Shown here: in pieces, positions 1 to 64,000 of the stretch | How positions within the stretch are numbered: position 1 is the stretch's first letter | How the letters are laid out: every line of letters starts with the position of its first letter | Virus record (IMG/VR): IMGVR_UViG_3300030673_000004 | Coordinates: 186,001 to 250,000 of that record | DNA: 64,000 nucleotides | Direction: 5' to 3' (one strand) | Made by a program: the position numbers and the translations under genes | The notes under the pieces: model-generated | Seen by the model: the letters and a program-made list of their open reading frames with translations, nothing else | Told to the model about the DNA's origin: nothing | Databases searched by the model: none

Positions 1-255
1 ATTAAATGTCACATGCTATAATGATTCATTTGATGGAATATCTGACGAATTAATGAACGACTATGAAGAATCTTTGAATGATAGGAATATCTTATTAGCT
101 AGGATTAATTCAAAAGGTTTTAAGTTACTAAACCAACAATGCTGAAGTTTATGTTAGATGACACACTAGGTCCATCAAGGGAGTCTTGGACGGCATCTTA
201 AGATATAGGAAGTAGATTTTCAACCCACTAATCTTTGAGACTTCTTGAAAGTACC

Positions 256-284
256 TTGACAAATATACACAAGTAGTGTATATT
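256..284 (+). promoter_or_regulatory. sigma70-like promoter
   Basis: TTGACA(256-261)-N17-TATATT(279-284). Confidence 0.75.
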
Positions 285-290
285 TTAAGT

Positions 291-665
291 ATGCCTGATA
301 CTGAAATTTTTAACGCTTTGCTTAACGAACAGCTCGCACGAATCATTGATGCTACGAAGGCTCATCGTCTTAGCTGGCAGCAGTCTGCTACAAGTAACAA
401 TACCTATAGGTTGGATTTTAAGGACATCTCTTTGCGCTTAGGGGATCTCCGTGCGTTTACGACAAATCGTGTCATTCTGGCAGTTAGGTATCGTGAACAA
501 AGTTCTACAGGCAGTTTTAGTAGGACTATCATTTATAGTAGTATTGAATATCCAAAAATTATTGAGCTGCTGAATGTCATTATGGTGTATCTACCCGTGT
601 TGGCTTCAGCGCCAGCTAATGTGTTTACCAGTGTTATCGACGCTCTAAGCTCTTTGTCAGACTAA
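291..665 (+). CDS. hypothetical protein, small paralog family A
   Basis: ORF; ATG at 291 lies 6 nt after a TATATT -10 box; shares L..I...T....I.W pattern with 669, 1916 and 3174. Confidence 0.7.
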   Translation: MPDTEIFNALLNEQLARIIDATKAHRLSWQQSATSNNTYRLDFKDISLRLGDLRAFTTNRVILAVRYREQSSTGSFSRTIIYSSIEYPKIIELLNVIMVYLPVLASAPANVFTSVIDALSSLSD

Positions 666-668
666 CCC

Positions 669-1064
669 ATGATGCCTCAAGATATTCGTTTAGCTCTATC
701 TGATATCATTTCTGGTACGTATAAGTATGATATCAAATGGTATAAGTCAGGTAATATCTATACTGCTAACAGGGGTGCTGTTAGGCTTGTACTTACAGAC
801 GCTAGAGAAGTTTGTACTGTTTGTGGTGCCTTTCTTCCCGATTACGGTTACTGTGGCGCTACTGAATCAGATCATGTTCCTGGCTCCGTTCAACTTGTTG
901 TGAAGTATCCGACGGAAGCCACACAATGTACTGTTGTTGTACCTGCCGATGACGAGCTAAAAGAAAGAGTTGCTGCTATAGTAACTCTACGTGCTCAAGA
1001 ATCTGTTAGGCACTGGCCTCCCTGCCGTTCCTTGACAGCAGCCCTCGCTCGTTTTCAATCTTAA
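669..1064 (+). CDS. hypothetical protein, family A, with CxxC insert
   Basis: ORF; LSDIISGTYKYDIKWY, CTVCG. Confidence 0.65.
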   Translation: MMPQDIRLALSDIISGTYKYDIKWYKSGNIYTANRGAVRLVLTDAREVCTVCGAFLPDYGYCGATESDHVPGSVQLVVKYPTEATQCTVVVPADDELKERVAAIVTLRAQESVRHWPPCRSLTAALARFQS

Positions 1065-1079
1065 GCAGAAAGTGTACTA

Positions 1080-1916
1080 ATGGAAATCCATAAGAATCGT
1101 GATCGTGCTCCTTACACGTTTGCCAACATCAATCTGTTGGGTCGCTGTAATGCTAATTGTTTTTTCTGCCTTGGAAAAGACATTGCAGACCAACTGGCTG
1201 GGTTGGATCAGATGTCTGTGCCATTCTCTGAGTGGGCAAACTTTGAGACATTTCTAACCCGCTGCACTGAATTGGGTGTGCATAAGCTGTACATGACTGG
1301 GCAGACGGCTGATGGTCTGCAATACAAGTACCTTGGGGAACTTGTGGATTATCTCCAGTCTCGTGACTTCACGGTGGGCTTGCGGTCTAACGGTCTTCTT
1401 GCTCTACAGAAGATGTCTATCATCAATAAGATGCAGGATGAGATTGCTTATTCCATTCATTCTCTGCGTCCGGAGGTGAACAAACTTATTGGTGCTCCCA
1501 TTCACCTGGACTGGGAGAAGATTATTCCTGCTAGTGGCGACAATGTTCGAGTGTCTATTGTGGTTAATAGGTATAATGCTGACGAGGTACTTGATGTCAT
1601 TAAGTATATCTCTCAGTTTAAGAATGTTCGCTACGTCCAAGTTCGTCGTATCTCGACGGATCTGCGGTTTGATCTTCTTAAGGAAGATGTTGAGGTCTAT
1701 GAGGGTTTGTATAACAACATTGCTACTCAGTATCCTAAGGTTGGTGAGTTTTACTTGTCTCAGGATCATATCATTCACGGTATGCACTGTTTCTTTTGGC
1801 GCACGGTGGAGACAAACATTAACAGTTTGAACTATTTTACCGATGGTACTTGCTCTGATGAATATTTTGTCGTAGAGGGCTATCTGAAGAACCGCGTACA
1901 GAAAGAAGTCATCTGA
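1080..1916 (+). CDS. radical SAM protein
   Basis: CNANCFFC (CxxxCxxC), later SNG motif. Confidence 0.85.
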   Translation: MEIHKNRDRAPYTFANINLLGRCNANCFFCLGKDIADQLAGLDQMSVPFSEWANFETFLTRCTELGVHKLYMTGQTADGLQYKYLGELVDYLQSRDFTVGLRSNGLLALQKMSIINKMQDEIAYSIHSLRPEVNKLIGAPIHLDWEKIIPASGDNVRVSIVVNRYNADEVLDVIKYISQFKNVRYVQVRRISTDLRFDLLKEDVEVYEGLYNNIATQYPKVGEFYLSQDHIIHGMHCFFWRTVETNINSLNYFTDGTCSDEYFVVEGYLKNRVQKEVI

Positions 1917-2320
1917 TGCCTATTGAAGATTATATCAAGCAACTACATGACTACACATTGTTCGGTCGCTATAATTGGAAGTTTGATGAGTCTGTGTTTA
2001 CTCTTGATTTGGGCGCGGTGTGCTTTTACGTTGCTCTTGGTCCTTTGGACACCCCTTACTTGACTGTGCATTTTGTGACGACTATTTCCCAAGCAGATTC
2101 TCTGGGAAAGCAACTTGTCGGGTATACCGTGTGTAAGTATACAGCAATGGATACTGTAGGTGTTGATTCTTTGTATGCTTTGCTTTGGTCTTTGCGCCCC
2201 ATTACTGTATCTCCTGATATTGGAATCAAGGAGCCTTTTACCTGTGTTGACGCTGCCTTTGACTATGCGTTCAAACAGGCAAGTCCGGAGTCATCTAACG
2301 AAAGTACTGATCATGCCTAA
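1916..2320 (+). CDS. hypothetical protein, family A
   Basis: ORF overlapping the previous stop; IKQLHDYTLFGRYNW. Confidence 0.6.
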   Translation: MPIEDYIKQLHDYTLFGRYNWKFDESVFTLDLGAVCFYVALGPLDTPYLTVHFVTTISQADSLGKQLVGYTVCKYTAMDTVGVDSLYALLWSLRPITVSPDIGIKEPFTCVDAAFDYAFKQASPESSNESTDHA

Positions 2321-2708
2321 GGCGCGTCTATTTGCTTTTTTCTGCTGTCTTTTTGCTCTGTGTAGCTGTAAGCCAGCTCCGATTGAGAATGATGTCCATA
2401 TGGCCAACATTACATACAGCACTGTTCAGTATGTGGCAGCATCCTCTTCAGAGCCTGCTCATGTTCGTGTTCTAAGCCAGGACAGTCCCAGTAAGAGCAC
2501 AGAATACTATGACTACGGCTCGTCTAGCTGTGATGCTCGGTGCCAGTTTGATGCTTTTTATATTAAGGCATATAATCAATCCGGTGTTGTTTCTTGGTGT
2601 AAACAAGGTGATATCCGTGTTATTGCTAGAGCTTGTGCCGCTTGCACGTCTATGCCTGATCCTCTCGACACACCTACTGATTCTACGGACTCAACAAGTC
2701 AGCCTTAA
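2313..2708 (+). CDS. putative lipoprotein/exported protein
   Basis: MPKARLFAFFCCLFALCSC signal/lipobox-like start; start moved from the ORF track to ATG 2313. Confidence 0.55.
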   Translation: MPKARLFAFFCCLFALCSCKPAPIENDVHMANITYSTVQYVAASSSEPAHVRVLSQDSPSKSTEYYDYGSSSCDARCQFDAFYIKAYNQSGVVSWCKQGDIRVIARACAACTSMPDPLDTPTDSTDSTSQP

Positions 2709-2763
2709 GATTTATATACATTGAACGTAAGTACCTCTTTATGTAATTTGGAGGTACTTTTCA

Positions 2764-3177
2764 ATGCCAAGCGTTCGTGAATATGTAGAATCTCGTGCTT
2801 CTCAGCTAGGAATGAACAAAACTAATGTTCAGTATATCCTAGGTAACTTAGCAACTGCATCTATTGCTGGTGAAGTATCTGCAAGTGACTTGTATCAGTC
2901 GATGGCTGATCGTGCTTTGCAGTCTTTAGCTAAGCGGCTCAAGCGTGATGCTGATACGGAAAAGAAGCATAAGGAAGAATTTGAAGCTAATCGTCCCGCA
3001 AAGCGTCCTTTTGGAACTAATGATTCAGCCTTGGAAGAGGCTAAGGATCCGTTCACGGGGGAGCGTTTGAAGAAGGTGTATCTCCTAGGTGATCGTGAGG
3101 CACTTATGAATGAACACTCTAAGGTTGTTTATCCTATTCCAGATCTATCCAAAGTAGAGGGGGAAGACAAGGCATGA
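2764..3177 (+). CDS. hypothetical protein
   Basis: ORF with GGAGGT RBS. Confidence 0.75.
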   Translation: MPSVREYVESRASQLGMNKTNVQYILGNLATASIAGEVSASDLYQSMADRALQSLAKRLKRDADTEKKHKEEFEANRPAKRPFGTNDSALEEAKDPFTGERLKKVYLLGDREALMNEHSKVVYPIPDLSKVEGEDKA

Positions 3178-3620
3178 GTGCTACTGACATGATATCTGCT
3201 ACATTAGCCACTACCGGAGTGCCCCATTTGGTCATTGCCGAAGACACCCGAATAGATGCCAAAGTTACTATTCGTATTAAGCGCTTGCTAGATTTGACGG
3301 AACGTGGTCAGATACGCTGGGTGGCTACAGGTAGAGGTGACATATTCACTACGTATAACAAAGATGTTCAGTGCTCTGTGGTAGCTGTTGGTTTTGGGGA
3401 AGTTCCTGATGAGTATGCTCTGACTGTTTCATTCATTGGCGGTTCCTTAGGGGATCCTGAATTTAAGTACGAGGAAGTTCACTCCCCTGAGTATCCTCTG
3501 ATTGTTAAGCTTTTTGACGCAGCTTCAAAGCACAATATCCCAGAGAGCACGAGTACCTGGCCCTATCCTAAGTACTCTAACATATCAGATGCTCTTTCTG
3601 GTTTGCTGTCTGGTATTTAG
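3174..3620 (+). CDS. hypothetical protein, family A, with shared N-terminal motif
   Basis: ATGA overlap; ISATLATTGVPHLVIA; IKRLLDLTERGQIRW. Confidence 0.7.
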   Translation: MSATDMISATLATTGVPHLVIAEDTRIDAKVTIRIKRLLDLTERGQIRWVATGRGDIFTTYNKDVQCSVVAVGFGEVPDEYALTVSFIGGSLGDPEFKYEEVHSPEYPLIVKLFDAASKHNIPESTSTWPYPKYSNISDALSGLLSGI

Positions 3621-3622
3621 TA

Positions 3623-3952
3623 ATGTATGTTGTATACGCATCACAGGTGCTAAAATCATTTAATATACCATATATTGTGGTATCCTCATTAGGTGTAGCA
3701 CTACCTAGGCATATACTGCAGTTTACTTTGAAGGATAAGCATCTTACAGGTGATGGTACCTCCTACTGGGTTTATACCGGAATTACGTCTGTCGGACATA
3801 CTATAATCTCTGTTAAGATGCAAGGTCCCATTATACACGCGGCTGTTTGGCATAGCGGCTTAGAAGTTGGCTCTGTTGAGCTGGACACTATTACCGAGCT
3901 TCCAGAATCTTTGATAAATAAAGTATCTGGTGTGCTTAATATAATATCTTGA
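3623..3952 (+). CDS. hypothetical protein
   Basis: ORF; SQVLKSFNIPYIVVS resembles the shared motif. Confidence 0.55.
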   Translation: MYVVYASQVLKSFNIPYIVVSSLGVALPRHILQFTLKDKHLTGDGTSYWVYTGITSVGHTIISVKMQGPIIHAAVWHSGLEVGSVELDTITELPESLINKVSGVLNIIS

Positions 3953-3985
3953 CATATATATATATATATATAATTAATGTATATT
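3949..3985 (+). promoter_or_regulatory. sigma70-like promoter with (TA)9 tract in the spacer
   Basis: TTGACA(3949-3954), (TA)9 (3955-3972), ATTAATG, TATATT(3980-3985); spacer 25 nt. Confidence 0.65.
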
Positions 3986-4005
3986 TGAGCTAAGGGGTAC
4001 TGCAA

Positions 4006-4623
4006 ATGTCTAACACTAACACTAACACTAACACTAACACTAATTTTGTCTCTAGCCTATTGGGTAGCGCACATGTGGCTCATATTGCAGTTGCTTCGGA
4101 ATCACAAAAGCCACGATCCTGTGTGTTTGTTGATGGCGCTACTCCTACTTTCGATTTTTCTGGCTTCTGTGATCGCGCAAAGGTTAATGCTGAGCAGGAA
4201 GCTGTAAAAGTTTTTCATGTGCAGAAAAGCTATGCTAGGTTTAATCTGACATTTGACTACAAGGGGGCGGATCATAAGGGCTTAGCCGGTGTCGTGATTT
4301 GTAGCATGGATAATGGAGAACATTTTCAAATTAGTCTTCGTCCATCCGGAAACAGCCCTTTTGAGCATCGTGTTGTAGTTGAGCACAATGCAGATCATAA
4401 AGTGTACGATGAATCTGGCAAGGTGCTTAAATGGGTAGATGAAGAAGCTGAACGTTCTCGTCAGATGACTTCTGTTGTTTTTACTGGTATTTTTGTTTCT
4501 AGCAACAATGCCGAGGACATTGGTAGTTCCGCATTCTTTAATAAGCTGTTTACTGCTGTTGCTGAGAATGCTCCATACACAGAACAGCAAGATTCTTTGA
4601 TTAAGCGTGTAAAGCGTATCTAG
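4006..4623 (+). CDS. hypothetical protein with (NT)n N-terminus
   Basis: ORF; (ACTAAC)n repeat at 4010-4044; VSSLLGSAHVAHIAVAS. Confidence 0.75.
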   Translation: MSNTNTNTNTNTNFVSSLLGSAHVAHIAVASESQKPRSCVFVDGATPTFDFSGFCDRAKVNAEQEAVKVFHVQKSYARFNLTFDYKGADHKGLAGVVICSMDNGEHFQISLRPSGNSPFEHRVVVEHNADHKVYDESGKVLKWVDEEAERSRQMTSVVFTGIFVSSNNAEDIGSSAFFNKLFTAVAENAPYTEQQDSLIKRVKRI

Positions 4624-4645
4624 TTCTTACTCACACCTTTTGAAT

Positions 4646-4688
4646 AAAAACACCTGTACTTCTTAAAGAGACACAGGTGTTTTTATTT
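4646..4688. terminator. intrinsic terminator, possibly bidirectional
   Basis: AAAAACACCTGT...ACAGGTGTTTTTA inverted repeat. Confidence 0.65.
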
Positions 4689-4700
4689 TAAGGATAGTGC

Positions 4701-6845
4701 ATGCCTTCATTTGTAAAAGTTGGAGACGCTCCTAGTCAGAATTACTTTGGCACCAATATGATGTCAACAGCCCCTATGGCTGTTGCTAAGTCTGGCAAGC
4801 GCTCTGCATCAAATCTTGGGTATACAGGCACAGCTCAAGCTGATGTCATGTTCAATACAGATAGATACGCACCAAACGTAGAGTCCTTGGAGCGTGAAAG
4901 TCTTTTAGATGATATTACACCTAAAACTGATTATGCCCAAGCACAGCTATTCAACAGAATCTATCGTGATGATTCTGTAGCGGGTCAGGGCACGGATATG
5001 ATTGCTACCCTTCCCTGGTCAGATATGACCTTGTCCGGTATTGATGATCCAGCAATCATGCGCATCTATGAAGAAACCGTAGAGCAGTTGGATCCTGTTC
5101 AGTTGATGCCTGAGATAACACGCGAGTTTCTTAAGTTTGGACGCCACTCATCTACTTTGCTATTTGATGAGGATAATGGAACATTCTTTGATATGTTCGC
5201 ACATGATCCGCAGTTCTTAGAGATCACTCCTATTCCTATTCGTGGCTGGGATCCTAAGATTGATTGGGTTTGTGCTCCTGATATGCGAAAGTTCCTTGAG
5301 TCCAAGGATGACCGTGATAAAGCCGCTAAAGGCAGCTTGCCAGATAACCTACGCAGGGCTCTTCTTACAGGTAAGGCTGCTTTAGATCCAGCAACAACCT
5401 TGTATGTACCTCGTCGTGTTAATACCTATGATCATAAAGGTACATCTATATATTTTCGTATCTTACCGTATTATGCTATTGAAAAGCATTTACAGGCAGG
5501 TACTATTACAATGGCCCGCCGTCGTATTCGTTCTATTCTGCACGCCTCTGTAGGTATTGATAACGTGTGGGAACCCACGATGGACGAGTTGGATGAAGTC
5601 CAACGTATTTTTGTTCAGACAGAAGAGGATCCCACTGGTGCTGTTGTTGTTACTCGTAATGGTATAACGGTATCCGAATACCGTAATGGTGGTGACTTTT
5701 GGAAGTTGTCGGAGGAACAAGATTCTCTGCGTGCTGCAAAGCTTGCCGCTATGGGCTTATCTGACACCTTCTTGACTGGGGAAGCTAGCTATACAACAAC
5801 GGAAGCTACACTGTCCGTGTTCATGGAGAGCATTAAAGTCATGCGCTCCTATATTGCACAGAAGGTCTGGGAGCATACGATCTTTGATAGATTAGCTCGT
5901 GCTCATCAGTTTCTGCGCCGTACACCTGCTGAACTATCACACCATGTTCGTACCACAGCATCCATGTCCTTTGAAGATGCTATGGATATTCCACGTAACA
6001 GTTTATTGCTGCCTACGATTCACTGGAACAAAAATCTATCGCCTGAGTCGGATACTTCTTACATTGATATTTTGGAGAAGATAGAGCAGCATGGGGTGCC
6101 TATTTCTCTGAAGACATGGGCATCTGCTGGTGGCTTAGACCTGTCTTCTTTGATGGAGCAGTTGCCAGAAGATGCTAAGCTTCGTGGGCAAATTGACAAG
6201 CTGCATCCTGAAGAGGGTGAGGGTGGCGAAGGCGGTGGGAGCGGAGGTGGCGACTTTGGTGGAGCATTTAGTTCTACTGTTGCTACGCCTTCTACATACT
6301 TCTGGCAGCCTGCTATTAGATCTGTAGCTTATGCCTCTGGGAATATGTCCGCTGATCAACCTGTCATGGATTTAACACCGTCTGAGTGGGCTTCTGTTGT
6401 CAGCTATGTAACCAAAGACAACCGTCGCATGGGCATCCTAAAGGATAACGCCGCATTGTCTCGGTACCTGGGTGAGCGGTTTTCTGAGGCTACAGCAAAG
6501 ATAGAAACATCAAAGTTTCTTTTGAATAGACTTGGTTTCGCTACTGTTCCTGTTGCTCGTGAGACTGTTGAACGTCTTGCGAATCTATATGAGACACAAT
6601 CAAAAGTAGCACAGGCTAGTCATAATAAGGATCTTATTAGATTGGTTCGTGCTGAGATTATCAAACTTACCGATATATACAACCGTTCTTCTCAACAGAC
6701 GAGTTTAGGGTCGTCTTCTTCGGGTCCCAGTGCTCGTATAACTGATGGTTTTGCTTCTGTGAGCAATAATATGGTTAGTGCTAGCCAGGGACCCAAGATC
6801 AAGGATGAGACCTCCAAGCTTACTATGTATTCCGGATTGGGCTAG
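4701..6845 (+). CDS. probable portal protein with C-terminal extension
   Basis: GTSIYFRIL..YAIEK......MARRR.RSILHASVG and AAMGLSDTFLTGEASY resemble T4 gp20-type portals; Gly-rich linker before the extension. Confidence 0.6.
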   Translation: MPSFVKVGDAPSQNYFGTNMMSTAPMAVAKSGKRSASNLGYTGTAQADVMFNTDRYAPNVESLERESLLDDITPKTDYAQAQLFNRIYRDDSVAGQGTDMIATLPWSDMTLSGIDDPAIMRIYEETVEQLDPVQLMPEITREFLKFGRHSSTLLFDEDNGTFFDMFAHDPQFLEITPIPIRGWDPKIDWVCAPDMRKFLESKDDRDKAAKGSLPDNLRRALLTGKAALDPATTLYVPRRVNTYDHKGTSIYFRILPYYAIEKHLQAGTITMARRRIRSILHASVGIDNVWEPTMDELDEVQRIFVQTEEDPTGAVVVTRNGITVSEYRNGGDFWKLSEEQDSLRAAKLAAMGLSDTFLTGEASYTTTEATLSVFMESIKVMRSYIAQKVWEHTIFDRLARAHQFLRRTPAELSHHVRTTASMSFEDAMDIPRNSLLLPTIHWNKNLSPESDTSYIDILEKIEQHGVPISLKTWASAGGLDLSSLMEQLPEDAKLRGQIDKLHPEEGEGGEGGGSGGGDFGGAFSSTVATPSTYFWQPAIRSVAYASGNMSADQPVMDLTPSEWASVVSYVTKDNRRMGILKDNAALSRYLGERFSEATAKIETSKFLLNRLGFATVPVARETVERLANLYETQSKVAQASHNKDLIRLVRAEIIKLTDIYNRSSQQTSLGSSSSGPSARITDGFASVSNNMVSASQGPKIKDETSKLTMYSGLG

Positions 6846-6850
6846 TTCTA

Positions 6851-7486
6851 ATGTCGCATAATGCCAATGATTATCGTGAGGCAGCAAATATCAGTCCCGT
6901 GGATCCTGATATTCGTGCTTATATGTTTCAAGATTTATCTAGGATCAAGGATGATATCGCTACTATTGATTCTAGAATAAATGAAGCTGTAAGAGAGGCG
7001 AATGACCGTACCGAGTACGCTCTTCAGCAGATTCGGACTCATTTTGAAGAAGAGATACGGCGTTTATCTAATATGTATTCAGCCGTTGCTGAGAAGTTAT
7101 CTGCCGCAGTAACTATTACTAATGCTAACGCGGAGGGTATTGCGGAGTTACGTAGCTTAGTTTCAAGTCTTAAAGATTCTATAGCTCGCTTGGAGGGTAT
7201 TGATGGTCGTGTTGATACTATCATTCAAGCAAAAGTTGCAGATACATTTAAGAATATAGAGTACTTGATAGATAATAAAATAATGAAGCAGCAGAATTTA
7301 GAGAATGCAGAGATGCCTAGAAGCGAGCTTCGTTCTGTTCCTACAAAGGTATCTGATATAGATAAACGATTAATCACATTAGAGCGTAAAATGTGGCTAA
7401 TCAATTTACTTGGTATAATAATCATGGGTATCGTTGCTTCTTTTGGCAAAGAATTAGCCCAACTGTTGTTTAAGTTCCCTCGTTGA
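6851..7486 (+). CDS. coiled-coil protein with C-terminal transmembrane helix
   Basis: heptad-rich body; MWLINLLGIIIMGIVASF. Confidence 0.65.
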   Translation: MSHNANDYREAANISPVDPDIRAYMFQDLSRIKDDIATIDSRINEAVREANDRTEYALQQIRTHFEEEIRRLSNMYSAVAEKLSAAVTITNANAEGIAELRSLVSSLKDSIARLEGIDGRVDTIIQAKVADTFKNIEYLIDNKIMKQQNLENAEMPRSELRSVPTKVSDIDKRLITLERKMWLINLLGIIIMGIVASFGKELAQLLFKFPR

Positions 7487-8232
7487 GTGCAGGATCTATC
7501 ATGGTAACACCGTTTCACGATCTTACAGTAGAAAACGTAGACAGATTGGATAACATACTGCATACGGCAGCATCGTTTTTTGTTCTGTGCGTTGGGTTCT
7601 CTAAAGAGCAAGCGTCCGCTTTTACAAAAGCATACCGACGAGAGTTTTCTGCTAACTGGTTATCGTTGCAGCATAATACCTGCCATGTAGAATCTACTGT
7701 TATTGCTTATGTTGATAAATCTTTATTTGATGCTGTTCTAGGTGAGTTACAATATATACCTGCTGTTATTATGTTGAATGAAGATGTAACATATACTAAG
7801 ATAACAAAACGATATGTTAGAAAAACTCATACTCCTCTGATACGTGTAACATCTGAGCCTAAGGCCGTTGTTGAGCTATGCCGGGATGACTATTATAATA
7901 ATGTTTGTGCTACTATAACAGCAACTGACTTAAGTAATTCTGAAGTTGTTTGTCCTACGTTAGATTATGCGCTGCTGGTTAGTTTACGCATGAATAAAGA
8001 TATAATACAGAGAGCTAAAGATGTATCCGGATCAGCTACAACGGCTATCCCTCTTGAAGCCTTAGATCTTGATGCAGAATCAGCCGTGGATGCCGTTCAG
8101 GAGAATCCACCTAAAGGGCATACTTACGGGTTATCTAAACTGAAATCTTTATGCACAAAAGGTAATGCTACAATAGCTGTTGCTCGTGCTGCTATTCTAT
8201 TGTTTTTACTTTGTGCCTCGGTGGCCCTATAA
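7483..8232 (+). CDS. hypothetical protein
   Basis: 249-aa ORF coupled to both neighbours. Confidence 0.6.
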   Translation: MSAGSIMVTPFHDLTVENVDRLDNILHTAASFFVLCVGFSKEQASAFTKAYRREFSANWLSLQHNTCHVESTVIAYVDKSLFDAVLGELQYIPAVIMLNEDVTYTKITKRYVRKTHTPLIRVTSEPKAVVELCRDDYYNNVCATITATDLSNSEVVCPTLDYALLVSLRMNKDIIQRAKDVSGSATTAIPLEALDLDAESAVDAVQENPPKGHTYGLSKLKSLCTKGNATIAVARAAILLFLLCASVAL

Positions 8233-9203
8233 TGGGAATACGATCAGTACGACAACCTGCCCCATCGCAGCAATGGAGAGATGACGGTAATAGTGTCATG
8301 TCTCGTACTGACGGTTTAGTGGGGCCTGGTCGTGAAATAGCTGAAGGTCTGATTAAACAGGTAGTCCAGTTAAATTCTAATGCCCTGAGTATAGATACTC
8401 GGTACTTTTACTACTACAAGCGTAAGTCCTCGGGGCGTACCTGCTCGTGCCTGTTAGCTGATCAGACTTCTCCTGATGGTACTTGTAATGTATGTTTTGG
8501 TACTGGTATTCCCGGTGGTTATGACAAGTTCGGTACCTACTCTGATATTTTAGATTATACGACACCTGAGATGAATATGTCGGGTGTTGTTCCTGACCTA
8601 GGTTCTCGTCCTGTCTTACTTGTTCTGGATCCTCAGAACCTATCTGGCTGGTTTGAGGCTACCTTTGCGACTCATCGTAATAAGGGTTATGTTGATTCTA
8701 TTAGATTTATCTACTCAAGCAAGAGTGGCTATTCTACGGTTACACCCACGATACGTGTCTCTGGGTCTTCGGTTAGTACCGCGATACCATTAACAGAAGC
8801 AAATTTAACATCTATAATTAGTACATCTACTGCGTTTACTATTCGTGTGACTATGACACGCACATCCTTAGATGTGATTTCTCCGGCTTTTTCAAATATC
8901 TATTTTAGATACGGGTTGTTGAATAAGAAGGATTTGATGATTCGCGGTGACATACCAACTAATACAGAAACCGTTAATCTACAAGAATACGGTTTTGAGG
9001 AACAGTTTGGCGTTACACAGATTGTGTTTGATAATAGGATAACGGCTTATACACAGGATGATTTCTTATACTACCCTGAGCAGGACAAAGTATATAAAAT
9101 TACAGAAGTAGCTCCTAAGTATGCTATAGGTCGTTATATGGGTTTTGATGTGAACTGTCGTGTTGCACAGCAGTTTGAGATATACCGTAAGTTTCCACTG
9201 TAA
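8232..9203 (+). CDS. probable virion head-completion/neck-like protein with Cys cluster
   Basis: CSC-x8-CNVCFGTGIPGGY; beta-rich C-terminus; near the portal-like gene. Confidence 0.45.
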   Translation: MGIRSVRQPAPSQQWRDDGNSVMSRTDGLVGPGREIAEGLIKQVVQLNSNALSIDTRYFYYYKRKSSGRTCSCLLADQTSPDGTCNVCFGTGIPGGYDKFGTYSDILDYTTPEMNMSGVVPDLGSRPVLLVLDPQNLSGWFEATFATHRNKGYVDSIRFIYSSKSGYSTVTPTIRVSGSSVSTAIPLTEANLTSIISTSTAFTIRVTMTRTSLDVISPAFSNIYFRYGLLNKKDLMIRGDIPTNTETVNLQEYGFEEQFGVTQIVFDNRITAYTQDDFLYYPEQDKVYKITEVAPKYAIGRYMGFDVNCRVAQQFEIYRKFPL

Positions 9204-9251
9204 CTACGTATTGATGTTTTATTTACCTTATTAACTGTTAGGAGATTACTC

Positions 9252-9698
9252 ATGACAACATCTACATATATCTACTACAAGTCTGTTCCAGAAAATGCAG
9301 AAGGTGACTCCCGTGGTTGTCTTCTATCTGGTATGATAACTAAAGATGATACTGTTGATCTATCTGAGTTCGGCTTTACCGAATCCTGTGGAAGAGTGTA
9401 TGTAAAATTTCTACATAATTCTAATTATGTATTTGTTCCTGGATCTTATTTGTATGATGTTCTCAATTCTGTCTACTACAGATGTTTGGAACTACATTCC
9501 GCAATGACTGAAGCTGAATTTGGTTTTAATATTCCTGCGTTTGCTACTATATTAATTTGTCGTGTCCTTGGTGACTTTGAAGTACCTGAGGGTATTGTTA
9601 TCGCAGCTACTTGTGATTCTGTAGAAGCTAAGCATGTGTTTGGTTCTGATTTATCGGGTGTTAGCTTAGATAATAATTCACCCGTTGTATTGATGTGA
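9252..9698 (+). CDS. hypothetical protein
   Basis: ORF with GGAG RBS. Confidence 0.65.
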   Translation: MTTSTYIYYKSVPENAEGDSRGCLLSGMITKDDTVDLSEFGFTESCGRVYVKFLHNSNYVFVPGSYLYDVLNSVYYRCLELHSAMTEAEFGFNIPAFATILICRVLGDFEVPEGIVIAATCDSVEAKHVFGSDLSGVSLDNNSPVVLM

Positions 9699-9714
9699 CA
9701 AAAGCTAAACACCT

Positions 9715-10014
9715 ATGACTATCTATCTACATTTTGTTGCATTAAGCTGGTTGGTAGCTCTTTTTGTTAAGACGCCTATAGCTTTTCATCTATCAAAAGT
9801 AATAGGACGTGCTGTTGCTTGTCCTCTTTGCTTAGGTTGGTATCTTGGTTTTGCCCTAGGTATTGTTCATCTATGTACAGGTTTAGTTACTTTTGATTGG
9901 TATTTCCCAGCTATTTCTGCCATGGTAACTAGTGGTTCAGCTTTCAGTATACGTGTACTACTAGATATTGTAGATGCTCTACATACACGTGTGCTTCTAT
10001 GGGAATCTAAATAA
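9715..10014 (+). CDS. small membrane protein, DUF1360-like
   Basis: hydrophobic segments around CPLCLGW. Confidence 0.5.
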   Translation: MTIYLHFVALSWLVALFVKTPIAFHLSKVIGRAVACPLCLGWYLGFALGIVHLCTGLVTFDWYFPAISAMVTSGSAFSIRVLLDIVDALHTRVLLWESK

Positions 10015-10166
10015 TGAGTTGCTGTAGTGGGAAATTGCAGCCCTTGACTACAAAAGCTACTGTATGTCCCCACTGTGGAAGATACTCTACTACTCGATCT
10101 GGCACCCAAATATGTCCGAAATGTAAGAACATCTTTTTAGTTCGGACACAGGCAAGGACTGCATGA
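10014..10166 (+). CDS. 50-aa zinc-ribbon protein (absent from the ORF track)
   Basis: MSCCSG...CPHCG...CPKCK; overlaps the upstream stop and the downstream ATGA. Confidence 0.65.
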   Translation: MSCCSGKLQPLTTKATVCPHCGRYSTTRSGTQICPKCKNIFLVRTQARTA

Positions 10167-11950
10167 ATAAGATCAAAGCTACCACAGGCGTTGCTCCTGA
10201 AGATTATCACGACACCGTGTTTCAAATAATCGACGGAGAAAGGCCGAAACATAAGTATGTACAAGCAATCAAGATCTACGGGGACGACGATGTCGCAGAT
10301 ACCCCTGAGAGACGAGGCTTGGTTCAAACTCGTGTGCTTCTTGATCTTGATGATCCACAGGCAGAAGGATCTGAAGTATGTCTCTCACCAAAAGATTTGA
10401 AGCGTCCTGATATCTTTCCAACTTTGATACACGACCCAAAGATGTGGCGTGCTTCCTATGATACACCTATTCCTGAATTAGCTGTTGCTGCTTGGGATAT
10501 GGTAGAGCGTAACATATTTAATATAGCTACTGCTGGTATCGGTCAGCAGTTTAATCTAGAACGTGATGCTAATAAAGTTCTGAATGCTATTAAAGTTATG
10601 CTTAGTGGTTACTTTGGTGGATTTGTTCTTATACAATTACTTGGGTGGATTAAGAAGAAGCTGTTTGAGCGTATTCATCAACTAAATCCGCCTACTCCTG
10701 TATCTGTTGATTCTAAATTAGCCGACATTCGTATACACGGTTTGAAAGGTGTATACGATTCACGGTCATTCAATCGTTTTTATACAGGAGCTTCTTCTGA
10801 TAATCCTGACGAGTTGGCTTCTGTTAATGTATTAGATGCTTTATCCAGAACATTTCCTCATAGACCTGTAGCGTTGGTATCTATACTTCGTGACGGTAAG
10901 ATTGAGCATCAGCCTCTCTTCCGACATGACTTCGAGATGGCTAAAGACGTGTTTGTTGATTCTCAGGTAAGTATTAAGTCTGTTGTTGCTTTAGCTATAT
11001 CTATGAACATGGATAAGGCTGATGATCACGATATTAAAGTTATACTTGAGTTTTGTGCAGATAAGTCGAAGTATACTGCCTCTGTGTCTGTAGGTGGTGG
11101 CAAGATTGATGTGTCTGATGTAAAATGTGAAAAGGCAGGTACCCTGTCACCTCACCCTGTTATTGAGACTCGTGGCACTCTGCGTGATGACTTGCTATCA
11201 AATTTTATTGGTAGTATTAAATCTCATGGGTTGTTTGCTCATAAAAGTCACACTAAGTCTGCTATTCTTCCTTTCCATGTCGCTCGTAGCCTTGTAGCGC
11301 ACCTAGATACCTGTGATTTGAAGTATAAGCTGCAGACAAATTCAGCTAGTGATACGGGGATTGAGATTATGGTGCTGGACCCTGCGGGCGAGCATCCACG
11401 TCTCATCGGGTACATAACAGATAAATCTATGGGTACTCCTGAGACTTTGGATAACTTCGCACCCTCTGATAAATTCAAGTCACTGGATGTTGATTCCATA
11501 TTACAAGGTGAGTCACCTGTGATTGTCTTGGGAACTAATCCGTTGACCTCCTTCGCCGCTGCAACAAAGCGGGACGAGTATCTGAGTCAGTTTATAAAAG
11601 ATAGTTTAGAACATAACCGTAGAGTTAAATATACATCTACCATATTTGGTGTTAAGGATATATTTATTACTACGGATGTATCAACATTAAGTGAACCTTT
11701 GTCTGATCGTAAAGTTGTTGTTGATTTCCCTATAGATCTACCTAAAGGGTATGACTTTGAGAACTTCAAAACAACTGCTGTTGGTACGTTTACATCAAGA
11801 ACTCCTTCTTCTATTCAAATGGCTCTTGTCGATGGCAAGAATGTTGGCGGAACACCAACAGTAAACATTGTGTATTCCTTTAAGGGTTCCGATGTTGACT
11901 TAGCTATTGAACTTCTTTATACAGTGCTTCAGCTTTCAATCCATCAATGA
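10163..11950 (+). CDS. hypothetical protein
   Basis: 595-aa ORF. Confidence 0.75.
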   Translation: MNKIKATTGVAPEDYHDTVFQIIDGERPKHKYVQAIKIYGDDDVADTPERRGLVQTRVLLDLDDPQAEGSEVCLSPKDLKRPDIFPTLIHDPKMWRASYDTPIPELAVAAWDMVERNIFNIATAGIGQQFNLERDANKVLNAIKVMLSGYFGGFVLIQLLGWIKKKLFERIHQLNPPTPVSVDSKLADIRIHGLKGVYDSRSFNRFYTGASSDNPDELASVNVLDALSRTFPHRPVALVSILRDGKIEHQPLFRHDFEMAKDVFVDSQVSIKSVVALAISMNMDKADDHDIKVILEFCADKSKYTASVSVGGGKIDVSDVKCEKAGTLSPHPVIETRGTLRDDLLSNFIGSIKSHGLFAHKSHTKSAILPFHVARSLVAHLDTCDLKYKLQTNSASDTGIEIMVLDPAGEHPRLIGYITDKSMGTPETLDNFAPSDKFKSLDVDSILQGESPVIVLGTNPLTSFAAATKRDEYLSQFIKDSLEHNRRVKYTSTIFGVKDIFITTDVSTLSEPLSDRKVVVDFPIDLPKGYDFENFKTTAVGTFTSRTPSSIQMALVDGKNVGGTPTVNIVYSFKGSDVDLAIELLYTVLQLSIHQ

Positions 11951-11960
11951 GGTAATTACG

Positions 11961-13931
11961 ATGTCCGGTGAACTTGATAACCTTGCTATTGCCCTAGCTT
12001 CTGCTGGTGTACAGCACACTTATGTAAAGTCGAAACCTGAAACTATGGCAGAGCTCTCACAGGCTCTAGCTTCTGCCGGCTTGAAGCATATGCTTGTTGG
12101 TGCTCCTAATGAAGCTATCGCGGCAGGTCCGGGAAAGCGCATCTCGATCACTTACGAGACCTGGGATGATGAGTCCTTGGGTGCTGGTGAGACAGATGAT
12201 AAGGGGTGGGAGAACGAAGAAGGTATAGAGTTCAGTGACGACGGTGATGAAACCGCTGTTGATCAAGCTGTTGACTTCCTGAAAAAGGAAAGCGCTACTG
12301 AATTCTCTGCTTCTTCTTTTACTCATGGTGGTTGGTATTCAACAAGTAGCAACGATAGTGATCGTGATCTACAGACAGGTGAATTGACTACTTACTCCTA
12401 TCATCTGAATGACGGATGGACTGATGAAGAGAAACAGGCTATCTATGATGGTGTTACAGGGGTAGGCTCTTCTAATGAAGCTGAAGCTTCCATTTCGGGT
12501 ATTAAATGGCGATCTGAGACAGTATACCCTAATGATGATGAGGGTGCTTTCCTTCGTGGTACTAGTCCGGCAGGGGAAGAAGTTGAAGCTTTACTTGGTA
12601 CTGACGCAGATAATGCTGCGATTCGTGCTAACAAGCAGAGAATCTTAAGTACAGGTGATACTACCGGATGTCCTATTCGTCTTGTTCATCCGCATTCTAA
12701 TGAAGCTGAAGCTGCTGCTTCTACAGTAATAACGGCTGCGGGCTATACGAACCTAGATGCCTCTACCGTAGCGAAGATTGGGCGTGATCTCCCCTTCAAA
12801 ATTAACAAGGGAAGCGTAAGCGGCTCACCTACCTTTAGCGGTTCGGGTTGGGCTCGTGAAGAAGCTACTAATGTAATTGAGAAGCTCAAGAGCGCTGGGG
12901 CGGATTACTGGATTTATAGTTATCAGACCCCTATTCTTGCTAGGCTGGACAATCAGTGGTATGATATTCCTGGTAAATACTCTCCAACAACAACTCGTCA
13001 TCAGGGTGGTCTCTCTCGCCAATTCGATGCTAAGGCATTTGATGCGTCTGTTACGGACTCAAATGTCCGTCGTCCCGTAGCTCCTGGTGGGCTGGATCTA
13101 GATGCAGAAGCGTCCTTCAACCTAGGTGCTCTATCTCATGCTCTGGCTACTGCTGGTGTTAAGCATACTATTGTAACTGCGTTTGAACCTTCAGCGCCTA
13201 TTGATGTTGTGATTACTTCGGGTACTGTAAAGAAGCAATTGACAATTAGACCTAATCGGTTTGCAGCAGATTATAATGTGAGTCAGTTGGTGGGTGCTAT
13301 TGAGGCGTGGTCTACTAAATACATGGGACCATCTGAAGCAACAGCAGCTACTGAAGATGCTACTGAGCCTTTCTTTATCACTATCAAGCATGGTGCTAAA
13401 GAAGTTACTGTTAAGTATGTTCAGTCTCCTTATGATCCTGAAGCTAAGACTATTCGTAGTTTTGTACAAGCACTACATACAGTAGGTGGTCGGTACAAGG
13501 GAACGCAGTTTGTTGAAGTTCCCCATAATGAAGCAACAGCAGCTACTGAAGTACTTGCTTTTGGTGCAACACATCTCCCTGAAGCCGCTAGGACGAAGAT
13601 TGAGCGCGGTCTTCCATTCAAAATTAATAAGGGCAGCGTTAGTGGCTCGCCAACTTTCCAAGGTGCTGGGTGGGCTGAAAATAACCAGGAAAGCATGCGT
13701 GTCATAGATAAGCTGCAGACTTTGGGTGCCGACTACTGGCTATATAGCTATGCAACTCCTATTGGAGCTCGTGTTAACGATCAGTGGTATATAATTCCTG
13801 GCAAGTACTCTCCAACAACAACTCGTCATCAGTATATCCTTTCTGATTTGAATGCACAAACGTTGGATGCCGGTACACCCTCTGCTAATGTCCGTCGTCC
13901 CGTAGCTCCTGGTGGATTGGATCTCGATTAA
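11961..13931 (+). CDS. modular polyprotein with duplicated ~110-aa domain, probable virion internal protein
   Basis: ATG 11961 after GAGGT; three ALA(S/T)AGxxH motifs; repeated (N/S)EAxA(A/S); two copies of LPFKINKG...YSYxTPI...YSPTTTRHQ...PGGLDLD. Confidence 0.75.
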   Translation: MSGELDNLAIALASAGVQHTYVKSKPETMAELSQALASAGLKHMLVGAPNEAIAAGPGKRISITYETWDDESLGAGETDDKGWENEEGIEFSDDGDETAVDQAVDFLKKESATEFSASSFTHGGWYSTSSNDSDRDLQTGELTTYSYHLNDGWTDEEKQAIYDGVTGVGSSNEAEASISGIKWRSETVYPNDDEGAFLRGTSPAGEEVEALLGTDADNAAIRANKQRILSTGDTTGCPIRLVHPHSNEAEAAASTVITAAGYTNLDASTVAKIGRDLPFKINKGSVSGSPTFSGSGWAREEATNVIEKLKSAGADYWIYSYQTPILARLDNQWYDIPGKYSPTTTRHQGGLSRQFDAKAFDASVTDSNVRRPVAPGGLDLDAEASFNLGALSHALATAGVKHTIVTAFEPSAPIDVVITSGTVKKQLTIRPNRFAADYNVSQLVGAIEAWSTKYMGPSEATAATEDATEPFFITIKHGAKEVTVKYVQSPYDPEAKTIRSFVQALHTVGGRYKGTQFVEVPHNEATAATEVLAFGATHLPEAARTKIERGLPFKINKGSVSGSPTFQGAGWAENNQESMRVIDKLQTLGADYWLYSYATPIGARVNDQWYIIPGKYSPTTTRHQYILSDLNAQTLDAGTPSANVRRPVAPGGLDLD

Positions 13932-14566
13932 TGCCCTCTTCCTATTACACCCCAGACAAGCATAACCCGTTTCTTCGCACTAGGAAGAAACGGTTATCTC
14001 ACTTGTCTACTCTGCGTGATGCTGAATCTCGTCAGACGAGTTGGATGGATCGTCCTACTCCTGGGAGATTTCTTGCGCAGAATTTGAAGGATGTTGGTGA
14101 TTTGCTTACGCATATCCAGATGCTTCAAGAAGAGGGATCTCTGGCTAATTCACCTAATTTGTTTAAGAATTACTTGGCTCGTGCGTCTAAAGAGCTTGTT
14201 GATCTGTGCAAGTTGATTACAGAGCGCATGAGAGGAGCACAGGATATGGAGATCTTAGAGGCTACAGCTTCTTTGATTAATGAGTTGGCACTATCTGAAA
14301 CAGATGATGCCAAGTTAGAGGCGCTAGCTGCTTCCTTGGATGAGATTCAGCCTACAGGGACAGCAATATCGGCAGCCCTGTCTACCGCCAATGAGATGAC
14401 TGTCACTGAAGATCGCTCTTCGTTAGACTTAGATCGGGGCAAGTTAGTTGTACACGCTGATTTTGATATATCTGTAGCTTTTGCTGGTAAACAGCCTATT
14501 GATTTTACAGTTAAAGCTGATCAGAAGATCGACTTTGATGACATCCAGCTTAAATCTGATTCGTGA
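13931..14566 (+). CDS. hypothetical protein
   Basis: coupled ORF; EATAS and EALAAS sites. Confidence 0.7.
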   Translation: MPSSYYTPDKHNPFLRTRKKRLSHLSTLRDAESRQTSWMDRPTPGRFLAQNLKDVGDLLTHIQMLQEEGSLANSPNLFKNYLARASKELVDLCKLITERMRGAQDMEILEATASLINELALSETDDAKLEALAASLDEIQPTGTAISAALSTANEMTVTEDRSSLDLDRGKLVVHADFDISVAFAGKQPIDFTVKADQKIDFDDIQLKSDS

Positions 14567-17211
14567 TTGGAAAGACAATGCTTCACTACGTAACTGCATC
14601 TCAAGTAACTAACCTAGGTAAATTCCGTGTCGTATCAAAGACACCTGCTGAGTGTTCTGCTGAAGAGATCAAGCAGTTTGCTACTTTGCTTGCTGAGGGT
14701 GGCCAAGTAGCATCTACGGGTATGGAGACGCGGATCAAGTTGGCTAAAGTTCTAGGTTTTGCTTATTCAGTAGACTCTAATGAACTTGTGGGTGTTTCAG
14801 CTCTAAAAGTACCGTTGGATTCATATCGCAAGTATGTTGAGAGGGGCGCGGGTGTTTCTCTACCTACTGAGGAATTTCCTTATGAGGTTGGCTGGTTGTA
14901 CGTAAAGCCAGAATACCGTGGTGCTCGTGCAGGTCAGATGCTTAGGTATCTGCTTGTTCAGCCTGTATTAGGTATTAGAGCCGGGGCTTTTGCTACTATT
15001 AGACATGATAACTTTATGCCCCAGAGAATCATATCTAAGTATGGTTTTGATCATGCTGGGCATGTTTGGACTTCTGAGCAGACAGGCAATGCTATTGACT
15101 TGTTTACTCGTTCTGCTGATAAGGGTATTCTTCAATCTGTTGCTTCTGCTCAGATTGAGTATGAAGCTATCTATATGTCATCTGCTCTATCTCGTGTTTT
15201 GAGTGATTCTCATATAGAGGCTGTATGCAAGCGTGTTCCTGCTCTGGCCAGTGTTGCCGTTAAGGCTTTGGCTCTGGGATATACTCAAGCAGGCTCGGAT
15301 CTGGCTGTCGCTATTGCAACAGAAGATGCAGACTTAGCAGCACATGCTCTGAATCTACTGAATACTGATGCTGAAGTAGATATGCACAAAGCTGATCCTG
15401 ATTTTAAGATTTTAGGCGATATTGAATCAGCCCCATTTTCTCATGAACCGCATCCGGAGTTTGTTCATGACGAAGCTGAACATAGTGATGGCTGTGCGTG
15501 TCCTGAATGCACAGGAGTACCCAGTGCCGAAGATGTTTCCTCTGAGATAGGCTTGATCTTTCAAGCAGCAATTTCAGAACCTAAGGAAGATATCCACCCG
15601 GTCAAGCAATTAATTGATTTGGTGTCTGGGCTTAAAGCTGCTCGTACTGATCTTCCTCAGGTTGAGCTCGGAGCCAATCCTTCCTATAATCAAGTATGTT
15701 TAGAGCACTTAGGTAAATTGGGCTGCCCGGAACTCGGTGCTGTTGAATCTATTGTGAAGACACCTGATGTTTCTTTGGATATGAATGAAGCTCACGAGAC
15801 ATTCTTACGTTTAGATAAGACAATCCGTGAGAAGCTGTCAGAGGCTGATGGGCCTGAGGCTGATCGACTGCAGCGTGTGCTGATTAACCTAGAGACGCTG
15901 ATGTCTGATATCTTTCAGTCTAATGTTGCGTTGGCTTCTGAGTATGTTCCGTTTGGTGGCGTGCTTCATCGGACAGGGGCCATCCGTGTTGTTGGTATAC
16001 GTCCATTAGCTAATCGTACTGGAGTGTGGGAAATTCTTACTCACTTCCAAGATGGGACGATCTTAAAGAGTGTCGCTTCTAATAAGAGAAGCTTGGGTCT
16101 ATGCATCAATATGCTTAAGCTAGATACCAAAGTTAATTTTAGGGGTACGTTAGGTCGTACTGTTAAAGACGGTATCCTTTTGCAAGATGGTCGTGAGTTA
16201 AAGCTTTTAGACAAGTCTTTTGTTAATGATAAAACTGCTGAAGTTGCTCATGAAGCTAAAGAGGGTTCACCTGTAAGCAGTGTAGCTTCTGTAGCTGTAG
16301 CAAGCACAGCAACAGACAGGCTGTACTCTAAGATTGAAGAGCGTCTAAAGTCCAGTAAGCCTGCTCTCAGATCCGCCTCTGTTACTATCTCTGAGCTAGC
16401 TGGGTCTGTTCTTGTTGTAATCCAGGATGTTGTTCTAAAGCCTGATGGTTTATCTAAGATTGTTGGGCGTGCTGTGACAGATAAGACTAAGAGCTTTACT
16501 CGTGCTTCTGGTACTGAGTTTGAGCTTGAGAAGTCTCCTGGTAAGTTTGGGCGTGTCGGGGATGTATCTATAAAGATCAACACAGGTAATGCTCGGCAGA
16601 CACAGGATGCTCTCGGACTGATACGTCGTTTATTTAGTAACGCTTTGAGCTACGGTGGGAATACAGTTGTCGAGGCTACTGCTTCTGTTAATGATGATTT
16701 GAAGTCACAAGCTATTCGCGAGATAGCATCTTCATTGACTCGCCTTGCTGATAGGTCTAGGAATACATATTCTGCCATTCAGATACTGGCTAAGCAGGAA
16801 TCTACCGGGAACGGTCTTGTAGACATCCCTGCCCAGGTTGAACAGGCTATAGCTAAGTGCTTTGAGTCGTTGTTCCATGTTGAGCAACTGGTCTTTCGTC
16901 AGTTGGCTCAGGATAAAGCTGTTATTGAACCTAGCTATAAGAGTCTAACTCCTGAAGAGAGCAAGGCTGTAGCATCCCTTTTCATACCTATCTACAGGAA
17001 CAAAAATGTATCGGCTTACCGTACTGCTTTGTTCACAGTTGCTGATGCTTTCGGCAATTCAAAGCCACGTGTTCCTGGTGATTTGATCAAGTTAGCTCAG
17101 ACACTGCCACCTGCTTGTGACTTCATTGAAGCTGCTGTGTCTGTGTGGGTACGTCTAATCACAAGATCTGTGCGACTTAGATCACCTTCAGTTTCCGAAC
17201 CCCATGCATAA
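14563..17211 (+). CDS. large multidomain protein with N-terminal GNAT-like acetyltransferase domain
   Basis: EVGWLYVKPEYRGARAG and N...RIISKYGF GNAT motifs; several AxAS sites. Confidence 0.7.
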   Translation: MIGKTMLHYVTASQVTNLGKFRVVSKTPAECSAEEIKQFATLLAEGGQVASTGMETRIKLAKVLGFAYSVDSNELVGVSALKVPLDSYRKYVERGAGVSLPTEEFPYEVGWLYVKPEYRGARAGQMLRYLLVQPVLGIRAGAFATIRHDNFMPQRIISKYGFDHAGHVWTSEQTGNAIDLFTRSADKGILQSVASAQIEYEAIYMSSALSRVLSDSHIEAVCKRVPALASVAVKALALGYTQAGSDLAVAIATEDADLAAHALNLLNTDAEVDMHKADPDFKILGDIESAPFSHEPHPEFVHDEAEHSDGCACPECTGVPSAEDVSSEIGLIFQAAISEPKEDIHPVKQLIDLVSGLKAARTDLPQVELGANPSYNQVCLEHLGKLGCPELGAVESIVKTPDVSLDMNEAHETFLRLDKTIREKLSEADGPEADRLQRVLINLETLMSDIFQSNVALASEYVPFGGVLHRTGAIRVVGIRPLANRTGVWEILTHFQDGTILKSVASNKRSLGLCINMLKLDTKVNFRGTLGRTVKDGILLQDGRELKLLDKSFVNDKTAEVAHEAKEGSPVSSVASVAVASTATDRLYSKIEERLKSSKPALRSASVTISELAGSVLVVIQDVVLKPDGLSKIVGRAVTDKTKSFTRASGTEFELEKSPGKFGRVGDVSIKINTGNARQTQDALGLIRRLFSNALSYGGNTVVEATASVNDDLKSQAIREIASSLTRLADRSRNTYSAIQILAKQESTGNGLVDIPAQVEQAIAKCFESLFHVEQLVFRQLAQDKAVIEPSYKSLTPEESKAVASLFIPIYRNKNVSAYRTALFTVADAFGNSKPRVPGDLIKLAQTLPPACDFIEAAVSVWVRLITRSVRLRSPSVSEPHA

Positions 17212-17543
17212 AATTTAAGAGTATAGTTCGCTTTTGACGCGGCAAGCAAACGATGCTGACCAGAAACTAAGGAGCCATAGCGATCATGTCCTTCAATAGC
17301 ATTGTAAACAATTGGTTCGCTTGTAAGTGGTTCCCACGTGCCTTCGCGCATGCGGCGTACAAATTCATTAACAACATTCACGTGTACCCGGCGATTTTTA
17401 TTTACACCTGTACTATCTTCTAGGTGTAGCTGGCTAATGAGTTCTGGAGATGCGCTGTAGACATTCAAGATACTCCCATCGGTCATCTCTTGTGGATTAA
17501 CGTCACATAGCCGCAGAAAGTCTTGCATGGTTGCGATTGGCAT
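17097..17543 (-). CDS. ParB/Srx-like N-terminal domain protein
   Basis: RMREGTW...EPI...LVSGQHRLLA; 3' end overlaps the convergent gene. Confidence 0.6.
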   Translation of the reverse strand: MPIATMQDFLRLCDVNPQEMTDGSILNVYSASPELISQLHLEDSTGVNKNRRVHVNVVNEFVRRMREGTWEPLTSEPIVYNAIEGHDRYGSLVSGQHRLLAASKANYTLKFYAWGSETEGDLSRTDLVIRRTHTDTAASMKSQAGGSV

Positions 17544-17623
17544 AGTATTATCCTTTTACTTGCTGTTGTGTGTATGGATTCCCGCCTATAAACTACTAAC
17601 ATTTTTTTGAATGTCAAGAGCTA

Positions 17624-18220
17624 TCAACTAATTTGTTTTGACATCCAAACATAGCCAGGCGTTTCATCCTGCTTAAGATCTGTGTAACCGCAGCGTTCAT
17701 ACCACTTGTGCATCCACGCTCTCTCTAGTACCTTTACGCATACCGTTGTAGCACCGTTTTCCCCGGCGTATGCTTCACCTAGCTTCAGGAGTTCTCTGCC
17801 GAGGCCCTGATGCCGAAGTCGGTCATGTACAAGTAGACTGGCAAGATATGCTGTACTTTCATCATCTGCGTATGTATAGACAATGATGCTTGCTTTGTCT
17901 ACTATGTTCTTTTTTGTGATTTTAAGCTGCTTACGATTATCTACTTCGCTTGCTTGTAGTGACAGAGTCAAAGGTAGTGTTTTGATATTACCTACGATTT
18001 CAAACTCAGTTACACCTTCTACCGGACAAGCCGCGAGTAGTTCTTCTTTGTTGTATTCGTACTTGTATCCTGGGTGTTCTGCATATTCAATATCTAACGG
18101 ATCTACGGTTACAGCAAGGAATAAGCTGCTACCGTTAACCGTCTGGTGGATATCAAAGATGTCTCCATCTTTCAGTTCAATATCATTTTTATCAAAATGC
18201 TTCATTGCGATTACATCCAC
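17624..18220 (-). CDS. GNAT acetyltransferase with YopX-like N-terminus
   Basis: DKNDIELKDGDI...EIVGNI; LLVHDRLRHQGLGRELL, WYERCGY. Confidence 0.75.
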   Translation of the reverse strand: MDVIAMKHFDKNDIELKDGDIFDIHQTVNGSSLFLAVTVDPLDIEYAEHPGYKYEYNKEELLAACPVEGVTEFEIVGNIKTLPLTLSLQASEVDNRKQLKITKKNIVDKASIIVYTYADDESTAYLASLLVHDRLRHQGLGRELLKLGEAYAGENGATTVCVKVLERAWMHKWYERCGYTDLKQDETPGYVWMSKQIS

Positions 18221-18540
18221 AACAAATCAAAAGCAGTATGATTTCGCGTTTGGTAGTTCATGTTATTCACGCACTCATAGTTTTCAACAATTAAGTCATA
18301 CTGCCTAGCTACACTAGCCAATTCACCTTTGTCCATGTCGGCAACGTCATGCTCGCAGGCCGTGCAGTTATCTGAATCTACGTGGATGTTAATATAGAGT
18401 CCGTTGTTTCCTAACAACGCGGCATCTTGCATAGCATTTATATAGATTTTCAGGAAAGCGTCAAAGCTAGCCAGCTTTTCCTGCATGTCCCTATGCTGTA
18501 ATGCCAGCTCTTTGAGACTAGTCCCTACGTCCCGAGTCAT
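18211..18540 (-). CDS. hypothetical protein, small paralog family B
   Basis: FL......M..AA..G...terminal F.L.W. Confidence 0.65.
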   Translation of the reverse strand: MTRDVGTSLKELALQHRDMQEKLASFDAFLKIYINAMQDAALLGNNGLYINIHVDSDNCTACEHDVADMDKGELASVARQYDLIVENYECVNNMNYQTRNHTAFDLLWM

Positions 18541-18606
18541 GATTTTGTCCTTTCTAAATTACAGTCCGTGTAGCTCAAGGGAGATATTCTGTCTCTCTTT
18601 ATTGCG

Positions 18607-18870
18607 TTATGAGTCTGTCCTATCAGCTCCGGGCCAGTAAAGGTTCGCAGTAGTTTTATGTGGCCTAGCCTCAAGATCTTTTACTCGCAGCTCAAAGGCA
18701 TTTTGAAAAAAGAGGCGCTTCTTGAAAAGATCGTGAACGGCTGCGGAGGCTTTGTCATCACATGCCAGAGTGCGCCAGTACCGATCACGGCAAGCCTTCA
18801 CTTCAACGTAGGCAAACGTAGAGATGTCAATTGCCGCCAAAATGTTCTTAAGTAGCTGCTGCTTGTCCAC
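18607..18870 (-). CDS. hypothetical protein
   Basis: GTG start with GGAGG RBS. Confidence 0.6.
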   Translation of the reverse strand: MDKQQLLKNILAAIDISTFAYVEVKACRDRYWRTLACDDKASAAVHDLFKKRLFFQNAFELRVKDLEARPHKTTANLYWPGADRTDS

Positions 18871-18921
18871 GTTGCGCCTCCGTTAGCGAAGATTGAATCA
18901 TGGTTTTGTTCCTTTGTTTGA

Positions 18922-19215
18922 TTATAGCCAGTGCAGAGTAAAGCTAAGGCTGCCCCAGCCCGAATAGAAGTCTGTGAGGAATAGCCCGTGACGAGCTACA
19001 GCACGAGTCAGGATACCTTCGTTATAGTCGAGAATGTCCAAGCCTATGTCAAAGTCCATCTCTGTGGAACCATGTGCCGCTTTGGCAAGCATCTCTTTCT
19101 TATGGAACGCCAGGAAAGCTGCAACATCGTCCAGTACCGTGGTCCCCATAGCACTGCGAAGTTCGTCCCCAATGTTCAGAGGGGTCTGTTCTGCGTTTTG
19201 CATGTTGTCTCCCAT
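18922..19215 (-). CDS. hypothetical protein, family B
   Basis: FLAFHKKEMLAKAAHG...FTLHW. Confidence 0.65.
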   Translation of the reverse strand: MGDNMQNAEQTPLNIGDELRSAMGTTVLDDVAAFLAFHKKEMLAKAAHGSTEMDFDIGLDILDYNEGILTRAVARHGLFLTDFYSGWGSLSFTLHWL

Positions 19216-19247
19216 AAAAGAAAAGCAGACCTTGATTGATCTGCTTA

Positions 19248-19276
19248 AATATACATTAATTTTGTATGTATGTCAA
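19248..19276 (-). promoter_or_regulatory. sigma70-like promoter, repeated cassette
   Basis: reverse complement TTGACA-tacatacaaaattaatg-TATATT. Confidence 0.75.
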
Positions 19277-19663
19277 CTAGAAATTACAAGTCAGGACTCT
19301 TTTTACGTTTTTATATAAACCGTAAACAGGGAGGAGATCAAGAGCTACTTGTTTATAGCTTTGGTAGCCGCCGATGACACCTGTAGCAATAACGCTAGCA
19401 GCATGTAGTGCTGCCCCTGTGAAAAGAACAAGTTGGAGAGCAGTGATTAGCCTAGGTGATCTTTCATATTTTACATTTTCATACAGTCATAGTGCAGAGA
19501 TGTGGAGCCCAAAGATGGAACTCTATCCTGGGTTATTTGCATCCAACGCTTACCAAAATCGACACATGATTGTGCCGTGGGGAATCCCTGAATAGCTGTT
19601 TGTGTCGTTGTCTTAGAGGCGTATGCGCCTGTTGATATGATTGTTGCAATGAGTACCCACATG

Positions 19664-20116
19664 TTATTTGCCTTCCTTAAAAGCTTTTTTTAGTTGTTCC
19701 TGCTGCCATTGGATCTTGTGTACTTTCTGCTGGTACAGATTATACAACCAGTGGCACCGGAACAGTCTATCTAGGCTCATTCTATCTGAGCAGTATTCCA
19801 CTTCAGAGTAGAACCAGTTGAGAACAAGTTCTGGTGATGCTTTCTCTTCAGCTTCATCCGGGTGTAGCTTTTTCCAGTTGTGCCCACTCTCGCCCCAGTT
19901 AAACATCACAGAGGCACCCGATAGTCCGAAACCCCACTGCTGTAGCTGGATTAGGTATAAAGGTTTCCAGTATTTGAGATCGGACTTATGTTTGGCAACG
20001 TGGATGTATGCGCTTACAGTATCAAATTTGCGGATTCGCTCAATGCTATATTTCTTCATTAACTGCCGTGACACATAGCGTTGTAGCTTATAGGGCATTT
20101 GTTTCTCGTTTCTCAC
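19664..20116 (-). CDS. hypothetical protein
   Basis: 150-aa ORF downstream of a promoter. Confidence 0.6.
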   Translation of the reverse strand: MRNEKQMPYKLQRYVSRQLMKKYSIERIRKFDTVSAYIHVAKHKSDLKYWKPLYLIQLQQWGFGLSGASVMFNWGESGHNWKKLHPDEAEEKASPELVLNWFYSEVEYCSDRMSLDRLFRCHWLYNLYQQKVHKIQWQQEQLKKAFKEGK

Positions 20117-20187
20117 GTTTATCTAACAAAATTCCACCAACATTGTTTCACACACTAGTGATCACCGTTGGTTCCGATCACAAGAAC

Positions 20188-20216
20188 AATATACATTAAT
20201 TTTGTATTATTGTCAA
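20188..20216 (-). promoter_or_regulatory. sigma70-like promoter, repeated cassette
   Basis: reverse complement TTGACA-ataatacaaaattaatg-TATATT-gttcttgt. Confidence 0.75.
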
Positions 20217-20538
20217 GCATTAACAGCTACTTTTGACGCATCACACAGTTCCTGATGTACTCAAGTATATCAAAGTATACCTAAAATGAGCTATACTTAG
20301 CTATACTTAGCTATACTTTGATACTATTTAAGTTTGATACCAAAATTTGTGGATACAAAGGCATCCATGCGTTCTTTGTTGCCATGTGCATTTCGCCAGT
20401 TATCCATGTGATCTGCTATTGTTTGCTTACCGTGCTGGCGATAGACAACAAAAGCCACGAGGAGCAAACCGATGGAAATTCCAAGGCTAGTGGGAGCATT
20501 AAGTTCAAGCATGCCTAATTTGTAAATCCGGGTGAGCA

Positions 20539-20781
20539 TTATTTGAATTGTCCTGCGCGTGTGATCTTCAAGCTGTGCGGGTGTAGCCATTTAGCAATAT
20601 CTCTAGGACGCACGCAGAACTGACGGTGCCATCGTGCCTTCTCAATGCTATCCCAATCCATATCTGCCACTTCTGTCAGCGCGGCTATGACTTTTGTACT
20701 TTCGTGCCACGCTACACAAGAAGCACGACCTACTTCATATGTCCACAGAACCGTATCAACAATGATGTGTCGTTTAGTCAT
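20539..20781 (-). CDS. hypothetical protein
   Basis: ORF coupled to 20778-20969. Confidence 0.55.
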   Translation of the reverse strand: MTKRHIIVDTVLWTYEVGRASCVAWHESTKVIAALTEVADMDWDSIEKARWHRQFCVRPRDIAKWLHPHSLKITRAGQFK

Positions 20782-20969
20782 AGGTGCTGCTGCTTGATGC
20801 GCTTTTCAAGTTGCTCTCGAAATTTGTTCACAATGTCATCTACGGACAGTTGCTGTGTTTTAACTAATTCTTCAATACGGCCAACAGGTAGCAAGTCATC
20901 TTCTTTTCTGTCGTAGTACAAGAAATCGGAAACAAGATCCTTAATTGTATTAAATACTTGATCACGCAT
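20778..20969 (-). CDS. hypothetical protein
   Basis: ORF with AAGGA RBS; DFLYYDRKEDDLLP. Confidence 0.6.
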   Translation of the reverse strand: MRDQVFNTIKDLVSDFLYYDRKEDDLLPVGRIEELVKTQQLSVDDIVNKFREQLEKRIKQQHL

Positions 20970-21150
20970 GTTGTATGCTTCCTTTAGTTTTTAACGTATT
21001 TATAGTTATGCCTGATGTACCTAGCGGCATTTTGTTTTCTTTGTTGGTCGTTTTCTAAAGCTATATGGGCTGTCAAATCCTTTTGATGCTGCGATAACTT
21101 TGTCTCTAAGTCATGCACGCTATTCCGTATAGATTATTTTTGTCTACATG

Positions 21151-21696
21151 TCAAGCTGAAATAGACATACGTGCCGAGTCCGTGCGGTATTCTTCGGCTA
21201 CGGGTAAACAGGAGACTATGATTTTGCGGGTTTCTCGTTCTTTGCTAATAATTCGTCCAGTAAGTAGCTGGCCAACGCGGAATGCATCTGCTGGTACTCG
21301 AATGTTACGTACAGGCAACTTAGATAGGGGAACAAAACATTCTAGGCCATCTGTTGTTTGGACGATTACACCACGATCTAAGAGACGCATGATGGGTACT
21401 GCTATTGTTTTTCCAATTGGGTAGTTTGCACCGATCACATCCCAGGGATCCTGTTGCATTGCTTTGAGCGATACTTGAATGCGACAGTTTTGGATATCAA
21501 TAACTGTTACTTTGCACCTAATTCTATCTCCTACCTGTAGGACAGTTGCTGGGTGCTTTACATTTCTAGACCAACTGATATCATGTAGATGTAGTAGGCA
21601 AATCACTTCTTCATCTGTTTCAACAAAAGCACCGAAAGTTGTAATTCCTGTAACAGTGCAGTCTACGATATCACCTACTTGCATTTTATTAGACAT
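21151..21696 (-). CDS. ribosomal protein S1-like protein with two S1 domains
   Basis: GDIVDCTVTGITTFGAFV...LLHLHDISWSRNVKHP...SLKAMQQDPW, then a second S1 repeat; GGAGG upstream of ATG 21696. Confidence 0.85.
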   Translation of the reverse strand: MSNKMQVGDIVDCTVTGITTFGAFVETDEEVICLLHLHDISWSRNVKHPATVLQVGDRIRCKVTVIDIQNCRIQVSLKAMQQDPWDVIGANYPIGKTIAVPIMRLLDRGVIVQTTDGLECFVPLSKLPVRNIRVPADAFRVGQLLTGRIISKERETRKIIVSCLPVAEEYRTDSARMSISA

Positions 21697-21764
21697 AATT
21701 AACGAAATTCCTCCAAGTGTTCCCATCAGTTGTTTTCCATAGGTCGCTCTGTTTGTGCCCTGGA

Positions 21765-22010
21765 TCATTGCCCTGGTTTATTCCTAGCAGGGCGACAAAC
21801 ATGTATATTATCATGTTCATCACATAGCCGCCATCGTTTTTCAGGCGTCCACGTACCATCCCAACCATTAACATTTTCCCAATGCAGTTTGTCTGCACCA
21901 CAATGATCGCACACCTTACCAAATACTTCTAGTACAGCATCTGCATCATCCCAGCCGGGGTCATCTTGGTCGGGCATGCAGTCGTGGCCCATGTCATGAG
22001 CGTAACTCAT
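21765..22010 (-). CDS. small Cys/His-rich hypothetical protein
   Basis: CDHCG...W...HVC. Confidence 0.55.
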   Translation of the reverse strand: MSYAHDMGHDCMPDQDDPGWDDADAVLEVFGKVCDHCGADKLHWENVNGWDGTWTPEKRWRLCDEHDNIHVCRPARNKPGQ

Positions 22011-22013
22011 CAG

Positions 22014-23078
22014 TTATATGTTTACTTTCCAAAGATCTTTGTGGTCCAGGAGATAGGAAAGTATTTGATCAAAGCCAATATCCCTCGTGAATAGAAAGAC
22101 TTGCATATTATCAGTAGGCACATGTTCTTTTGTTAAGCACTTTATTCTATAGTGGGTTGTTTCGTTTACTTCAGTCGGAATGTGTGCTATAGTTGTACGT
22201 TTATAGTCATCCTGCGTATCAATTTCAATATGGTACTTGTTGTTTTCTGCGTCTAAGAATTCAATAAGCGCTTTTGGTGTGTTCTGTTCTTCACAATCCC
22301 ATGAATTCAAATCTGTTCTGCTTAAGCTAAAGACGGCGAGCGTGGTGCTCCAGCTTTCTGGTAGTATATGCTTCAGATAGTTACATAGTGCCTCTTGCGT
22401 GTGATCAAAGAGTTGTGGGGTACCACGTAGATTAGCATAGATGTTGTCGTATGCCATTTTAGGGTACGCTAGAGGGTGGTGATAAATATATTGAAAGACA
22501 TAGTTATCAAATAAAGCTGCTGTTTTGTGTCTAAAGGCTGCTAGACATTTAGTACCAATAGCTATATACACATAGAAAAACAGACCACCGATTAGAAGGG
22601 CAGGCCAACCAGCAAAGGCTCGTGTTTTAACGCATATGATATGTGTTGTAGGCGCACTAAAATAAAATGCGCACACCGTAAAAATAGTTAGACTGACGAT
22701 AATTCCCATAGATAGAAGCAAGTCTTGTGCGTCACGTGACTTATATACGTAAAGCCTTTCAATCTTGTGGTAGAGTTTGTTATGCGTAGTGTTCTTCAAA
22801 TTTGGTTTGTATACATCATGTTTCTTAAGCTTATATGGTAGTATTCCAATTATAGCACCTATTGCTATACCTGGTGTGCTCATGAATAGAACTTGAGCTA
22901 GTAGCCAACTTACGGCACAGAGTCCGGCTGCTAATGTATTTGCTGTACCACAGGCGTCAAACCAGGTATGCCATGCATCTGCTGATACAATGTTTAGAGA
23001 GAAGCCTATAATTACGGAAATACTTCCGAAAAGGGCTGCTCCAACCTTCATAGCGGTTGACTGCTTCATGTTAATCAC
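22014..23078 (-). CDS. membrane protein
   Basis: about four hydrophobic segments in the N-terminal half. Confidence 0.65.
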   Translation of the reverse strand: MINMKQSTAMKVGAALFGSISVIIGFSLNIVSADAWHTWFDACGTANTLAAGLCAVSWLLAQVLFMSTPGIAIGAIIGILPYKLKKHDVYKPNLKNTTHNKLYHKIERLYVYKSRDAQDLLLSMGIIVSLTIFTVCAFYFSAPTTHIICVKTRAFAGWPALLIGGLFFYVYIAIGTKCLAAFRHKTAALFDNYVFQYIYHHPLAYPKMAYDNIYANLRGTPQLFDHTQEALCNYLKHILPESWSTTLAVFSLSRTDLNSWDCEEQNTPKALIEFLDAENNKYHIEIDTQDDYKRTTIAHIPTEVNETTHYRIKCLTKEHVPTDNMQVFLFTRDIGFDQILSYLLDHKDLWKVNI

Positions 23079-23080
23079 TT

Positions 23081-23404
23081 TTAGTCCTCAGTATGTATTG
23101 TTTGAGTAACAATCCGAAGCAATTCAGGTTCCCACGGAGTACAGAATGAGTGGTATCCTGAGCGTTCTACCCGAATACAATATCCTGGTTTACCTGGTTT
23201 CTTGTGAAGAATAGCATAAGACTCATCTTTAGCAAAGATTTGGCTCTGCGCATTAGCTTCTCTAAATATGAGTGTCTTTTTATGCTCCATAGCATCTTGC
23301 ACCAGACGCTGGATATTTCCAGCATCCTGGAAAATGCCGATGAAGTCTTCGCAACCTGCGGCTATGCTGTGTGATACTTCATACCTATAGTTGAGCAATA
23401 TCAT
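23081..23404 (-). CDS. hypothetical protein
   Basis: coupled ORF. Confidence 0.55.
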   Translation of the reverse strand: MILLNYRYEVSHSIAAGCEDFIGIFQDAGNIQRLVQDAMEHKKTLIFREANAQSQIFAKDESYAILHKKPGKPGYCIRVERSGYHSFCTPWEPELLRIVTQTIHTED

Positions 23405-23688
23405 TTATGCTCACTGCTGTCTATGGGTGAGAATAAGGTATCCGTGCGCGTTGTATCTGTCGTTTCGCTGTCTCTTGTCTCTACGTACAAGATATAGTTG
23501 TCAGATGTTTGGACAATAAACCGATATTTTTGATCGGGAATCGGAGTTACACGTCCTGTAGGGTAGTCTTTCTGGACAGACAATAGGCATTGTGTGTTGT
23601 CAAGTGGATCTACTTTGCTGCTTCTATGCTTGTTGCTGCATGCAGCAAGTGCAAGAACACTCAAGAGTACAAAAATCCTGTTTTTCAT
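23401..23688 (-). CDS. putative lipoprotein
   Basis: MKNRIFVLLSVLALAAC lipobox. Confidence 0.7.
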   Translation of the reverse strand: MKNRIFVLLSVLALAACSNKHRSSKVDPLDNTQCLLSVQKDYPTGRVTPIPDQKYRFIVQTSDNYILYVETRDSETTDTTRTDTLFSPIDSSEHK

Positions 23689-24231
23689 TTATGCCGCCCT
23701 CAACTCAGGTGCATAGGCAAAATCACGAAGCACTCGCTTCATAATGCGTTCATCAAACAAATCAATGAAGTCATCACAATGAAGCAGTAGTTCATTGGAA
23801 GTGCATGTAGAGGTGCCTACAAGCACTACCTGCTTCCCTAAGTCATCACGGATGTATTGAACAGCATCTACTAGATCACCATCACCGTTTGCCAGAATCA
23901 GCCGATCATAGGAATTGTTGTGGGCAAACTTGATAGCATCAGTAGCAATACCAACATCAATACCGCGCTCAACTGTGATATCACCGTTGCAGTGTCCACA
24001 AGTTTTGATTTTGGTGCTATAGGTAAATACCTGTGTGCGAATTTCTGTCGTAAGCCAAGTATGGAAGGCTGCTTGCTTTGGTTCATTGTGACAAGTAAAC
24101 CAATGAGATCGGTCAATCTTTCCGAATTTGGCCTCAAGCATAACACGGATCTTTTTCAAATCAATGCTGGGGGATGACATTTTAGCGAGGGCAATCATAA
24201 AGCCCCCATCCATGATAAGCATATTCTTCAT
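23689..24231 (-). CDS. NYN/LabA (PIN-fold) domain protein
   Basis: IMDGGF, ERGIDVGIATD, LILANGDGDLV, SNELLLHCDDFIDL. Confidence 0.85.
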   Translation of the reverse strand: MKNMLIMDGGFMIALAKMSSPSIDLKKIRVMLEAKFGKIDRSHWFTCHNEPKQAAFHTWLTTEIRTQVFTYSTKIKTCGHCNGDITVERGIDVGIATDAIKFAHNNSYDRLILANGDGDLVDAVQYIRDDLGKQVVLVGTSTCTSNELLLHCDDFIDLFDERIMKRVLRDFAYAPELRAA

Positions 24232-24318
24232 GGTATTAATCTTTCTTTATTACTATTATTGCATTTTATAGAAAGCAGGTACACTTATTTATGTATACCT
24301 GCTTAGTCATCGCTTAGG

Positions 24319-24741
24319 TTAGCGAGATACCTGATGATGCGTTCCACGACGGACACGCTCGGGATCAGCACGGAACTGTGGCTTGATCTTGCGCGTGCAA
24401 CTGTTCCTGTACGCATCCCACACACTGGTGCGCAGAGTAGATGACTCCACATCCATATTCCATGCAGCCTGAAGCAGGCTTACAAGGAGTCCGTCAGTGA
24501 GGCTACGCAAGGCAGCTTCCCGACCATGTACGCGATCAAAGCGCTCCGTGCTGTCGTTGATTGCACTGCCCACAATCTTAGCCTTGTGTGCCGTGCCGTT
24601 CTGATACAACTCCAGAACAGCCTCAGTCGTGCGACGACGGAAGCGAGATCCTTTAACTTCCTGCTTTCGCTCGGCAGGAATCTTCGTATAGTTGAAGAAC
24701 AGCTTCAACGTGGTGGCATCCGTCAGTTTGATCGTCAGCAT
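24319..24741 (-). CDS. hypothetical protein
   Basis: ORF with AAGGA RBS. Confidence 0.65.
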   Translation of the reverse strand: MLTIKLTDATTLKLFFNYTKIPAERKQEVKGSRFRRRTTEAVLELYQNGTAHKAKIVGSAINDSTERFDRVHGREAALRSLTDGLLVSLLQAAWNMDVESSTLRTSVWDAYRNSCTRKIKPQFRADPERVRRGTHHQVSR

Positions 24742-24757
24742 TTATGTTTCCTTTTGG

Positions 24758-25678
24758 TTAGATGTTCTCTGTTCCACTAGTAGCCCCTGCGATATCAACA
24801 GGTGGCTTTCCTTCAATTTCAACTTGCACATGTACCTCAACACCTTCAGGTGTTTTAACCACAGGTGCTGCTGTCTGTGGTGCTTCTACCATAGACGGGA
24901 GAATGAATCCAGGGATATCATTCTCCTTAAGCTTACTCGTATCCACTTGGACAACGATCAGAGAAATACCTGTGGGGATAGTCTGTGCTCGAAGTCCAAG
25001 ATGTCGCGAGTGCAGATCATATGTGCGTTCCAACTCATTGATCCGTGTGTTGATTTTCCGGAGACTCATGTGCTCTGTAGCAAGTGTTTTCAATCCAGCA
25101 TTTAGCTCTGGGGATCGCTTAGTGTCCTCTTTGGAATCCATTTTGTAAACATTTGCACGAAGCACACCCATACGAGTTGTGGAAAGATCTCGATACATCA
25201 GGTACATCCCGAGATCCGTTTGGATGCGGTTTAGCAGTTCATTATTGCCCATTTCCACTTCGGCACTGATGCGATGTCGTCCAAGAGCACCAAGCACCAG
25301 ATTGATGAGTTTCTTGTTCTGCGCTGCTGTGCTAGCTTCCCATACACCAACCACGGATGCGTCCGTTACGATCTCCTCATTGAAGAATGTTTCGGTTTTG
25401 TCCGGAAGTTGCGTGCGAGACAGAGTGACTGTGCTGCGATCAACATCAGGCCCAATGAGTGGCACCATATCTGTGTCCACAAAGGCAAATGCTGTCAGGT
25501 AGAACCGCTTCGGTGCTGACTCATGTCCCCAATCAGATGACGACTGGGTGACAGCGAATTTGATACCGATAAGAGCATCTGCTAGGGAGTGCTCTGAGAG
25601 TTGGCCAGCAAGCCCCAGGTTGATTCGGCATTCAGATGGGCGGAAGCGACGCATGCGTTCTCCATGACAAGGTTTCAA
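24758..25678 (-). CDS. hypothetical protein
   Basis: 306-aa ORF after a promoter at 25693-25721; start uncertain. Confidence 0.65.
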   Translation of the reverse strand: MKPCHGERMRRFRPSECRINLGLAGQLSEHSLADALIGIKFAVTQSSSDWGHESAPKRFYLTAFAFVDTDMVPLIGPDVDRSTVTLSRTQLPDKTETFFNEEIVTDASVVGVWEASTAAQNKKLINLVLGALGRHRISAEVEMGNNELLNRIQTDLGMYLMYRDLSTTRMGVLRANVYKMDSKEDTKRSPELNAGLKTLATEHMSLRKINTRINELERTYDLHSRHLGLRAQTIPTGISLIVVQVDTSKLKENDIPGFILPSMVEAPQTAAPVVKTPEGVEVHVQVEIEGKPPVDIAGATSGTENI

Positions 25679-25751
25679 GTTAGGTAGAGTTAAATATACT
25701 TTTAATACGTACCGTTGTCAAGGTGACAAGTGGTTAAACTTCTTATTAGCC

Positions 25752-27236
25752 ATGCCTACTACCCAAGAACAACAGTCTGATACTCAAGAGCGGCCTATCT
25801 GGGAGCGATATGGGCACTATCGCCCGTATGTAAGAAACTCCACAGAGTCAGCTCAAGATAAAGCTTTAACTAATTTTTTCTTTGCTGTGTCTGAGATAGA
25901 CAAGTATCTTGGTGGTGATGCTGCCGAGCTTGTCACACGAGAGCATACTTGGAGCGGTATAAAGCCATCCCCTGATGGTGAGATTCCTGTTTTTGTGTAT
26001 TATAACATAGATCGACGTAGACTACTTCAAACAGTAAAACAGTACTTTGAAGTAAAACTTCGTCTTCCTCTGTCTAGGATGGCTTCTAGCGTAGCTAATC
26101 GAATTAGATATGCGCGTGAGATAGAAAATCTAAAAGCTAAGAGTCTTGAGATTAATAAAGTTCTTACTCTGTTAAACGACAGGTATGTTTTTGCAGCTTT
26201 AGGTCAGCATATTCTAACAGTACCGGATCACACAGATAATAGGCTTGTACATGTATGGGAGTTCACTGAGTTGGGTTATGTCCGAGCTGCTGTGTACGCA
26301 CTAGCGACTGCTGGGCTGCCATTCAACGGCCCCTTAAATGCCCAGCAGGCACAAGAATCTAATGTTGCTACTTCGCCTATAGATACTCATGAGATCAGCC
26401 ATGCTCTGCAATTATTTTTCTCAGAAGCTACTAAGCAGAGAATTACTCTTCCAGCCATGCCTGAGGCTGAAGATTTTAATCGGGCTAATGATATATTTGC
26501 TTATGAGTTGTCTAATGCTACTACACCAACAGCATCAGATTATTTTAAGACGGTTTCAGAGATGTCGGGTGTTCCTTCTAAGTTTTTAGAGTCGGCTCAG
26601 TATTTGAGTGAGCATTTGGCTACTTCTTATAATCTTAAGCTGTATTTGATAGCAGTTGTACATGAGCAAGGATCGGCTGACTGGTCCTACTTCACAGATA
26701 AGCAAGCAGCTCAAATATACTTGGCGTATCGTGCCATTATATCTAATCCTATTGTTCGTTCACGTATAGATAAAGTTTTTGGTGAGAGTGAGTCGTTCAA
26801 GAGTTATAGTCAGTCTGACGATGTAGCTGACTTTGTATTCAATTTCCTCTTACATCCGGAAAAAGCTCATGTTAATATATTAACAGCTTTTTCTTTTGAC
26901 GAGAAAACACGATACAGATCAACAGCAGACATTAAATCAATAGTCGGTTTATATTTAGCACGTGAGCAAAACACTGTTGTATTTTCTGAATTTGACGCTA
27001 AAGCTGTGCTAGAAGAGCTTCTTAATAACCGAGATCACATGGATGCTCACGGTGATGAACTTATGGAAGCCTTAACAACTACAGGTAAGTGGGCTAACAT
27101 AATTGATTTAGCTTATTCTATATTTGGTGAGCAGAAGATGCTTCAGATAGGCAAAGCTCGTACTCTGGAGCTAGATGAAGATCCTGAAAAACGCATTATA
27201 AAATTTACCACCTTACTCAATATGTTGTTTACATGA
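25752..27236 (+). CDS. hypothetical protein
   Basis: 494-aa ORF. Confidence 0.75.
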   Translation: MPTTQEQQSDTQERPIWERYGHYRPYVRNSTESAQDKALTNFFFAVSEIDKYLGGDAAELVTREHTWSGIKPSPDGEIPVFVYYNIDRRRLLQTVKQYFEVKLRLPLSRMASSVANRIRYAREIENLKAKSLEINKVLTLLNDRYVFAALGQHILTVPDHTDNRLVHVWEFTELGYVRAAVYALATAGLPFNGPLNAQQAQESNVATSPIDTHEISHALQLFFSEATKQRITLPAMPEAEDFNRANDIFAYELSNATTPTASDYFKTVSEMSGVPSKFLESAQYLSEHLATSYNLKLYLIAVVHEQGSADWSYFTDKQAAQIYLAYRAIISNPIVRSRIDKVFGESESFKSYSQSDDVADFVFNFLLHPEKAHVNILTAFSFDEKTRYRSTADIKSIVGLYLAREQNTVVFSEFDAKAVLEELLNNRDHMDAHGDELMEALTTTGKWANIIDLAYSIFGEQKMLQIGKARTLELDEDPEKRIIKFTTLLNMLFT

Positions 27237-27946
27237 CACAAGATGAAACGTTCAATAAAGTTTATGATTTAGCTGCCGAGGGGCGCTCTGATGTTTTGAT
27301 TGCACGTGAGCTAAATATGACATTAGCTCAAGTTATGCGGATACGATCTAGTTTTACTCCCGGTGGAGCACAGGCACATGAAGTACGACAAGTTCAACAG
27401 ACAACTCAGTCTGTAAGCACTCCTCAAGGCAGTTTAACAGTAAGAGCAACTGCTATTTCTAACCAACAGCCTGCACCTGCTCAGAAAATTAAGCCTAAGG
27501 AGATGCTGGAGCGTCTCGCTATTGAGATAGATGAGTGTCTTGTCGTAGCCTTATCTGAGTATAAAGCAGATCCTACGTCGGAGACAGGTTATAATGCTTT
27601 ATCCAGCTTAGCGACTACTTTTAAGGAATTGATTAAATCACGTGAATCTCTAGATGATCCACAAGAGATTGCTGAGTCTGTTGTGCTGCAGATTTTACGT
27701 CCTATGATATATGCGGTATTGAAAAGCTTGATTACATCTTTTGATCATGTAAACAAAGAATTATCTCTAACATTTAATTCAGATAATCAGAGGCATAAGT
27801 TCAAAGAGGCAATTCAAGATATGTTGAAGTCTCTGACATCTGATATAAAAGTAGATTATAATAGAGGTGTTCATACATTAGAAGATGTTTATGGTGTAGA
27901 TTTATCCCATCTATTTTTGAAAAAGGCAGATTCTACTGATGTTTGA
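27233..27946 (+). CDS. helical protein with N-terminal HTH
   Basis: YDLAAEGRSDVLIARELNMTLAQVMRIR. Confidence 0.65.
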   Translation: MTQDETFNKVYDLAAEGRSDVLIARELNMTLAQVMRIRSSFTPGGAQAHEVRQVQQTTQSVSTPQGSLTVRATAISNQQPAPAQKIKPKEMLERLAIEIDECLVVALSEYKADPTSETGYNALSSLATTFKELIKSRESLDDPQEIAESVVLQILRPMIYAVLKSLITSFDHVNKELSLTFNSDNQRHKFKEAIQDMLKSLTSDIKVDYNRGVHTLEDVYGVDLSHLFLKKADSTDV

Positions 27947-30296
27947 AGTTGCTTTAGCTGCGGATCCTACCAAAGTTAAGTTTGTTGGTCAGGGTGACTT
28001 GTCATCTGTTACAGTTGGCTTTGAGTTTGAGTTTATTTGCAAGACTCGTATATGGCCTGAACTAGGTAAGCGGGTAAGAGAGCAGTTAGGTCCTGTTGGT
28101 GCCGTTACTAATTTATATGGTAAGCACCACGGCAGGGAAGATACTTTAACTGCTTGGCATATTACGGGTGACACATCTATTAAAGATTATAATCTGGGTG
28201 ATTCTGATGATGAGCCTCCTCGTGAGGCCGGTGAAACAGACGCTGCATATAATGCACGTATTGATAAAGCTCTGGGTGAGACAGGTGTAGAATTGGTATC
28301 TCCTGTGCTAAAAGCAACAGACGCGGTTGCCACGTTGAATAAAGCTCTAACGCTGCTTAAGAGTATCGACGCACGGACTAACAGCTCTTGCAGTATGCAC
28401 GTTACGTTAGGTCATCCTAAGATAAAGGACTACTTAGACCCAATTAAATTTGCCATATTTTTGGGTGATGATAAAATTCTACAGCGTTTTGAGCGAACAA
28501 GTAATGAGTATGCTCATAGTATATTAGATGCTGTCCGGGAGTCCTTGGCAGATGCTAGTTCTTTTCACGAGAAAGTTCAAGATGCTGATACAGAGCAGGA
28601 ATCTGATGATTCTTGGGATCCGGATCAGTTAGAACAGGAGATTGAACAGACACCTTTTGAAGTAATGAAGACCGAGTTGCTGTCGAAATCAGCTAAGGGC
28701 GCGGGCTTCATCCATGATGGTCGTAGGAAGCTACTGACATACTTGACCAAGTTTAATTCGGGTATCTATGATGATAGGTACCACTCGGTAAATTTGCAAA
28801 AAGTAAATTCAAATGTAGTGGAATATAGAGCTATTGGGTCTAATTATCTAGGCGAAAATCCGGCTGCTCTATCAGGCATGGTTCGTAGGATCATGTATGC
28901 GCTGCTCGTAGCTGTTGGCGACGTGTCTAGTCCTAAGCTAGATCAAGCCTATGCGGCTCTTCTAACTCGTAGATTTGGTTTGTCAGACCCCTCACGGGAG
29001 GACAAGTTGATAAAATCTGCGGGTGGGTCAGCAGGTTCTGTAACACCTTATGTGTTTACTAGAGCAATACCTATCGGTTCTGATTTGCACTTAGATGTGA
29101 CAATGCAGGTTATACCAGACTATGCATTAAATTGCATACGTTTTTCTGTTGTATTTGCTGTTATTCGTGATAATGCAAGTGTTTTAGGTCATTCTCATGA
29201 TTTGGTATCTCTTAAATATATAGGTAAAGTATCTTTTAACAGAGACGTTAAAACAGGAAAACTTACCTTCGGTGGTGCTAACCATACAGATGTTTCAATA
29301 GACCATCATACAAAAAGCGGATCTGCTGCCTATCTTACAAGGCAAGAGGTCGCTAAAATTTATGCAGAGATCAAAGCAATAATAGCAACGCCTACTAATC
29401 CTTATCTAAATAATGGCTGGAAAGCTCTTGCGATTACGTCACGTTCTTACGGTTTATCGCCTGCTGATGCCATTAATATTATCCGGGTTGGTCGTAGTTC
29501 CTTATTTTCTAAGGATAACAACGAAAGGCTTAAGGATTTAATGGCCTATTTAGTTGTCCAGCATATGAATCCTACTGATGTTCAATCAAAGTATGCTGAG
29601 AATAAAAATGAGCATGTTGATAGGGCTAGGACATTCCTAAAAGGAAATGCATTTGGTCAAGTAGTTAGTATGTATCATATGGATGTGGATGATCTAGTGG
29701 ATAACTTGGGTATTGTTTTATATAAGAAAGCTAAGCAGCGTATAGTAGATCCGTTTAATCTAGATCTTTCTGGATTTGTACCAAATATGACATTGTATAA
29801 TGTAGCTGGTAATTCGTTAGCTTTAGCTGGTATGGGTTACTTTACTAGTTATGCTGAGGTCGGTGATTTTATTGTTAATCACTTTGTAGCAAGTAACTCC
29901 GTAGTAGCTACGTTAGCAACACTCAGTTCTTATCTACTTAGTGCTGCGCTGAGGCTACGGGAGTATCTTCATGGCTTGACAGCTTACAATCTGTCACAGA
30001 TGGCTACTGATTATGCTCGTTATGCTGGTATCTTAACACAAGAGTATTCTGATAAGATTTCCGCGCAGTTTAGGCTTGGGTCAAATTTCTCTACAATGCT
30101 CTTTAATGCCTCCCGTGATACTATTTGTGTTCAAATTGTGTTGTACGTGTATAAGTACAAATTCAATAATGCACTGTTGGGTAGTTCTGAAAATCTAGAG
30201 GAAGCTCTAGGTTTTCTTTACTCTACAGACCCTCGTCTGGTACATTTCTGGCAGCGTACTGTAGTTCCTGCTTTGTTGCACCAATCACAGCAATAA
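27939..30296 (+). CDS. Amidoligase_2 (COOH-NH2 ligase) family protein, paralog 1
   Basis: VGFEFEF, WHITGDTSI, GVELVSP, TNSSCSMHVT, YHSVNL, VEYR. Confidence 0.85.
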   Translation: MFEVALAADPTKVKFVGQGDLSSVTVGFEFEFICKTRIWPELGKRVREQLGPVGAVTNLYGKHHGREDTLTAWHITGDTSIKDYNLGDSDDEPPREAGETDAAYNARIDKALGETGVELVSPVLKATDAVATLNKALTLLKSIDARTNSSCSMHVTLGHPKIKDYLDPIKFAIFLGDDKILQRFERTSNEYAHSILDAVRESLADASSFHEKVQDADTEQESDDSWDPDQLEQEIEQTPFEVMKTELLSKSAKGAGFIHDGRRKLLTYLTKFNSGIYDDRYHSVNLQKVNSNVVEYRAIGSNYLGENPAALSGMVRRIMYALLVAVGDVSSPKLDQAYAALLTRRFGLSDPSREDKLIKSAGGSAGSVTPYVFTRAIPIGSDLHLDVTMQVIPDYALNCIRFSVVFAVIRDNASVLGHSHDLVSLKYIGKVSFNRDVKTGKLTFGGANHTDVSIDHHTKSGSAAYLTRQEVAKIYAEIKAIIATPTNPYLNNGWKALAITSRSYGLSPADAINIIRVGRSSLFSKDNNERLKDLMAYLVVQHMNPTDVQSKYAENKNEHVDRARTFLKGNAFGQVVSMYHMDVDDLVDNLGIVLYKKAKQRIVDPFNLDLSGFVPNMTLYNVAGNSLALAGMGYFTSYAEVGDFIVNHFVASNSVVATLATLSSYLLSAALRLREYLHGLTAYNLSQMATDYARYAGILTQEYSDKISAQFRLGSNFSTMLFNASRDTICVQIVLYVYKYKFNNALLGSSENLEEALGFLYSTDPRLVHFWQRTVVPALLHQSQQ

Positions 30297-30419
30297 AAAA
30301 CCGCTGATGGGCGCTCCATCAACGGTTAGAGCAGGTACCAAAGTCATCCGATACAAACACTTCGTTCGCACCGTTTTCTTCTGCTCATAAAGAAAAGATA
30401 CAATTAATATGTGTCCCTG

Positions 30420-30704
30420 TCAACCTAATTTAGGTGGTTCCGGACACCAGTTGCTGATTAATGTATCCATCTCACCGTCTAAGAGCTTTCTGGGTAAGAG
30501 AGCCATAGGTCGTGTGTTCCAAGCACTTATTGCATCTTCTGTAGAGTATTTAGCTGGTCCCACACAGTAACAGTCGCAGCATCGTAGGTAAAACAGGTTG
30601 TTCTGCACGGCAAGTAGCCGTGCATGTAAAGATCCGCAGAACGGACATTCTGCAGGTATAACAGATCCTAGAGGCAACTCAGTGATCTCAGGCAACTCTG
30701 GCAT
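30420..30704 (-). CDS. Lar-like restriction-alleviation zinc-finger protein
   Basis: CPFCG...CCDC..VGP...AISAWNTR. Confidence 0.7.
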   Translation of the reverse strand: MPELPEITELPLGSVIPAECPFCGSLHARLLAVQNNLFYLRCCDCYCVGPAKYSTEDAISAWNTRPMALLPRKLLDGEMDTLISNWCPEPPKLG

Positions 30705-30881
30705 CAGAACTTCTTTCTGTGGGCACCGTAACAAAAAAATTTCAACGTTTAGCACGCAACCAAGAGCTTGAAAAAAGTTCTCAACTTTTTGGTGCTCTTC
30801 TTGATTGCTTGCCTGCTATAAGTTCCGGTGAGATGAGGCTGGATCCTCTCAAAGAAGTTTTCATATCCAATGACTTAAAAG

Positions 30882-32360
30882 ATGGTGATTGCCATGAGTG
30901 ACGCAGAAGATCTTGTCGTTCGGCTGCCTAAGGAGAGTACCTTTAAGCTATCTCCTACAGTTGTCAACATGTTAAGTGATGACAGCGAATACGGGTTGAT
31001 CTGTTTATTATCTGATCGTCAGTTATTCTTGAGCCGTCTGGATGAAGATGGCATAGATTTGCTGATTCACAGCATTGTTAAAAAGTTAGATCCTTTGCAT
31101 AATTGGAGAGTTATTGATCGCATATTTGATATGCCACCTATCTACCGAACACTACAAGATTCTACTAAGAACTCTGTTCTTCATTATCTAGCACAGCGCG
31201 GTGTGGATATCTTTAGGCATGGTAACGTAGATGATTTTGTCTATAGAAATATCTATGGTAATACACCCATACATTGGTTGGCTAAATACCCAGAGTTCCA
31301 TGAGCGCATAGCTGTGCTTCCCTATAGAGTAACGTCAGTCCCTAATGGCATGGGGTTAACAGCCCTGGATGTTATTGAAAAAATACGAGCAGATGCGGAA
31401 GCAGAGCAGATGCGCTTGTCTGTTGTAGCTAGAACAGAAGCTATTGCAAGCTTGCCTTTGAATTATAAATTATCTATAGATGATGGCTCCTTAACTGATT
31501 TTAGGGTTGGTTTTGAGTTTGAATTTGTGTCTGGGTTGAAGCATACACATATTGCTGAGTTGCTTCATTTATCTGGGCGTAAGGTTGGTGTTGTGCGAGA
31601 TGATTACGGTATTCCTAGAGATGTAGGTTATGATTCTTGGCATGTAACAGGAGACCCATCTATTGCTGCACATGACGGAGATGATGGCATAGAGTTGATA
31701 TCACCACCAATGATGTTTGGTGATATTCGTAAGACGCTTCAGTTTGTTTGGAAAATGCTTTCTGATATTAATGCCTATACAAATGAGTCTTGCGGATTAC
31801 ATATGACTATTAGTCATACGGGTAATGGCTTCAATACTCCTGGATTCAATCCTATTAAATTGGCGTTGTTTCTTGGTGATGATGATATATTAAAAACTAT
31901 GGATAGGGAAGATAACTATAATTGTAGGTCTTTTTTAGCTTATGTTCGTGGTATTATTCACGCAGATCTAAAAACAGGATTTAAGCATATTATCGGTCAG
32001 CGAAGTAACCCGGATAAGCCCGCACACCTGCGTGATCATGAGACGCTAGAGAAGATACCAACTACGTATGACGCGGTATCTGTTGTAGATAAGATTGCTT
32101 TAGATCCTCGAATGAAACTTAGGTTAGTTAATTCGTTTGATAGAAATCTAAGTATAAATTTGGTTAAGTTGCAGCCGGGATTCGGGTCAACACCCCTGCT
32201 GGAGTATCGTGCGCCAGGTAACGGATGGTCCTACAAGAAACCAGAGATGTTTGAAAACATTGCTCGTAGGCTGGCAGCGTCGGCACAGGTAGCTCTACAC
32301 CCGGAAGAAGCCTTAGACACGTACAAGGCTTTGATCGTCAGAGATATAATACACGGTTAG
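30882..32360 (+). CDS. ankyrin-repeat plus Amidoligase_2 fusion, paralog 2
   Basis: NSVLHYLA, GNTPIHWLA, GLTALD; then VGFEFEF, GIELISP, TNESCGLHMT, LEYR. Confidence 0.8.
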   Translation: MVIAMSDAEDLVVRLPKESTFKLSPTVVNMLSDDSEYGLICLLSDRQLFLSRLDEDGIDLLIHSIVKKLDPLHNWRVIDRIFDMPPIYRTLQDSTKNSVLHYLAQRGVDIFRHGNVDDFVYRNIYGNTPIHWLAKYPEFHERIAVLPYRVTSVPNGMGLTALDVIEKIRADAEAEQMRLSVVARTEAIASLPLNYKLSIDDGSLTDFRVGFEFEFVSGLKHTHIAELLHLSGRKVGVVRDDYGIPRDVGYDSWHVTGDPSIAAHDGDDGIELISPPMMFGDIRKTLQFVWKMLSDINAYTNESCGLHMTISHTGNGFNTPGFNPIKLALFLGDDDILKTMDREDNYNCRSFLAYVRGIIHADLKTGFKHIIGQRSNPDKPAHLRDHETLEKIPTTYDAVSVVDKIALDPRMKLRLVNSFDRNLSINLVKLQPGFGSTPLLEYRAPGNGWSYKKPEMFENIARRLAASAQVALHPEEALDTYKALIVRDIIHG

Positions 32361-32408
32361 TAGAAAACCGCCTTGACAGGCATACGACTTTTAGTTATTA
32401 TTGTCTGT

Positions 32409-34787
32409 ATGCCTCAAGCAACATCCTACCATGATTTAACTCTTGACGAACTCTCTAACCACCCTGTCAAACTCGGCTTTGAATTTGAATTTGCTAGCGC
32501 ACAGTCTCATCGACGTGTTGGTGAGGCTGTACGTGAGCTTTTCGGTGACGGCTCTGTTGGTGTTGTAGAAGATTGTTACAACGCACATCGCCATGGTGGC
32601 TACACGAAGTGGAACGTTACTGCCGATAGTTCCATCAACCCAACCCATGCTGCTGGTTATCGTGTGGAGTTGGTATCACCAATTCTCACGCCATCCGTGC
32701 TACATGACACATTGACGAAAGTTTTTGCGTATCTACGTGACGCACACGCTGTAACTAATTCGTCTACAGGTATGCATGTGACAGTATCACATCCTAATGT
32801 GAATGAAGAGTACAGCAGTTTTGATCCAATTAAGATGGGCATCTTTATGGATGACATCGGGATGACACTGAAGTATCGGGGTAATCTGAATACTCATTAT
32901 GCTCAGAGCACAATGGCTTTGTTTGCACAAGGACATCGTGAAGGTTTCAACAACCATCGCATTCAGGCACGGGACTTGAATGTTCCCTGGTCTGGTGATC
33001 CTGAGATTTTATTTTTGTTGGCAACTAAGGAGCCACGAATTCGTCGTGTCTTGATTGAGGCAGAGAAATATCGCTCTATCAACCTCAGCAAGATCTGTAA
33101 TCACTGTGTGGAGGTTCGTTCTCCTGGTGGTGACTACTTGGGTGCTGGTGCAGATGAAGCTATCGAAACGGCACGTAAGATCCTTTCGTCTCTTGTTTAC
33201 GCATGCATCCCTGATGCTGGTTTTGATGAGTATCATACTCGTTTCATGTCGTTTTTTGAGTCGCGCATCAAGCCTCGTCCTTGTCCTCAACTTGTTAATA
33301 GCGTTGACCACGTGACCTTTACGGTTCCTGGTTATGCTAATATGCATGTCTGTGTTACCTTTCGTCGCAAGGCTTTGAACCATGAGGTTGACGGGTGGAA
33401 CTTGATGCACAATCGTGCTGTCTTTATTCACAATATCAAAGTTAGTGCCATGTTGCCTGAATCCGAGGCCACTCGTAATGGTATCTTCAGCCCAGCTTCA
33501 TCAACAGCTTCTCGTCAATTTGATATTAACGTGCAGTTTAATTCTCTCTGTGCGGAAGACTCTCTGCTCGATGAGAACTACGAGGAGTTCCTTCGTAGGC
33601 ATGGCGATGTACTTCCTGTTACTCCTCAGAGTGTTAGCTTCTCAAGTACCCTGGTTGATGTAAACCAACACACGGCGGCTCTTGAGCTTGTATCCGCTAT
33701 TCGGACTATGCTCGGTTCGCCTGCATTTAAGCAGGCGTTGACTTCTAATGTAACCGCTGCTCTGCAGCGTTCTATTCTTGATACAGGAATTCAGCGTATC
33801 TTGTCGTTTGTTCAGGTTGGCGCGGATGCTCCTTCTATTTTGAACAATGACTTGTGGACACGTCCGTTGAGCGCTCTGAATGAATCGTTGCAAGCAACTC
33901 GCCGTGCGGCAGAGCGTGCTTCTCAGATTGTGAACCAGGATCAGTTCAGTACAAAGCTGGCTGCTCGCTTGGCTGCTCTTCGGACTGCTGCTACGTCTAG
34001 CTCTTGGACAGGTTCTGCACCTATTTCTGCCGTTACTTCGGAGTCGTCCGCTAATCACGAGGATATTTCGGCAGATGGAAATATCTGGAGTATGGTTCGC
34101 CCAATGTTTAGAAATACGCATTTTGGGAAGCGCCTATGTGACATTGCTCGTGGGATTGATGGCCCGGTAGAGGGAGATCCACTAGCATCACCTGCTACAG
34201 TTTTGCATGATACAGCAGTGGCACTAAAGATCCTGCTTGATGCACCACCTGTTATGGATCTTCTGCGTTGTCTGCAATCGTCTATGCATGTATCTCATCG
34301 TGTAGCTCAGGCGCTTACTCGTCTTGTGGCTAATTATGTTCAGCCCCTAAGCTCTGAGTATATGCAAGGTTTGCCTGTGGCTGCTCGTAGTGGTGTAATT
34401 GCTGATTGCTTTAGCATTGCTGTTACGGTCTCTCGTTTGAGTGACTATGTTACTCATCCCGCCCTTGGAACAGAGGCAGAGCGACAAGCCTTTACTTCTT
34501 GGTTGACTGCCATTAAGACTCGTGTAGCTTGTACGCTGACTCGATTGGATGATATACATGGTGTGGCAGCCTTGGTACATAGCCCTATTCGTTTGGCTCA
34601 TGCGATTGTCAATGTTGCTTCTGAGCATAGAATGACACCGATGTTGACGTTGCTCGCCCTTGAGACCGCTCATGTTGCTGATACGATTCTGCGTCCTACT
34701 CACGTTGGTCGTATCCGTACTGAGATTGCTCGTCTGACTTATGTAGCTGGGCCGGATGCTGATGATGGTGGTGACGAGGACGCATAA
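32409..34787 (+). CDS. Amidoligase_2 family protein, paralog 3
   Basis: LGFEFEF, VELVSP, TNSSTGMHVT, YRSINL, VEVRSPGG; ATG 7 nt after TTGACA(32373)-N17-TATTAT. Confidence 0.85.
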   Translation: MPQATSYHDLTLDELSNHPVKLGFEFEFASAQSHRRVGEAVRELFGDGSVGVVEDCYNAHRHGGYTKWNVTADSSINPTHAAGYRVELVSPILTPSVLHDTLTKVFAYLRDAHAVTNSSTGMHVTVSHPNVNEEYSSFDPIKMGIFMDDIGMTLKYRGNLNTHYAQSTMALFAQGHREGFNNHRIQARDLNVPWSGDPEILFLLATKEPRIRRVLIEAEKYRSINLSKICNHCVEVRSPGGDYLGAGADEAIETARKILSSLVYACIPDAGFDEYHTRFMSFFESRIKPRPCPQLVNSVDHVTFTVPGYANMHVCVTFRRKALNHEVDGWNLMHNRAVFIHNIKVSAMLPESEATRNGIFSPASSTASRQFDINVQFNSLCAEDSLLDENYEEFLRRHGDVLPVTPQSVSFSSTLVDVNQHTAALELVSAIRTMLGSPAFKQALTSNVTAALQRSILDTGIQRILSFVQVGADAPSILNNDLWTRPLSALNESLQATRRAAERASQIVNQDQFSTKLAARLAALRTAATSSSWTGSAPISAVTSESSANHEDISADGNIWSMVRPMFRNTHFGKRLCDIARGIDGPVEGDPLASPATVLHDTAVALKILLDAPPVMDLLRCLQSSMHVSHRVAQALTRLVANYVQPLSSEYMQGLPVAARSGVIADCFSIAVTVSRLSDYVTHPALGTEAERQAFTSWLTAIKTRVACTLTRLDDIHGVAALVHSPIRLAHAIVNVASEHRMTPMLTLLALETAHVADTILRPTHVGRIRTEIARLTYVAGPDADDGGDEDA

Positions 34788-34840
34788 ACCTCATAGGCTA
34801 CTTTTGTAGTGTTTGAGGCATTCATGGGAGTAGCCTTGGG

Positions 34841-34920
34841 AGCCTTGTCTTGAAAGAGACAGGGCTTTTTCGTGCTCTGCTCTATGAAACAAAAAGCCGC
34901 TTGTCATAAAGCGGCTTTTT
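34841..34920. terminator. two terminator hairpins between convergent genes
   Basis: AGCCTTGTCT...AGACAGGGCTTTTT and AAAAGCCGCTT...AAGCGGCTTTTT. Confidence 0.7.
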
Positions 34921-34941
34921 GTATTTGGATGCTCTTGCGGC

Positions 34942-35358
34942 TTACTTTATAACTTTGAGTCCCCATGGGCACTTGCACTGCATTCTAACGTTACGGGCCG
35001 CTATCCCAATAAGAGAAAATGGCAGTCTTGGGTGGCTGCATGGGTCTACAGAGCCACCCTTATGCACATAGCAGGGACAGTGGGTACATGTCGCAGGTTG
35101 TGGCCCGATATTGATGCGAGCTTCTCTAGCACGCTCTAACTCATCTAAATCTTGGTGCTTTATGTTCTCTTCAAACCTATCTCGACTGATAGCTTTTTTC
35201 TCTGCTACTGTTTGGCGACGATGCACCGTGTTTGATGGCCTCATGATACGAGAACATTTATCAGAGCAATACTTTTGCTTAGGTGAGTTGGGTACAAAAG
35301 TTTTGCAGCATACGGGGCAAGCTATAGCTTTTTTAGTTTTCCAAAGGGCTGTTGTCAT
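34942..35358 (-). CDS. zinc-binding hypothetical protein
   Basis: CPVC.KTF......QKYCSDKC; promoter TTGACT-N17-TATATT 8 nt upstream. Confidence 0.7.
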   Translation of the reverse strand: MTTALWKTKKAIACPVCCKTFVPNSPKQKYCSDKCSRIMRPSNTVHRRQTVAEKKAISRDRFEENIKHQDLDELERAREARINIGPQPATCTHCPCYVHKGGSVDPCSHPRLPFSLIGIAARNVRMQCKCPWGLKVIK

Positions 35359-35416
35359 ACATACTGAATATAGGGAAGAGTGCTCGTTTAGTCAATCAAA
35401 AAGATAACTTCTGAGT

Positions 35417-36886
35417 ATGGATACTGTAATATCTGCTGTTGTGCCCGGCGCAAAGTTAAATAATTTAGCTGTTGACCTCTCTAAGATAACGGTCGGCTTT
35501 GAATTTGAATTTATATCCCCAATTAGTCATCAGAGTTTTGCCGATGTTATGCGTGACACAGACCTAGATTATAAGATTGGTGCCGTAACAAAGGAATACG
35601 CTGGTCACAAAACTAAGTATCCCGGCAAAAATTTATATAGTTTCTGGCACATAACAGGTGATGATTCTATTGATACGGCTGCTGTGTCTGACGATACTAA
35701 GTCCCTTTACGGGATTGAAGTTATCTCACCTGTGTTACCGTTAGCTAAGGCTAAGAAGGCTCTTCTTGATATCGTAGCTATAATTAAACGTGCTGGTGGC
35801 ACTACGAATGAATCTTGTGGTTTGCATATTACTTTTGGACATCCTTTACTGACTACCGATCTGATAAACTTTGATCCTCTAAAGTTCGCTGTATTTATGC
35901 AGGAAGATAAGGTACTGGAACGGTTTGATAGAGAACGAAATGAGTATGCTCAAAATTTCTCATCTAGGATATTAAAGGCTATGTACGAAGAAATGCACGA
36001 GCTAAAGAATCGTGTGTTCCAGAGAGAGCAGCCGAATTTTGAAGAGACGGACGAGGCTAATTACCCTGAAAATTATTATACTATTTTACCTAATGAGGTT
36101 ACCGGGCCTGCTCTTACAGAGGAGAACTTACAAGAGTTCTTGACATCTCTACGAGTACGTCAGCGTTTTGCCCTGTACTCGCACTATCTGAGTATTAATT
36201 TGATAAAACTTCGTAACCACTGTGTGGAGGTTCGTTCTCCTGGTGGTGACTACTTGTCTCAAGATGCTCAAGGGCTTGCTCAGATGGTTCTACATATGGC
36301 TCGGTGCCTTGCAGTAGCTTTGGATCCAACCTTGCTTGAAACGCAATATGTATTAGCTGTTCGTAGAATGCTAAAACAGTATAATGCACCTAAGCAGGCT
36401 ACAGATGCCAAACGTGCCCAGCAAGAATTAAACGTTAATGAGGTGAGTAAAGCATCAGGCCAGACCTCAATCAGCGGTAAGGTTAAGATAGCTGGTCAGT
36501 CTGTACTTGTTACCATAACACATGGTGCTCCAGATAATCCTAGAGCTGATGCTAGTGTTGCTTGGGCTGTTATGGTAGAAGAGAAACATCGTATTGCTCT
36601 ACGCTTATATGTAGATAATTTTGGAATAACTGAAGTTGTGCTGCCCAGTAAGTATACTCTGCAGACATACCCTGTAGTAGCTGATGTCGCTCAAGAGGTA
36701 TCTAACCAGATTATCCGAGCAGCATCTAAAATGGGTCCTGTTCCGGGCTTGGTGAAGATATCACCTAGCATATCTGCTTATAAGAAACTTTTAGCACGTT
36801 TCCCTAAGCTAGCTGCTATAAAAATGAATGTATCTACGTTCCAGTCTCGTATGCGTGAAAGCGGCTTGACGCCTGTGGATGCTTGA
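35417..36886 (+). CDS. Amidoligase_2 family protein, paralog 4
   Basis: VGFEFEF, WHITGDDSI, GIEVISP, TNESCGLHIT, VEVRSPGG. Confidence 0.85.
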   Translation: MDTVISAVVPGAKLNNLAVDLSKITVGFEFEFISPISHQSFADVMRDTDLDYKIGAVTKEYAGHKTKYPGKNLYSFWHITGDDSIDTAAVSDDTKSLYGIEVISPVLPLAKAKKALLDIVAIIKRAGGTTNESCGLHITFGHPLLTTDLINFDPLKFAVFMQEDKVLERFDRERNEYAQNFSSRILKAMYEEMHELKNRVFQREQPNFEETDEANYPENYYTILPNEVTGPALTEENLQEFLTSLRVRQRFALYSHYLSINLIKLRNHCVEVRSPGGDYLSQDAQGLAQMVLHMARCLAVALDPTLLETQYVLAVRRMLKQYNAPKQATDAKRAQQELNVNEVSKASGQTSISGKVKIAGQSVLVTITHGAPDNPRADASVAWAVMVEEKHRIALRLYVDNFGITEVVLPSKYTLQTYPVVADVAQEVSNQIIRAASKMGPVPGLVKISPSISAYKKLLARFPKLAAIKMNVSTFQSRMRESGLTPVDA

Positions 36887-36931
36887 TTCTGGACATTACC
36901 AATATTATCAACATAGTAATTGGAGTTTTCA

Positions 36932-37693
36932 ATGAATCATGTATACGGTTGGAAAAAGGATACTAAGGATCCTCGGGATAAGATTTTTAGAGCTACTCCA
37001 CCAACTCAGGGATTACCTGCCTCGGTAGATTTGCGACCCACCTGTCCGCCTGTTTTGGACCAGGGTCAGTTGGGTGCCTGTACGAGTCATGCTTTAGCTA
37101 ATGCGCATTTGTTTGCTCAGATAAAAGAAACTGGTGGGCATGATGCCCTACCATCTAGGCTTTTTATTTATTACAAAGAACGTGAGCTAGAAAATACTAT
37201 TGCAGAAGATTCTGGTGCCCAGATACGCGATGGTGCTAAAGTTCTTGCTTCTTTTGGTGCTCCTCCAGAATCGGACTGGCCCTATGATGTAACTAAGTTT
37301 GCTGTTGCTCCACCTCAGGTGGCTGTAGCGGACGCCACATCGCATAAAGCGCTTCAGTATCATAGCGTGATTCAAACTGAAAATGATATCAAGACAGCTC
37401 TCGCTAGTGGTTTTCCTATTGTTTTCGGTATAATGTTATTTCAGTCGTTTGAATCAGATGTAGTAGCTAAGACAGGTTTGGTTCCTCTGCCAAATCAAGC
37501 AGTTGAACCGTGCCTTGGTGGCCATGCAATTTTGATGGTTGGTTATGATGATACGAAGCGTTTGTTCACTATAATGAACTCTTGGGGTCCTGCTTGGGGT
37601 GATAAGGGATTCTTTTATCTTCCTTATGACTATGTCCTTCGTGCTGACTTAGCTCAAGACTTTTGGGTTATTTCTGTAGTTCAAGAATCTTGA
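36932..37693 (+). CDS. papain-like (C1A) cysteine protease
   Basis: LPASVDLR, DQGQLGAC, GGHAILMVGY, IMNSWG..WGDKG. Confidence 0.92.
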   Translation: MNHVYGWKKDTKDPRDKIFRATPPTQGLPASVDLRPTCPPVLDQGQLGACTSHALANAHLFAQIKETGGHDALPSRLFIYYKERELENTIAEDSGAQIRDGAKVLASFGAPPESDWPYDVTKFAVAPPQVAVADATSHKALQYHSVIQTENDIKTALASGFPIVFGIMLFQSFESDVVAKTGLVPLPNQAVEPCLGGHAILMVGYDDTKRLFTIMNSWGPAWGDKGFFYLPYDYVLRADLAQDFWVISVVQES

Positions 37694-37719
37694 TCTGCCT
37701 TTAAGCTGCTCTGCGTGTG

Positions 37720-37747
37720 AACCTCTGGATGTAGTCCGGAGGTTTTT
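37720..37747 (+). terminator. intrinsic terminator
   Basis: AACCTCTGGA-tgtag-TCCGGAGGTTTTT. Confidence 0.65.
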
Positions 37748-38200
37748 ATGTTTCTTCTTACGCATGACTATGATTTTGGGGAGCGTGTAAAGCTCTGTCA
37801 TGATGTAGAAGACTATCAAATTTGGATGGTTGTAGCTATTCAAACATCCCTAGACGGTCATCAAGACTACACTTTGGCATCTGGTGACACTGAATACATA
37901 GCTGCTTGCGATGAGTTGGCTCCTATATCCTCGGCACATAAGCCACCCTATTCAACACTTGTTGAGTCTAACTATGAGCTTGGTGCCGCTGTCTATATTG
38001 TTCATGATGAAGAAGCTCATTTATGTACAATTATGCGTATTAACGTTTGTTGGGATAACAGTATCCTTTATCAGGTATTGTGTGGTGCTGATTTTATGTA
38101 TTGGGCAGTGAGTAATGAGCTGTCCGTAGATATGCCATCTGATCCTAGTATACTTGACGATGATAGTGCTTTTGATGACAGTCAAACAACCTCTGAATAA
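37748..38200 (+). CDS. hypothetical protein with two internal SH3/KOW-like repeats
   Basis: YDFGERVKLCHD...DEL and YELGAAVYIVHD...NEL. Confidence 0.55.
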   Translation: MFLLTHDYDFGERVKLCHDVEDYQIWMVVAIQTSLDGHQDYTLASGDTEYIAACDELAPISSAHKPPYSTLVESNYELGAAVYIVHDEEAHLCTIMRINVCWDNSILYQVLCGADFMYWAVSNELSVDMPSDPSILDDDSAFDDSQTTSE

Positions 38201-38227
38201 GGTACGTTTTATCTGATGGGGTGCTAG

Positions 38228-39244
38228 ATGTTCATTCCTAATCATACTGCACAGGATAGTGCAGTCGCTGCTGTTGTCCCAAAGTTGGACCTTTCTCAGG
38301 TTGACTTGTCTAAGTTGACTGTTGGTTTTGAGTTTGAATTTGTATCTCGGTTATCACATAAATCATTTGCTAAGTCTCTTCAGCTTGCTCAACCTACCTG
38401 GAAGATTGGCACTGTTCAAGATAAGCACGGACTTCCTAAGAATGTGAAGGACGTTGAGAAATACTCTGTTTGGAATGTAACTAGTGATGAGACTGTTCAG
38501 GAAGATGCTGAAGACCTTCTATCCTTGACACCTCATTATAGTATTGAGTTGATCTCTCCTGTACTTCAGTTGAATCAAGTTGGTGATATTCTTACACGTG
38601 TTTTTTCCTTGATTAAATCTACTGGTGGTAAAACTAACGAGAGTTGCGGTTTGCACGTTACATTCGGCCACCCCGACATTAATTCTGCGTTAACAAAGTT
38701 TGATCCGTTGAAACTTGGTATTTTTCTCAGAGAGGATAATTTGTTATCTAGATTCGGTAGAACGGATAATGCATTTGCTGATAATTTATCTAAGCGTATT
38801 GTTCAAGCGATCAATACTGAGATAGGATCGTCTGGGGATCAAGTTACTACACTAAAAGGATTGAATGTCTTTGATCATACACCAACATCCATACCCACGA
38901 CTGATAAAACAGGTCCGAAATTAACTGATGCTAATTTAGCTCAGATACTAGTAAGTCCGGCTTTCCGTAAGCGCATGGCTATGGTGGATCATTATACTAA
39001 TATCAGCTTACAATACTTGTCTAAGCATCGTGTAGAGATTCGGGGCATGGGCGGCGATTATTTGAATGTTTCAGTCAAAGAGCTTACAGGACGAGTACTT
39101 CACATGGCCCGCTGCGTGGCTATCGCTCTGATGCCTACGGCTTATGTTCCGCAGTATGTTGCAGCCGTCCGTAGAATGATGCCTGTGTACAAAGCACCTA
39201 AGAAGCCTATGTGGACACCTGCTAAGTCCGACGGGGATGAGTGA
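38228..39244 (+). CDS. Amidoligase_2 family protein, paralog 5 (catalytic domain only)
   Basis: VGFEFEF, IELISP, TNESCGLHVT, HYTNISL, VEIRGMGG. Confidence 0.85.
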   Translation: MFIPNHTAQDSAVAAVVPKLDLSQVDLSKLTVGFEFEFVSRLSHKSFAKSLQLAQPTWKIGTVQDKHGLPKNVKDVEKYSVWNVTSDETVQEDAEDLLSLTPHYSIELISPVLQLNQVGDILTRVFSLIKSTGGKTNESCGLHVTFGHPDINSALTKFDPLKLGIFLREDNLLSRFGRTDNAFADNLSKRIVQAINTEIGSSGDQVTTLKGLNVFDHTPTSIPTTDKTGPKLTDANLAQILVSPAFRKRMAMVDHYTNISLQYLSKHRVEIRGMGGDYLNVSVKELTGRVLHMARCVAIALMPTAYVPQYVAAVRRMMPVYKAPKKPMWTPAKSDGDE

Positions 39245-40704
39245 TGTTTATTCCTTTTGAAACTACCGCCGCAGTAGTTCCTGGTCTAGATTTTAGTGAT
39301 GTTAACATATCTAGACTTACTGTTGGTTTTGAATTTGAATTCATATCTCCTATTAGTCACAAAAAGTTTGCACAAGCTTTAAGTAAAAAGTACCCAAGTT
39401 GGAAAATTGGTGTGATTTCCAGTATTTACAATGCTCATGAGCAACTTGGTGCTGCTATGTATAATTCTTGGAATATAACAGGGGACGGTTCTATTGACGC
39501 TTCTCCTAATGAATTTGGGATAGAGCTTATTTCTCCTGTATTGAAATTATCCCAAGTATCAAAAATACTTGAATCTGTATTTTCTTTACTCAAGGCGCTT
39601 AAGTGTGAAACAAATGATAGTTGTGGCTTGCATGTTACCTTTGGTCATCCGAAGATTACAGCAAATTTAACATATTTTAATCCTCTTAAGTTCGGTGTAT
39701 TCTTGCAGGAGGATAAGTTATTAGCTCGTTTTGGTAGAACGGATAACGGTTTTTCCTTAAATACGTCAAAAGAGATATTGTATGAGTTACACGAAGAGAT
39801 GTTCCGAGATGACGTTACTAGAGTTGGTACGTCTATTATCTCACCCTGGTCACGAACACAATATGATAAAGAAACTAGCCGGACAGGTCCTAAGGCGACT
39901 GATGCGAACTTAGCTAAAGTTTTATTAGATCCTAGGCTGCGTCGTAGGTTAATCCCAATAGATCATTACCAAAACATAAGTTTATCTAAAATTAAAAATA
40001 ATCTAGTTGAAGTTCGTGGTATGGGTGGTAACTATTTAGCACAGAGTACTACAACACTTGTAAATATTGTTAAACACCTTGCTCGTTGTCTTGTGATCTC
40101 TTTATCGCCAACTGCATATCAGGCTCAATACATACTAGCTGTTAAACGGATGCTTAACGAGTACAACCCGAAAGACTCTGAGGTGGTTAAGCCGCAGGAT
40201 TTAATACCTGACGATATAGACGCAGAATATCCTACGTTGGATCTCTGGTCATCTGATGGTGGTCGTTTAATTCTATTTGGAACTAAGGAGACTCCCAGTA
40301 GAGGAGACTTCAAATTAAGTACAAATAACAACAGTAGTATTCATTTACATAATACTACTTTATATATAAAACTAAGCATAGATAGCATTAAAGACGGGGT
40401 ATCTTCTGATTTTGATTTTGAGCGTGTAGTTACTCAGGAGTTAGATTGGATCATAAGTATCTGTGTTAAGCTGAAAGCATCAATTAACAAACATACATCT
40501 ATTCCAAGTTTGACTAAATTTGCTATTACCACAGACAATATTAAGAAAATAGAACACTACTTTCCTTGGGCAGTGCATCTTGAATTGCCCCCAGATATCT
40601 TACAGATAGCTTATATAGGTTTTATACAGTCTTCTGATTTTCGTACCTGCTCCATTAAAAATCGACAATATTTTATGCGTGAGTGGAAAGCCAAAGTCCG
40701 GTAA
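39244..40704 (+). CDS. Amidoligase_2 family protein, paralog 6
   Basis: VGFEFEF, WNITGDGSI, GIELISP, TNDSCGLHVT, VEVRGMGG. Confidence 0.85.
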   Translation: MFIPFETTAAVVPGLDFSDVNISRLTVGFEFEFISPISHKKFAQALSKKYPSWKIGVISSIYNAHEQLGAAMYNSWNITGDGSIDASPNEFGIELISPVLKLSQVSKILESVFSLLKALKCETNDSCGLHVTFGHPKITANLTYFNPLKFGVFLQEDKLLARFGRTDNGFSLNTSKEILYELHEEMFRDDVTRVGTSIISPWSRTQYDKETSRTGPKATDANLAKVLLDPRLRRRLIPIDHYQNISLSKIKNNLVEVRGMGGNYLAQSTTTLVNIVKHLARCLVISLSPTAYQAQYILAVKRMLNEYNPKDSEVVKPQDLIPDDIDAEYPTLDLWSSDGGRLILFGTKETPSRGDFKLSTNNNSSIHLHNTTLYIKLSIDSIKDGVSSDFDFERVVTQELDWIISICVKLKASINKHTSIPSLTKFAITTDNIKKIEHYFPWAVHLELPPDILQIAYIGFIQSSDFRTCSIKNRQYFMREWKAKVR

Positions 40705-40713
40705 CTTCTTTGT

Positions 40714-43641
40714 ATGACTGACGCTAATTCATCTAGAGTTCGCCAAACATGGCAACGTGGGGAGCAGGCCGAGTTCCGTTTCTCTTTTGTTAACTCTTCC
40801 GGTGATGCTTTAGTTCCTTTGGATGCTAATAAATATCCGAATTATGCTTTTGTATCCCCATCGGGTCTTCAGATACAGACAGGGACAGCTCAAGCTTATG
40901 GCACTCCTGGGCAATATCGTGTTTTATGGACAATTCCTCAAGATAGTGAGTTATCTAATGATGAGATGTCCTGGCAGTTACAAGTAAACTTTGTTACGGC
41001 GCGCCGTTCTCAATTAACACATACCTTTGATTTCTTTGTTGTAGACAAGCAGGTAACAGCTACAGGTCGTAAAGATGTTGTAAACTTAGCTATTCAAGGA
41101 TCACCTCATCGTTTGTTTTGGCGTGGTGATTTTGATCCGGCGGAGATTACATTGGAGTGTTATGCCTCTCCCTACGCAGATAACTCTGATCTAGCCCCAA
41201 TTCCACATGCTGCTGCTCTAAATAAATCAGCTCTGACTAAAGTGATAGATGGTGATAGTATAGTTTACTATTATGAGATCCCCTCATCTGCGTTTACTTT
41301 ATGGGATCCTTTGAACAATCTGTATACTGGTCTGTGGTCTGTTCGTGAGACATCTGTATCTGAACTCCAAGTGGAGTATGATCAGTTTCGTGTCATCAAG
41401 AAGCAGATGGTTCAGTACATACAGTCTATTCGTTTCATGGTGGATAGATTCCAGCATAGGTTAGGTACCCCTCAGCATATTAGTGATGGAGATCTCTGCG
41501 AGGCTCTTACGGAGGGCTTGGGCCTGTTTAACGGTTGGTTCCCTGTATCTAACTACAACTGGACTGACTTTCCTATGCAGTGCTCTACATACTGGATTAT
41601 GCTTTCTACTTGGTGGATGCTGAATTCTCAACATATGCTCCAATCACAGCTCGCATTTTCTTTCTGTGTCACTGAGGATACTTATGTGTCTACAAATCGG
41701 GGTCTTGTGCAAGCTAAGTATTTGCGGCCAGGTGCCCTGGAGCATGATGTTCTAAAACTAGTAGCATCTATTGCTTTTCACCCAGATAGAGAAGCTGTTC
41801 TTACTGGTATTATAGCTAATTCTTCTGACATAAAAGACCAGAAATTAGGGTTATCTGAATTAGTTGCTTCTACAGCACCGGAAGTAGCAAGTAATTCAAT
41901 TTTGAGCATGTTTTCCAACTATGAGTTATCTCAGTTTGCCACTCATGATGAGTGGCGTCGTATCTTAATTGATTGTTCAGATGCTTTGTTTACATTTATT
42001 AATGAAACTCTTCTTGCAAATACCATAATCAGCACAAATGCTAAGTTTGACACAAAATTTAAGCTGCTTACACCTTATGGTAGAGATGTTCCTACTTGTG
42101 TTTGGGACCTTGGTGCAAAGCCTGTCTATAGATTAGAAACAGCGCACGGGTACTCTTTGAAAGCAACAGGAAATCACCCGGTATTAGTTTTAGATAAAGA
42201 ACTTAATGTACAAAACAAGAACTTAGCCGATATCTCTGTGGGTGATGTTGTCGCTATATCTAAGCGTCATGACAGTGCTGACGAGGATTGGGATATTGAT
42301 TTATCGTTTTTGGTGGATGCTGTTAATAGATACACAATTAAAGGTGCTAAAAATTACGAACTTCCCAGAAAAATGACTCCTGCCTTAGCTCGGGTACTCG
42401 GCTACATTACGAGTGAGGGCTATATAAATACTGAGGGGATTATATCTTTCTGTAATATAAATCAAATTTTATTAGATGACTACGTTAAAAACTTCACGGA
42501 ATGCTTTGGTGTTGCTCCGAAGTATAAAGGATTTCAGATAAGTAGTGCTGGAAATAAAGTACACTACTACGAAGAATCAAATCGTAAAATAGCCATGTTT
42601 TTGATTGGGTGCGGAGAGCAATTTAAGCAGGCACCTGACAAAGAAATTCCGTGGTCTATCATGGCAGCACCTCGTAGGTTAGCTCGTGAATTTATTCAAG
42701 CCTTTTTTGAGGGAGATGGGTCTTATACATCATATGATACGTCTAAGCAAAAAGGTAAAACTTTTATGAGCTTTGCATCCTCTAGTACAAAGATGCTAGA
42801 TCAATTTCAAAGCCTGCTGCTTAGATTTGGGATTATTACATCTAAGCATAGATATGCGTCAGCACAAGTTCCGCAAATACATGTACCAAGTTCTGCTATT
42901 GATATCTATGCAGATACCATAGGTTTTTGGTATAAGGGTAGAGATCATAAGCCGCGTGTTCGTTACTATGAGCAAGTAGAAGCATACCCTGAGTTTGTTG
43001 GTACTTATATTAAGTCTCTTTTTTCCGGAGCTAATAAGGGTTGGCATACAGATTCAGAAACAGGTAAAAAGTTTAGAGTGTATTCTGGTTTGACTTTGAA
43101 CGCAACTCAAGCTATTTTTGATAGCCGGTGTCCTACACAGAAAAATCTATTATTCTATTTAGAACAGCGTACAGAGTTGTTAGCTAAGTTAAAGCCTGAC
43201 GTTCTAAAGAAACTTAAGTATTTAGCTGATCTTGACTTTCAGTGGGAATCTGTACACAGTATAGATACACTGGAAACAGAAGAATGCGTTATAGACCCTA
43301 CTCTTCCAGATCGTGATACGGACTTAGCACACCACTTCTATGCTAATGGATTTGTTACCCATAACTCTGGCCAAGCCGTCACGCTAGATTATGATCAGAC
43401 AGGTGCAATTGACTCTGCTATTCAGCGTTTGAGCGAGTGGTTGAATGCACATATTACTCCACAAAAGATTATGATTAGCCGTCAGCGTTCTGGTGTGGGT
43501 AGTTTGGGCATTCGTACTCAGCGTGCTTTTGGTGCATACAACCGTGTTCTCCGGTATGACTCGGCTCGTGGTATTGATTCCAACGTTGGGTTTGAAGGTG
43601 TTCTTAATGCAGCCGCGACTTACGGTATCTTCCTGCCTTAA
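40714..43641 (+). CDS. intein-containing probable virion (neck/adaptor-like) protein; ~408 aa after splicing
   Basis: beta-sandwich-like N-terminus plus helical IRFMVDR...ISDGDL..AL..GL..FN region; exteins rejoin as AFSF/SGQAVTLDYD. Confidence 0.65.
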   Translation: MTDANSSRVRQTWQRGEQAEFRFSFVNSSGDALVPLDANKYPNYAFVSPSGLQIQTGTAQAYGTPGQYRVLWTIPQDSELSNDEMSWQLQVNFVTARRSQLTHTFDFFVVDKQVTATGRKDVVNLAIQGSPHRLFWRGDFDPAEITLECYASPYADNSDLAPIPHAAALNKSALTKVIDGDSIVYYYEIPSSAFTLWDPLNNLYTGLWSVRETSVSELQVEYDQFRVIKKQMVQYIQSIRFMVDRFQHRLGTPQHISDGDLCEALTEGLGLFNGWFPVSNYNWTDFPMQCSTYWIMLSTWWMLNSQHMLQSQLAFSFCVTEDTYVSTNRGLVQAKYLRPGALEHDVLKLVASIAFHPDREAVLTGIIANSSDIKDQKLGLSELVASTAPEVASNSILSMFSNYELSQFATHDEWRRILIDCSDALFTFINETLLANTIISTNAKFDTKFKLLTPYGRDVPTCVWDLGAKPVYRLETAHGYSLKATGNHPVLVLDKELNVQNKNLADISVGDVVAISKRHDSADEDWDIDLSFLVDAVNRYTIKGAKNYELPRKMTPALARVLGYITSEGYINTEGIISFCNINQILLDDYVKNFTECFGVAPKYKGFQISSAGNKVHYYEESNRKIAMFLIGCGEQFKQAPDKEIPWSIMAAPRRLAREFIQAFFEGDGSYTSYDTSKQKGKTFMSFASSSTKMLDQFQSLLLRFGIITSKHRYASAQVPQIHVPSSAIDIYADTIGFWYKGRDHKPRVRYYEQVEAYPEFVGTYIKSLFSGANKGWHTDSETGKKFRVYSGLTLNATQAIFDSRCPTQKNLLFYLEQRTELLAKLKPDVLKKLKYLADLDFQWESVHSIDTLETEECVIDPTLPDRDTDLAHHFYANGFVTHNSGQAVTLDYDQTGAIDSAIQRLSEWLNAHITPQKIMISRQRSGVGSLGIRTQRAFGAYNRVLRYDSARGIDSNVGFEGVLNAAATYGIFLP
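41665..43365 (+). mobile_element. intein with LAGLIDADG homing endonuclease (C318-N884, 567 aa)
   Basis: block A CVTEDTYV, block B LKATGNHPV, LARVLGYITSEG and FIQAFFEGDGS, block G FYANGFVTHN/S. Confidence 0.93.
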
Positions 43642-43646
43642 TACTA

Positions 43647-44095
43647 TGACAAATACAAATACCATATCTTCTGTTTTATCTTTGTTCGCTGTAGATCATG
43701 TTGTAATTGCTGCTGAACAAAAGCCTATAACAGAAGAGATATATGCACATTATTATAAGCTATCAGGACCGCAGAGAGATATTTTTGGCTGTAGACGACA
43801 GTTCTGGAATATAAAATTTCGGTTACCTAGCATAGGTGTATGCACAGTATCCGGTAGTTCATCGCCTATTAAATTTGAGGCTACACTAGCCTGTGATGGC
43901 GCACAGGATCGTCATTTTATACTTACAAATAAACAAATAATTAGACCATTTACAACAGATGTTCTTATTGTAAATGATGATGTAATAGCAAAGATCAAAG
44001 CTGTTATTGCTCACCCAAGTGAGCTTGCAAACGATATTCTAATAACACCTGGTGCTGAAGCACACTTTATACACGACTTAATAGAAAAGTTCTGA
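43647..44095 (+). CDS. hypothetical protein with shared N-terminal motif
   Basis: MTNTNTISSVLSLFAVDHVVIAAE; start moved to the ATG after the upstream stop. Confidence 0.65.
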
Positions 44096-44105
44096 GGAGT
44101 TACCT

Positions 44106-44540
44106 ATGATTCGCGTTCCAACTGATCTTCCATACCACAGTATCGCCATAGCCGATGCTAATGACCCTATGGCACCTGCTAAATCTGGTGAGCCGACACA
44201 GAGTGGTACAATGGCTGCTCCTGTTAAGGATGCTGCTCCTCCTGTTGATGAAAACGGCCCTGAGCCGCAGAGCGCACCTTTACCAAATGCTGATGCTCCT
44301 AGGGCGCAGGGGTTCGGTGTTCCTGATAGCCAAACGGCAGATACCGCTCCGGGACTTACTGATATTGAGTTTGCAGAACTCAAATCTATCTTTGAGAATC
44401 TACAGAAAACTTCGGTTACCCGAGGTAAAGACGCGAAACAAGTCTACAAAGAAGTCGCTAAAGCTATCTGGCAGAAGTATGCTAAAAAGATATCGGCATC
44501 ACAGCGTTCTGAGTTTAATAAACTGCCACCGATACGCTAG
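44106..44540 (+). CDS. Pro/Ala-rich hypothetical protein
   Basis: GAGGAG RBS; LPYHSIAIA. Confidence 0.7.
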   Translation: MIRVPTDLPYHSIAIADANDPMAPAKSGEPTQSGTMAAPVKDAAPPVDENGPEPQSAPLPNADAPRAQGFGVPDSQTADTAPGLTDIEFAELKSIFENLQKTSVTRGKDAKQVYKEVAKAIWQKYAKKISASQRSEFNKLPPIR

Positions 44541-44684
44541 CTAATATTTCTTTCAAGCATTCTTGAGCCTACCTGAACGTATGCAGTATTCTGTGTACGT
44601 TTTTCTTTTGGTTCCTGCTCATCCTCGGCTTGTTGTTCTTCGCGTTGTTCTGCTTTTTTAATTTTGATCAGTCGCATTTAATCT

Positions 44685-45287
44685 TTAGTTGATTAGATCA
44701 CATAACATGTTTTCATAATTTTCGTCTGTCTCATCCTGCGAAATGGCTCTATCATACTCCCTCAGTAACACATCAATGCCATTCAGGGCAAAGTTTACTT
44801 CTCTGGCCTTGCCATAGCGCAGGCAATCTAGTAGGCTTAACCATATATACAAATCAGGACTGCGCGTAGCTACGATTGGCACAGTTTTGAACAGAGGCTC
44901 AACGCTTATGCCTGTTATTCTTGCAGGTACTTCTGTTTCTACTGCATATTCCCACACAATAGGTGTGCCTGATACTATATGTGATAGATCTGCTATGGTG
45001 CTCTGTGACCATGCTGTAGGTAGGCCAAGAACTGAGTTCTCAGTGACCGCGCCAGGATAGACATAGGGAACAGCTCTTAGTACGTCTTTCGTGTTGCTTG
45101 AGAATACTCGTCCTGTTACTTTAGATACCAAGTGACCCGTAAGTAACCGTTCCAGGCTTTCAAGTAATTCTATTTCTGTTGTGGCACAGTAGTAGATAGC
45201 TTCTGCTTTATCGCCATGGCTTGTAGGCTCTGTTCCTCCTGACGTAATAAGGTAGCCCAAAAGCCCGAGGTCTTGAGGTTGCAGCAT
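44685..45287 (-). CDS. wHTH protein resembling type IV TA (AbiEi-like) antitoxins
   Basis: MLQPQD..LL, YVYP...GLPTA, VEPLFKTVP, LY.WLSLLDCLRYGKARE; ATG 6 nt after a -10 box. Confidence 0.55.
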   Translation of the reverse strand: MLQPQDLGLLGYLITSGGTEPTSHGDKAEAIYYCATTEIELLESLERLLTGHLVSKVTGRVFSSNTKDVLRAVPYVYPGAVTENSVLGLPTAWSQSTIADLSHIVSGTPIVWEYAVETEVPARITGISVEPLFKTVPIVATRSPDLYIWLSLLDCLRYGKAREVNFALNGIDVLLREYDRAISQDETDENYENMLCDLIN

Positions 45288-45335
45288 ACTTTGAATATAC
45301 AGTAAACAGAGCCTTTTGTCAATTAACTTCTTAGT

Positions 45336-45725
45336 ATGAAAGATGCAACACAGCTTACGCTTCGTATCACGAGCCGACTTCGTGTTAATCTTATGTTTTG
45401 GTGGGCTGGTCAATGTGTTATTACACCAACTATCATAGCTTTTTTAATAACACATACATTTATGCTTGCCTGGTTACGTTTTAGCGTATCTGTCACCTAT
45501 GATCCTGCTCGGGATAGTGTCCCAGCAGCTAAGAAAACATATGAAAAGCTTTTCATTCTAGGTAACAGACTTCGTGTTTTATTAGAACATCGCGGTGATT
45601 CAACCTATAGAACCGTGATACCCGCTTTGTTTTACATTCCTTTGGATACATATGCGCAAGATTGGACATTTAGCTGGTTGACATCCGGAATAACTCTACG
45701 AATTAGGTGTAAGTACCATGAGTAG
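45336..45725 (+). CDS. hypothetical membrane protein
   Basis: ORF with a hydrophobic segment, overlaps the next gene. Confidence 0.5.
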   Translation: MKDATQLTLRITSRLRVNLMFWWAGQCVITPTIIAFLITHTFMLAWLRFSVSVTYDPARDSVPAAKKTYEKLFILGNRLRVLLEHRGDSTYRTVIPALFYIPLDTYAQDWTFSWLTSGITLRIRCKYHE

Positions 45726-47340
45726 TACTGCTGCTGTGTCTAGTATTTTATCTAAGCATAATGTACCTTATATTGTTGCTTATGCCACTGAAATGTCTAA
45801 GATACGTGACATTTCGGTTGCTGGCCCTTCCGAGTATGCCTCCAATACAACATCCCTTATCTCTGTGCTGCATACTTGCTGTGTTCCTCATATTTGTGTT
45901 GAGGCTAAGTATAGTAGGGAGAATGATTTCCTTCGTGGTGCTTTGGCAGAGAGAGACCTAAAGCATGATGTATATCTTATTCATGAGTGGGGTCCTGCTG
46001 CTCTTTATTTTAAGTACTGTCAAGATAACAATAAAGCTGAGTATCAAAAACTTGTAGATGCTTCTGGTACTGCATCTCCAGATAGAAATGATCTGTTTGA
46101 TGCAATTTTAGAAGATAAGTATGTGCCTTCCCCTGGTGCTGTTGAGGAGTTTCTTAAGAATACATCGGAAGATCGCTTGCGGCAAGCGATCCGGGAAGAT
46201 GACGAAAGTGATTCATCTGTAAATTTTAGTTTGAATAATCACGGTAAGCTTCTCCCTAGAAACACATGGGTAGGTCACTTCTGCTCAGATGCTCGTTCTA
46301 TTGCATCTCATGGTTTTATGCATGGTGAACCTGACGCTTACTCCTTAGGATTAACAAGACTCAAGTCAGATGAGGCTCGATATGGACATACTGGGTATAA
46401 TTTTGGCTTTGATGTTAAGACTATGCGCAAGAATTGGCAGCGAGGTGTTGCAAAATATGGCAAGGAGCTTGTATTATTTCAAACTTCAGGTGTGTCTGCT
46501 TATCACTCTGGTGATGAGGAGGACCAAATCATATTCTGGGGTCCTCATATAGAGTGGGTTGTGCCTATTGTTCCAGCTCCTGTAGAGAATTACGAGTATC
46601 AGTCTGATGACGATTATGCCGTACTCGCAACTGATGGTTCGTATGCTTTTCGCACGTCATCCGAAGTGCCTAATTCTGCTACTTATGGATTTAATGCTGA
46701 AAAGAATTGCCGTGCTTGTGTCGAGTGGGTTGTTAAAAATATCAATGCTTATCGCAAGTCACTTATTTGGTACCTACCGAAGAATACTGCGAATACTGCG
46801 ACTGACTCAGGTTCTGCCCTGGCTTCTAACGATATGCTACATAATTCTATTGGGATTACTGCGGCTAATCACAGGATCCCCTCTTTAGAGGATCTAGACG
46901 AGGCAGAGCTGGCAGAGTTTGAACGGTGGTCGCTTGCTGGGTTGATTAGAGATGAAGTAGGAAAGCCGCTTTTACTGTTTCACGGTGGGGACGAAGAACT
47001 GCGCGACGATGATTGGTGGACACCGGATCTTAGAAATACTCGTGAGTTCGGACACATTACGCACTGTGCCTACTTGCGCATGAATAATCCCGCACATGAA
47101 GAAGACTTAGTTGCTATATACAATGAGTTGTTTGCTACAGAGTATGACTGGGACGATTTATTAGATGTGATGGATACAACGCCTGCCGATTTTCTAGAGC
47201 AGAATCAGTTATACTTTGAGGCTGTCCGCAAAAATCATGATGGCTTTATCATTTTTGATAATTCCCTAGAGCACCCAGGACTGGCATACCGTGTGTTTGA
47301 TGTAGACACAGATGCTTGGGTCTTGGGTACAGTTTCTTAG
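45718..47340 (+). CDS. polyprotein with putative ADP-ribosyltransferase-fold domain(s)
   Basis: two copies of the shared N-terminal motif; RDEVGKPLLLFHGG...WWT...AYLRMNNP...HDGFII resembles ART-PolyVal. Confidence 0.55.
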   Translation: MSSTAAVSSILSKHNVPYIVAYATEMSKIRDISVAGPSEYASNTTSLISVLHTCCVPHICVEAKYSRENDFLRGALAERDLKHDVYLIHEWGPAALYFKYCQDNNKAEYQKLVDASGTASPDRNDLFDAILEDKYVPSPGAVEEFLKNTSEDRLRQAIREDDESDSSVNFSLNNHGKLLPRNTWVGHFCSDARSIASHGFMHGEPDAYSLGLTRLKSDEARYGHTGYNFGFDVKTMRKNWQRGVAKYGKELVLFQTSGVSAYHSGDEEDQIIFWGPHIEWVVPIVPAPVENYEYQSDDDYAVLATDGSYAFRTSSEVPNSATYGFNAEKNCRACVEWVVKNINAYRKSLIWYLPKNTANTATDSGSALASNDMLHNSIGITAANHRIPSLEDLDEAELAEFERWSLAGLIRDEVGKPLLLFHGGDEELRDDDWWTPDLRNTREFGHITHCAYLRMNNPAHEEDLVAIYNELFATEYDWDDLLDVMDTTPADFLEQNQLYFEAVRKNHDGFIIFDNSLEHPGLAYRVFDVDTDAWVLGTVS

Positions 47341-47819
47341 CTAAGCAGTTCAGAGAGCAGCTTGTTGACAAACTTCATGTCGGCCTTGCCCTTGAGTTGC
47401 GGACCAAGTTCCTCCATGACAGCGCCCTTGAGTTGCGGACCAAGTTCCTTCATGACAGCACCCATCAGTTTCTTGTTCTTCTCCATTCCTGCGAACAGAT
47501 TGTCCACAGTAGCAACAACCAAAGCACGAACAGCTTCTTCAGACATCTGCTGAGGAAGAAATTCCTTGAGTACGCTGATCTGGTAAGCTTCCTGTTCTGC
47601 CAAATCAGTACGACCTGCAGCGGTGTACTGACTAAGAGAATCTTCGCGCTGCTTGACGCCCTTAATCAGGGCATTCATTACATCATCCCTGTTGACATCC
47701 TTGCGGCATATTCCCTTGATCTCGCTGATGAGTGTACGCAGAATAAGGACACGGGCTGTATCCTTATTCTTAGCCGCGTTGATCATTTCTTCATAGATAG
47801 TATTAAACAACGTCTTCAC
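47337..47819 (-). CDS. GatB/YqeY domain protein
   Basis: AAKNKD...LRTL, KQREDS..QY..AGRTDLAEQE, EFLPQQMSEE, MGAVM..L..QLKGKAD. Confidence 0.9.
   Translation of the reverse strand: MKTLFNTIYEEMINAAKNKDTARVLILRTLISEIKGICRKDVNRDDVMNALIKGVKQREDSLSQYTAAGRTDLAEQEAYQISVLKEFLPQQMSEEAVRALVVATVDNLFAGMEKNKKLMGAVMKELGPQLKGAVMEELGPQLKGKADMKFVNKLLSELLS
47388..47459. repeat. 36-bp in-frame tandem duplication in the YqeY gene
   Basis: GCCCTTGAGTTGCGGACCAAGTTCCT(C/T)CATGACAGC x2, one mismatch. Confidence 0.9.
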
Positions 47820-47871
47820 TTACTTTCTCCTTTGGCTCTGACTTGGTTTATTGATACAACTTGGCTAAACG

Positions 47872-48078
47872 TTAAATTCCGAAGGCGCTGATACATGCCT
47901 CGTCCCGTGTCGGGCTGATGTCACTACTCCGCACGTAAAGCTCACCGAAGTAACTGCACGAGCAGTTACCATAATCGTCAATGTGCATATGTGGGCACCC
48001 CATGCTACACTTGATGGGCTCTGTTTCGTGAACAAAGATGGTGACACTTAGCGTTCCTGTGATTTTGTGAGATGCCAT
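47872..48078 (-). CDS. small Cys-rich hypothetical protein
   Basis: ORF with GAGGA RBS. Confidence 0.5.
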   Translation of the reverse strand: MASHKITGTLSVTIFVHETEPIKCSMGCPHMHIDDYGNCSCSYFGELYVRSSDISPTRDEACISAFGI

Positions 48079-48514
48079 AGGTACTTCCTCTTCTATATAG
48101 GTGTTCTGCTTTTACAGATTGTTCCACTGCTTTTTGATCCTTTTCGTAGTTTTTCATGTATTCTTGAATACTCGGGTACTGTTTTACTACATCTTGAATA
48201 AAAGATAAGCTTCCATGGAGGTATAGATCATCTTCACTACAGTGAACATCACTCCTACCCACAATAGCATTGTAATAAGGCGTAGGTACCGGTGCCCAAT
48301 CAGTTCCTGGTAGAGTAATACCAAACAAAGTTTTTCGGCACTCATACTCAAGATGACAGTCAAAGTTAGGTCCAACTGTTCTGTACTTAGTTGGGCCTAG
48401 GATGATCTTGTCCTGCCCAAATAAGAGCAGTAACAGGATGAACAGAGCTGTTAAGCTGCCCAACGTCACACAGGCCGCAAGTACACCCAGGAAGACAAGT
48501 AGTACATTATGCAT
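48005..48514 (-). CDS. membrane-anchored hypothetical protein
   Basis: N-terminal hydrophobic helix; AAGGA RBS. Confidence 0.6.
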   Translation of the reverse strand: MHNVLLVFLGVLAACVTLGSLTALFILLLLLFGQDKIILGPTKYRTVGPNFDCHLEYECRKTLFGITLPGTDWAPVPTPYYNAIVGRSDVHCSEDDLYLHGSLSFIQDVVKQYPSIQEYMKNYEKDQKAVEQSVKAEHLYRRGSTYGISQNHRNAKCHHLCSRNRAHQV

Positions 48515-48536
48515 TATATTTCCTTTACTCTTACTT

Positions 48537-48746
48537 TTAGTCTAGCTTAGCTCCGCAAATTGGACAGAACTTGAACGGCATATAGATAGTGCTTGTCCAT
48601 CCATCACTTAAGGAAAGTTCTACCTTACCCGAGGAAGAATCTCGTCCAAAGCTGGCGGCTCCCGAAATTTCACCTTGCCCGATAGTGCCAAAGAATCTTT
48701 CTCTGACGCTATCCTCAAAAGTACAACCAAGTGTGTGCTGCATCAT
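48537..48746 (-). CDS. small zinc-ribbon hypothetical protein
   Basis: FKFCPICGAKL; promoter at 48790-48818. Confidence 0.6.
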   Translation of the reverse strand: MMQHTLGCTFEDSVRERFFGTIGQGEISGAASFGRDSSSGKVELSLSDGWTSTIYMPFKFCPICGAKLD

Positions 48747-48840
48747 ATTACTTCTCTCTGTTGCTATCTCTGTATGAAGACTTCTTGTAAATATACGTTA
48801 ACTTTGTAGTCTTGTCAACTTAAACCACGCAGTGTAAATT

Positions 48841-49308
48841 ATGCATATGCCAAAATATCTGACCATCTATATAGACATGGATGATACTCTGTTTGACTTT
48901 ACAGGGGCCTACCGTCAAGCTCTAGAGGATAATCCGGCACAACCCTTTCCTCAGTCACAGATAGGATTCTTTCTGGGACTTCGACCGATCACTGGAGCGC
49001 TACAGGCTTATGACACTCTTAGAGAGCAAGGCCACCGTGTCTTGTTCTTAACTGCTCCATCTGTGCGTAATCCCATGTGCTACACAGAAAAGCGGATGAG
49101 CATAGAGCGTCACTTCGGCTTTGATGCTTGTACAGACCTAATAATTGCTCACGACAAAAGCTTGTTACGCGGGGACATTCTTGTGGATGATAAATGCGAC
49201 TCTAATAAGCAGACCGAGTTCCATGGGTATCTCCTAAACTTCGGTTCGTTGCAGTACCCAGACTGGACTAGTGTACTGCGGGGGATCTCGGGGATCGCTA
49301 ACCTGTAG
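48841..49308 (+). CDS. HAD-family 5'(3')-deoxyribonucleotidase (NT5C-like)
   Basis: IYIDMDDTL, FLTAPS, EKR, DKSLLRGDILVDD. Confidence 0.9.
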   Translation: MHMPKYLTIYIDMDDTLFDFTGAYRQALEDNPAQPFPQSQIGFFLGLRPITGALQAYDTLREQGHRVLFLTAPSVRNPMCYTEKRMSIERHFGFDACTDLIIAHDKSLLRGDILVDDKCDSNKQTEFHGYLLNFGSLQYPDWTSVLRGISGIANL

Positions 49309-49347
49309 TTCCACGTCAATGCCGGTAGGTTAGCGATGACTATTTTT
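49294..49347 (+). terminator. hairpin insulating the CRISPR locus from the upstream gene
   Basis: ATCGCTAACCT(49294-49304) and AGGTTAGCGAT(49327-49337), then a T-rich run. Confidence 0.5.
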
Positions 49348-49366
49348 GGAAATTTTTGAGTTTATC

Positions 49367-49468
49367 TTGACATTTTTGGCTTTGCTTGTATATTTCGTAA
49401 TACGAAGCAGTTGGTTAGCGAATTACCTCCTGTTCGCTCTTTGACAGTGTGTGTTTGTACCTAGTGCG
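49367..49468 (+). promoter_or_regulatory. CRISPR promoter and leader
   Basis: TTGACA(49367-49372)-N16-TATATT(49389-49394), next to the most conserved repeats. Confidence 0.7.
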
Positions 49469-50013
49469 GTAGCACTTTGTACCCATGTGTGAATTGAAAC
49501 AAGTATGACCATGCATGCCGACAGCTTGAGGCGGGTAGCACTTTGTACCCATGTGTGAATTGAAACCGAGTATACCCTCGATCCCACCCAAGCTCCTTCG
49601 TAGCACTTTGTACCCATGTGTGAATTGAAACGAGGTATTGTCTTAATAAGGCATTAGCTAATGGGTAGCACTTTGTACCCATGTGTGAATTGAAACTCGC
49701 TGACAGGCTTAACGACGTTGGATCGCCCGTAGCATTTTGTACCCATGTGTGAATTGAAACTTCTCGACAGCCGCTCCGACAATTCCTGACAAGTAGCACT
49801 TTGCATCCCTGTGTGACTTGAAACAACGCTAGGTCGTGCGAGAGGCTTTGGCCAGAGTAGCATTTTGTACCCATGTGTGAATTGAAACATGGCGGCAGAT
49901 TAGTTGGCGGAGAAATTTGGGTAGTACTTTGTACCCCTGTGTGGATTGAAACTCTTACAGTTCGCATATCTGGATTGACATCCAGGAGCTTGTACCCATG
50001 TGTGAATTGAAAC
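49469..50013 (+). CRISPR. CRISPR array, 9 repeats and 8 spacers (32-34 bp)
   Basis: repeat GTAGCACTTTGTACCCATGTGTGAATTGAAAC at 49469, 49535, 49600, 49665 (identical), 49729, 49793, 49857, 49921 (variants) and 49985 (3-nt deletion). Confidence 0.97.
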
Positions 50014-50064
50014 CTTGTACCATTGGGCAGTCGCCGTGATTTTGTATTTGACTAAAATTTAAGC

Positions 50065-50092
50065 TTGACAAACAAATTTTTTGAACTATATT
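50065..50092 (+). promoter_or_regulatory. sigma70-like promoter for the ncRNA
   Basis: TTGACA(50065-50070)-N16-TATATT(50087-50092). Confidence 0.7.
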
Positions 50093-50098
50093 TTGTTC

Positions 50099-50280
50099 TA
50101 CAAGTCGAGCACAGCGACTCTAAATCAATGCCGGGGGGTATTTCAGGTCCTCGTTAACAGTCCGAAGAAGAACTCACTGGAGGGCTTCGCTGCTAGGGTA
50201 ACCTAGCGAAACGGCTGCCAAATTCACACACAAGTCCCTGCCTAGGTGCGAAATAAAACCTAGGCAGGGATCTTTTTGTT
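50099..50280 (+). ncRNA. putative tracrRNA/scaffold RNA
   Basis: non-coding stretch between promoter and terminator; AATTCACACA(50221-50230) complements repeat TGTGTGAATT; TTTCA(50141-50145) complements repeat TGAAA; internal GCTAGG-GTAA-CCTAGC hairpin. Confidence 0.7.
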
Positions 50281-50282
50281 TT
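50235..50282 (+). terminator. intrinsic terminator of the ncRNA
   Basis: perfect 13-bp stem TCCCTGCCTAGGT/ACCTAGGCAGGGA followed by TCTTTTTGTTTT. Confidence 0.85.
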
Positions 50283-50308
50283 ACCCTATTTGAACTTGGA
50301 GATGAACG

Positions 50309-52225
50309 TTGGCTATTCGCAAAAAGACTCCAATCTTGGGCGCTGCTCCGGGTGATGTGCGAACGACTAAGTCCTATAAGTTTGAGCTGTATCCAACAAA
50401 AGATCAGAGAGACAAGTTGTTTACTTTTCTTTGGGCAACTCGGTGCATGTACAATGATGCGCTTGAATGGTTGTTTACGGATAAGATGCTGTTTGATATG
50501 GGTGACATTGACGTGTGGCTAGAGCATCGCGTACTGGCTCTTCTTAGTGATACTGAGAAGAAACAAGCTATTCTTACTTTGGAGTTGGAAGAGCTGCAAA
50601 AACGGCCAGGCACACAATGTAAACAAAATAAGATTCTGGATAGCCTAGAGAAGATGCGTGGCAAACATGATACGTTTGTTTTAGGTTTAGCAAAAATGCG
50701 CACAGAATATGAGAAAAAGATCTGGCCACGTCTCTCTAGAGAGGACATGACTGTTCTTGCTGGTGCTATTCGGCGCTTGAATAAGTCACACCCTGCTTAT
50801 GACGCAAGTTTGGGAATTCCAGCGACTACATTTAATTCGACAGTAGCCAAACGCCTTAGCCAAGCACAGAAAAGCATTTACACGTCAGATCGTCTTTCTA
50901 AGAAAGACGGCAACTTTCTTGTTTCTCGTAGACGTGAATCTACTAAAACACACATTGTTACGTACACAGATCCGGAATCTGTTCAAAAGGTAGAGAACTT
51001 CCCGAATTTCAGATCTCGTACCTCTAGCTTTATTTTAGAGGCGCAGAAACCTTCCGCATTTATCAATGGTAAACTAGGTAATCTTAAGATTACCCCTGCA
51101 CTTACTGTTCAATTTTGTGCTTATGTTGACATTCTCACGGGATCAGCCAAAGAAATTACACAGGCTATCTCAGCTAGGCGTGTTATTGGGATGTCCGTAG
51201 GTCAACAGATTACTGTAGCAGTTGATGGTACTGGGCGTTGGTGGACTAGTATTACTATTGATACCAACCATAGTCCTGTGTTGTATCCTGTTGACATTAA
51301 TAAAACTATGGCACTTGATTTTCGTCCAGCCGCTATTACAACTAGTACCGGATTCCGGATGATGCGGAGTCTTGATGCTCTTCGTTCTGTAACTAGCTAT
51401 CCTAATTGTGCCGCTCTGGCTAAGAAGTATGAAAAGAATCAAAACGCTATTGTCATGAAGCAGCGTGAGGTTTCTCGTAAGTATGAGCTGCATAAGCGAG
51501 CTAGCCAGACGTTCAAGACTACACACGTTTGTCCTATTTGTGGCGCAGTTGCCTCAGACGAAGCTGTTGCTGATCTTAACACTTTTAAGTGTTCTTGTGG
51601 GTTCTCCGTGAGGATGAAATCTAAGAATCATCGTAAAGCCAAGTTTGAGCTATCTATGTTGCATGCTCGTAGTGCTGGTATACTGACAAACTTAAGACGG
51701 CACATTGTGCATTCCTGGGTAGCATCAGAAGCAACTACATTTGTCATTCAAGATATTCCTTTGAACGAAGGTTTCAAGGCAAAGGCAAAGACAAAGAAAG
51801 ATGGGGAGAAGGACAAAGATAAGAAGCCTCGCAGATGGCGTGGCTGCGCTATCCGACGGCGCAATATCAACAGGTTCACACATCAGCTAGCTGCTGGAAC
51901 ATTGCGTAGCATGCTTGTTGCGTCTGCTGCTACTATGCAGAAGAACGTGATCGTGGTCTCTTCTGACTATGATCCTCTGCACACCTGTAGCTGCGGTCAT
52001 GTTATTTCTACTGGTGCTACAATGTGTGATGATGTTGTTGCTAATGCACCTACCCGTCTACTGTATATTCCGTTTGATCACCCAAAACTTGTTCTTGGAG
52101 CTAAGTCAGGAACGGATGCTTTACGCAGATTTGGTGAAGCATTAACTCAGAAAGAAGCCCGTAAGCAAGCTAAGTTACTGCGAAAGGCTGCGTTGACTTC
52201 TGGCCAGGGGATTGCTGTTGATTAA
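50309..52225 (+). CDS. TnpB/Cas12f-like type V effector, RuvC-II Glu replaced by Gln
   Basis: KSYKFELYPTKDQ...TRCMYNDAL (IS605 OrfB-like N-terminus); RuvC-I MALD337; SKNHRKAK..L..LH helix; RuvC-II FVIQ481D; candidate RuvC-III D574/D575; GGAGA RBS. Confidence 0.85.
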   Translation: MAIRKKTPILGAAPGDVRTTKSYKFELYPTKDQRDKLFTFLWATRCMYNDALEWLFTDKMLFDMGDIDVWLEHRVLALLSDTEKKQAILTLELEELQKRPGTQCKQNKILDSLEKMRGKHDTFVLGLAKMRTEYEKKIWPRLSREDMTVLAGAIRRLNKSHPAYDASLGIPATTFNSTVAKRLSQAQKSIYTSDRLSKKDGNFLVSRRRESTKTHIVTYTDPESVQKVENFPNFRSRTSSFILEAQKPSAFINGKLGNLKITPALTVQFCAYVDILTGSAKEITQAISARRVIGMSVGQQITVAVDGTGRWWTSITIDTNHSPVLYPVDINKTMALDFRPAAITTSTGFRMMRSLDALRSVTSYPNCAALAKKYEKNQNAIVMKQREVSRKYELHKRASQTFKTTHVCPICGAVASDEAVADLNTFKCSCGFSVRMKSKNHRKAKFELSMLHARSAGILTNLRRHIVHSWVASEATTFVIQDIPLNEGFKAKAKTKKDGEKDKDKKPRRWRGCAIRRRNINRFTHQLAAGTLRSMLVASAATMQKNVIVVSSDYDPLHTCSCGHVISTGATMCDDVVANAPTRLLYIPFDHPKLVLGAKSGTDALRRFGEALTQKEARKQAKLLRKAALTSGQGIAVD

Positions 52226-52226
52226 A

Positions 52227-54399
52227 GTGAAAAAGCTTCGCAAGTATCAGGAAGAGACACTTACGTGGGCTTTCCATGTACTGGCTAATCCGCAGCGTCC
52301 ACATTTGTTGATTGGGCAGCCACCGGGTGCAGGAAAGTCTATGCAGGCCCATTTGATTAGTCGGTTTGCTCTGGAATGTCCTAGTCTAGGGATCAAGAAA
52401 ATTCTGGTACTGACACCATTGATAGCAATCCGTTTTGGGTTTGCACGTGATCGGGACTACGGCGTAACGTATACGTCTGACTCGTTTAGCTGGCTTCAGA
52501 ACGGTGGCGTTCGGCCACTAGACTTTCAGACAACAGATGGTGCTCTTCTAGCTATGCTGCAGACAGATCGTGTGGGTGCCTATATTGCATGTCACGCATC
52601 TTTGGCTAACGCAAAAGCTGAAGATGCTCATGCTTTTGAGCAGTTGGACGACTGCTCAGATTTACTTATTGTAGTTGATGAAGCACATCACCTTAATGCT
52701 GAATAACCTGACGAGTGTCGTACAGTGTGCTGTAGATAAAGGTGCTCGAATGCTGCTACTGACAGCAACGCCGTTTGTATCTACCGGTTCGTGGGAGTTC
52801 ATCTTAAAGAATAAGACAAAGTCTCGTATACGTCCGCTTAGTCAGCATATTGAAGAAGGCTTTGCACCTCGCCTGGAAAATGAGATCATCTATAGCGATA
52901 TCTGGCCTATGGAGAACGGACTCCCTTCGCCTGAGTTTGTGGCACGTAAAACGATTGAGACGTTTTTAGCAAATGATCGAGTCAAGAGTCTTGTTGTTGT
53001 ACCTGCTACACCGTCATGCCGGGCTTGCGGTACAACGGAGGAATACGTCGATAAGATCATAGACGAGTGCTACAAACTTGTGCCACGTACAGATATTTCT
53101 TTGTTGAATACTCTGGGCGATTCTAAGACAGATATTATCACCAAAGAGTGCCGTGGTGATACCTATCACGATATTCAATTCACGCCAACCACAGGCAAAT
53201 ACCGTGAGGGTGTGGATGATCCCAGGCTAGCCTGTATTCAATACTTTGTTCGTCCGAAGTCCTCTATTCTTAGCGTTCAGATTCCGGGTAGGACTCTTCG
53301 CGAGAAACCTGAAGGATATCTGCCTGTGCAGTTTAGATTTAAGTCTAAACAGATATTCCATACTTCTTCGGCTGCTGGCGCCCTGATAGAATTTTCCTGT
53401 GATGTTCTAAAGTACATTCTCCGAACAGAGAATCCTTTAGCTGCTGCTACTCTGCCACCAATCAAAGCTATGATCGGCGAACTGCGTATGCGCAGGCGGC
53501 AAGCAGACAATTCAGGTGATATTAAATTAGCACAAAGTTATGCTGAATTTGCGGATGCCTTGGAAGATGACGCTGAAACAACTATGTGTGAGGCTCTTGC
53601 CGACTTAGATGCTCAAGTTACGCTGGCCTATGAGACTCAGCAAGGAGTAACTCTTCCTAAGCTAATTCAGCAGTATGGAATGGACTCAAACGTTGTTAAA
53701 TTGGCTATGTATCAACAGCTTAAGAATCATCCTGATAAGTTATTGGAGCACATGGAGTCTATCATTGAACGGCGTACACGAAATCACAAAGGCGGAAAGC
53801 ATAAGCCGGGAAGTACGCCGTCATTTGAGATTGCCGACTTTTACCTTCATATGCTTGCAGAGCAGTATGCTGATGAAGAAATAGATCAGTTTGTGACAAC
53901 TATTGATAGTCGCGTTTTGACCGAGTGGTCTGATCGCTGGGAGAAACTTAGAGACAGGACAGATCTGGAAAAAGCTGACGGTCTAGTTCAGGCTTTCAGC
54001 ACGGGTAGCCTTCGTCGTGACGATCATATCAACTACCCATCGTTTGAAGAGTTTCGGCTGCGTAATCTGCTCAGTACGGTGCTGCCCGCAGTTAAACGTC
54101 CCAGTTTAGAGGCTCGTGCGCTGTTAGATGCTGCTGGGTTGTCTAGTCGCATTTTTGCTGATAACTGGAATGATCCTCTTGTTTGTAACAATGGTACCTT
54201 GCTAACTCTTCAGCGTTTTGTACCTTTGGCATCTTGGGTGAAGGCGCATGGAAGGCTACCCCAGATTTCTTCTGATCTAGAAGAGAGGTCCGCCTATAAA
54301 TTCTACAGAATCTATAAGGACAAAATGACTGTAGTTGCTTCTCAGCACACTGCTAGTATCATACAGGAACTACATATAGGAGAAGTCTTGGATGCCTAA
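52227..54399 (+). CDS. SF2 (DExH, Res-like) helicase split by a frameshift at ~52704
   Basis: LRKYQ, GQPPGAGKS, VLTP and IVVDEAHH in ORF 52212-52706; LTATP, EGVDDP, QIPGRTLR and HA-like HGRLP in ORF 52675-54399. Confidence 0.85.
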
Positions 54400-55039
54400 G
54401 ACTAAGACAACGTCACCTGAGTTTGTTTATGCTTCTCATGGCAAGCAGGAATACCGCAAGTATGTTCAGGGCCAATTCGATATTCATTCTCTTGGTGATT
54501 TCCATGGTAAGTGGCTTGAGCCCATTGGGGCAGGTGCTTTAACATTTGATTCATTACTAGCAACCGGGCGTATAGATGAAGCTAGCCTGATTGGGTTAGA
54601 CAAGAACCCTAGGGATATTGCAGGATCACGTCAGAACATCGAGCAGTGCCGCACTAAATTCCCAAAAGCTCAGTTCTTCTGTCAAGATTGGCGTGAGTTC
54701 TGTCTACAGTATCGCGATCCAATTAGGTACATCGTTTACGATTTGTATACATCTACTTTTGGGCCGGAGCTTCTAAGCAATTTGCAGGCTATTTTTAGTT
54801 TAGTGCAGCAGAGCTTGAAGTACCATGGTCAAGTTCTTCTCGCTGTAACGGCAGATTTGCAGGCAACTATGCGACATAAGAAAGACGTACAAGACTTTGA
54901 GCATCTGTTGAAACGTGTATTTGAATCACCTACTATTCGGCATAGCCGAATATCCTGTAAAGACATGTTTCTATATACCAGCAATCGCGATCAGATGGGT
55001 GTTTTGATCATTGAATTCTTTAACAATACTGTTCCTTAG
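54392..55039 (+). CDS. putative class I SAM-dependent methyltransferase-fold protein
   Basis: WLEPIGAG (motif I), LIGLDKN, FFCQDW, YIVYDLY; overlaps the helicase stop. Confidence 0.6.
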   Translation: MPKTKTTSPEFVYASHGKQEYRKYVQGQFDIHSLGDFHGKWLEPIGAGALTFDSLLATGRIDEASLIGLDKNPRDIAGSRQNIEQCRTKFPKAQFFCQDWREFCLQYRDPIRYIVYDLYTSTFGPELLSNLQAIFSLVQQSLKYHGQVLLAVTADLQATMRHKKDVQDFEHLLKRVFESPTIRHSRISCKDMFLYTSNRDQMGVLIIEFFNNTVP

Positions 55040-55054
55040 TTAAGGAGACACAAC

Positions 55055-55411
55055 ATGCATTCTCTGCTGACCGCGCTAACAACCTGGGATACGGCCGTAC
55101 TTGATAATTATACTTTAGCTCAGGAGGCACAGCAGCACTATATTAAATTGTTCCAGCAAGAAGGCATACAACGTCAGCTAAATCAATTCTCCGAAGAAGT
55201 TGCTGAATTAACCATTGAGCTGATGAAGCGTATGCGGGGACGAGTTACTGTAAATGCTGGCATTGCCGAAGAATTAGCTGATTGTCTAATTCTGTTTGAT
55301 CAAATGATGCGCTTTTATGGAATTTCTAAGTCTGATTTGGATATCGCATTGCATGAAAAGCTGTGTAAATTTAACGAGACTATGACTAAGATCCTAAAGG
55401 AGAACCCATGA
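55055..55411 (+). CDS. MazG-like NTP pyrophosphohydrolase
   Basis: SEEVAEL...IAEELADC. Confidence 0.75.
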   Translation: MHSLLTALTTWDTAVLDNYTLAQEAQQHYIKLFQQEGIQRQLNQFSEEVAELTIELMKRMRGRVTVNAGIAEELADCLILFDQMMRFYGISKSDLDIALHEKLCKFNETMTKILKENP

Positions 55412-55683
55412 GCTTAAGTTACGGTCAGTTGGTGGATTATGGAATTTCACGTGGTCTGTCTCGTGACAACGCTTGCAAGTTTGCAGATGATGTTACAAAG
55501 AAAGGCACTGTTTGTCCAGATACAAGTGCTGCTGAGCTTCTTTTAGTTCCTTTTGCAGTTACTGCTGGTATTGTGCTTGCTGTCGATGATGCTCTTGGTG
55601 GCATACCTAGTACGCTGGTTGCTGGCGCTGCTGGAATTGCTCTGGGGGGTCTCGGTCTTCTGTTTGACGTGTTTGACTTCTAA
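55408..55683 (+). CDS. small membrane protein
   Basis: Gly/Ala-rich hydrophobic segments; ATGA overlap. Confidence 0.6.
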   Translation: MSLSYGQLVDYGISRGLSRDNACKFADDVTKKGTVCPDTSAAELLLVPFAVTAGIVLAVDDALGGIPSTLVAGAAGIALGGLGLLFDVFDF

Positions 55684-55693
55684 AGGACAGGCT

Positions 55694-55993
55694 ATGTACC
55701 GTACTATTTTTGGCAGTGTAATCTTTGCGTTTGCTCTGGTACACGCCGCAGATAATAAGCCATGGGATTCACAAAATATAGATCCGGTTGCTGTCCAAGC
55801 ATCTGCGAGTTCTTCTTGCTCTGACAGCGCTAAACGAGCATTCAGTCAAGCAATTCAATCTTCCCTGACGAAGAATAACAAGTTCAGTGTTCATCTATTG
55901 ATTCAAAATGGTAAGAAGTACGGTGTGCTTCGTGAAGTTCTGGACTATGTCCAATACTGGAAGCGACAAGATATTGGGATGTTGGAGCAATAA
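55694..55993 (+). CDS. exported hypothetical protein
   Basis: MYRTIFGSVIFAFALVHA signal peptide; AAGGA RBS. Confidence 0.6.
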   Translation: MYRTIFGSVIFAFALVHAADNKPWDSQNIDPVAVQASASSSCSDSAKRAFSQAIQSSLTKNNKFSVHLLIQNGKKYGVLREVLDYVQYWKRQDIGMLEQ

Positions 55994-56532
55994 TGTTTCA
56001 AGTCAAAAAGACAATACAGGCATTGTCTTATTTTTGTAGAGAATCTAATAGTTCTGTCAAGATATCTACGGCTTTAGCTTGGTTGTTTCTTGCCGATGTG
56101 TCACATTTGCGAGAATACGGAAGAACCATATCGGAAGATACTTATATCCGAACAGCTACTGGATTTGAGCCGGTGAGTACTCGTGACCTACTTACTAGGC
56201 ACATCAAGGCATATGTAACTACGCCGGATGTGGTTTACTGTCGTCTGTGTTTGGATGTAACGCCTAATGATGTGGATATACGCAAGGGAGCTATTTGGGA
56301 TACCGATGAGATGTCTGATTCCGATACTCAAGTTCTAGCAACTACTTATTCCGCATATCATAGATTTAGTCGTAGTCAGCTTAGAGCCATTGTTAGGACA
56401 TTTCCAGAATGGCAAGCAGCGCACTTAAAATCTGTAGTATCTGCTGAATTGTTCCTAACAGGTGCTACTGACATAGCAAAAATTCATTTCTATCTAAGTC
56501 TTAGATTTCCTTCTCGACTGGAAATTGTATGA
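55993..56532 (+). CDS. Panacea/SocA-like (DUF4065) antitoxin-domain protein
   Basis: LFLADVSHLREYGRTISEDTY, DEMSDSD...L, FPEW. Confidence 0.7.
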   Translation: MFQVKKTIQALSYFCRESNSSVKISTALAWLFLADVSHLREYGRTISEDTYIRTATGFEPVSTRDLLTRHIKAYVTTPDVVYCRLCLDVTPNDVDIRKGAIWDTDEMSDSDTQVLATTYSAYHRFSRSQLRAIVRTFPEWQAAHLKSVVSAELFLTGATDIAKIHFYLSLRFPSRLEIV

Positions 56533-56813
56533 CAGAGTTTGCTGATTTTACACCGGAAATACGAACCGCAGAAAATTTGCATAAGATTGCAAAGGGGATG
56601 GATGTATCTTTAGGAACTTTCATTGATTATGTTTTGTCCTGCTGTAATACTGCTGCTAAATCAGGTCTGTACTCTGTAAAAATCCTATGTACTTGCCACG
56701 ATCCTGCTCGATCAGATATAAACGCTGCTTTAGAAAAATTAGGTTACCGTGTAGGATATACTCAAGGTGGCTCCGGTAGTTGGGCTCTTGGCGTTTATTG
56801 GGATCTGACATGA
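56529..56813 (+). CDS. hypothetical protein, family B
   Basis: FI......CNTAAKSG...LEKLGYRV...LGVYW. Confidence 0.65.
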   Translation: MTEFADFTPEIRTAENLHKIAKGMDVSLGTFIDYVLSCCNTAAKSGLYSVKILCTCHDPARSDINAALEKLGYRVGYTQGGSGSWALGVYWDLT

Positions 56814-57109
56814 GATATCCTGCAAGTTTTTTGCGTACTGTGACGAACAATGATAATGCTACTGAGTTGCTAGCTACCTACATGGATACTATTCATGGTA
56901 TGATGTACGAGCGTGCAGAAGCACGAGAAGATCATATTAGCCTGCCATGTAATGCGCAAACACCTCCTATTTCTGATGTACCGGCCTCACTTCATGCCGA
57001 TGGCTATAGTGCTGATGTATCACGCAGCGGTATTCACGGGCAATTATGGCTAAACATTGGATGGGGATCCGGCTATGTTATTGGCGGTGATCGGCCTCTA
57101 TTGAATTAG
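56810..57109 (+). CDS. hypothetical protein, family B
   Basis: ATGA overlap; LHADGYSA...LNIGW. Confidence 0.6.
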   Translation: MRYPASFLRTVTNNDNATELLATYMDTIHGMMYERAEAREDHISLPCNAQTPPISDVPASLHADGYSADVSRSGIHGQLWLNIGWGSGYVIGGDRPLLN

Positions 57110-57163
57110 ACTTTCATTTGATTGTGCTTGACAAAAGTGCAAAAATAATGTATATTTTGATTT

Positions 57164-57562
57164 ATGAAGAACAACATTGAGTACTATGGACTTGTTCTTG
57201 AACCTTCTACCCATGAACGTCTTGTGCGGATCTACGCCAACTACATCCCCACAGGTTGGCGTTTGTTTTGCCATCACATGACAATCGTACATGCCGCAGA
57301 CAGGCGTAAAGATCTGCAGGCGGATGCTTTCTTCATGCTGGGTGAAAATCACTCTATGATCATTCATGCAATCGGTATTTCAGATCGAGCTGTTGCTCTT
57401 CGTGTTGTTACCGATGTGCATAGTGCTAAAGAGATCAAGCACATTACTCTGGCTGTGGCTCCTGGTGCAAAACCTGTGGAATCAAATCAGATCACTCATT
57501 GGGAACGTATTCCCTATGAAACTGTGTTTGGTGTGGTAACGGCTGTTCCGTTTAATGCTTAA
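57164..57562 (+). CDS. 2H phosphoesterase (cyclic phosphodiesterase-like)
   Basis: HHMTI and HITLA motifs; leaderless after promoter 57128-57156. Confidence 0.75.
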   Translation: MKNNIEYYGLVLEPSTHERLVRIYANYIPTGWRLFCHHMTIVHAADRRKDLQADAFFMLGENHSMIIHAIGISDRAVALRVVTDVHSAKEIKHITLAVAPGAKPVESNQITHWERIPYETVFGVVTAVPFNA

Positions 57563-57600
57563 AGCTTAAAGCTTAAAATTTAATCCAAGGGAGGTGTTCT

Positions 57601-57834
57601 ATGTTTTTGAGTTTTACTGCGACTGCTTATCGTATGTTTAAGGCGGTAAGCGAGATTGCTTTTGTCGCCTGTATGCTCCTGATTGCTCTCAGTCCTTTGA
57701 ACTGGCTTCTTGGCTTGCACGAACCGCACATTTTTTATTATCTGTTGCTTACTGCTAAAATCTGCGGCGCGGGTTGTGCTTGTGCGTTTCTGACTTTTCT
57801 GGTAAATCGCTTTGTTGCTATGATTAAATATTGA
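57601..57834 (+). CDS. small membrane protein
   Basis: GGAGGT RBS; two hydrophobic helices. Confidence 0.6.
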   Translation: MFLSFTATAYRMFKAVSEIAFVACMLLIALSPLNWLLGLHEPHIFYYLLLTAKICGAGCACAFLTFLVNRFVAMIKY

Positions 57835-57878
57835 AATTTAGCCTTGACAAGTTAACAGAACTGATGTAGATAATGCTT

Positions 57879-58019
57879 ATGCTGGAGCTTGTTCTGAAAA
57901 TCAAATCTTTGGACTATGTTGAGTGGCTTTTACTCGGAGCTATTGGTACCATTTTGGGTATTACTCTTGTACTAGTTGCTGGCGTAGCCATTTGCTTTTC
58001 TATAGCGATGATCGTCTGA
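57879..58019 (+). CDS. 46-aa single-TM protein (absent from the ORF track)
   Basis: MLELVLKIKSLDYVEWLLLGAIGTILGITLVLVAG...; TTGACA upstream at 57844. Confidence 0.5.
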   Translation: MLELVLKIKSLDYVEWLLLGAIGTILGITLVLVAGVAICFSIAMIV

Positions 58020-58020
58020 T

Positions 58021-58323
58021 ATGTTGGGTACTGATCCTACGCTGCGTTATTTAGTCTACTCTTTGGAGTCTGATTTTCCACCATGGGATCCATATTCCCG
58101 CTCAGATAATCACGACGAGGCTATTGCTGTTGCTCGTGCTTTCAGTTTGAAGGCGCAGACAACTGTATATGTTGTTGATGCTCAGCAGAGTCATTCGTTG
58201 TTCGGGGGTGAGATCTATGTTCATTTAGGTCCATTCTACAAAGACTACCTAACAGCTATGCGAAAGAAACGAGCTCACCTTTTAGAAGATTTTGTGCCTG
58301 TCATTCCGCAAACAATCAATTGA
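58021..58323 (+). CDS. hypothetical protein
   Basis: ORF. Confidence 0.6.
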   Translation: MLGTDPTLRYLVYSLESDFPPWDPYSRSDNHDEAIAVARAFSLKAQTTVYVVDAQQSHSLFGGEIYVHLGPFYKDYLTAMRKKRAHLLEDFVPVIPQTIN

Positions 58324-58336
58324 GAGGAATTGATTA

Positions 58337-58561
58337 ATGGCTATTCACATACTGGCATTTGACTGTACCGCTAAAGCAGAGCGTAGCATTCTAGGTATTA
58401 TGGCACGATACAATTGTGACCATGCCGCAGCTATGCGCTTTGCTCTTGACACGGGTCTTCAAATTCTGGAACAGGTGAATGACGTTACTGGAGTAGGCTT
58501 CATTTCTAAAGCTTCCGGTGAAGTTCTTCATCCTATCTCCTTGGTTAATGCTCCGTCGTAG
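58337..58561 (+). CDS. hypothetical protein
   Basis: GAGGA RBS. Confidence 0.6.
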   Translation: MAIHILAFDCTAKAERSILGIMARYNCDHAAAMRFALDTGLQILEQVNDVTGVGFISKASGEVLHPISLVNAPS

Positions 58562-58694
58562 CCCTATTCGCCGCACATCTTGCGGTGATTAGAGCTGCTA
58601 TTCACCGCACATCTCGTACAGTCTAAGTTTTAAGGAATAATTATTACTTGGCTTGTATGTTGACAAAATTACATATGTGAAGTATATTTGTACT

Positions 58695-59660
58695 ATGAAA
58701 CTTGAAGACATTGGCTTTTACACTCTATCTGATGATCGTTGCGCTGCAGCGTCGGCTACATCTCGTATGATGCGGGGTGAGTTGATTTTGACCAGTGCTT
58801 ATAATTTCAAGTGTCCTTATTGTCGGGGGCAGCGTAAGGATCTCAAAAAGCATCTTACCTATGAAGAGGCTGCTCGCGTAGTTGATTTGTGGGCGGCGGA
58901 TAATTTGAAAAGTATTCGTTTCTCTGGTGGAGAACCAACTGTGTGGAAAGACCTCACAGCATTGGTCGCACATGCTAAAGAAGTTGGAATTGAGAATATT
59001 GCCATCTCTACAAATGGATCATCTTCTTACGAAACTTACGTTGAATTGATCGCTGCTGGAGTTAATGACTTTAGTATCTCCCTAGATGCTTGCTGTGCTG
59101 CTTATGGTGACAAGATGGCCGGTGGCATTGAAGGTGCTTGGGAACATGTCATTGAAAACATTAAAGCTTTAGCCAAGCTCACTTACGTTACTGTTGGAGT
59201 TGTAGTAACAGAAGAAACAGTAACTGAACTTAAGTCCACTGTTGAATTTGCTGACTCTCTAGGGGTGGCAGATATTCGAATCATTTCTGCAGCACAATAT
59301 AACGAGTTGTTGGAGGTATCAAAAACAGTACCTGTTGAAATTCGTGATCGTCATAAAATTCTCAAATATCGTATTGAAAATGCGATTAACGGAATCAATG
59401 TCCGGGGTATTGGTGAACACGATTCACATAAATGCTGGATTGCCTTGGATGACATGGTTGTCATGGGTAATCATCATTTCCCTTGTGTGATTCACATGCG
59501 AGAACTGGGTGATCCTATTGGGGAAGTAGGACCACATATGCGCAAAGAGCGTGAGGAGTGGGTTGCTCGGCATGATACGCACAAAGATCCTATCTGCCAA
59601 AAGAATTGCTTGGACTGTATTGTGATGTACAATAACAAGTATGAGCAGACGCACAGATAA
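58695..59660 (+). CDS. radical SAM protein with YxxxCxxC in place of CxxxCxxC
   Basis: AYNFKCPYC, FSGGEPT, ISTNG, SISLD; C-terminal Cys cluster; leaderless after promoter 58660-58688. Confidence 0.85.
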   Translation: MKLEDIGFYTLSDDRCAAASATSRMMRGELILTSAYNFKCPYCRGQRKDLKKHLTYEEAARVVDLWAADNLKSIRFSGGEPTVWKDLTALVAHAKEVGIENIAISTNGSSSYETYVELIAAGVNDFSISLDACCAAYGDKMAGGIEGAWEHVIENIKALAKLTYVTVGVVVTEETVTELKSTVEFADSLGVADIRIISAAQYNELLEVSKTVPVEIRDRHKILKYRIENAINGINVRGIGEHDSHKCWIALDDMVVMGNHHFPCVIHMRELGDPIGEVGPHMRKEREEWVARHDTHKDPICQKNCLDCIVMYNNKYEQTHR

Positions 59661-59704
59661 ACTGCTCACGTTTAACATTTGTTTAACAGACAGGTTTGTT
59701 TAAC

Positions 59705-59875
59705 ATGGAAGCTTTGACTACCATTTGGTACTTCAATGACACTATCAGCAAATGGCTGCGTGTTAAAGACACAGTTATTTCCACGTCTGATACTAAGTTG
59801 GCAGAACTGCAGGCTGCTGATCCGAGTAAGTTCTATCAGATCTCAAATAAGCATCCCACGAAAAAGCCCGTATGA
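59705..59875 (+). CDS. 56-aa hypothetical protein (absent from the ORF track)
   Basis: ORF ending in an ATGA overlap with the next gene. Confidence 0.5.
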   Translation: MEALTTIWYFNDTISKWLRVKDTVISTSDTKLAELQAADPSKFYQISNKHPTKKPV

Positions 59876-60381
59876 CGAAGATCAAATCCCAAGATACTAA
59901 GGATCGAGCTCTGTTCCTGGATATTGATGGTGTCCTAAATAGTCACGACTGGACTGTGCTTGAATACAAGAAACGTCTCCTTCAGGGCATCAAAAAGCCT
60001 ATCTATGCTGAGTGCGATCCTTTGGCTGTTGCTTTGCTGAGTGACTTAGTCGTGTTGTCGCACGCAACGATAATCATATCTAGCGCTTGGCGGCAGTTTA
60101 TGTCCATTCATAAAATTAGTGAGTATCTGGAGACACTGGGTTTTAATCATGCTGCATGTATTGTTGATGCAACGCCCGTAATCACCGGCTGCATACGTGG
60201 TGCTGAGATTGATCAATATCTACAAGAGCATCCCGAGATTAAGCACTATTGCATATTAGATGATGACTCAGATATGTTAGCTAAACAGAGAGCTCACTTT
60301 GTTCGTGTTTCTGGCTCTGTTGGTTTAACTCAGGCAAACGTTCTTCAGTGCCTGACTGTTCTTGACCGGGATATACTATGA
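59872..60381 (+). CDS. HAD-family phosphatase (Swiss Army Knife RNA-repair HAD-like)
   Basis: LFLDIDGVLN, IISSAWR, RGAEI, ILDDDSDM. Confidence 0.85.
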   Translation: MTKIKSQDTKDRALFLDIDGVLNSHDWTVLEYKKRLLQGIKKPIYAECDPLAVALLSDLVVLSHATIIISSAWRQFMSIHKISEYLETLGFNHAACIVDATPVITGCIRGAEIDQYLQEHPEIKHYCILDDDSDMLAKQRAHFVRVSGSVGLTQANVLQCLTVLDRDIL

Positions 60382-61361
60382 GAGTTATGCTGGCTGATCA
60401 AGTAGCCGATCTAAACTACTCTCAGGGCAAGGAGGCTGGCCTACAGCACTATTGGGAACAGATTCAAACTGTTCTTGACCGAGTTGGTCCTATGTACATC
60501 TCTACAAAGCTAGACGGTGTGCGTGGCGCTATAGACACTCATGTGATGTCTCGTACATGGAAAGAAATCAGAAGTGCTAAGATTCAAGAAGTCTTTGCTC
60601 ATACATTTCTAAGTGGGCTGGACGGCGAGTTTATTGCAGGTGAGTCTACTGACCCTAATGCTATGCAGGCTGCCAATTCAGCCACATCTAAAGCTGATAG
60701 TCAAGTCATCCCACACTACTACGCTTTTGATGCTTACTCTCAAGGCAGTGAGCCCTTTAGTCAACGCTATGAATACTTGAAATCCTTTGAAAGCGCGCTT
60801 GCTGGTCTGCCTGATACAGAGCTTAGTCTTCTGTGGAAGTCGCATGTGCATGTAGTAGAACAGACGCTGATTCGCACAAGCAAGGAGGTGCAGGAGCATG
60901 TAGGTCGCTTCCTTGCTCTGGGATATGAGGGAGGCATGCTGCGACTTCCTACTAGTCCGTATAAGCAAGGACGATCCACCCGGAATGAAGCATTTCTTCT
61001 TAAAGTGAAGATCTGGGAAGATGCTGAAGCTGAAATCATATCTGCGTATGAGGCTATGCACAATACAAATGCAAGGGATGTTGATGATCGTGGCTACGCT
61101 AAGCGCAGTAGTGCTAAGGCTGGATTAGTGCCTGCTGGGTATCTCGGGGGACTTCATGTTAGGGATATCAAGAGCGGCGTTGAGTTTGATATAGGTATCG
61201 CAGTACGTGGTGTTTGGACATTGCAGGATAGAAAAGCCCTATGGTCCGCAAGTGCTACTCTGCCAGGAAAGATACTAACATATCGTCATTTCCCCAGCGG
61301 TATTGTAGAGAAGCCAAGGTTTCCTAAGTTTGTTTCATGGCGCAGTTTGGAGGATATATGA
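60378..61361 (+). CDS. ATP-dependent DNA ligase
   Basis: KLDGVR, LDGE, YAFD, EGGMLR, LLKVK, PRFP. Confidence 0.92.
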   Translation: MRVMLADQVADLNYSQGKEAGLQHYWEQIQTVLDRVGPMYISTKLDGVRGAIDTHVMSRTWKEIRSAKIQEVFAHTFLSGLDGEFIAGESTDPNAMQAANSATSKADSQVIPHYYAFDAYSQGSEPFSQRYEYLKSFESALAGLPDTELSLLWKSHVHVVEQTLIRTSKEVQEHVGRFLALGYEGGMLRLPTSPYKQGRSTRNEAFLLKVKIWEDAEAEIISAYEAMHNTNARDVDDRGYAKRSSAKAGLVPAGYLGGLHVRDIKSGVEFDIGIAVRGVWTLQDRKALWSASATLPGKILTYRHFPSGIVEKPRFPKFVSWRSLEDI

Positions 61362-61651
61362 ACATCATTGCAGTTTCAACTGCTCTATTTCCTCTTGGTA
61401 CTCTAGAGGCAATTATACAGATGTGCGCTTGCGCTCATTTCGGAATGGTTGCCCTTCTGTTATTTCCCGTACTGATATACTGTGGAACCGGATTGCTCTT
61501 CTACATAGGTTTAGCCTGGGAGTCTGATTCTGATATGTCCTTGTTAGGACTGCCAATTCTCGTATTTCTTTGGGGATACTTAATAGCAGTTGGTTCTGAG
61601 AAACTTGTGCTGCTATGCCATAAGAAGGATACTCTCAATGTCTCAAAGTAA
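61358..61651 (+). CDS. membrane protein
   Basis: ATGA overlap; hydrophobic segments. Confidence 0.55.
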   Translation: MNIIAVSTALFPLGTLEAIIQMCACAHFGMVALLLFPVLIYCGTGLLFYIGLAWESDSDMSLLGLPILVFLWGYLIAVGSEKLVLLCHKKDTLNVSK

Positions 61652-61711
61652 GCAAGAACTCTCATTGACGCGCAAATATGATGAAAATAATGAGAATTAG
61701 TTGATGTCAGC

Positions 61712-61773
61712 CTGACAAACATACAAAATTAATGTATATTTGTTCTTGTCACCTCAACAAGGAGTTCTCAATG
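61712..61773 (+). repeat. promoter-leader-RBS cassette, copy 1
   Basis: CTGACA-aacatacaaaattaatg-TATATT-tgttcttgtcacctcaacaaggagttctcaATG; near-identical to 62722-62784. Confidence 0.85.
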
Positions 61774-61971
61774 TCTCAAAGTAAGCAAGAAACTCTCATT
61801 AACGCATATATGTCGGTGGTGTTGCCGGCTTTGCAGGATCTGTACATTGAGTGCGAAAAGCAGCGTGGTCTTCCTGGGTCAAAACGTAACTGGAACCAGG
61901 CTATTGTACTTACCGACATTTGCGAGCGGAAGAAGATAGAATTTCACCAACTATCCGATGTTATTGGATAA
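61771..61971 (+). CDS. hypothetical protein
   Basis: AAGGAG RBS before ATG 61771. Confidence 0.65.
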   Translation: MSQSKQETLINAYMSVVLPALQDLYIECEKQRGLPGSKRNWNQAIVLTDICERKKIEFHQLSDVIG

Positions 61972-62029
61972 GTCTGCGTGTAAATAGTTCCCATATGAAG
62001 CATGTGCCTCATAGTAAAAAGGAACTAGC

Positions 62030-62669
62030 TATGTTTGAATGGCCTGAACTTATTGCTAACATCTATGATTTGTTAAATTCTAAACCGTCTGAGTTTATTG
62101 AGCGAGCACCCGGTGAATCTGCTTACATAGCATTTTCAGATGCTGTGCTGATGTACTCTCCAGAGTACGAAGATCTTAACCAGCAAATTTTGACAGTTCT
62201 CTATGGTGTTTTCGGTAATCTACCGGCAGCAACATGTGATGTTTGGAAGTTTGAACTTACTAACATACGCCGTGGGTGCCTAATAAAAACAGATTTAGGC
62301 AAAACATCCCCACCTGTGACAGACAATGATTCTGTGTGCGTGGCTGTTTGCCTTGTTAATAGGTACAAGCGTGAAATTGATGCTATCCTTAGGTCTGTAC
62401 CTAAACCAAGTCTAACAGATCTTGTGTTTTCTTTGACTGATTCCTGTCCTCGGCCCTATTGTAATCTAGCGGATGCTTCGGTCACACTTAATTTTCGTCC
62501 TATACCAGCTAGATCTCTGGCAGATATATACCAGGAGCTTCCATCTGCGTGGCGTAAGGTACTGCTTCAACAACTTAGGCGCATAAGTAAAGAATATAGT
62601 CTGTCTGTGTATCCGACGGATCATCCTCAGGAGTTACGGTTAGTCTGTAACAGTACACCTGAAGAATAG
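62030..62669 (+). CDS. hypothetical protein
   Basis: ORF; probable start MFEWP after AAGGA (start approximate). Confidence 0.6.
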
Positions 62670-62721
62670 AGCGCATGGAAGGCACACTTGTTACTAGGTG
62701 TGCTTTTTTGTATGCTATCTA

Positions 62722-62784
62722 TTGACAAAGATACAAAATTAATGTATATTTGTTCTTGTCACCCCAACAAGGAGTTCTCAAATG
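62722..62784 (+). repeat. promoter-leader-RBS cassette, copy 2
   Basis: TTGACA-aagatacaaaattaatg-TATATT-tgttcttgtcaccccaacaaggagttctcaaATG. Confidence 0.85.
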
Positions 62785-63342
62785 GCTACGACGATCAAGT
62801 TTATGAAGTTCTTTGTCACCGATGGAACCAACCGCGTGAAGGTGTACTACTCCTTGGACAATCGTGGTGACAAGCGCCCCTGTGTTACTCTGTACGAGAA
62901 GGACTACGGGCAGGATTTGGGTAAGTTATTCCCGGATAACTACAAGAATGATACCGACATCATGACGGACTATTTTGATACTGGCCGTGTGACCCTGTTT
63001 GCTGATCATCCGTTGTATACGGCTGCTCGTGCTCGTGCTGAGCAGAATGTTGTAGAGCAGTCCGCGCCTAAGAAGGCGTCTGTGCTGGCTGATTCCGTAA
63101 AGCAGATCTCCGAGAATATCTGGGAAGTTGAGTCTCGTGGGATGCATTTTCAGCTTCAGTATAGGTTCAAGCCTGGGTATAAGTCTTGGTTGGTTACGGC
63201 TACGAGTCACATGTCTCGCGTTCCCAAGATCAAGTGGTTCTCTACTCTGGAAGACGTGGAACGCAGCTATGTTAGCCTTCGCGGCGTTGGCGTGCAGGTT
63301 GCTCCTCCAGAAAACTGCGTTAAGTTTCCTGCTCAGGCGTAA
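62782..63342 (+). CDS. hypothetical early protein
   Basis: strong promoter and RBS; NDTDIMTDYFD motif. Confidence 0.75.
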   Translation: MATTIKFMKFFVTDGTNRVKVYYSLDNRGDKRPCVTLYEKDYGQDLGKLFPDNYKNDTDIMTDYFDTGRVTLFADHPLYTAARARAEQNVVEQSAPKKASVLADSVKQISENIWEVESRGMHFQLQYRFKPGYKSWLVTATSHMSRVPKIKWFSTLEDVERSYVSLRGVGVQVAPPENCVKFPAQA

Positions 63343-63356
63343 GATTGATTAATAAC

Positions 63357-63391
63357 AAAACGCCGAGATCTATAAAAGGTCTCGGCGTTTT
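63357..63391. terminator. bidirectional intrinsic terminator
   Basis: AAAACGCCGAGA...TCTCGGCGTTTT between convergent genes. Confidence 0.8.
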
Positions 63392-63439
63392 CTAGTTTAG
63401 TAAGTAATCGTTATGGGAGCCTACGGTTTGAATCGTAGT

Positions 63440-63967
63440 TTAATCATCTACCGTGAGATCTTGGTGTAATTGGACTAGTTCATCCTTGACTATGCGTGCG
63501 GCGGTTTTCCAGTTATCCAATGTTACTGGCCGATGTGCGCCTGCAACAGGCTCAATGAAATCATCAACATTTACTTTGAACGGTGATGTTTCTGCAATAG
63601 CATCTTGTTCTTCTAACTTGACTTCTTCTGGCTTAGTTGGTTCCGGGTATTTGTCTGCTCGGATACGGATGTTAAGCAGTTTCTCTAGATGTGCTGTTAT
63701 GCGTGAGTACGTAAGCGCATAGGTTCGCACAAAAACAGCTTGAAGGAATTTTTGGTCAATTGGATCAAGTCCCGAAAGTAGGCTAAAGGAACCGGATATA
63801 AATAAGTTGATTGAGCCCTCACGATCATCAACTACGTTACTTGGTACTTTTAGCAGCAAGCTTTTGGTTATGGTATTACGGCTAAAGAGTGCGTGCTTTG
63901 TTACCTCAGGGATGAGACTTTTACTGAATTGCTCATCTTGTAATACTCTAGACTTATAGCTTGTCAT
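63440..63967 (-). CDS. hypothetical protein
   Basis: 175-aa ORF. Confidence 0.6.
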   Translation of the reverse strand: MTSYKSRVLQDEQFSKSLIPEVTKHALFSRNTITKSLLLKVPSNVVDDREGSINLFISGSFSLLSGLDPIDQKFLQAVFVRTYALTYSRITAHLEKLLNIRIRADKYPEPTKPEEVKLEEQDAIAETSPFKVNVDDFIEPVAGAHRPVTLDNWKTAARIVKDELVQLHQDLTVDD

Positions 63968-64000
63968 ATTATGCTCAAAAGCATATAGAAAAGCGGCTAA

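Follow-up and report, generated by a model that had tools for sequence, protein, structure and literature searches.

Miniature tracrRNA-dependent type V systems, type V-F (Cas12f) among them, combine a compact TnpB-derived effector with a crRNA that reads repeat then spacer, a 3′ anti-repeat and a 5′ T-rich PAM. The same arrangement is found in a CRISPR locus that we studied within a 64-kb stretch (the window, 64,000 nucleotides) of an uncultivated phage of 375 kb. The locus differs from Cas12f systems, however, in an effector that falls far under the HMM cut-offs, lacks the RuvC-II Glu and the RuvC-III Asp and carries an extra zinc ribbon inserted before RuvC-II, in an effector operon whose 5′ UTR contains the tracr-like RNA, in repeats resembling those of class 1 (type I-C) and in an operon shared with a helicase gene and a methyltransferase-fold (MTase-fold) gene.

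Cas12k and Cas12m are nuclease-dead and are still classified as type V. Like Cas12c, they have a RuvC domain that is inactivated or unused on DNA, act via binding and take part in competition between mobile elements. The present locus would share these traits, with binding as the predicted mode of action, but its effector belongs to none of these families at the sequence level and its partner genes differ; Cas12m, moreover, has no tracrRNA, and the Tn7 genes of Cas12k are absent here. TldR and dCas12f-sigmaE are likewise TnpB-family proteins with an eroded RuvC; they still use guide RNAs and have a partner protein that is conserved (PMC10691335), but they direct fixed guides or omega-RNA arrays to promoters of their own host, whereas the locus has a multi-spacer array, a PAM and a predicted foreign target. 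Cas12r of Thermus phages was rejected as a counterpart: its RuvC is active, its array lies downstream and it uses no tracrRNA.

Outside type V, type IV-A systems (Csf proteins with DinG; PMC11656645) also pair a nuclease-less RNA-guided effector with a helicase, reside on mobile elements, lack their own adaptation module, which is probably borrowed from type I, and silence rival elements, as we would predict here. This likeness is functional only: type IV-A has a class 1 multi-subunit effector and the present locus one Cas12-like protein, the locus encodes a ResIII-type SF2 helicase in place of DinG, it does not have the set of Csf1, Csf2, Csf3, Csf5 and DinG, and the PADLOC type IV signatures returned nothing beyond a DinG motif match over 22 residues (E = 0.004). 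Type I-C arrays resemble those of the new loci in their 32-nt repeats (GTCGC on the 5′ side, a hairpin in the center and a tail of 11 nt, ...GATTGAAAC), in spacers of 32–34 nt and in the 5′-TTC PAM; the repeats share the GTCGC-hairpin-GGATTGAAAC architecture. In contrast to type I-C, no Cas5d, Cas8c, Cas7, Cas3 or Cas1/2/4 is encoded in the 64-kb window, the hairpin has been lost from the window repeat, and an anti-repeat RNA and a Cas12-like protein stand beside the array.

Neither the HMM thresholds nor the searchable literature assigns the locus to a named subtype. The best reading of the sequence comparisons is that of a new type V-like system, tracrRNA-dependent and nuclease-dead, which would bind DNA instead of cutting it. 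It appears to be a rare and new kind of RNA-guided DNA binder that serves conflicts between mobile elements. Its features, all on the + strand, follow one another in this order:

49367–49394, + strand: array promoter TTGACA-N16-TATATT, sigma-70-like, 11/12 consensus positions
49395–49468, + strand: leader, the stretch from the promoter to the first repeat
49469–50013, + strand: CRISPR array, nine repeats of 32 nt (GTAGCACTTTGTACCCATGTGTGAATTGAAAC) separated by eight spacers (29–34 nt)
50014–50027, + strand: conserved 14-mer after the last repeat (CTTGTACCATTGGG)
50065–50092, + strand: promoter of the tracr-like RNA, 11/12 positions, hexamers identical to those of the array promoter
50099–50285, + strand: tracr-like ncRNA with a core hairpin (50130–50154), a second stem, an anti-repeat (50221–50230) and a terminator hairpin with U-tract (50233–50280)
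50309–52225, + strand: effector of 638 aa, TnpB/Cas12 fold, RuvC site degenerate
52227–52706 (start 52212 or 52227), + strand: N-terminal piece of an SF2 helicase, covering motifs I to II (DEAH) and cut short by a premature stop
52699–52706, + strand: frameshift site, a +1 shift being needed between 'HHLNA' and 'NNLT'
52675–54399, + strand: remainder of the SF2 helicase in the +1 frame, from motif III (TAT) onward, with the RecA2 domain and the C-terminal region
54392–55039, + strand: 215-aa class-I (Rossmann) methyltransferase-fold protein, motifs KWLEPIGxxA, LIGID and YDLYTST

A sequence-only reading of the window had described a compact type V-like phage locus with a promoter, a leader and a nine-repeat array, a second promoter driving an anti-repeat-bearing ncRNA and three co-oriented genes, for a RuvC-altered TnpB/Cas12 protein, an SF2 helicase and a methyltransferase-fold protein, and had not recognized the combination as a named subtype. 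Both promoters, the leader, the array and a structured RNA with an exact anti-repeat were recovered, and together with the fold and the altered catalytic triad of the effector they support the type V-like description. The gene layout stood in part: the effector and the MTase-fold ORF are there, the latter overlapping the helicase stop by 8 nt, but the helicase is not a single ORF, being frameshifted.

Seven of the repeats show no or almost no differences, four changes occur in repeat 6, and the 5′ half of the last repeat has degenerated. The orientation given by the array promoter agrees with this degenerate distal repeat, with the + strand anti-repeat and with the 5′ PAM. The array lies upstream of the effector gene, its end being 296 nt from the effector start. 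The promoter at 50065–50092 probably also drives the effector operon, because in two related loci (L003 and L008) no terminator separates the ncRNA from the effector start codon, which it directly adjoins.

The ncRNA has a fold z score of −3.46 and is conserved in six loci, where double-sided changes occur at three pairs of the 7-pair core hairpin and at 6/14 over all predicted pairs (covariation). In each locus it lies between array and effector and ends in a 3′ anti-repeat complementary to the repeat of its own array, with a mean duplex energy of −26.6 kcal/mol against −17.0 kcal/mol with the repeats of other loci. The anti-repeat in the window is exact over only 10 nt, where its counterpart in L003 forms 22 perfect base pairs. 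As 119 of 500 shuffled repeats score as well as the window repeat, the window duplex energy was not used as evidence, and the reality of this short anti-repeat is argued from the much stronger, positionally homologous anti-repeats of the related loci. The locus would thus have the separate predicted anti-repeat RNA of the tracrRNA-dependent type V subtypes (V-B, V-E, V-F, V-G and V-K). An Rfam search of the ncRNA gave no matching family, and a search of IMG/VR with its core pattern recovered only the window locus.

The effector is a member of the TnpB/Cas12 group by both sequence and structure. It matched Pfam HTH_OrfB_IS605 (6e-8), PADLOC Cas12f (3e-7), phrog_506 (2e-11) and the PDB TnpB structure 8iaz (2.6e-4), and ranks 1–39 of a Foldseek search were all TnpB, Cas12 or Fanzor, with Cas12f and Cas12m structures among the top matches. 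Cas12f was its best Cas12 HMM match, at 27.9 bits and partial only, so membership in V-F by HMM does not follow; NCBIfam guided_TnpB (26.4 bits against a cut-off of 100) and C2c8 (V-U2; 15.1 against 350) also stayed far below threshold. As the structural model is of low confidence (pLDDT 66.8), RuvC status was judged from the alignment. The triad reads D/Q/V instead of D/E/D: the Asp corresponding to D337 is kept, Glu is replaced by Gln in 'FVIQDIP' and Asp by Val in 'DVVANA'. The locus thus has the fold of a type V effector (WED-REC-RuvC-zinc finger) beside a CRISPR array but not the catalytic D-E-D triad. The C-terminal zinc finger also lacks one Cys pair, the 'VCG' of a CxxC that is present in the 75%-identical homolog P0002.

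As the sequence-only reading had stated, none of the 33 large ORFs of the window, nor any Pfam call for 40309–62225, corresponds to cas1/2/4, TnpA, Tn7 or recombinase genes. Neither TnpA nor a serine recombinase, as in IS200/IS605 or IS607, occurs in the window or at any effector locus, and the homologs lie outside IS605 elements, a setting which that reading had named as contradicting its proposal. Unlike the 3′ omega-RNA inside the transposon ends of IS200/IS605 and IS607 TnpB, the RNA here lies upstream of the effector gene and is joined by a multi-spacer array. The tnsB, tnsC and tniQ genes of type V-K CAST (Cas12k) are absent next to the effector, and no transposase or AAA+ regulator domain was found among its neighbors.

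The helicase gene carries SF2 (ResIII/DEAD) motifs but is broken between motifs II and III and would probably not yield one polypeptide. Its first piece (Pfam ResIII, 29.3 bits against a cut-off of 22.5) aligns to residues 1–175 of the intact orthologs and terminates as '...DEAHHLNAE*', just past motif II; the remainder aligns with ortholog residues ~176 to the end and has no further stops. Intact orthologs are 705–731 aa long and carry ResIII, DEAD and Helicase_C. The break is present in all assemblies covering it: a 5.8-kb segment including it is base-identical in two further assemblies, the array-ncRNA part (49367–50310) is likewise identical in a third, and the frameshift site has the same sequence in L001 and L002. 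We favor a 2-nt deletion because the helicase gene is one codon shorter than its orthologs at the break. Programmed +1 frameshifting was judged unlikely, as the site (GCU GAA UAA C) offers no slippery re-pairing.

A comparison of the MTase-fold profile with PDB sequences gave nothing useful, and structure comparison was therefore needed for this protein. Its AF2 model (pLDDT 89.7) gave 572 Foldseek matches in the PDB at E ≤ 0.001, of which the best 50 were all SAM-dependent methyltransferases (TM 0.39–0.57), while Pfam Methyltransf_31 was weak (E = 0.008, 16.2 against a cut-off of 27). Over 21 homologs, 20 columns are invariant, E43, G46, D70 and D117 among them, and the protein accords with a predicted class I SAM-dependent MTase, for which a Rossmann-like seven-strand fold, a Gly-rich SAM loop and acidic positions following strand 2 and strand 4 are characteristic. 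A scan of 185,579 species genomes with a smaller MTase alignment found no relative of the gene.

Relatives of the effector are very rare. Apart from the effector, a first word-based protein search returned a single fragment. Among 50,697 GenBank phage records, searches at the DNA level and by tblastn gave no match to locus or effector, and only nine relatives were found among 1.84 billion representative proteins. The order of array, ncRNA, effector, intact helicase and MTase-fold gene recurs in three deeply diverged phage lineages (L003, L004/L005 and L008), with an effector identity of only 23–35%, a phage GC content of 28–51% and start and stop codons that overlap or nearly abut in every locus. 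The helicase and MTase-fold genes are thus neighbors in 4/4 array-bearing lineages with enough context (the window included), and the conservation that the sequence-only reading had put forward as a check was borne out. The spacers are completely different between the recovered loci.

Loss of the catalytic residues follows this arrangement. In the seven members linked to an array or an MTase gene, the RuvC-II residue is Q, K or T and the RuvC-III residue is V, A, T, S or Q wherever the sequence extends over these columns, and two of them have His at RuvC-I; all array-linked effectors lack both the RuvC-II Glu and the RuvC-III Asp. The stand-alone relatives P0007 (L006) and L009:16752–18254 keep D/E/D and have no adjacent helicase, and a nuclease-intact relative has a tracr-like RNA with a solo repeat. 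Within one family, this lays out an exaptation path between nuclease-intact relatives and nuclease-dead ones with a multi-spacer array in a helicase/methyltransferase operon, and the TnpB/Cas12 radiation gains a very rare branch that is confined to phages.

As a module of phages, the helicase-MTase pair is independent of the effector: it occurs with no adjacent effector in L009–L011 and L013–L014, and the MTase-fold gene occurs alone in L016 and L026. In the MTase tree all effector-linked copies fall in one clade, which also holds an effector-less locus, so the linkage may be one ancestral event. Overlapping genes are common in phages, and tight gene spacing is for this reason weak evidence of coupling. 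Functional coupling of the effector with the pair is plausible. A domain common to the effector and a longer 894-aa helicase from effector-less loci was looked for, and none was found.

Three of the eight spacers, namely 1 (49501–49534), 5 (49761–49792) and 7 (49889–49920), match one 5.5-kb contig from sister metagenomes, at 31/34, 32/32 and 30/32 positions, respectively. With the orientation set by promoter and anti-repeat, all three protospacers lie beside 5′-[C/G]TTC, that is, with the 5′ PAM on the non-target strand and the repeat-then-spacer crRNA of type V. All three are on the sense strand, a bias resting on three spacers only (p about 0.125); with a dead Cas12a, repression is strongest for crRNAs directed at the template strand (PMC5460296). 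The spacer-1 mismatches are confined to the PAM-proximal 9 nt of target variants, and the seed and PAM changes at this site look like escape. The target element is carried only by contigs of ≤5.5 kb. Exact 26-nt searches of IMG/VR with spacers 1, 2, 4 and 5 returned only the array itself, the target contig had no match in the 50,697 GenBank phage records, its 426-aa ORF had no relative in GTDB genomes, and PADLOC found no defense system on it.

From these comparisons, the phage probably encodes a type V-like CRISPR system that depends on a tracrRNA, is nuclease-dead and is aimed at a co-occurring element, with the helicase and MTase as accessories. The array would be transcribed from its own promoter, the 3′ anti-repeat of the ncRNA would pair with the 3′ part of each repeat, and both RNAs would load the 638-aa protein, which may recognize DNA beside a 5′-TTC PAM and form an R-loop with the template strand of genes. 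Since the RuvC-II Glu and RuvC-III Asp are replaced, the effector should be unable to cut with RuvC, and it would most likely act by blocking transcription or replication. As three of eight spacers match one specific co-occurring element, its role would be a conflict, either with another element or with a variable locus of the host. As the first gene of the operon, the effector may have the ResIII-type SF2 helicase and the small SAM-methyltransferase-fold protein as accessory partners, the helicase being loaded at the R-loop by analogy with DinG in type IV-A. In the window phage, where the helicase gene is frameshifted, the effector probably acts without the helicase or together with a split form of it. 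Acquisition of new spacers probably takes place in trans, through a type I-C or I-B adaptation module of the host, given the I-C-like repeats and PAM and a window lacking cas1 and cas2.

The dead Cas12-like protein may be the targeting subunit for both helicase and methyltransferase, either as a class 2 counterpart of type IV-A, with a helicase loaded at the R-loop and long-range silencing or eviction, or as a natural RNA-guided methylation or remodeling machine by which the DNA of a rival element would be marked or disabled at sites that the spacers specify, with I-C-borrowed repeats and spacers fed by host adaptation; we hold this only tentatively. It is equally a tentative possibility that array, ncRNA and dead effector form a self-contained binding-only system, as with Cas12m and Cas12c, beside which the helicase and MTase are a separate phage module, for instance for nucleic-acid modification or remodeling, next to which the effector was inserted once. 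The effector-free occurrences of the pair and of the lone MTase-fold gene, the single clade of effector-linked MTase genes and L007, which has an effector and an MTase-fold gene but no helicase, all fit such independence, as does a spacer 5 that matches its co-occurring target perfectly despite the frameshifted helicase. Against it, gene order and abutting or overlapping codons have survived an effector identity of 23% and the wide range of phage GC, the relatives with an intact RuvC are exactly those that do not adjoin the pair, and in L009 the pair and the intact stand-alone nuclease coexist 6 kb apart.

The locus in the window phage may be decaying, since it has a frameshift in the helicase gene, an anti-repeat of no more than 10 nt and a zinc finger that has lost one Cys pair; that it is already a non-working relic is improbable, because both promoters are near consensus, the bulk of the repeats is preserved, neither the effector ORF nor the MTase ORF is truncated or has lost invariant residues, and spacer 5 still matches perfectly while variants have changed their seed and PAM at the spacer-1 site. 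The array could also be a hijacker's, feeding the Cascade and Cas3 of a host type I-C (or I-B) system, with the TnpB-like protein and RNA otherwise employed, in array regulation or as a domesticated transcription factor. The I-C-like repeats (32 nt, GTCGC, hairpin and 11-nt ...GAATTGAAAC tail), a TTC PAM as in types I-C and I-B and a window free of adaptation genes would suit this, but in every locus the conserved ncRNA between array and effector ends in an anti-repeat that is complementary to the repeat found there, the window repeat lacks the hairpin required for Cas5d-type processing, and a 5′ T-rich PAM is just as typical of type V. Type I use and effector use would not be mutually exclusive, and we consider this the most improbable of the readings.

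If the partnership with helicase and MTase is true, the effector would be the first single-protein CRISPR effector to act via a helicase or methyltransferase, and RNA-guided helicase loading or methylation would be directly testable with a 600-aa protein and a simple TTC PAM. Even without it, the locus clearly exemplifies how, in nature, repeats of class 1 (I-C-like) form have come to be served by a class 2 effector with its tracrRNA, and is a case of phage use of a CRISPR system, predicted to be binding-only, against a co-occurring element with escape-like variants.

The 14-mer that follows the last repeat in the window is also shared by other loci: the same sequence (CTWGTACCATTGRR) stands after the last repeat in L008 and at the start of spacer 14 in L003.

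The CRISPR locus of the window probably specifies a tracr-dependent type V-like system that is guided by RNA, does not cleave and is aimed at a rival element. The features of the locus and its flanks are the following:

48841-49308, NT5C gene flanking the CRISPR locus
49367-49394, + strand, array promoter, sigma-70-like TTGACA-N16-TATATT (11/12 consensus positions)
between the first promoter and repeat 1, + strand, leader of 74 nt
49469-50013, + strand, CRISPR array of nine 32-nt repeats and eight spacers of 29-34 nt
50065-50092, + strand, second promoter with identical hexamers, TTGACA-N16-TATATT (11/12 consensus positions)
50221-50230, + strand, anti-repeat AATTCACACA, perfectly complementary to the repeat over 10 nt, at the end of the ncRNA
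50233-50280, + strand, hairpin and U-tract at the end of the ncRNA
50309-52225, + strand, effector ORF of 638 aa, the first of three co-oriented genes
GTG 52227 to 52706, + strand, first piece of the SF2 helicase, ending '...VVDEAHHLNAE' and a stop
to 54399, + strand, +1 frame, remainder of the SF2 helicase from just before motif III ('LLLTATPF')
54392-55039, + strand, methyltransferase (MTase)-fold ORF of 215 aa, with an 8-nt overlap with the helicase stop
55055-55411, MazG-like pyrophosphohydrolase gene flanking the CRISPR locus
55993-56532, ORF of 179 aa with a SocA_Panacea (antitoxin-type) domain in precomputed Pfam calls, ~1 kb downstream of the MTase-fold gene

Sequence matches of the effector were weak but consistent, all far under the family cut-offs: Pfam HTH_OrfB_IS605 (6e-8), Cas12f1-like TNB (1e-4), PADLOC Cas12f (3e-7), phrog_506 'transposase' (2e-11) and the PDB TnpB 8iaz (2.6e-4). 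An AlphaFold model built from eight sequences only, and thus of modest confidence (pLDDT 66.8), was matched by Foldseek at ranks 1-39 exclusively to TnpB, Cas12 or Fanzor proteins, among them TnpB, Cas12p, Cas12f, Cas12m, Cas-lambda, Cas12h, Cas12n, Cas12k, Cas12i and Fanzor. Only nine relatives were retrieved by HMMER from 1.84 billion representative proteins.

The state of the RuvC site was read from an L-INS-i alignment anchored on two members with the canonical motifs VGVDLG, IVLENL and ERDKNAS. The window effector keeps the RuvC-I Asp and carries Gln in place of the RuvC-II Glu ('FVIQDIP') and Val in place of the RuvC-III Asp ('DVVANA'). Wherever the sequences of array- or MTase-linked relatives cover these columns, the Glu is replaced by Q, K or T and the second Asp by A, T, S, V or Q; two of these relatives have His at RuvC-I. 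Because both residues are replaced in the window and in the linked relatives, the sequence-only reading was correct in calling the effector RuvC-altered. From its sequence, we infer that the window protein would be unable to cut DNA with RuvC.

Downstream of the second promoter lies a structured RNA of ~190 nt (MFE -65.3 kcal/mol, z = -3.46), whose core, GYCGGGG-N4-TTWCAG-NN-CCTCGT, was found at every effector locus. RNAalifold gave a 7-bp hairpin and a second stem, with compensatory changes in 6 of the 14 predicted pairs. In each locus, the segment after a conserved 'GCTAAA' is complementary to the locus's own repeat, with 22 perfect base pairs in the diverged phage lineage L003, and the mean anti-repeat duplex energy was -26.6 kcal/mol with the own-locus repeat versus -17.0 kcal/mol with the repeats of other loci. 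The window pairing is reduced to 10 bp with a few additional pairs; judged by energy alone, it does not reach significance. As the anti-repeat adjoins the effector start codon in L003 and in another diverged lineage, L008, the ncRNA would be the 5' UTR of the operon there. On these sequence grounds, the ncRNA is very probably a tracrRNA.

A metagenome scan was run once, with a degenerate pattern covering spacers 4 and 5, and spacer 5 was matched at 32/32 positions in four repeat-free contigs from sister samples. When all spacers were compared with those contigs, spacer 1 (31/34) and spacer 7 (30/32) matched the same 5.5-kb contig as spacer 5. The three protospacers are located in an HTH_3/XRE regulator gene, a 426-aa ORF and a GGACT-family gene, and all are preceded by 5'-[C/G]TTC. 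All three spacers have the sequence of the sense strand, so that their crRNAs would anneal to the template strand, which is the geometry giving the strongest repression with dead Cas12a (PMC5460296). In two contigs carrying variants of the targeted element (L020:1062-1095 and L021:3095-3128), the mismatches to spacer 1 are confined to nine PAM-proximal positions; L020 has mismatches at 5/9 PAM-proximal and 0/25 distal positions, and its PAM is changed from TTC to TTT. This escape-like distribution is the pattern that would be expected of escape from a seed-dependent effector. The target element had no match in IMG/VR, no PADLOC defence system and no GTDB relative.

The helicase had been read as one gene that can start at GTG 52227; in fact it is split, the rest continuing in the +1 frame, and the two pieces were searched separately. 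Its orthologues contain ResIII, DEAD and Helicase_C, as well as a C-terminal region of ~300 aa without a confident family. Two other assemblies are base-identical over the 5.8 kb around the break, and a third over the array-ncRNA stretch, so the break is a property of the phage population and not an assembly slip. Two terminator-like hairpins lie in the N-terminal piece just upstream of the frameshift (52596-52660, + strand), in a region where such sites are as many as chance predicts.

The 215-aa protein is the best conserved of the three operon products (36-50% identity to homologues), and 20 columns are invariant over 21 MTase-fold sequences. Its model (pLDDT 89.7) matched SAM-dependent methyltransferases in 50/50 of the structural matches listed (572 at E <= 0.001), the nearest among those listed being RNA and small-molecule enzymes. 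A target-recognition domain is absent from the protein.

The first reading had asked whether homologues keep the array, ncRNA, helicase and MTase together, and this order does recur in three diverged phage lineages; a fourth locus is included here:

L003, 111-kb contig: array (at least 16 repeats), ncRNA, effector (~28% identical), helicase (713 aa, intact), MTase-fold gene (221 aa)
L004/L005: array (six repeats), ncRNA, effector (589 aa), helicase (731 aa), gene of 220 aa
L008: array (at least five repeats), ncRNA, effector (fragmented), helicase (705 aa), gene of 224 aa
L007: repeat, ncRNA, effector (truncated), then directly the MTase-fold gene, without a helicase

In every related locus, neighboring genes overlap or adjoin, and the GC content of the phages carrying them ranges from 28% to 51%. 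Two relatives, P0007 (contig L006) and L009:16752-18254, which are 56% identical, retain the D/E/D triad and occur on their own, with neither a helicase nor an MTase next to them; both have the same ncRNA upstream and a promoter and a single repeat downstream. They look like the ancestral state and are possibly an RNA-guided homing element. These ~500-aa proteins (L006:1826-3700 and L009:16440-18330) occur alone in T4-like phage contigs, and their solo downstream repeat has one fixed 'spacer'. L009 has a second solo repeat upstream of its nuclease-intact relative, and its guide has a 17/20 match within the next gene (PIF1-like, L009:18793).

A partnership of the effector with the helicase and MTase is favored by an operon structure retained down to 23% effector identity and by the loss of RuvC exactly in the linked members and its retention in the unlinked ones. 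It also has a precedent in DinG, the helicase partner of a nuclease-less CRISPR effector in type IV-A. Alternatively, the helicase and MTase-fold genes may be independent neighbors whose association with the effector had a single origin. The pair does exist independently of the effector, as it lacks an adjacent one in contigs L009-L011 and, with an extra gene in between, in L013-L014; in L009 it lies 6 kb from the stand-alone effector relative. The helicases of effector-less loci are true homologues (E = 2e-43 and 3e-20), and the MTase-fold gene is found by itself in L016 and L026. The MTase tree places every effector-linked copy within one well-supported 13-member clade, which includes the effector-less L009 group; the linkage may therefore be one ancient, then inherited event, and such a single origin speaks for independent neighbors. 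So does the window phage, whose array continues to match a co-occurring target although its helicase is broken. Tight gene spacing says little, since phage genomes are generally compact. On balance, a partnership is possible and we lean slightly against it; the stronger reading, a guided helicase or methylation machine, seems unlikely.

An IS607-like pair (a serine resolvase and a 430-aa canonical TnpB) without kinship to the effector family lies just downstream of the effector-less helicase-MTase module at L009:11125-13073 and L012:2884-4844.

As a probable non-cleaving guided system, the locus would work like a tracr-dependent miniature type V with a dead effector, a trait it has in common with Cas12m and Cas12k, and its ecological logic resembles that of type IV-A. 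HMM membership failed for every named subtype tested, in line with the first reading, which did not recognise the gene combination as a named subtype; the effector family may nevertheless be one of the 40 Cas12-U groups of a TnpB/Cas12 census (PMC10691335). The text of that census describes a Cas12h-Cas3 link and inactivated V-U groups, not the Cas12-helicase-MTase combination. No description of such an operon was found in the searchable literature. Cas12r of Thermus phages differs from the locus.

Repeats of the effector family follow one plan: a length of 32 nt, GTCGC on the 5' side, a hairpin in the middle and ...GGATTGAAAC on the 3' side, as exemplified by the L003 repeat, GTCGCAACTCGTACAGGTGTATGGATTGAAAC. 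Those of L008 and L006 adopt this hairpin and have a tail of 11 nt. The hairpin has been lost from the window repeat, and the final window repeat has a degenerate 5' half. A similar repeat occurs in Xanthomonas citri and is presumably of subtype I-C. As printed in PMC9504256, it has the same architecture as the effector-family repeats, and a Thermus type I-C repeat, with a TTC PAM, has the same end (PMC10989782). No Cas1/2/4, transposase or recombinase was found among the 33 largest ORFs of the window or in the Pfam calls around the locus, which bears out the sequence-only reading, where no cas1/cas2/cas4, TnpA or serine-recombinase gene was recognisable. We infer that a host adaptation module of type I-C or I-B may supply new spacers in trans; for type IV-A3, acquisition in trans with type I-E has been reported.

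The 14-mer CTWGTACCATTGRR lies directly 3' of the last repeat in the window (50014-50027) and in L008 (L008:346-359), and it is the start of spacer 14 in L003 (L003:872-885). Kept at ~30% protein identity between loci, this 'terminal spacer' suggests a shared guide or processing signal; no target for it was found among the sequences examined. Spacers 1-3 (49501-49664) have AGTAT near the 5' end and AGCT near position 24 in common, and spacers 4 and 5 (49697-49792) have GACAG and CGAC in register and 14/32 identical positions; these motifs may reflect chance or related source protospacers. A third promoter-like site (48818-48790, - strand; TTGACA/TATATT hexamers, 11/12 positions), directed away from the locus, suggests a promoter class common to this phage region.

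The window is part of a ~375.6-kb contig, an IMG/VR entry with independent assemblies from several JGI peat metagenome samples, 3300030685 and 3300030673 among them; no relatives were found in 50,697 GenBank phage records. It encodes a portal protein (phrog_16240, 1.7e-112) and an ATP-dependent DNA ligase. Six Amidoligase_2 paralogues and two radical-SAM proteins are also present, and with the NT5C and MazG-like genes they point to a large set of nucleotide or DNA-modification genes. By Pfam, Amidoligase_2 was found in 6/33 and Radical_SAM in 2/33 of the largest ORFs (window 1-47340, e.g. 39241-40704). A 975-aa ORF at 40714-43641 has an intein bearing a LAGLIDADG domain; L003 and L008 have homologous intein ORFs of 975-979 aa close to their effector-helicase-MTase operons, which makes these phages syntenic relatives.

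What the first reader, a model, noticed from the sequence alone, without database searches (positions are those of the whole stretch)
49469..50013. Array repeats resemble type I-C repeats with a weakened hairpin, and spacers look non-self
Seen: 32-bp repeat GTAGCAC...GTGTGAATTGAAAC with only a ~4-bp GCAC/GTGT stem. The four leader-proximal repeats are identical and distal ones decay, which implies polarised and fairly recent acquisition. By my count six of eight spacers are 50-59% GC, above the visibly AT-richer surroundings. Known: type I-C repeats follow GTCGC.C...G.GCGTGGATTGAAA(C/T) with a strong stem cut by Cas5d. Inference: spacers may be acquired with host I-C Cas1/2/4 while processing moved to the tracr-like RNA, and targets may be host genes or competing mobile elements.
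Basis: partly seen in the sequence, partly recalled or inferred. Interest (0 to 1): 0.7.

Follow-up and report, generated by a model that had tools for sequence, protein, structure and literature searches.

The report
Phage CRISPR array with I-C-derived repeats
A 375-kb phage from peat carries a real CRISPR array whose repeats descend from bacterial type I-C repeats but now serve a rare, phage-encoded TnpB/Cas12-like protein and its own tracrRNA; the phage has no spacer-acquisition genes, so borrowing the host's is plausible but unproven.

Summary
There are nine 32-nt repeats at 49469-50013, with 0,0,0,0,1,4,1,3,5 mismatches to the consensus. Six of eight spacers are at least 50% GC, against 42.8% for the genome.

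The type I-C resemblance holds. The repeat shares 22-23 of 32 bases, including the whole 11-nt handle, with arrays that sit beside complete I-C operons. Only 3 of the 7 canonical stem pairs survive.

The window lies in a complete 375,537-bp phage. I found no Cas1, Cas2, Cas4, Cas5c or Cas7 in it. The array belongs to a compact module:
- a leader with a promoter, then the array;
- a promoter-driven tracrRNA (about 50098-50282);
- a 638-aa TnpB/Cas12-fold effector (50309-52225);
- an SF2 helicase, frameshifted here;
- a SAM-methyltransferase-like protein.

Five related metagenomic loci carry the same module. Their repeats are also I-C-like, with 5 to 7 of the 7 stem pairs kept in three of them, and each anti-repeat pairs best with its own repeat (in one locus another repeat ties). 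This supports tracrRNA-guided function.

The effector has Q481 where RuvC needs its catalytic Glu, and one relative has lost all three acidic residues. DNA binding without cleavage is therefore possible.

No spacer target was found, so there is no PAM and no host. Acquisition through host I-C proteins remains an inference. A 2026 preprint proposes the same idea for Cas12r and host type I-E.

The parts
49295..49338 (+). Leader element: a 10-bp inverted repeat (ATCGCTAACC, 24 nt, GGTTAGCGAT) at the end of the NT5C-like gene and upstream of the array promoter
   Evidence: The stems are invariant in the window, in both leaders of L015 and in L018, although the effectors of these loci are only about 23% identical. 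Its function is unknown.
49367..49394 (+). Promoter-like site for the pre-crRNA (TTGACA, 16 nt, TATATT)
   Evidence: 11 of 12 consensus positions. It has the same architecture as the tracrRNA promoter.
49413..49421 (+). Third copy of the GGTTAGCGA box, between the promoter and repeat 1
   Evidence: It occupies the same position in both L015 leaders; L018 has a near copy, GTTAGCGA.
49469..50013 (+). CRISPR array: nine 32-nt repeats and eight spacers of 29-34 nt. The first four repeats are identical and the last is degenerate at its 5' end.
   Evidence: It is the only array in the genome and is identical in the independent assemblies L009 and L026.
50065..50092 (+). Promoter-like site for the tracrRNA (TTGACA, 16 nt, TATATT)
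50098..50282 (+). Candidate tracrRNA. It has a structured scaffold; an anti-repeat at about 50220-50241 with a 10-nt exact core at 50221-50230; a 12-bp terminator stem at 50236-50247 and 50258-50269; and a T-run at 50271-50282.
   Evidence: The fold gives -65.3 kcal/mol, z = -4.1. The scaffold is conserved in L014, L028, L017 and L018, and less so in L015. The anti-repeat/repeat duplex is -14.2 kcal/mol, reached by 5 of 1000 shuffled repeats, and it is the best partner among the five repeats tested.
50309..52225 (+). 638-aa TnpB/Cas12-fold effector (P0001), TTG start behind a GGAG. RuvC positions are D337, Q481 (D482 next to it) and D575. The C-terminal zinc ribbon lacks its fourth Cys.
   Evidence: Matches are Pfam HTH_OrfB_IS605 at 6e-8 and a sub-threshold Cas12f1-like_TNB, PADLOC Cas12f at 3e-7 and NCBIfam guided_TnpB at 26 bits against a cut-off of 100. 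The profile search of PDB hits TnpB structures and gives residue-level alignments. Foldseek's top hits are ISFba1 TnpB, Cas12m and Cas12f.
52212..54399 (+). SF2 (ResIII/DEAD-like) helicase gene. Here it is split by a frameshift into 52212-52706 (carrying the DEAH motif) and 52675-54399 (carrying the TAT motif).
   Evidence: Relatives have a single ORF of 705-731 aa directly behind the effector. tblastn identity to these is 27-34%.
54392..55039 (+). 215-aa protein with a class I SAM-dependent methyltransferase fold, the last conserved gene of the module
   Evidence: It is 36-45% identical in L014, L015, L017 and L028. The AF2 model has pLDDT 78.6. The Foldseek hits listed are almost all SAM methyltransferases, many acting on RNA.

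Best explanation
The array is the guide store of a phage-encoded, adaptation-less, tracrRNA-dependent type V-like CRISPR system.

Shown or strongly supported:
- The pre-crRNA is transcribed from the leader promoter in the direction repeat then spacer.
- A separate RNA of about 180 nt is transcribed between the array and the effector gene. Its 3' anti-repeat pairs with the middle and 3' part of each repeat.
- The repeats descend from type I-C repeats. They keep the 32-nt length, the GTNGCA 5' end and the 11-nt 3' handle. The Cas5c hairpin has eroded, and the tracrRNA duplex has replaced it as the structural element.

Inferred:
- The tracrRNA:repeat duplex is bound by the 638-aa TnpB/Cas12-fold protein and trimmed by a host RNase or by the effector. 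This would give guides with the spacer at the 3' end.
- All eight full-length repeats carry the eroded hairpin yet flank different spacers. So the spacers were inserted after the erosion, by an integrase that reads the repeat ends.
- The phage has no Cas1, Cas2 or Cas4. The most economical source of that integrase is a host type I-C adaptation module acting in trans. Its 5'-TTC PAM geometry would suit a Cas12-type effector that reads a 5' T-rich PAM.
- The spacers come from DNA that is more GC-rich than the phage, most likely the host chromosome or co-resident mobile elements.
- RuvC motif II has Gln in place of the catalytic Glu, and one relative has lost all three acidic residues. The effector may therefore block or silence its targets rather than cut them, possibly with help from the co-inherited helicase.
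For: The array and its polarity rest.

The genome is a complete phage of 375,537 bp with terminal repeats and 100% CheckV completeness. It has no hits to Cas1, Cas2, Cas4, Cas5c or Csd2 at E <= 1, and it has one array and one effector copy.

Type I-C derivation:
- A paired 15-mer search retrieved only I-C-style arrays. L012 lies next to a full I-C operon.
- Identity to these repeats is 22-23 of 32, reached by 0 of 5000 shuffles. Stem pairs in the canonical register fall from 7 (L018) to 6 (L028), 5 (L014) and 3 (window).
- Hairpin energy is -2.3 kcal/mol here, against -13.7 and -14.7 for true I-C repeats.
- PMC8524198 gives the I-C repeat architecture: 2-nt overhang, 7-bp stem, 5-nt loop, 11-nt handle and 33-34-nt spacers.

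tracrRNA: evidence is. Anti-repeat energies with the locus's own repeat are -46.4 (L014), -32.7 (L028), -22.1 (L015), -15.3 (L017) and -14.2 (window). The own repeat is the best partner in each row, except that L017's -15.3 is matched by the L028 repeat at -15.4.

Effector fold and family.

Module conservation: the helicase and the methyltransferase-like gene are conserved next to the effector, but the other flanking genes are not.

Spacers are non-self. They exceed their own phage's GC in all three loci where this could be measured: 51.4 against 42.8, 54.1 against 48.1, and 41.6 against 30.2.

Precedents for acquisition in trans are Cas12r with host I-E (preprint 10.64898/2026.04.20.719267) and type IV-A3 (cited in PMC11656645).
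Against: - No protospacer was found. I searched the phage itself, 50,697 phage records, 72,556 plasmids, 22-nt seeds of five spacers in IMG/VR, two MAGs that carry similar I-C repeats, and 802 sampled genomes. So there is no PAM and no target.
- No host array with this repeat was found in 185,579 species genomes or in the JGI metagenomes.
- The array is identical in every assembly checked, and no expanded leader end was seen. Contig data cannot show rare variants, however.
- In type I-E, the repeat's palindromic arms help the integrase measure the repeat (established knowledge). If I-C behaves the same way, the eroded palindrome should hinder integration.
- The phage leaders are conserved among themselves but do not resemble the two I-C leaders examined.
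- The module shows signs of decay in this phage: a frameshifted helicase, a zinc ribbon missing one Cys, and Q481.
- There is no RNA evidence for the crRNA or the tracrRNA. The only RNA-library hit is one 229-nt contig inside the effector gene.
- The AF2 model of the effector is only moderate, at pLDDT 68.
Confidence: 0.6

Rival explanations
1. Fossil array. An ancestor of this phage lineage captured a type I-C array, or once had adaptation genes. The present array is inherited vertically and no longer gains spacers, and the module is decaying in this phage.
For: - The array is identical in all independent assemblies and in the runs that cover it.
- The helicase is frameshifted and the effector lacks one zinc-ribbon Cys that a freshwater allele and P0002 retain. 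Q481 sits at the catalytic Glu position.
- In relative L014, 13 of 15 repeats differ from one another, as expected for mutation without turnover.
- In L028 the array is degenerate and the effector is broken into three ORFs.
Against: - The four leader-proximal repeats are identical while the distal ones decay. This is the signature of leader-end additions.
- All repeats share the eroded hairpin yet flank different spacers, so insertions continued after the erosion.
- The tracrRNA, both promoters, the terminator and the leader element are intact and conserved.
- The effector ORF is full length.
Confidence: 0.25
2. Host-Cascade hijack or decoy. The phage transcripts are used by the host's own type I-C proteins, either as guides, like viral mini-arrays, or as repeat mimics that soak up Cas5c or Cascade, like RNA anti-CRISPRs.
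For: - The 11-nt 3' handle, which Cas5c and Cascade recognise, is identical to that of real I-C arrays (PMC8524198).
- Mini-arrays with host-like repeats and repeat-mimicking Racr RNAs are known in viruses (PMC11656645; PMC7162821).
Against: - Cas5c cleavage depends on structure and needs the 7-bp stem-loop. Only 3 of 7 pairs remain here.
- The array sits in a conserved module with its own effector and a tracrRNA whose anti-repeat co-varies with the repeat in five loci. A decoy would not need this.
- The repeat is not identical to any host repeat found.
Confidence: 0.08
3. The spacers are inserted by a phage-encoded or host enzyme unrelated to type I-C adaptation, such as an unrecognised integrase or recombination between arrays. 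On this view the I-C-like repeat ends persist because the effector or the tracrRNA needs them.
For: - The 3' end of the repeat lies next to the guide, and in TnpB/Cas12f-type systems that region is contacted by the effector (established knowledge).
- The leader element is specific to the phages and unlike the I-C leaders examined.
- Repeats 5 and 7 share the same C7T change while repeat 6 does not. This fits recombination as well as serial copying.
Against: - No candidate integrase lies in the conserved module, which holds only the effector, the helicase and the methyltransferase-like gene.
- Spacer lengths of 32-35 nt and the 32-nt repeat match type I-C practice in all loci.
- The extreme 5' end, GTNGCA, is conserved. 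In the window it lies outside the 10-nt exact anti-repeat core.
Confidence: 0.07

Closest known systems
Cas12r-CRISPR of Thermus Lalka phages (preprint 10.64898/2026.04.20.719267)
   Same: Both have a phage-encoded TnpB-derived effector with a short array and no adaptation genes. In both, the repeat has the length and some sequence elements of a host class 1 repeat. The Cas12r authors propose spacer acquisition through the host adaptation module.
   Different: Cas12r resembles type I-E (29-nt repeats), needs no tracrRNA, carries the spacer 5' of the repeat part and has an active RuvC. The system here has I-C-like 32-nt repeats, a tracrRNA, the spacer 3' of the repeat, Gln at the RuvC-II Glu position, and an associated helicase and methyltransferase-like gene. 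I made no direct sequence comparison with Cas12r.
Type I-C (Dvulg) CRISPR repeats processed by Cas5c
   Same: The repeat is 32 nt, starts GTNGC, and has an identical 11-nt 3' handle. Spacers are 32-34 nt and have the same orientation relative to the handle.
   Different: The 7-bp stem and 5-nt loop are eroded to 3 of 7 pairs. The genome has no I-C cas genes. The repeat pairs with a tracrRNA instead.
Miniature tracrRNA-dependent type V effectors and TnpB (Cas12f, Cas12n, ISFba1 and ISDra2 TnpB, LaTranC)
   Same: It has the TnpB/Cas12 fold (Foldseek E of 1e-10 to 1e-7), an N-terminal HTH_OrfB-like region, a C-terminal zinc ribbon, and a long structured tracrRNA or omega-RNA-like scaffold followed by the guide.
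   Different: Identity to any solved structure is at most 13% in the top 30 full-length Foldseek matches (15% over one partial match). Scores fall below the curated cut-offs of the TnpB and Cas12f models. Only 9 relatives exist among 1.84 billion representative proteins. The RuvC-II Glu is replaced.
Nuclease-deficient RNA-guided relatives: Cas12m, Cas12k and TldR
   Same: Catalytic RuvC residues are replaced in a mobile-element-borne TnpB/Cas12 protein, which suggests binding or silencing rather than cutting. Cas12m is among the best structural matches.
   Different: Inactivation is not demonstrated here, since D337 and D575 are retained. The system is neither a transposon (Cas12k) nor a single-guide repressor without an array (TldR). 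Its repeats and gene neighbourhood also differ.
Type IV-A3 CRISPR-Cas (plasmid-borne, DinG helicase, spacers acquired in trans through host I-E Cas1-Cas2)
   Same: It sits on a mobile element, lacks an adaptation module, is associated with a helicase, and interference may be nuclease-independent.
   Different: Type IV is a class 1 multi-subunit effector, while this is a single TnpB-fold protein with a tracrRNA. The helicase here is only weakly similar to DinG (PADLOC E = 3e-4 for the L014 copy).

Membership tests
Type I-C CRISPR repeat family | 32-nt repeat with 33-35-nt spacers | tested here: met
   The repeat is 32 nt and the spacers are 29-34 nt. The architecture is described in PMC8524198.
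Type I-C CRISPR repeat family | Conserved 11-nt 3' overhang that becomes the crRNA 5' handle | tested here: met
   The last 15 nt are identical to those of the L012 repeat, which lies beside a full I-C operon, and of the L021 repeat.
Type I-C CRISPR repeat family | 7-bp stem with a 4-5-nt loop, with its 3' base at repeat position 21 (the Cas5c substrate) | tested here: not met
   Three of 7 pairs remain in the canonical register. The minimum free energy is -2.3 kcal/mol, against -13.7 and -14.7 for real I-C repeats.
Type I-C CRISPR repeat family | Association with I-C cas genes (Cas5c, Cas8c, Cas7, Cas4, Cas1c, Cas2) | tested here: not met
   The complete phage genome has no match at E <= 1 for Cas1, Cas2, Cas4, Cas5c or Csd2. 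The Csd1 search had no positive control.
Type V CRISPR-Cas (Cas12 effector systems) | A single large effector with the TnpB-type split RuvC fold, encoded next to a CRISPR array | tested here: met
   The arrangement is conserved in L014, L015/L016, L017, L018 and L028.
Type V CRISPR-Cas (Cas12 effector systems) | Intact RuvC D-E-D catalytic triad | tested here: not met
   The triad is D337, Q481, D575, by alignment to TnpB structures. Relatives have H/Q/D (P0003), H/T/N (P0008) and D/E/E (P0007). Whether the neighbouring D482 can substitute for the missing Glu cannot be tested here.
tracrRNA-dependent type V subtypes (V-B, V-E, V-F and similar) | A separately encoded RNA with an anti-repeat complementary to the repeat | tested here: met
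   Homologous anti-repeats pair best with their own repeats in all five loci, apart from a tie in L017, and L014 has a 22-nt perfect match. Expression was not tested.
Curated TnpB and Cas12f sequence families (NCBIfam NF040570, Pfam PF07282) | Score at or above the curated cut-off | tested here: not met
   NF040570 scores 26.4 bits against a cut-off of 100. PF07282 scores 22.7 against 26.3. Only PF12323, the N-terminal HTH, passes, at 32.5 against 21.
Cas-lambda and Cas-phi (known huge-phage type V effectors) | Detectable sequence similarity to the solved family members | tested here: not met
   Neither appears in the sequence or profile search of PDB at E <= 1. Cas-lambda appears only as a distant fold match, at rank 25 and below with 9-11% identity. 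Both of those families work without a tracrRNA (established knowledge).
Systems that acquire spacers in trans through a host adaptation module | A co-occurring host Cas1-Cas2 with a matching repeat and PAM, or observed acquisition | not testable with these tools
   The host is unknown, no protospacer was found, and no array variants were seen.

The most novel reading that the evidence does not exclude
The module is an undescribed type V subtype in which a RuvC-impaired, tracrRNA-guided TnpB/Cas12-like protein only marks the target. The co-inherited SF2 helicase, and perhaps the SAM-methyltransferase-like protein, would carry out interference. That would make it a single-protein analogue of Cascade-Cas3 or of type IV with DinG. 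Its array would be filled by the host's type I-C Cas1-Cas2-Cas4, letting a huge phage programme attacks on its host or on rival elements without carrying any adaptation genes.
Probability: 0.15. Interest if true: 0.85.

Novelty: new variant of a known kind. Interest (0 to 1): 0.62.

Why it matters
This lineage may show a type V system forming from a TnpB-like nuclease with a long guide scaffold and an array taken from a class 1 (type I-C) system. The relatives form a graded series. One has a single canonical I-C repeat and a near-canonical RuvC triad (D/E/E). Others have full arrays, eroded hairpins and degenerate RuvC sites. This makes the order of events directly testable.

It also offers a second, independent case in which a phage-borne class 2 effector may depend on a host class 1 adaptation module. 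The first was Cas12r with type I-E. If confirmed, cross-type sharing of adaptation modules would be a general strategy of mobile elements.

The effector is small (638 aa) and very distant from characterised Cas12 proteins. It may be a natural DNA binder rather than a cutter, which is of practical interest. The conserved pairing with a helicase and a methyltransferase-like gene is unexplained.

Tried and rejected
- Rfam CRISPR-DR families could not classify the repeat. The window gave only sub-threshold hits (DR2 and DR9, about 17 bits), and even genuine I-C arrays scored nothing.
- Spacer targets were not found anywhere I looked. The longest match in the phage genome is 14 nt with one mismatch. 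INPHARED phages gave only a 23-nt match to two Fusobacterium phages at E = 0.2. PLSDB plasmids gave nothing. The 22-nt seeds of spacers 1, 2, 4, 5 and 6 gave nothing in IMG/VR. The two MAGs with similar I-C repeats matched on repeats only. The 401 sampled genomes from each of their classes gave nothing. Spacers of the relatives do not hit this phage or one another beyond 14 nt.
- Relatives of the effector were absent from IMG/VR, whether searched with the protein or with an alignment. The word-index protein search found only the protein itself and one fragment.
- Duplex folding of the whole tracrRNA against the repeat did not discriminate, because the GC-rich scaffold gives spurious duplexes. 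I used only the homologous 3' tail instead.
- Sequencing runs show the same phage in peat, wastewater, bioreactor, freshwater and one mosquito metatranscriptome. They show no array variants and no small-RNA evidence, and Logan contigs break at the repeats.
- I did not attempt an effector-helicase complex prediction. The pair exceeds the size limit, and gene neighbourhood alone was not reason enough.
- Host inference failed. The window has no tRNAs and no host array was found. The sigma70-type promoters and the GGAG ribosome-binding site argue only weakly against a Bacteroidota host.
Full report
**What is there.** The window is bases 186001-250000 of a 375,537-bp virus record with direct terminal repeats and 100% estimated completeness, so it is a huge phage. 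At 49469-50013 there are nine copies of a 32-nt repeat with a period of 61-66 nt. Mismatches to the consensus run 0,0,0,0,1,4,1,3,5 from the upstream end, and the last copy has lost its 5' eight bases. The eight spacers are 29-34 nt long. Six of them have 50-59% GC, and pooled they have 51.4%, against 42.8% for the genome. Only 19.8% of 33-nt genome windows reach 50% GC, giving P of about 0.0012 for six of eight. On its own the repeat folds only into a 4-bp stem, at -2.3 kcal/mol. A near-consensus promoter (TTGACA, 16 nt, TATATT; 49367-49394) lies on the side of the identical repeats. This is the only array in the genome.

**Type I-C resemblance.** I searched 185,579 species genomes and the JGI metagenomes for two copies of the repeat's last 15 nt at array spacing. 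The hits were this phage itself and arrays with classical hairpin repeats of the form GT(C/T)GCACCCCGCA(A/C)GGGGTGTGTGAATTGAAAC and close variants. One of these, L012, lies directly beside cas3, cas5c, cas8c, cas7 (csd2), cas4, cas1c and cas2, all of which score above the curated type I-C cut-offs except the truncated cas3. The phage repeat shares 22-23 of 32 positions with these repeats, and none of 5000 shuffles reaches that. It shares the 32-nt length, the GTNGCA start and the entire 11-nt 3' overhang. That overhang is the part that becomes the crRNA handle after Cas5c cuts at the base of a 7-bp stem (PMC8524198). Only the stem is gone: 3 of 7 pairs remain in the canonical register. So 'I-C-like with a weakened hairpin' is an accurate description. 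Rfam's CRISPR-DR models could not be used as a check, because they miss even the genuine I-C arrays.

**No adaptation or Cascade genes.** Profiles for Cas1, Cas2, Cas4, Cas5c and Csd2 find nothing in the complete phage genome at E <= 1, although they do find hits in control genomes. The Csd1 profile found nothing anywhere, so it is uninformative.

**What the array belongs to.** Directly downstream come several features.
- A second promoter of the same architecture lies at 50065-50092.
- A 185-nt stretch (50098-50282) folds far better than shuffles (-65.3 kcal/mol, z = -4.1). It ends in a 12-bp GC-rich hairpin followed by a T-run.
- A 638-aa ORF follows at 50309-52225.
- Between the scaffold and the terminator, bases 50221-50230 are the exact complement of repeat positions 18-27. 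With flanking pairs the duplex reaches -14.2 kcal/mol, which 5 of 1000 shuffled repeats reach.

The ORF has the N-terminal HTH of IS605 OrfB (Pfam, 6e-8) and sub-threshold matches to the Cas12f zinc-ribbon, Cas12f and TnpB models. A profile built from the family hits solved TnpB structures at up to 1e-14. An AlphaFold model (pLDDT 68) has as its best structural neighbours ISFba1 TnpB, Cas12m, Cas12f, Cas12p, ISDra2 TnpB, LaTranC and, further down, Cas-lambda, at no more than 13% identity over full-length matches. The protein is very rare. There are nine relatives among 1.84 billion representative proteins and none in IMG/VR.

**Comparative evidence.** Contigs encoding the relatives show the same module.

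| Locus | Array | Other features |
|---|---|---|
| L014 | At least 16 repeats, GTCGCAACTCGTACAGGTGTATGGATTGAAAC | Homologous scaffold ending in a 22-nt perfect anti-repeat just before the start codon |
| L028 | Degenerate array of repeats with 6 of 7 stem pairs | Co-varying anti-repeat; effector broken into three ORFs |
| L017 | Last repeat only | Scaffold, anti-repeat and terminator |
| L015/L016 | Two arrays with identical leaders flanking the module | tracrRNA with a terminator |
| L018 | One perfect I-C-type repeat (7 of 7 stem pairs) behind the conserved leader | tracrRNA scaffold upstream; effector keeps an acidic D/E/E triad |

At the homologous tracrRNA position, each anti-repeat pairs best with its own locus's repeat: -46.4, -32.7, -22.1, -15.3 and -14.2 kcal/mol. 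The one exception is L017, whose -15.3 is matched by the L028 repeat at -15.4. This co-variation is the strongest evidence that the RNA is a real tracrRNA. It also shows that repeat recognition has shifted from a Cas5c hairpin to an intermolecular duplex. Stem pairs in the I-C register fall from 7 to 6, 5 and 3 across L018, L028, L014 and the window.

**Effector chemistry.** Aligned to TnpB, the RuvC positions in this phage are D337, Q481 and D575. Q481 replaces the catalytic Glu, and D482 lies next to it. Relatives show H/Q/D, D/Q/D, H/T/N and D/E/E. The window allele also lacks the fourth Cys of the C-terminal zinc ribbon. A freshwater variant has nine extra bases behind 52024 that restore a CxxC motif, and P0002 has one as well. 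DNA cleavage is therefore doubtful for several family members. I could not decide it for this one.

**Neighbours.** An SF2 helicase (705-731 aa in relatives) follows the effector in L014, L015/L016 and L028. A roughly 220-aa protein follows in those loci and also in L017. The other flanking genes are not shared. The small protein has a class I SAM-methyltransferase fold. In this phage the helicase is split by a frameshift between motifs II and III, and the split is identical in independent assemblies. In L017 the methyltransferase-like gene follows the effector directly, with no helicase. Whether these genes work with the effector is unknown.

**Spacers.** None matches the phage beyond chance. 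None matches INPHARED phages, PLSDB plasmids or IMG/VR (five 22-nt seeds). None matches the two MAGs with similar repeats or 802 sampled genomes. Spacers are more GC-rich than their own phage in all three loci that could be measured: +8.6, +6.0 and +11.4 points. This fits a source such as the host chromosome or its other mobile elements, since phages are usually poorer in GC than their hosts (established knowledge). A GC preference during acquisition or retention would give the same pattern.

**Mechanism.**
- Shown: the system consists of an array, a promoter, a tracrRNA candidate with co-varying anti-repeats and a TnpB-fold effector. The repeats derive from type I-C. The phage has no adaptation genes. 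The spacers are non-self.
- Inferred: every full-length repeat carries the eroded hairpin yet flanks a different spacer, so insertions happened after the erosion. The integrase responsible must therefore read mainly the repeat ends, which are the parts that stayed I-C-like.
- Inferred: a host type I-C module acting in trans is the simplest source. It selects a 5'-TTC PAM and places the PAM-proximal end of the spacer next to the GAAAC end of the repeat. That is the geometry a Cas12/TnpB effector with a 5' T-rich PAM needs (established knowledge of both families).
- Against this: the array is identical wherever it was seen, no host was found, the palindrome is lost, and the leader does not resemble the two I-C leaders inspected.

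I put the in-trans step at about even odds and the rest much higher.

**Comparison with what is known.** Huge phages often carry arrays without Cas1, Cas2 or Cas4, sometimes with host-like repeats (PMC7162821). Type IV-A3 acquires spacers through host type I-E (cited). A 2026 preprint proposes host I-E adaptation for the phage effector Cas12r, whose repeat resembles I-E repeats. So the idea is not new. What appears undescribed is this effector lineage, its tracrRNA, the I-C origin of its repeats with a visible series of erosion, the non-canonical RuvC site, the helicase and methyltransferase partners, and the conserved leader element. I found no paper describing it. The 2022 Cell survey of virus-encoded CRISPR systems is not in the searchable library, so prior mention there cannot be excluded.

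**Verdict.** I rate it a new variant of a known kind, of moderately high interest.

Noticed in passing
window 49295-49338 and 49413-49421; L015 3861-3990 and 9639-9768; L018 3500-3545: A leader element is conserved between phages whose effectors are only about 23% identical. It consists of a 10-bp inverted repeat (ATCGCTAACC / GGTTAGCGAT) with a conserved loop, then a sigma70-like promoter, then a third GGTTAGCGA box. The stems are invariant. It could be an operator, a terminator or an integration signal.
   Followed up: partly
window 52675-52706 (ORFs 52212-52706 and 52675-54399): The module's SF2 helicase gene is split by a frameshift between the DEAH and TAT motifs. Relatives have a single ORF of 705-731 aa. 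The split is identical in independent assemblies, so it is probably not a sequencing error.
   Followed up: partly
window 52024-52025 (effector residues 572-575): A freshwater metagenome run carries an allele with nine extra bases (TGTGATGCT). These restore a CxxC motif in the C-terminal zinc ribbon, which the window allele lacks. The flanking 9-mers are near-identical, so replication slippage is the likely cause.
   Followed up: partly
L018 1843-1950 and 3668-3699: One relative has a tracrRNA-like scaffold upstream of the effector. Downstream it has the conserved leader followed by a single canonical I-C-type repeat with no array. Its effector keeps acidic residues at all three RuvC positions. 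It looks like an empty or primordial version of the system.
   Followed up: partly
L015 4036-4390 and 9814-10167: This relative has two arrays with identical leaders flanking the module of effector, helicase and methyltransferase-like gene. It also has a 104-aa ORF between the first array and the tracrRNA.
   Followed up: partly
L014 1-1003: Thirteen of the 15 full repeats in this array differ from one another by 1-4 bases, although the tracrRNA anti-repeat matches the consensus perfectly. This is unusual for an array that is still being extended. I did not test whether the changes preserve a hairpin.
   Followed up: no
L028 530-2357: The effector homologue is broken into three ORFs (178, 59 and 338 aa) and the array is degenerate, yet the helicase and methyltransferase-like genes are intact. 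The module appears to be decaying in that phage.
   Followed up: no
window 49729-49888: Repeats 5 and 7 share the same C-to-T change at position 7, while repeat 6 between them has C there plus four other changes. Simple serial copying from the leader end does not predict this pattern.
   Followed up: no
window 50014-50030: The sequence right after the last repeat (CTTGTACCATTGGG) resembles repeat positions 7-19. It may be a remnant of a further degenerate repeat, or a fixed trailing guide.
   Followed up: no
genome 295006-305601 (outside the window, about 45 kb beyond its end): Several clusters of short direct repeats spaced 45-90 nt apart turned up in the genome-wide scan. They are not CRISPR-like by count and are probably repeats inside a gene.
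   Followed up: no
window 49300-52300 in runs X1-X11: Near-identical sequence of this phage occurs in peat, wastewater, bioreactor and freshwater metagenomes. It also occurs as one 229-nt contig in a mosquito-associated metatranscriptome. The phage or close kin are therefore widespread in wet habitats.
   Followed up: partly

Follow-up and report, generated by a model that had tools for sequence, protein, structure and literature searches.

A candidate tracrRNA with a two-part anti-repeat beside a probably nuclease-dead TnpB-like protein in a jumbo phage

Introduction

Cas12n (V-U4) is a tracrRNA-dependent effector. The single guide RNA (sgRNA) of Cas12f and the omega-RNA of ISDra2 TnpB are multi-stem scaffolds in which the nucleotides just 5' of the guide form a short pseudoknot with a 5'-proximal scaffold segment, adjacent to a longer repeat:anti-repeat stem, and their partner proteins have the TnpB fold (PMC10097598). 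Nucleotides -2 to -6 form the pseudoknot in the ISDra2 omega-RNA, and in the Cas12f sgRNA the pseudoknot (PK) corresponds to R:AR-1 and stem 5 to R:AR-2 (PMC10097598). The noncoding RNA (ncRNA) of a jumbo phage described here resembles these RNAs in all of these respects, but it has no sequence or Rfam similarity to them, its anti-repeat varies from 7 to 22 bp among relatives, and the repeat with which it would pair is type I-C-like. Nor does it qualify as an IS200/IS605 TnpB omega-RNA: it lies 5' of the gene and has its own promoter instead of overlapping the 3' end of the gene as the IS605 omega-RNA does, and no TnpA was called within 10 kb on either side of the locus.

Cas12k, TldR and dCas12f-sigmaE combine a TnpB/Cas12 fold with mutated RuvC sites, implying RNA-guided DNA binding, and conserved partner genes adjoin the effector gene (10.1101/2023.11.30.569447; PMC13472631). 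The phage locus shares these traits, but its partner candidates are an SF2 helicase and a methyltransferase-fold protein rather than Tn7 genes, flagellin loci or a sigma factor, and, unlike those systems, it is borne by a jumbo phage and has a full multi-spacer array together with a separate tracrRNA. It also resembles the miniature type V systems of phages, namely the Cas12p 'hacker' (10.1101/2025.01.20.633832) and the virus-borne TnpB-like genes beside arrays (PMC12607003), in having a Cas12 of 500-700 aa, a crRNA and a tracrRNA, in lacking adaptation genes and in the rarity of the family; neither paper describes a tracrRNA family or an I-C-like repeat. In contrast to Cas12p, an active nuclease, the effector has no detectable sequence similarity to the Cas12p PDB chains and matches Cas12p at the fold level only.

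Judged from sequence and comparison, the ncRNA is, with a probability of about 0.8, a tracrRNA: it would be an omega-RNA-derived scaffold for the adjacent 638-aa protein, capturing the crRNA at two sites in a probably non-cutting complex. Since it can pair with the repeats of the array at two sites, both of which change together with the repeat among related phages, the array is probably part of a type V-like system that is apparently undescribed and probably nuclease-dead.

Organization of the locus

The window, that is, the whole 64,000-nt stretch of DNA that was analysed, is part of a 375-kb jumbo-phage contig. A leader promoter, a nine-repeat CRISPR array, a second promoter, the ncRNA and the gene for the 638-aa TnpB/Cas12-like protein follow one another in this order (Table 1). 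The hairpin upstream of the leader promoter and the copies of GGTTAGCGA, the third of which lies inside the array leader (49413-49421), make up a three-part element that is also present 5' of arrays in two related loci (in L006, where it occurs twice, and in L009). Two repeats of the window array are mutated, and the degeneracy of the last repeat is confined to its first 8 nt. The trailer unit starts with a stretch conserved in two related loci, whose conserved seed is CTWGTACCATTGR; a second site for this spacer start was not found in the window. Searches for spacer targets in the phage collection, in the window and in the related loci found none. No adaptation genes were called within 10 kb on either side of the locus, and no cas genes, those of type I-C included, are among the genes called for the locus.

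Table 1. Features of the array, the ncRNA and the downstream genes (positions in the window)
Feature	Position	Strand	Remarks
Hairpin ATCGCTAACC-N23-GGTTAGCGAT	49294..49336	+	just 5' of array leader promoter; conserved
Array leader promoter, TTGACA-16-TATATT	49367..49394	+	11/12 matches
CRISPR array	49469..50013	+	9 repeats of 32 nt, 8 spacers of 29-34 nt
Trailer unit after last repeat	50014..50046	+	first ~13 nt, CTTGTACCATTGG, conserved in L005 and L157
ncRNA promoter, TTGACA-16 nt-TATATT	50065..50092	+	11/12 matches; same type as array leader promoter
ncRNA, candidate tracrRNA-type scaffold	50100..50283	+	~181-184 nt
Helix P1, AGUCG/CGACU	50103..50119	+	covaries: AGAUG/CAUCU (L013, L009), GGAGG/CCUCC (L006)
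Helix P2, CGGGGG/UCCUCG	50132..50153	+	10-nt loop; 97.6% of cells paired
P2 loop segment, UUUCAG	50141..50146	+	proposed pseudoknot partner (R:AR-1) of repeat nt 26-31 (UUGAAA), that is, -2 to -7
Helix P3, CAG.UCC/GGCUG	50158..50217	+	encloses hairpins 50167-50188 and 50191-50208; covaries: CAGC/GCUG, CAUC/GAUG, CAAU/AUUG
Anti-repeat (R:AR-2)	50221..50230	+	10 nt; complementary to repeat nt 18-27
Intrinsic terminator	50235..50283	+	13-bp perfect stem, 10-nt loop, U-rich tail
TnpB/Cas12-family effector, 638 aa	50309..52225	+	TTG start; GGAG 7 nt upstream
SF2 (ResIII/DEAH) helicase gene, two ORFs	52212..54399 (52212-52706, 52675-54399)	+	+1 frameshift just past DEAHH box
Class I SAM-methyltransferase-fold protein, 215 aa	54392..55039	+	conserved after effector or helicase in five loci

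Transcription unit and fold of the ncRNA

An initial annotation, made from the sequence of the window, had proposed a standalone tracrRNA-like RNA with its own promoter, a perfect 13-bp terminator, a two-part anti-repeat and no plausible reading frame, and all of the sequence features that it named were found where it had placed them. The promoter is of the TTGACA-16-TATATT type, and TTGACA or TTGACT promoters occupy the equivalent position in L005, L157, L006 and L009. The terminator arms (50235-50247 and 50258-50270) are perfectly complementary and are followed by CUUUUUGUUUU; the terminator scan overlooked them solely because its limit for the loop was 8 nt. The only frame is a 41-aa TTG ORF (50081-50206), across which the indels among related loci are not multiples of three. 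The + strand fold is more stable than that of shuffled sequences (z = -3.8, equalled by 0 of 200 shuffles), and the two internal hairpins that had been pointed out, AGTCG/CGACT and GCTAGGG/CCTAGC (50191-50208), fold as claimed. The anti-repeat is almost free in the minimum-free-energy fold, where 50221-50229 are single-stranded and 50230 is part of an extended terminator stem, and all ten of its nucleotides are unpaired in the centroid fold. An Rfam search with the ncRNA gave nothing at the gathering score and noise only at E up to 10.

Complementarity between the ncRNA and the repeat

The anti-repeat that had been noticed just before the terminator is confirmed as a 10-nt exact match: AATTCACACA is the reverse complement of repeat nt 18-27 in seven of the nine repeats and has no other copy outside the array in the 64 kb. 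Perfect anti-repeat matches of at least 10 nt occur in the window at the chance rate (4 independent matches versus 2.8 expected). The RNAduplex energy of the repeat with the ncRNA (-19.5) is uninformative by itself because many other 181-nt tiles of the window score better, and the tile scan does not single out the ncRNA. However, the chance of a 10-mer in the right orientation within a segment of 180 nt is about 0.4%, and this position, together with the stronger evidence that a cognate anti-repeat is present there in six related loci, indicates that the anti-repeat is non-random.

The second contact that had been proposed, between TTTCA (50141-50145) and the 3' end of the repeat, also holds up: the segment is a hairpin-loop site and changes together with the repeat in L157 and L006. 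An additional pairing of GGGTA with the TACCC of the repeat was rejected. GGGTA is present (50136-50140), but it helps to form the P2 stem, and the corresponding stretches of the other loci are not complementary to their own repeats, so that the pairing is not conserved.

Related loci and covariation

A homologous ncRNA lies directly 5' of a homologous effector gene in six further metagenomic loci (L005, L006, L008, L009, L013 and L157), not counting L007, which has the same sequence as L006. The order array, ncRNA, effector is found in the window and in L005, L006, L008, L013 and L157, and the order in L009 is ncRNA, effector, single repeat. The effector family is rare: a set of 1.84 billion representative proteins contains 9 relatives, and word-indexed searches of proteins gave nothing beyond the window protein itself and one fragment. 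Scans with a DNA pattern gave one new locus, L013, in metagenomes and no new locus in IMG/VR, and a loose DNA pattern gave chance matches only in genome contigs.

Comparison of seven RNA sequences, about six of them independent, shows that 87.5% of the P1-P3 cells are paired versus 38-50% when the partners are slid, and that the covariation score is 0.40 versus 0.03-0.13, a value reached by 0 of 500 shuffles. P1 and P3 undergo full compensatory swaps between loci. Compensatory changes, which the initial annotation had proposed to look for with a covariance model, are thus seen in P1 and P3; scanning with such a model (R1) recovered its training members only and missed L006.

In 7 of 7 loci the variable segment 3' of P3 can pair with the repeat of its own locus, so that the expected conservation of the anti-repeat in related loci is borne out. 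The longest Watson-Crick helix with the cognate repeat is 10 in the window, 22 in L005, 12 in L157, 10 in L013, 10 in L009, 7 in L008 and 8 in L006, and non-cognate repeats give shorter helices (at most 8) for five of the seven ncRNAs (the window, L005, L157, L013 and L009). The exceptions are L008, with 7 for its own repeat versus 8 for the first L157 repeat, and L006, with 8 for its own repeat by manual reading (7 in the region used for the matrix) versus 9 for the L157 and L013 repeats.

The P2 loop is complementary to repeat nt -2 to -7 in the same register in all seven loci, and this register agrees with that of ISDra2. Covariation of this contact rests on two lineages: in L157 the repeat ends in TTGTAAC and the loop is UUACAG, and in L006 the repeat ends in TTGAAGG and the loop is CUUUAA, the latter change being softened by G-U pairs. 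The L157 loop forms 6 pairs with its own repeat versus 3 with repeats ending in TTGAAAC and 4 with the L008 repeat. Conservation of the ncRNA, its covarying helices, the cognate 3' segment and the co-change of the loop together support the proposal of a standalone tracrRNA-like RNA with a two-part anti-repeat. As in a type V tracrRNA, the RNA lies beside an array and an effector gene, its anti-repeat tracks the repeat and, at the sequence level, a pseudoknot can form 5' of the guide.

Likeness of the repeats to those of type I-C

The arrays resemble type I-C arrays (PMC8406640, PMC5071653) in that the repeats are 32 nt long, start with GTCGC or GTAGC and end with GTG(A/G)ATTGAAAC, and that the spacers are 32-34 nt long. 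The repeats are identical to the Xanthomonas and Legionella I-C repeats at 19-24 of 32 positions (of 31 for the partial L008 and L006 repeats), and the window repeat matches the Legionella repeat at 20 of 32 positions, the 3' end ATTGAAAC being common to both. The same 3' end is present in L005 and L013, and the repeats of L157, L008 and L006 end in TTGTAAC, GTTGAAAC and TTGAAGG, respectively. By sequence and length the array repeats thus qualify as type I-C, but the window array has neither the stable hairpin at nt 3-21 nor I-C cas genes beside it. The window repeat folds with -2.3 kcal/mol versus -12 to -14 kcal/mol for I-C repeats; the I-C hairpin is lost from the repeats of the window, L005 and L008, and its geometry is exact and at the same position in L013 and L157. 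A further difference from type I-C arrays is that the repeats here co-evolve with an anti-repeat RNA. Two IMG/VR arrays (L169 and L170) with canonical I-C-like repeats were set aside; their neighbouring genes have no Pfam or PADLOC match.

The initial annotation had tied the array to the neighbouring effector rather than only to a host Cascade. The comparative data favour the link to the effector; since the repeats are type I-C-like and the hairpin is kept in some relatives, a host Cascade could use these arrays as well.

Effector and neighbouring genes

Foldseek matches a model of the effector, mediocre in quality (pLDDT 65, TM ~0.3), best to ISFba1 TnpB, Cas12m, Cas12f, Cas-lambda, Cas12p and TranC (E 5e-11 to 1e-7). 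Its HMM matches are to TnpB, Cas12f and V-U models, the best being to Cas12n, Cas12f and V-U effectors, with which it also shares the size class of 500-640 aa, but the scores are far below the curated cut-offs (Pfam Cas12f1-like_TNB 22.7 < 26.3; NCBIfam guided_TnpB 26.4 < 100; c2c8 15 < 350). The PADLOC Cas12f score is 27.9 bits, and the matches to the Cas12f and Cas12u2 models are weak; P0007, the relative in L009, matches the models for Cas12u4 and Cas12f with E-values of ~1e-33 along almost the whole protein. The protein further differs from these effectors in having an extra zinc finger, CxxC...CxC (408-430), and in lacking the catalytic Glu and the third Asp. Its TNB zinc finger is degenerate, without one Cys.

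The RuvC positions are D337, Q481 and V577, so that the D-E-D triad is not intact; in profile alignments with three TnpB structures, Q falls on the catalytic Glu and V on the catalytic Asp (D361 of ISDra2). The effector alignment has only 8 rows. P0003 has H, Q and D and P0008 has H, T and Q at these positions, and P0007 and the L013 effector retain D-E-D. Two of the three positions are substituted in the phage clade (E to Q and D to V/A/S/T). These substitutions suggest that the effector is probably a DNA binder and not a cutter. The layout of an R:AR-1 pseudoknot and an R:AR-2 stem agrees with the Cas12f part of the Cas12f/Cas12k-style architecture suggested initially; membership in Cas12f or Cas12k proper is unsupported, given the sub-threshold HMM scores and the incomplete RuvC triad.

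Genes for an SF2 helicase and a methyltransferase-fold protein lie behind the effector gene in most related loci. The helicase gene of the window carries a frameshift that is identical in three assemblies, and the helicase is intact (705-731 aa) in L005, L006 and L157. In L157 the effector is broken and both neighbours are intact. Since the window has the opposite combination of a frameshifted helicase gene and an intact effector, an obligate partnership was rejected. With the helicase frameshift, the lost Cys of the TNB finger, the two mutated repeats and the broken L157 effector, the locus looks partly eroded.

Alternative explanations

The type I-C likeness of the repeats also suggests that the ncRNA is an antisense regulator or RNA anti-CRISPR directed against host type I-C crRNAs, or a 'hacker' that loads them, with the phage mini-array serviced by the host Cascade. 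This explanation, which is partly compatible with a tracrRNA, fits the I-C-like length, 5' GTCGC and 3' GTG(A/G)ATTGAAAC of the repeats, the exact hairpin geometry in L013 and L157 and the lack of called adaptation genes within 10 kb, and the paired parts of the repeat include the future I-C 5' handle. However, position and co-variation link the ncRNA with the TnpB-like gene and with the variant repeats of the phages themselves, among them the hairpin-less repeats of the window, L005 and L008 and the TTGTAAC and TTGAAGG endings, which differ from the ATTGAAAC end of both compared I-C repeats. A simple antisense RNA needs no large conserved P1-P3 scaffold, and known RNA anti-CRISPRs are sense-orientation mimics of repeats. 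We consider this explanation unlikely.

Still less probable is an unsplit, omega-RNA-like single guide whose variable 3' segment makes repeat DNA the target of the (dead) effector, perhaps to regulate the array, with crRNAs not being partners. A scaffold followed by a variable 3' end is the arrangement of the TnpB omega-RNA, and in L005 and L157 this end has a guide-like length of 22-24 nt and lacks a terminator. A single guide would, however, be expected to carry the pseudoknot partner in the same RNA before the guide, where the linker GC(C/U)AAA cannot pair with the loop, and the loop co-varies with the 3' end of the repeat instead. In the window, L008 and L006 the complementary stretch is 7-10 nt, too short for a guide, and is followed by a terminator hairpin. 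Finally, the ncRNA might be a phage small RNA of an unrelated kind or belong to the effector mRNA as its 5' leader, with coincidental complementarity to the repeat. The chance-level number of 10-nt matches in the window, the unexceptional RNAduplex energy and the fact that in L005 and L157 the RNA runs into the effector start codon speak for this. It is hardly credible, since the comparative data contradict it: in 7 of 7 loci, whose repeats differ, the same position holds a stretch complementary to the cognate repeat, and loop and repeat change in a compensatory manner.

Proposed mechanism and implications

If the ncRNA is a tracrRNA, it would be transcribed from its own sigma-70-type promoter to the intrinsic terminator; the covariation shows that it folds into the conserved helices P1-P3. 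Transcription of the array from the leader promoter, which has the same orientation, would yield 5'-repeat-spacer-3' units, and by complementarity and covariation the ncRNA would capture every repeat at two sites: the 3' anti-repeat would form a 10-bp duplex with repeat nt 18-27, and the P2 loop (50141-50146) would form a split pseudoknot with repeat nt 26/27-31, directly before the spacer. The duplex and the split pseudoknot together may rebuild the guide-pseudoknot-stem core recognised by TnpB and Cas12f proteins. The RuvC substitutions suggest that the complex most likely binds spacer-complementary DNA without cutting it, and the bound complex could act on a target in a competitor or the host by silencing or marking it. 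The downstream helicase and methyltransferase-fold proteins may conceivably take part.

The origin of such a system can be sketched only tentatively. In a scenario that we regard as rather doubtful, a jumbo-phage lineage took up a Cas12f/n-like nuclease with a tracrRNA for I-C-derived repeats and turned it into a RuvC-dead binder in a module with the helicase and the SAM-methyltransferase-fold protein, which would make it a new type V subtype; its arrays might be filled by host I-C adaptation, and its tracrRNA might capture host I-C crRNAs. D-E-D relatives, apparently active, are present in L009 and L013.

The locus suggests that a phage array that looks orphaned and has host-type (I-C-like) repeats can be the partner of a TnpB-derived effector next to it, the two being linked by a dedicated tracrRNA. 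The related loci offer a natural series across the split of an omega-RNA into tracrRNA and crRNA, with anti-repeats of 7-22 bp, with or without a terminator, and with effectors that are apparently active or RuvC-dead. The covarying contact between loop and repeat translates into a design rule for single guides that can be tested directly. Should the effector bind DNA and not cut it, it would be a compact (~590-640 aa) and programmable DNA binder of natural origin, with the helicase and the methyltransferase as candidate partners.

Organization of the Locus and Its Relatives

The window is part of a jumbo-phage contig of ~375 kb (IMG/VR UViG_3300030673_000004), and its locus, in which a noncoding RNA (ncRNA) of ~180 nt lies between a CRISPR array and a TnpB/Cas12-like effector gene, is also present in other JGI samples. 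The effector belongs to a very small family, with 9 matches among 1.84 billion representative proteins searched exhaustively with HMMER. Relatives were taken from the contigs of these matches and from one DNA-pattern scan of metagenomes; further members were found neither in IMG/VR, nor in the genome collection, nor by a covariance model. A homologous ncRNA occurs in six further metagenomic loci (L005, L006, L008, L009, L013 and L157; L007 has the L006 sequence). The order array, promoter, ncRNA and effector is kept in five of the six, and in L009 the ncRNA and effector are followed by a leader with a single repeat. The sequence behind this repeat runs into the ribosome-binding site of the next gene. 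The L006 module of ncRNA, effector, helicase and methyltransferase genes lies between two arrays whose leaders are identical, and the ncRNA promoter is duplicated after the second array with a different sequence behind the duplicate. In L157, the homologous effector gene is fragmented into ORFs of 178, 59 and 338 aa, and the array repeats are decayed; the ncRNA and the helicase and methyltransferase-fold genes are intact.

Coordinates of features in the window locus and in related loci
Feature	Locus	Coordinates	Strand	Description
Intein ORF	window	40714-43641		975 aa, intein-splicing and LAGLIDADG domains
Three-part leader element	window; L006; L009	49294-49421; 4861-4988 and 10639-10766; 3500-3541
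Conserved hairpin	window	49294-49336	+	5' of array promoter
Array promoter	window	49367-49394	+	predicted, sigma-70-type, TTGACA-16-TATATT
CRISPR array	window	49469-50013	+	9 repeats of 32 nt, 8 spacers of 29-34 nt
Trailer-unit start	window; L005; L157	50014-50026; 872-888; 346-362
Second promoter	window	50065-50092	+	predicted, type as array promoter
ncRNA segment	window	~50100-50283	+	no credible ORF
Anti-repeat	window	50221-50230		AATTCACACA
Perfect 13-bp stem	window	50235-50247 with 50258-50270	+	end of ncRNA segment, then U-rich tail
Effector ORF	window	50309-52225	+	638 aa, TTG start, GGAG 7 nt upstream
Helicase	window	52212-54399		two ORFs
Methyltransferase-fold protein	window; L005; L006; L157; L008	54392-55039; 5251-5916; 9955-10617; 4474-5148; 1631-2224
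Flanking arrays	L006	5036-5390; 10815-11170
ncRNA	L013	1669-1838	-
ncRNA	L009	1813-1979
Leader with one repeat	L009	3500-3760 (repeat 3667-3698)		3' of D-E-D effector
Broken effector homologue	L157	530-2357
Arrays on other IMG/VR viral contigs	L169; L170	8376-8934; 5268-5823

The right-most repeat of the window array is degenerate in its first 8 nt only. Both this degeneracy at the right end and the first ~13 nt of the trailer unit (CTWGTACCATTGR), common to L005 and L157, are consistent with a polarity that places the leader on the left. The identical CTWGTACCATTGR opens the unit after the degenerate trailer-side repeat in three divergent phages, in which the remaining spacers all differ. This shared start could reflect inheritance of the oldest spacer, or it could be a conserved seed directed at a fixed target; a second site for it was not found in the window. 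On the other side of the array, the leader element consists of the hairpin ATCGCTAACC-N23-25-GGTTAGCGAT, the TTGACA promoter and a third GGTTAGCGA copy within the leader, in this order. This conserved element precedes every array leader, with copies located in the window, in L006 (two) and in L009. Its 9-mer occurs four times in the window against 0.26 copies expected, and the element could function as an attenuator or as the site of a regulator. An ORF with intein-splicing and LAGLIDADG domains lies 5' of the module in the window and 3' of it in L005 and L157, so the position of the module within the phage backbone has changed.

A Conserved Structured RNA

The ncRNA is a conserved structured RNA with three helices, P1 to P3. 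The window RNA folds more stably than its shuffles (z = -3.8), and the helices recur across the ncRNA loci with altered sequences: P1 as AGUCG/CGACU, AGAUG/CAUCU or GGAGG/CCUCC, P2 as CGGGG../..CCUCG with a loop of 8-10 nt, and P3 as CAGC/GCUG, CAUC/GAUG or CAAU/AUUG with one or two variable hairpins inside. Of the cells in the core alignment, 87.5% are paired, compared with 38-50% when partners are slid, and the covariation score of 0.40, compared with 0.03-0.13, is reached by 0 of 500 shuffles. P3 is followed by a GC(C/U)AAA linker and then by a variable segment. A strong terminator ends the RNA in the window locus, L006, L008, L009 and L013; in L005 and L157 the RNA continues straight into the effector start codon. 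Rfam gave no match to the ncRNA.

Two Contacts between the RNA and the Repeat

The initial annotation had proposed a two-part anti-repeat tracrRNA, and every sequence element that it listed is present in the window. The anti-repeat AATTCACACA complements repeat nt 18-27 exactly and has no other copy in the window outside the array. However, four independent perfect anti-repeat matches of at least 10 nt occur in the window against 2.8 expected, and duplex energies of the repeat with window segments do not single out the ncRNA segment. Since the match count is near chance and the duplex energy unexceptional, the match alone is not strong evidence; it gains value from its position and from the comparison with related loci. 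The anti-repeat follows the last scaffold helix and precedes the terminator, with 9 of its 10 nt unpaired in the minimum-free-energy fold and all 10 in the centroid fold. At every locus, the variable segment is complementary to the repeat of that locus, with 10 contiguous Watson-Crick pairs in the window locus, 22 in L005, 12 in L157, 10 each in L013 and L009, 7 in L008 and 8 in L006. With non-cognate repeats, which are themselves related, 4-9 pairs form, and only for L008 and L006 do these match or beat the cognate. The duplex begins beside the repeat 3' end and reaches a variable distance toward the 5' end, the window version being short. In single-sequence minimum-free-energy folds of the L013 and L009 ncRNAs, the anti-repeat AAUCCAC pairs with the P2 5' strand and loop GUGGAUU, and this pairing takes the place of the consensus P2. 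The RNA may mask itself in this state, or the pairing may be coincidental, given the repeat-like sequence.

The second proposed contact, TTTCA, sits in the P2 loop. At each locus the loop is predicted to pair with the repeat at nt -2 to -7, numbered backward from the spacer. Judged from the aligned loci, this contact covaries with the repeat. In L157, where every repeat has TTGTAAC at its 3' end, the loop is UUACAG; in L006, where the repeat 3' end is TTGAAGG, it is CUUUAA. The L157 loop can form six pairs with its own repeat, three with TTGAAAC-ending repeats and four with the L008 repeat. A third suggested contact, GGGTA with TACCC, is not conserved across loci and was rejected, GGGTA being part of the P2 stem. 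Nucleotides -2 to -6 form a pseudoknot in the ISDra2 TnpB omega-RNA, and in the Cas12f sgRNA repeat:anti-repeat 1 is the pseudoknot and repeat:anti-repeat 2 is stem 5 (PMC10097598). Like these RNAs, the ncRNA would contact the repeat by a loop pseudoknot and an anti-repeat stem.

Repeats and Neighbouring Genes

The repeats are type I-C-like: they are equally long, start with GTCGC/GTAGC and end with GTG(A/G)ATTGAAAC, and they share 19-24 of 32 positions (of 31 in L008 and L006, where the repeat is partial) with published I-C repeats of Xanthomonas and Legionella. The I-C hairpin geometry is retained in L013 and L157 and lost in the window repeat (-2.3 kcal/mol versus -12 to -14). No cas1, cas2, cas4 or I-C genes were found among called genes within 10 kb, and spacers had no match in the phage collection, the window or the related loci. 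L169 and L170 also carry arrays, and the hairpin repeats of these are of canonical I-C type (GTCGCACCC[A/T]CACGGGTGCGTGAATTGAAAC); the neighbouring proteins (711-846, 723-733 and ~350 aa) have no Pfam or PADLOC match.

An SF2 DEAH helicase gene lies 3' of the effector in four loci. Its homologues are intact in L005, L006 and L157 (705-731 aa), and in the window copy a +1 frameshift immediately 3' of the DEAHH box (~52690-52700) splits the gene; this frameshift is identical in three independent assemblies and lies at a site without a homopolymer. Five loci encode, also 3' of the effector, a ~215-aa protein of a mostly viral family, with 36-45% identity and thus better conserved than the effector; its class I SAM-methyltransferase fold is based on a weak Pfam Methyltransf_31 match and Atlas structural matches (TM 0.6-0.75). 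Since the window helicase is split and the broken L157 effector has intact neighbours, a functional link of the effector to either protein is only a possibility.

The Effector and a Proposed Mechanism

The effector has a TnpB/Cas12-like fold with substituted RuvC positions. Pfam detects an OrfB_IS605 helix-turn-helix, with the Cas12f TNB domain below threshold, and the matches to TnpB, Cas12f and V-U models in NCBIfam and PADLOC are weak. An AlphaFold model of moderate confidence (pLDDT 65) matches TnpB, Cas12m, Cas12f, Cas-lambda, Cas12p and TranC structures (E 5e-11 to 1e-7), with low TM-scores. Profile alignments to three TnpB structures place D337 at the first catalytic position, Q481 at the catalytic Glu and V577 at the third Asp (D361 in ISDra2). 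P0002, P0003, P0004 and P0005, the closest aligned relatives, have Q at the Glu position, P0008 has T and P0006 has K; two of these six have His at the first Asp position. The shorter L009 and L013 effectors retain D-E-D, and that of L009 (P0007) matches Cas12u4 and Cas12f models at ~1e-33. Because its scores lie below curated thresholds and the catalytic triad is incomplete, the window effector is not assigned to Cas12f, Cas12k or Cas12n.

Miniature type V effectors beside arrays on phages are known in general (10.1101/2025.01.20.633832; PMC12607003). In the libraries and literature searched there was no counterpart of this ncRNA family, of its pairing with repeats of I-C-like type, of the clade with substituted RuvC positions or of the helicase/methyltransferase neighbourhood. 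The system would operate as a dual guide of the Cas12f/TnpB type: array and ncRNA would be transcribed separately, and the crRNA:tracrRNA duplex and the split pseudoknot would assemble on the effector. From a shallow alignment, we infer that the clade of the window effector binds DNA and lacks RuvC cleavage, and such a complex would therefore act by spacer-guided DNA binding without cleavage.
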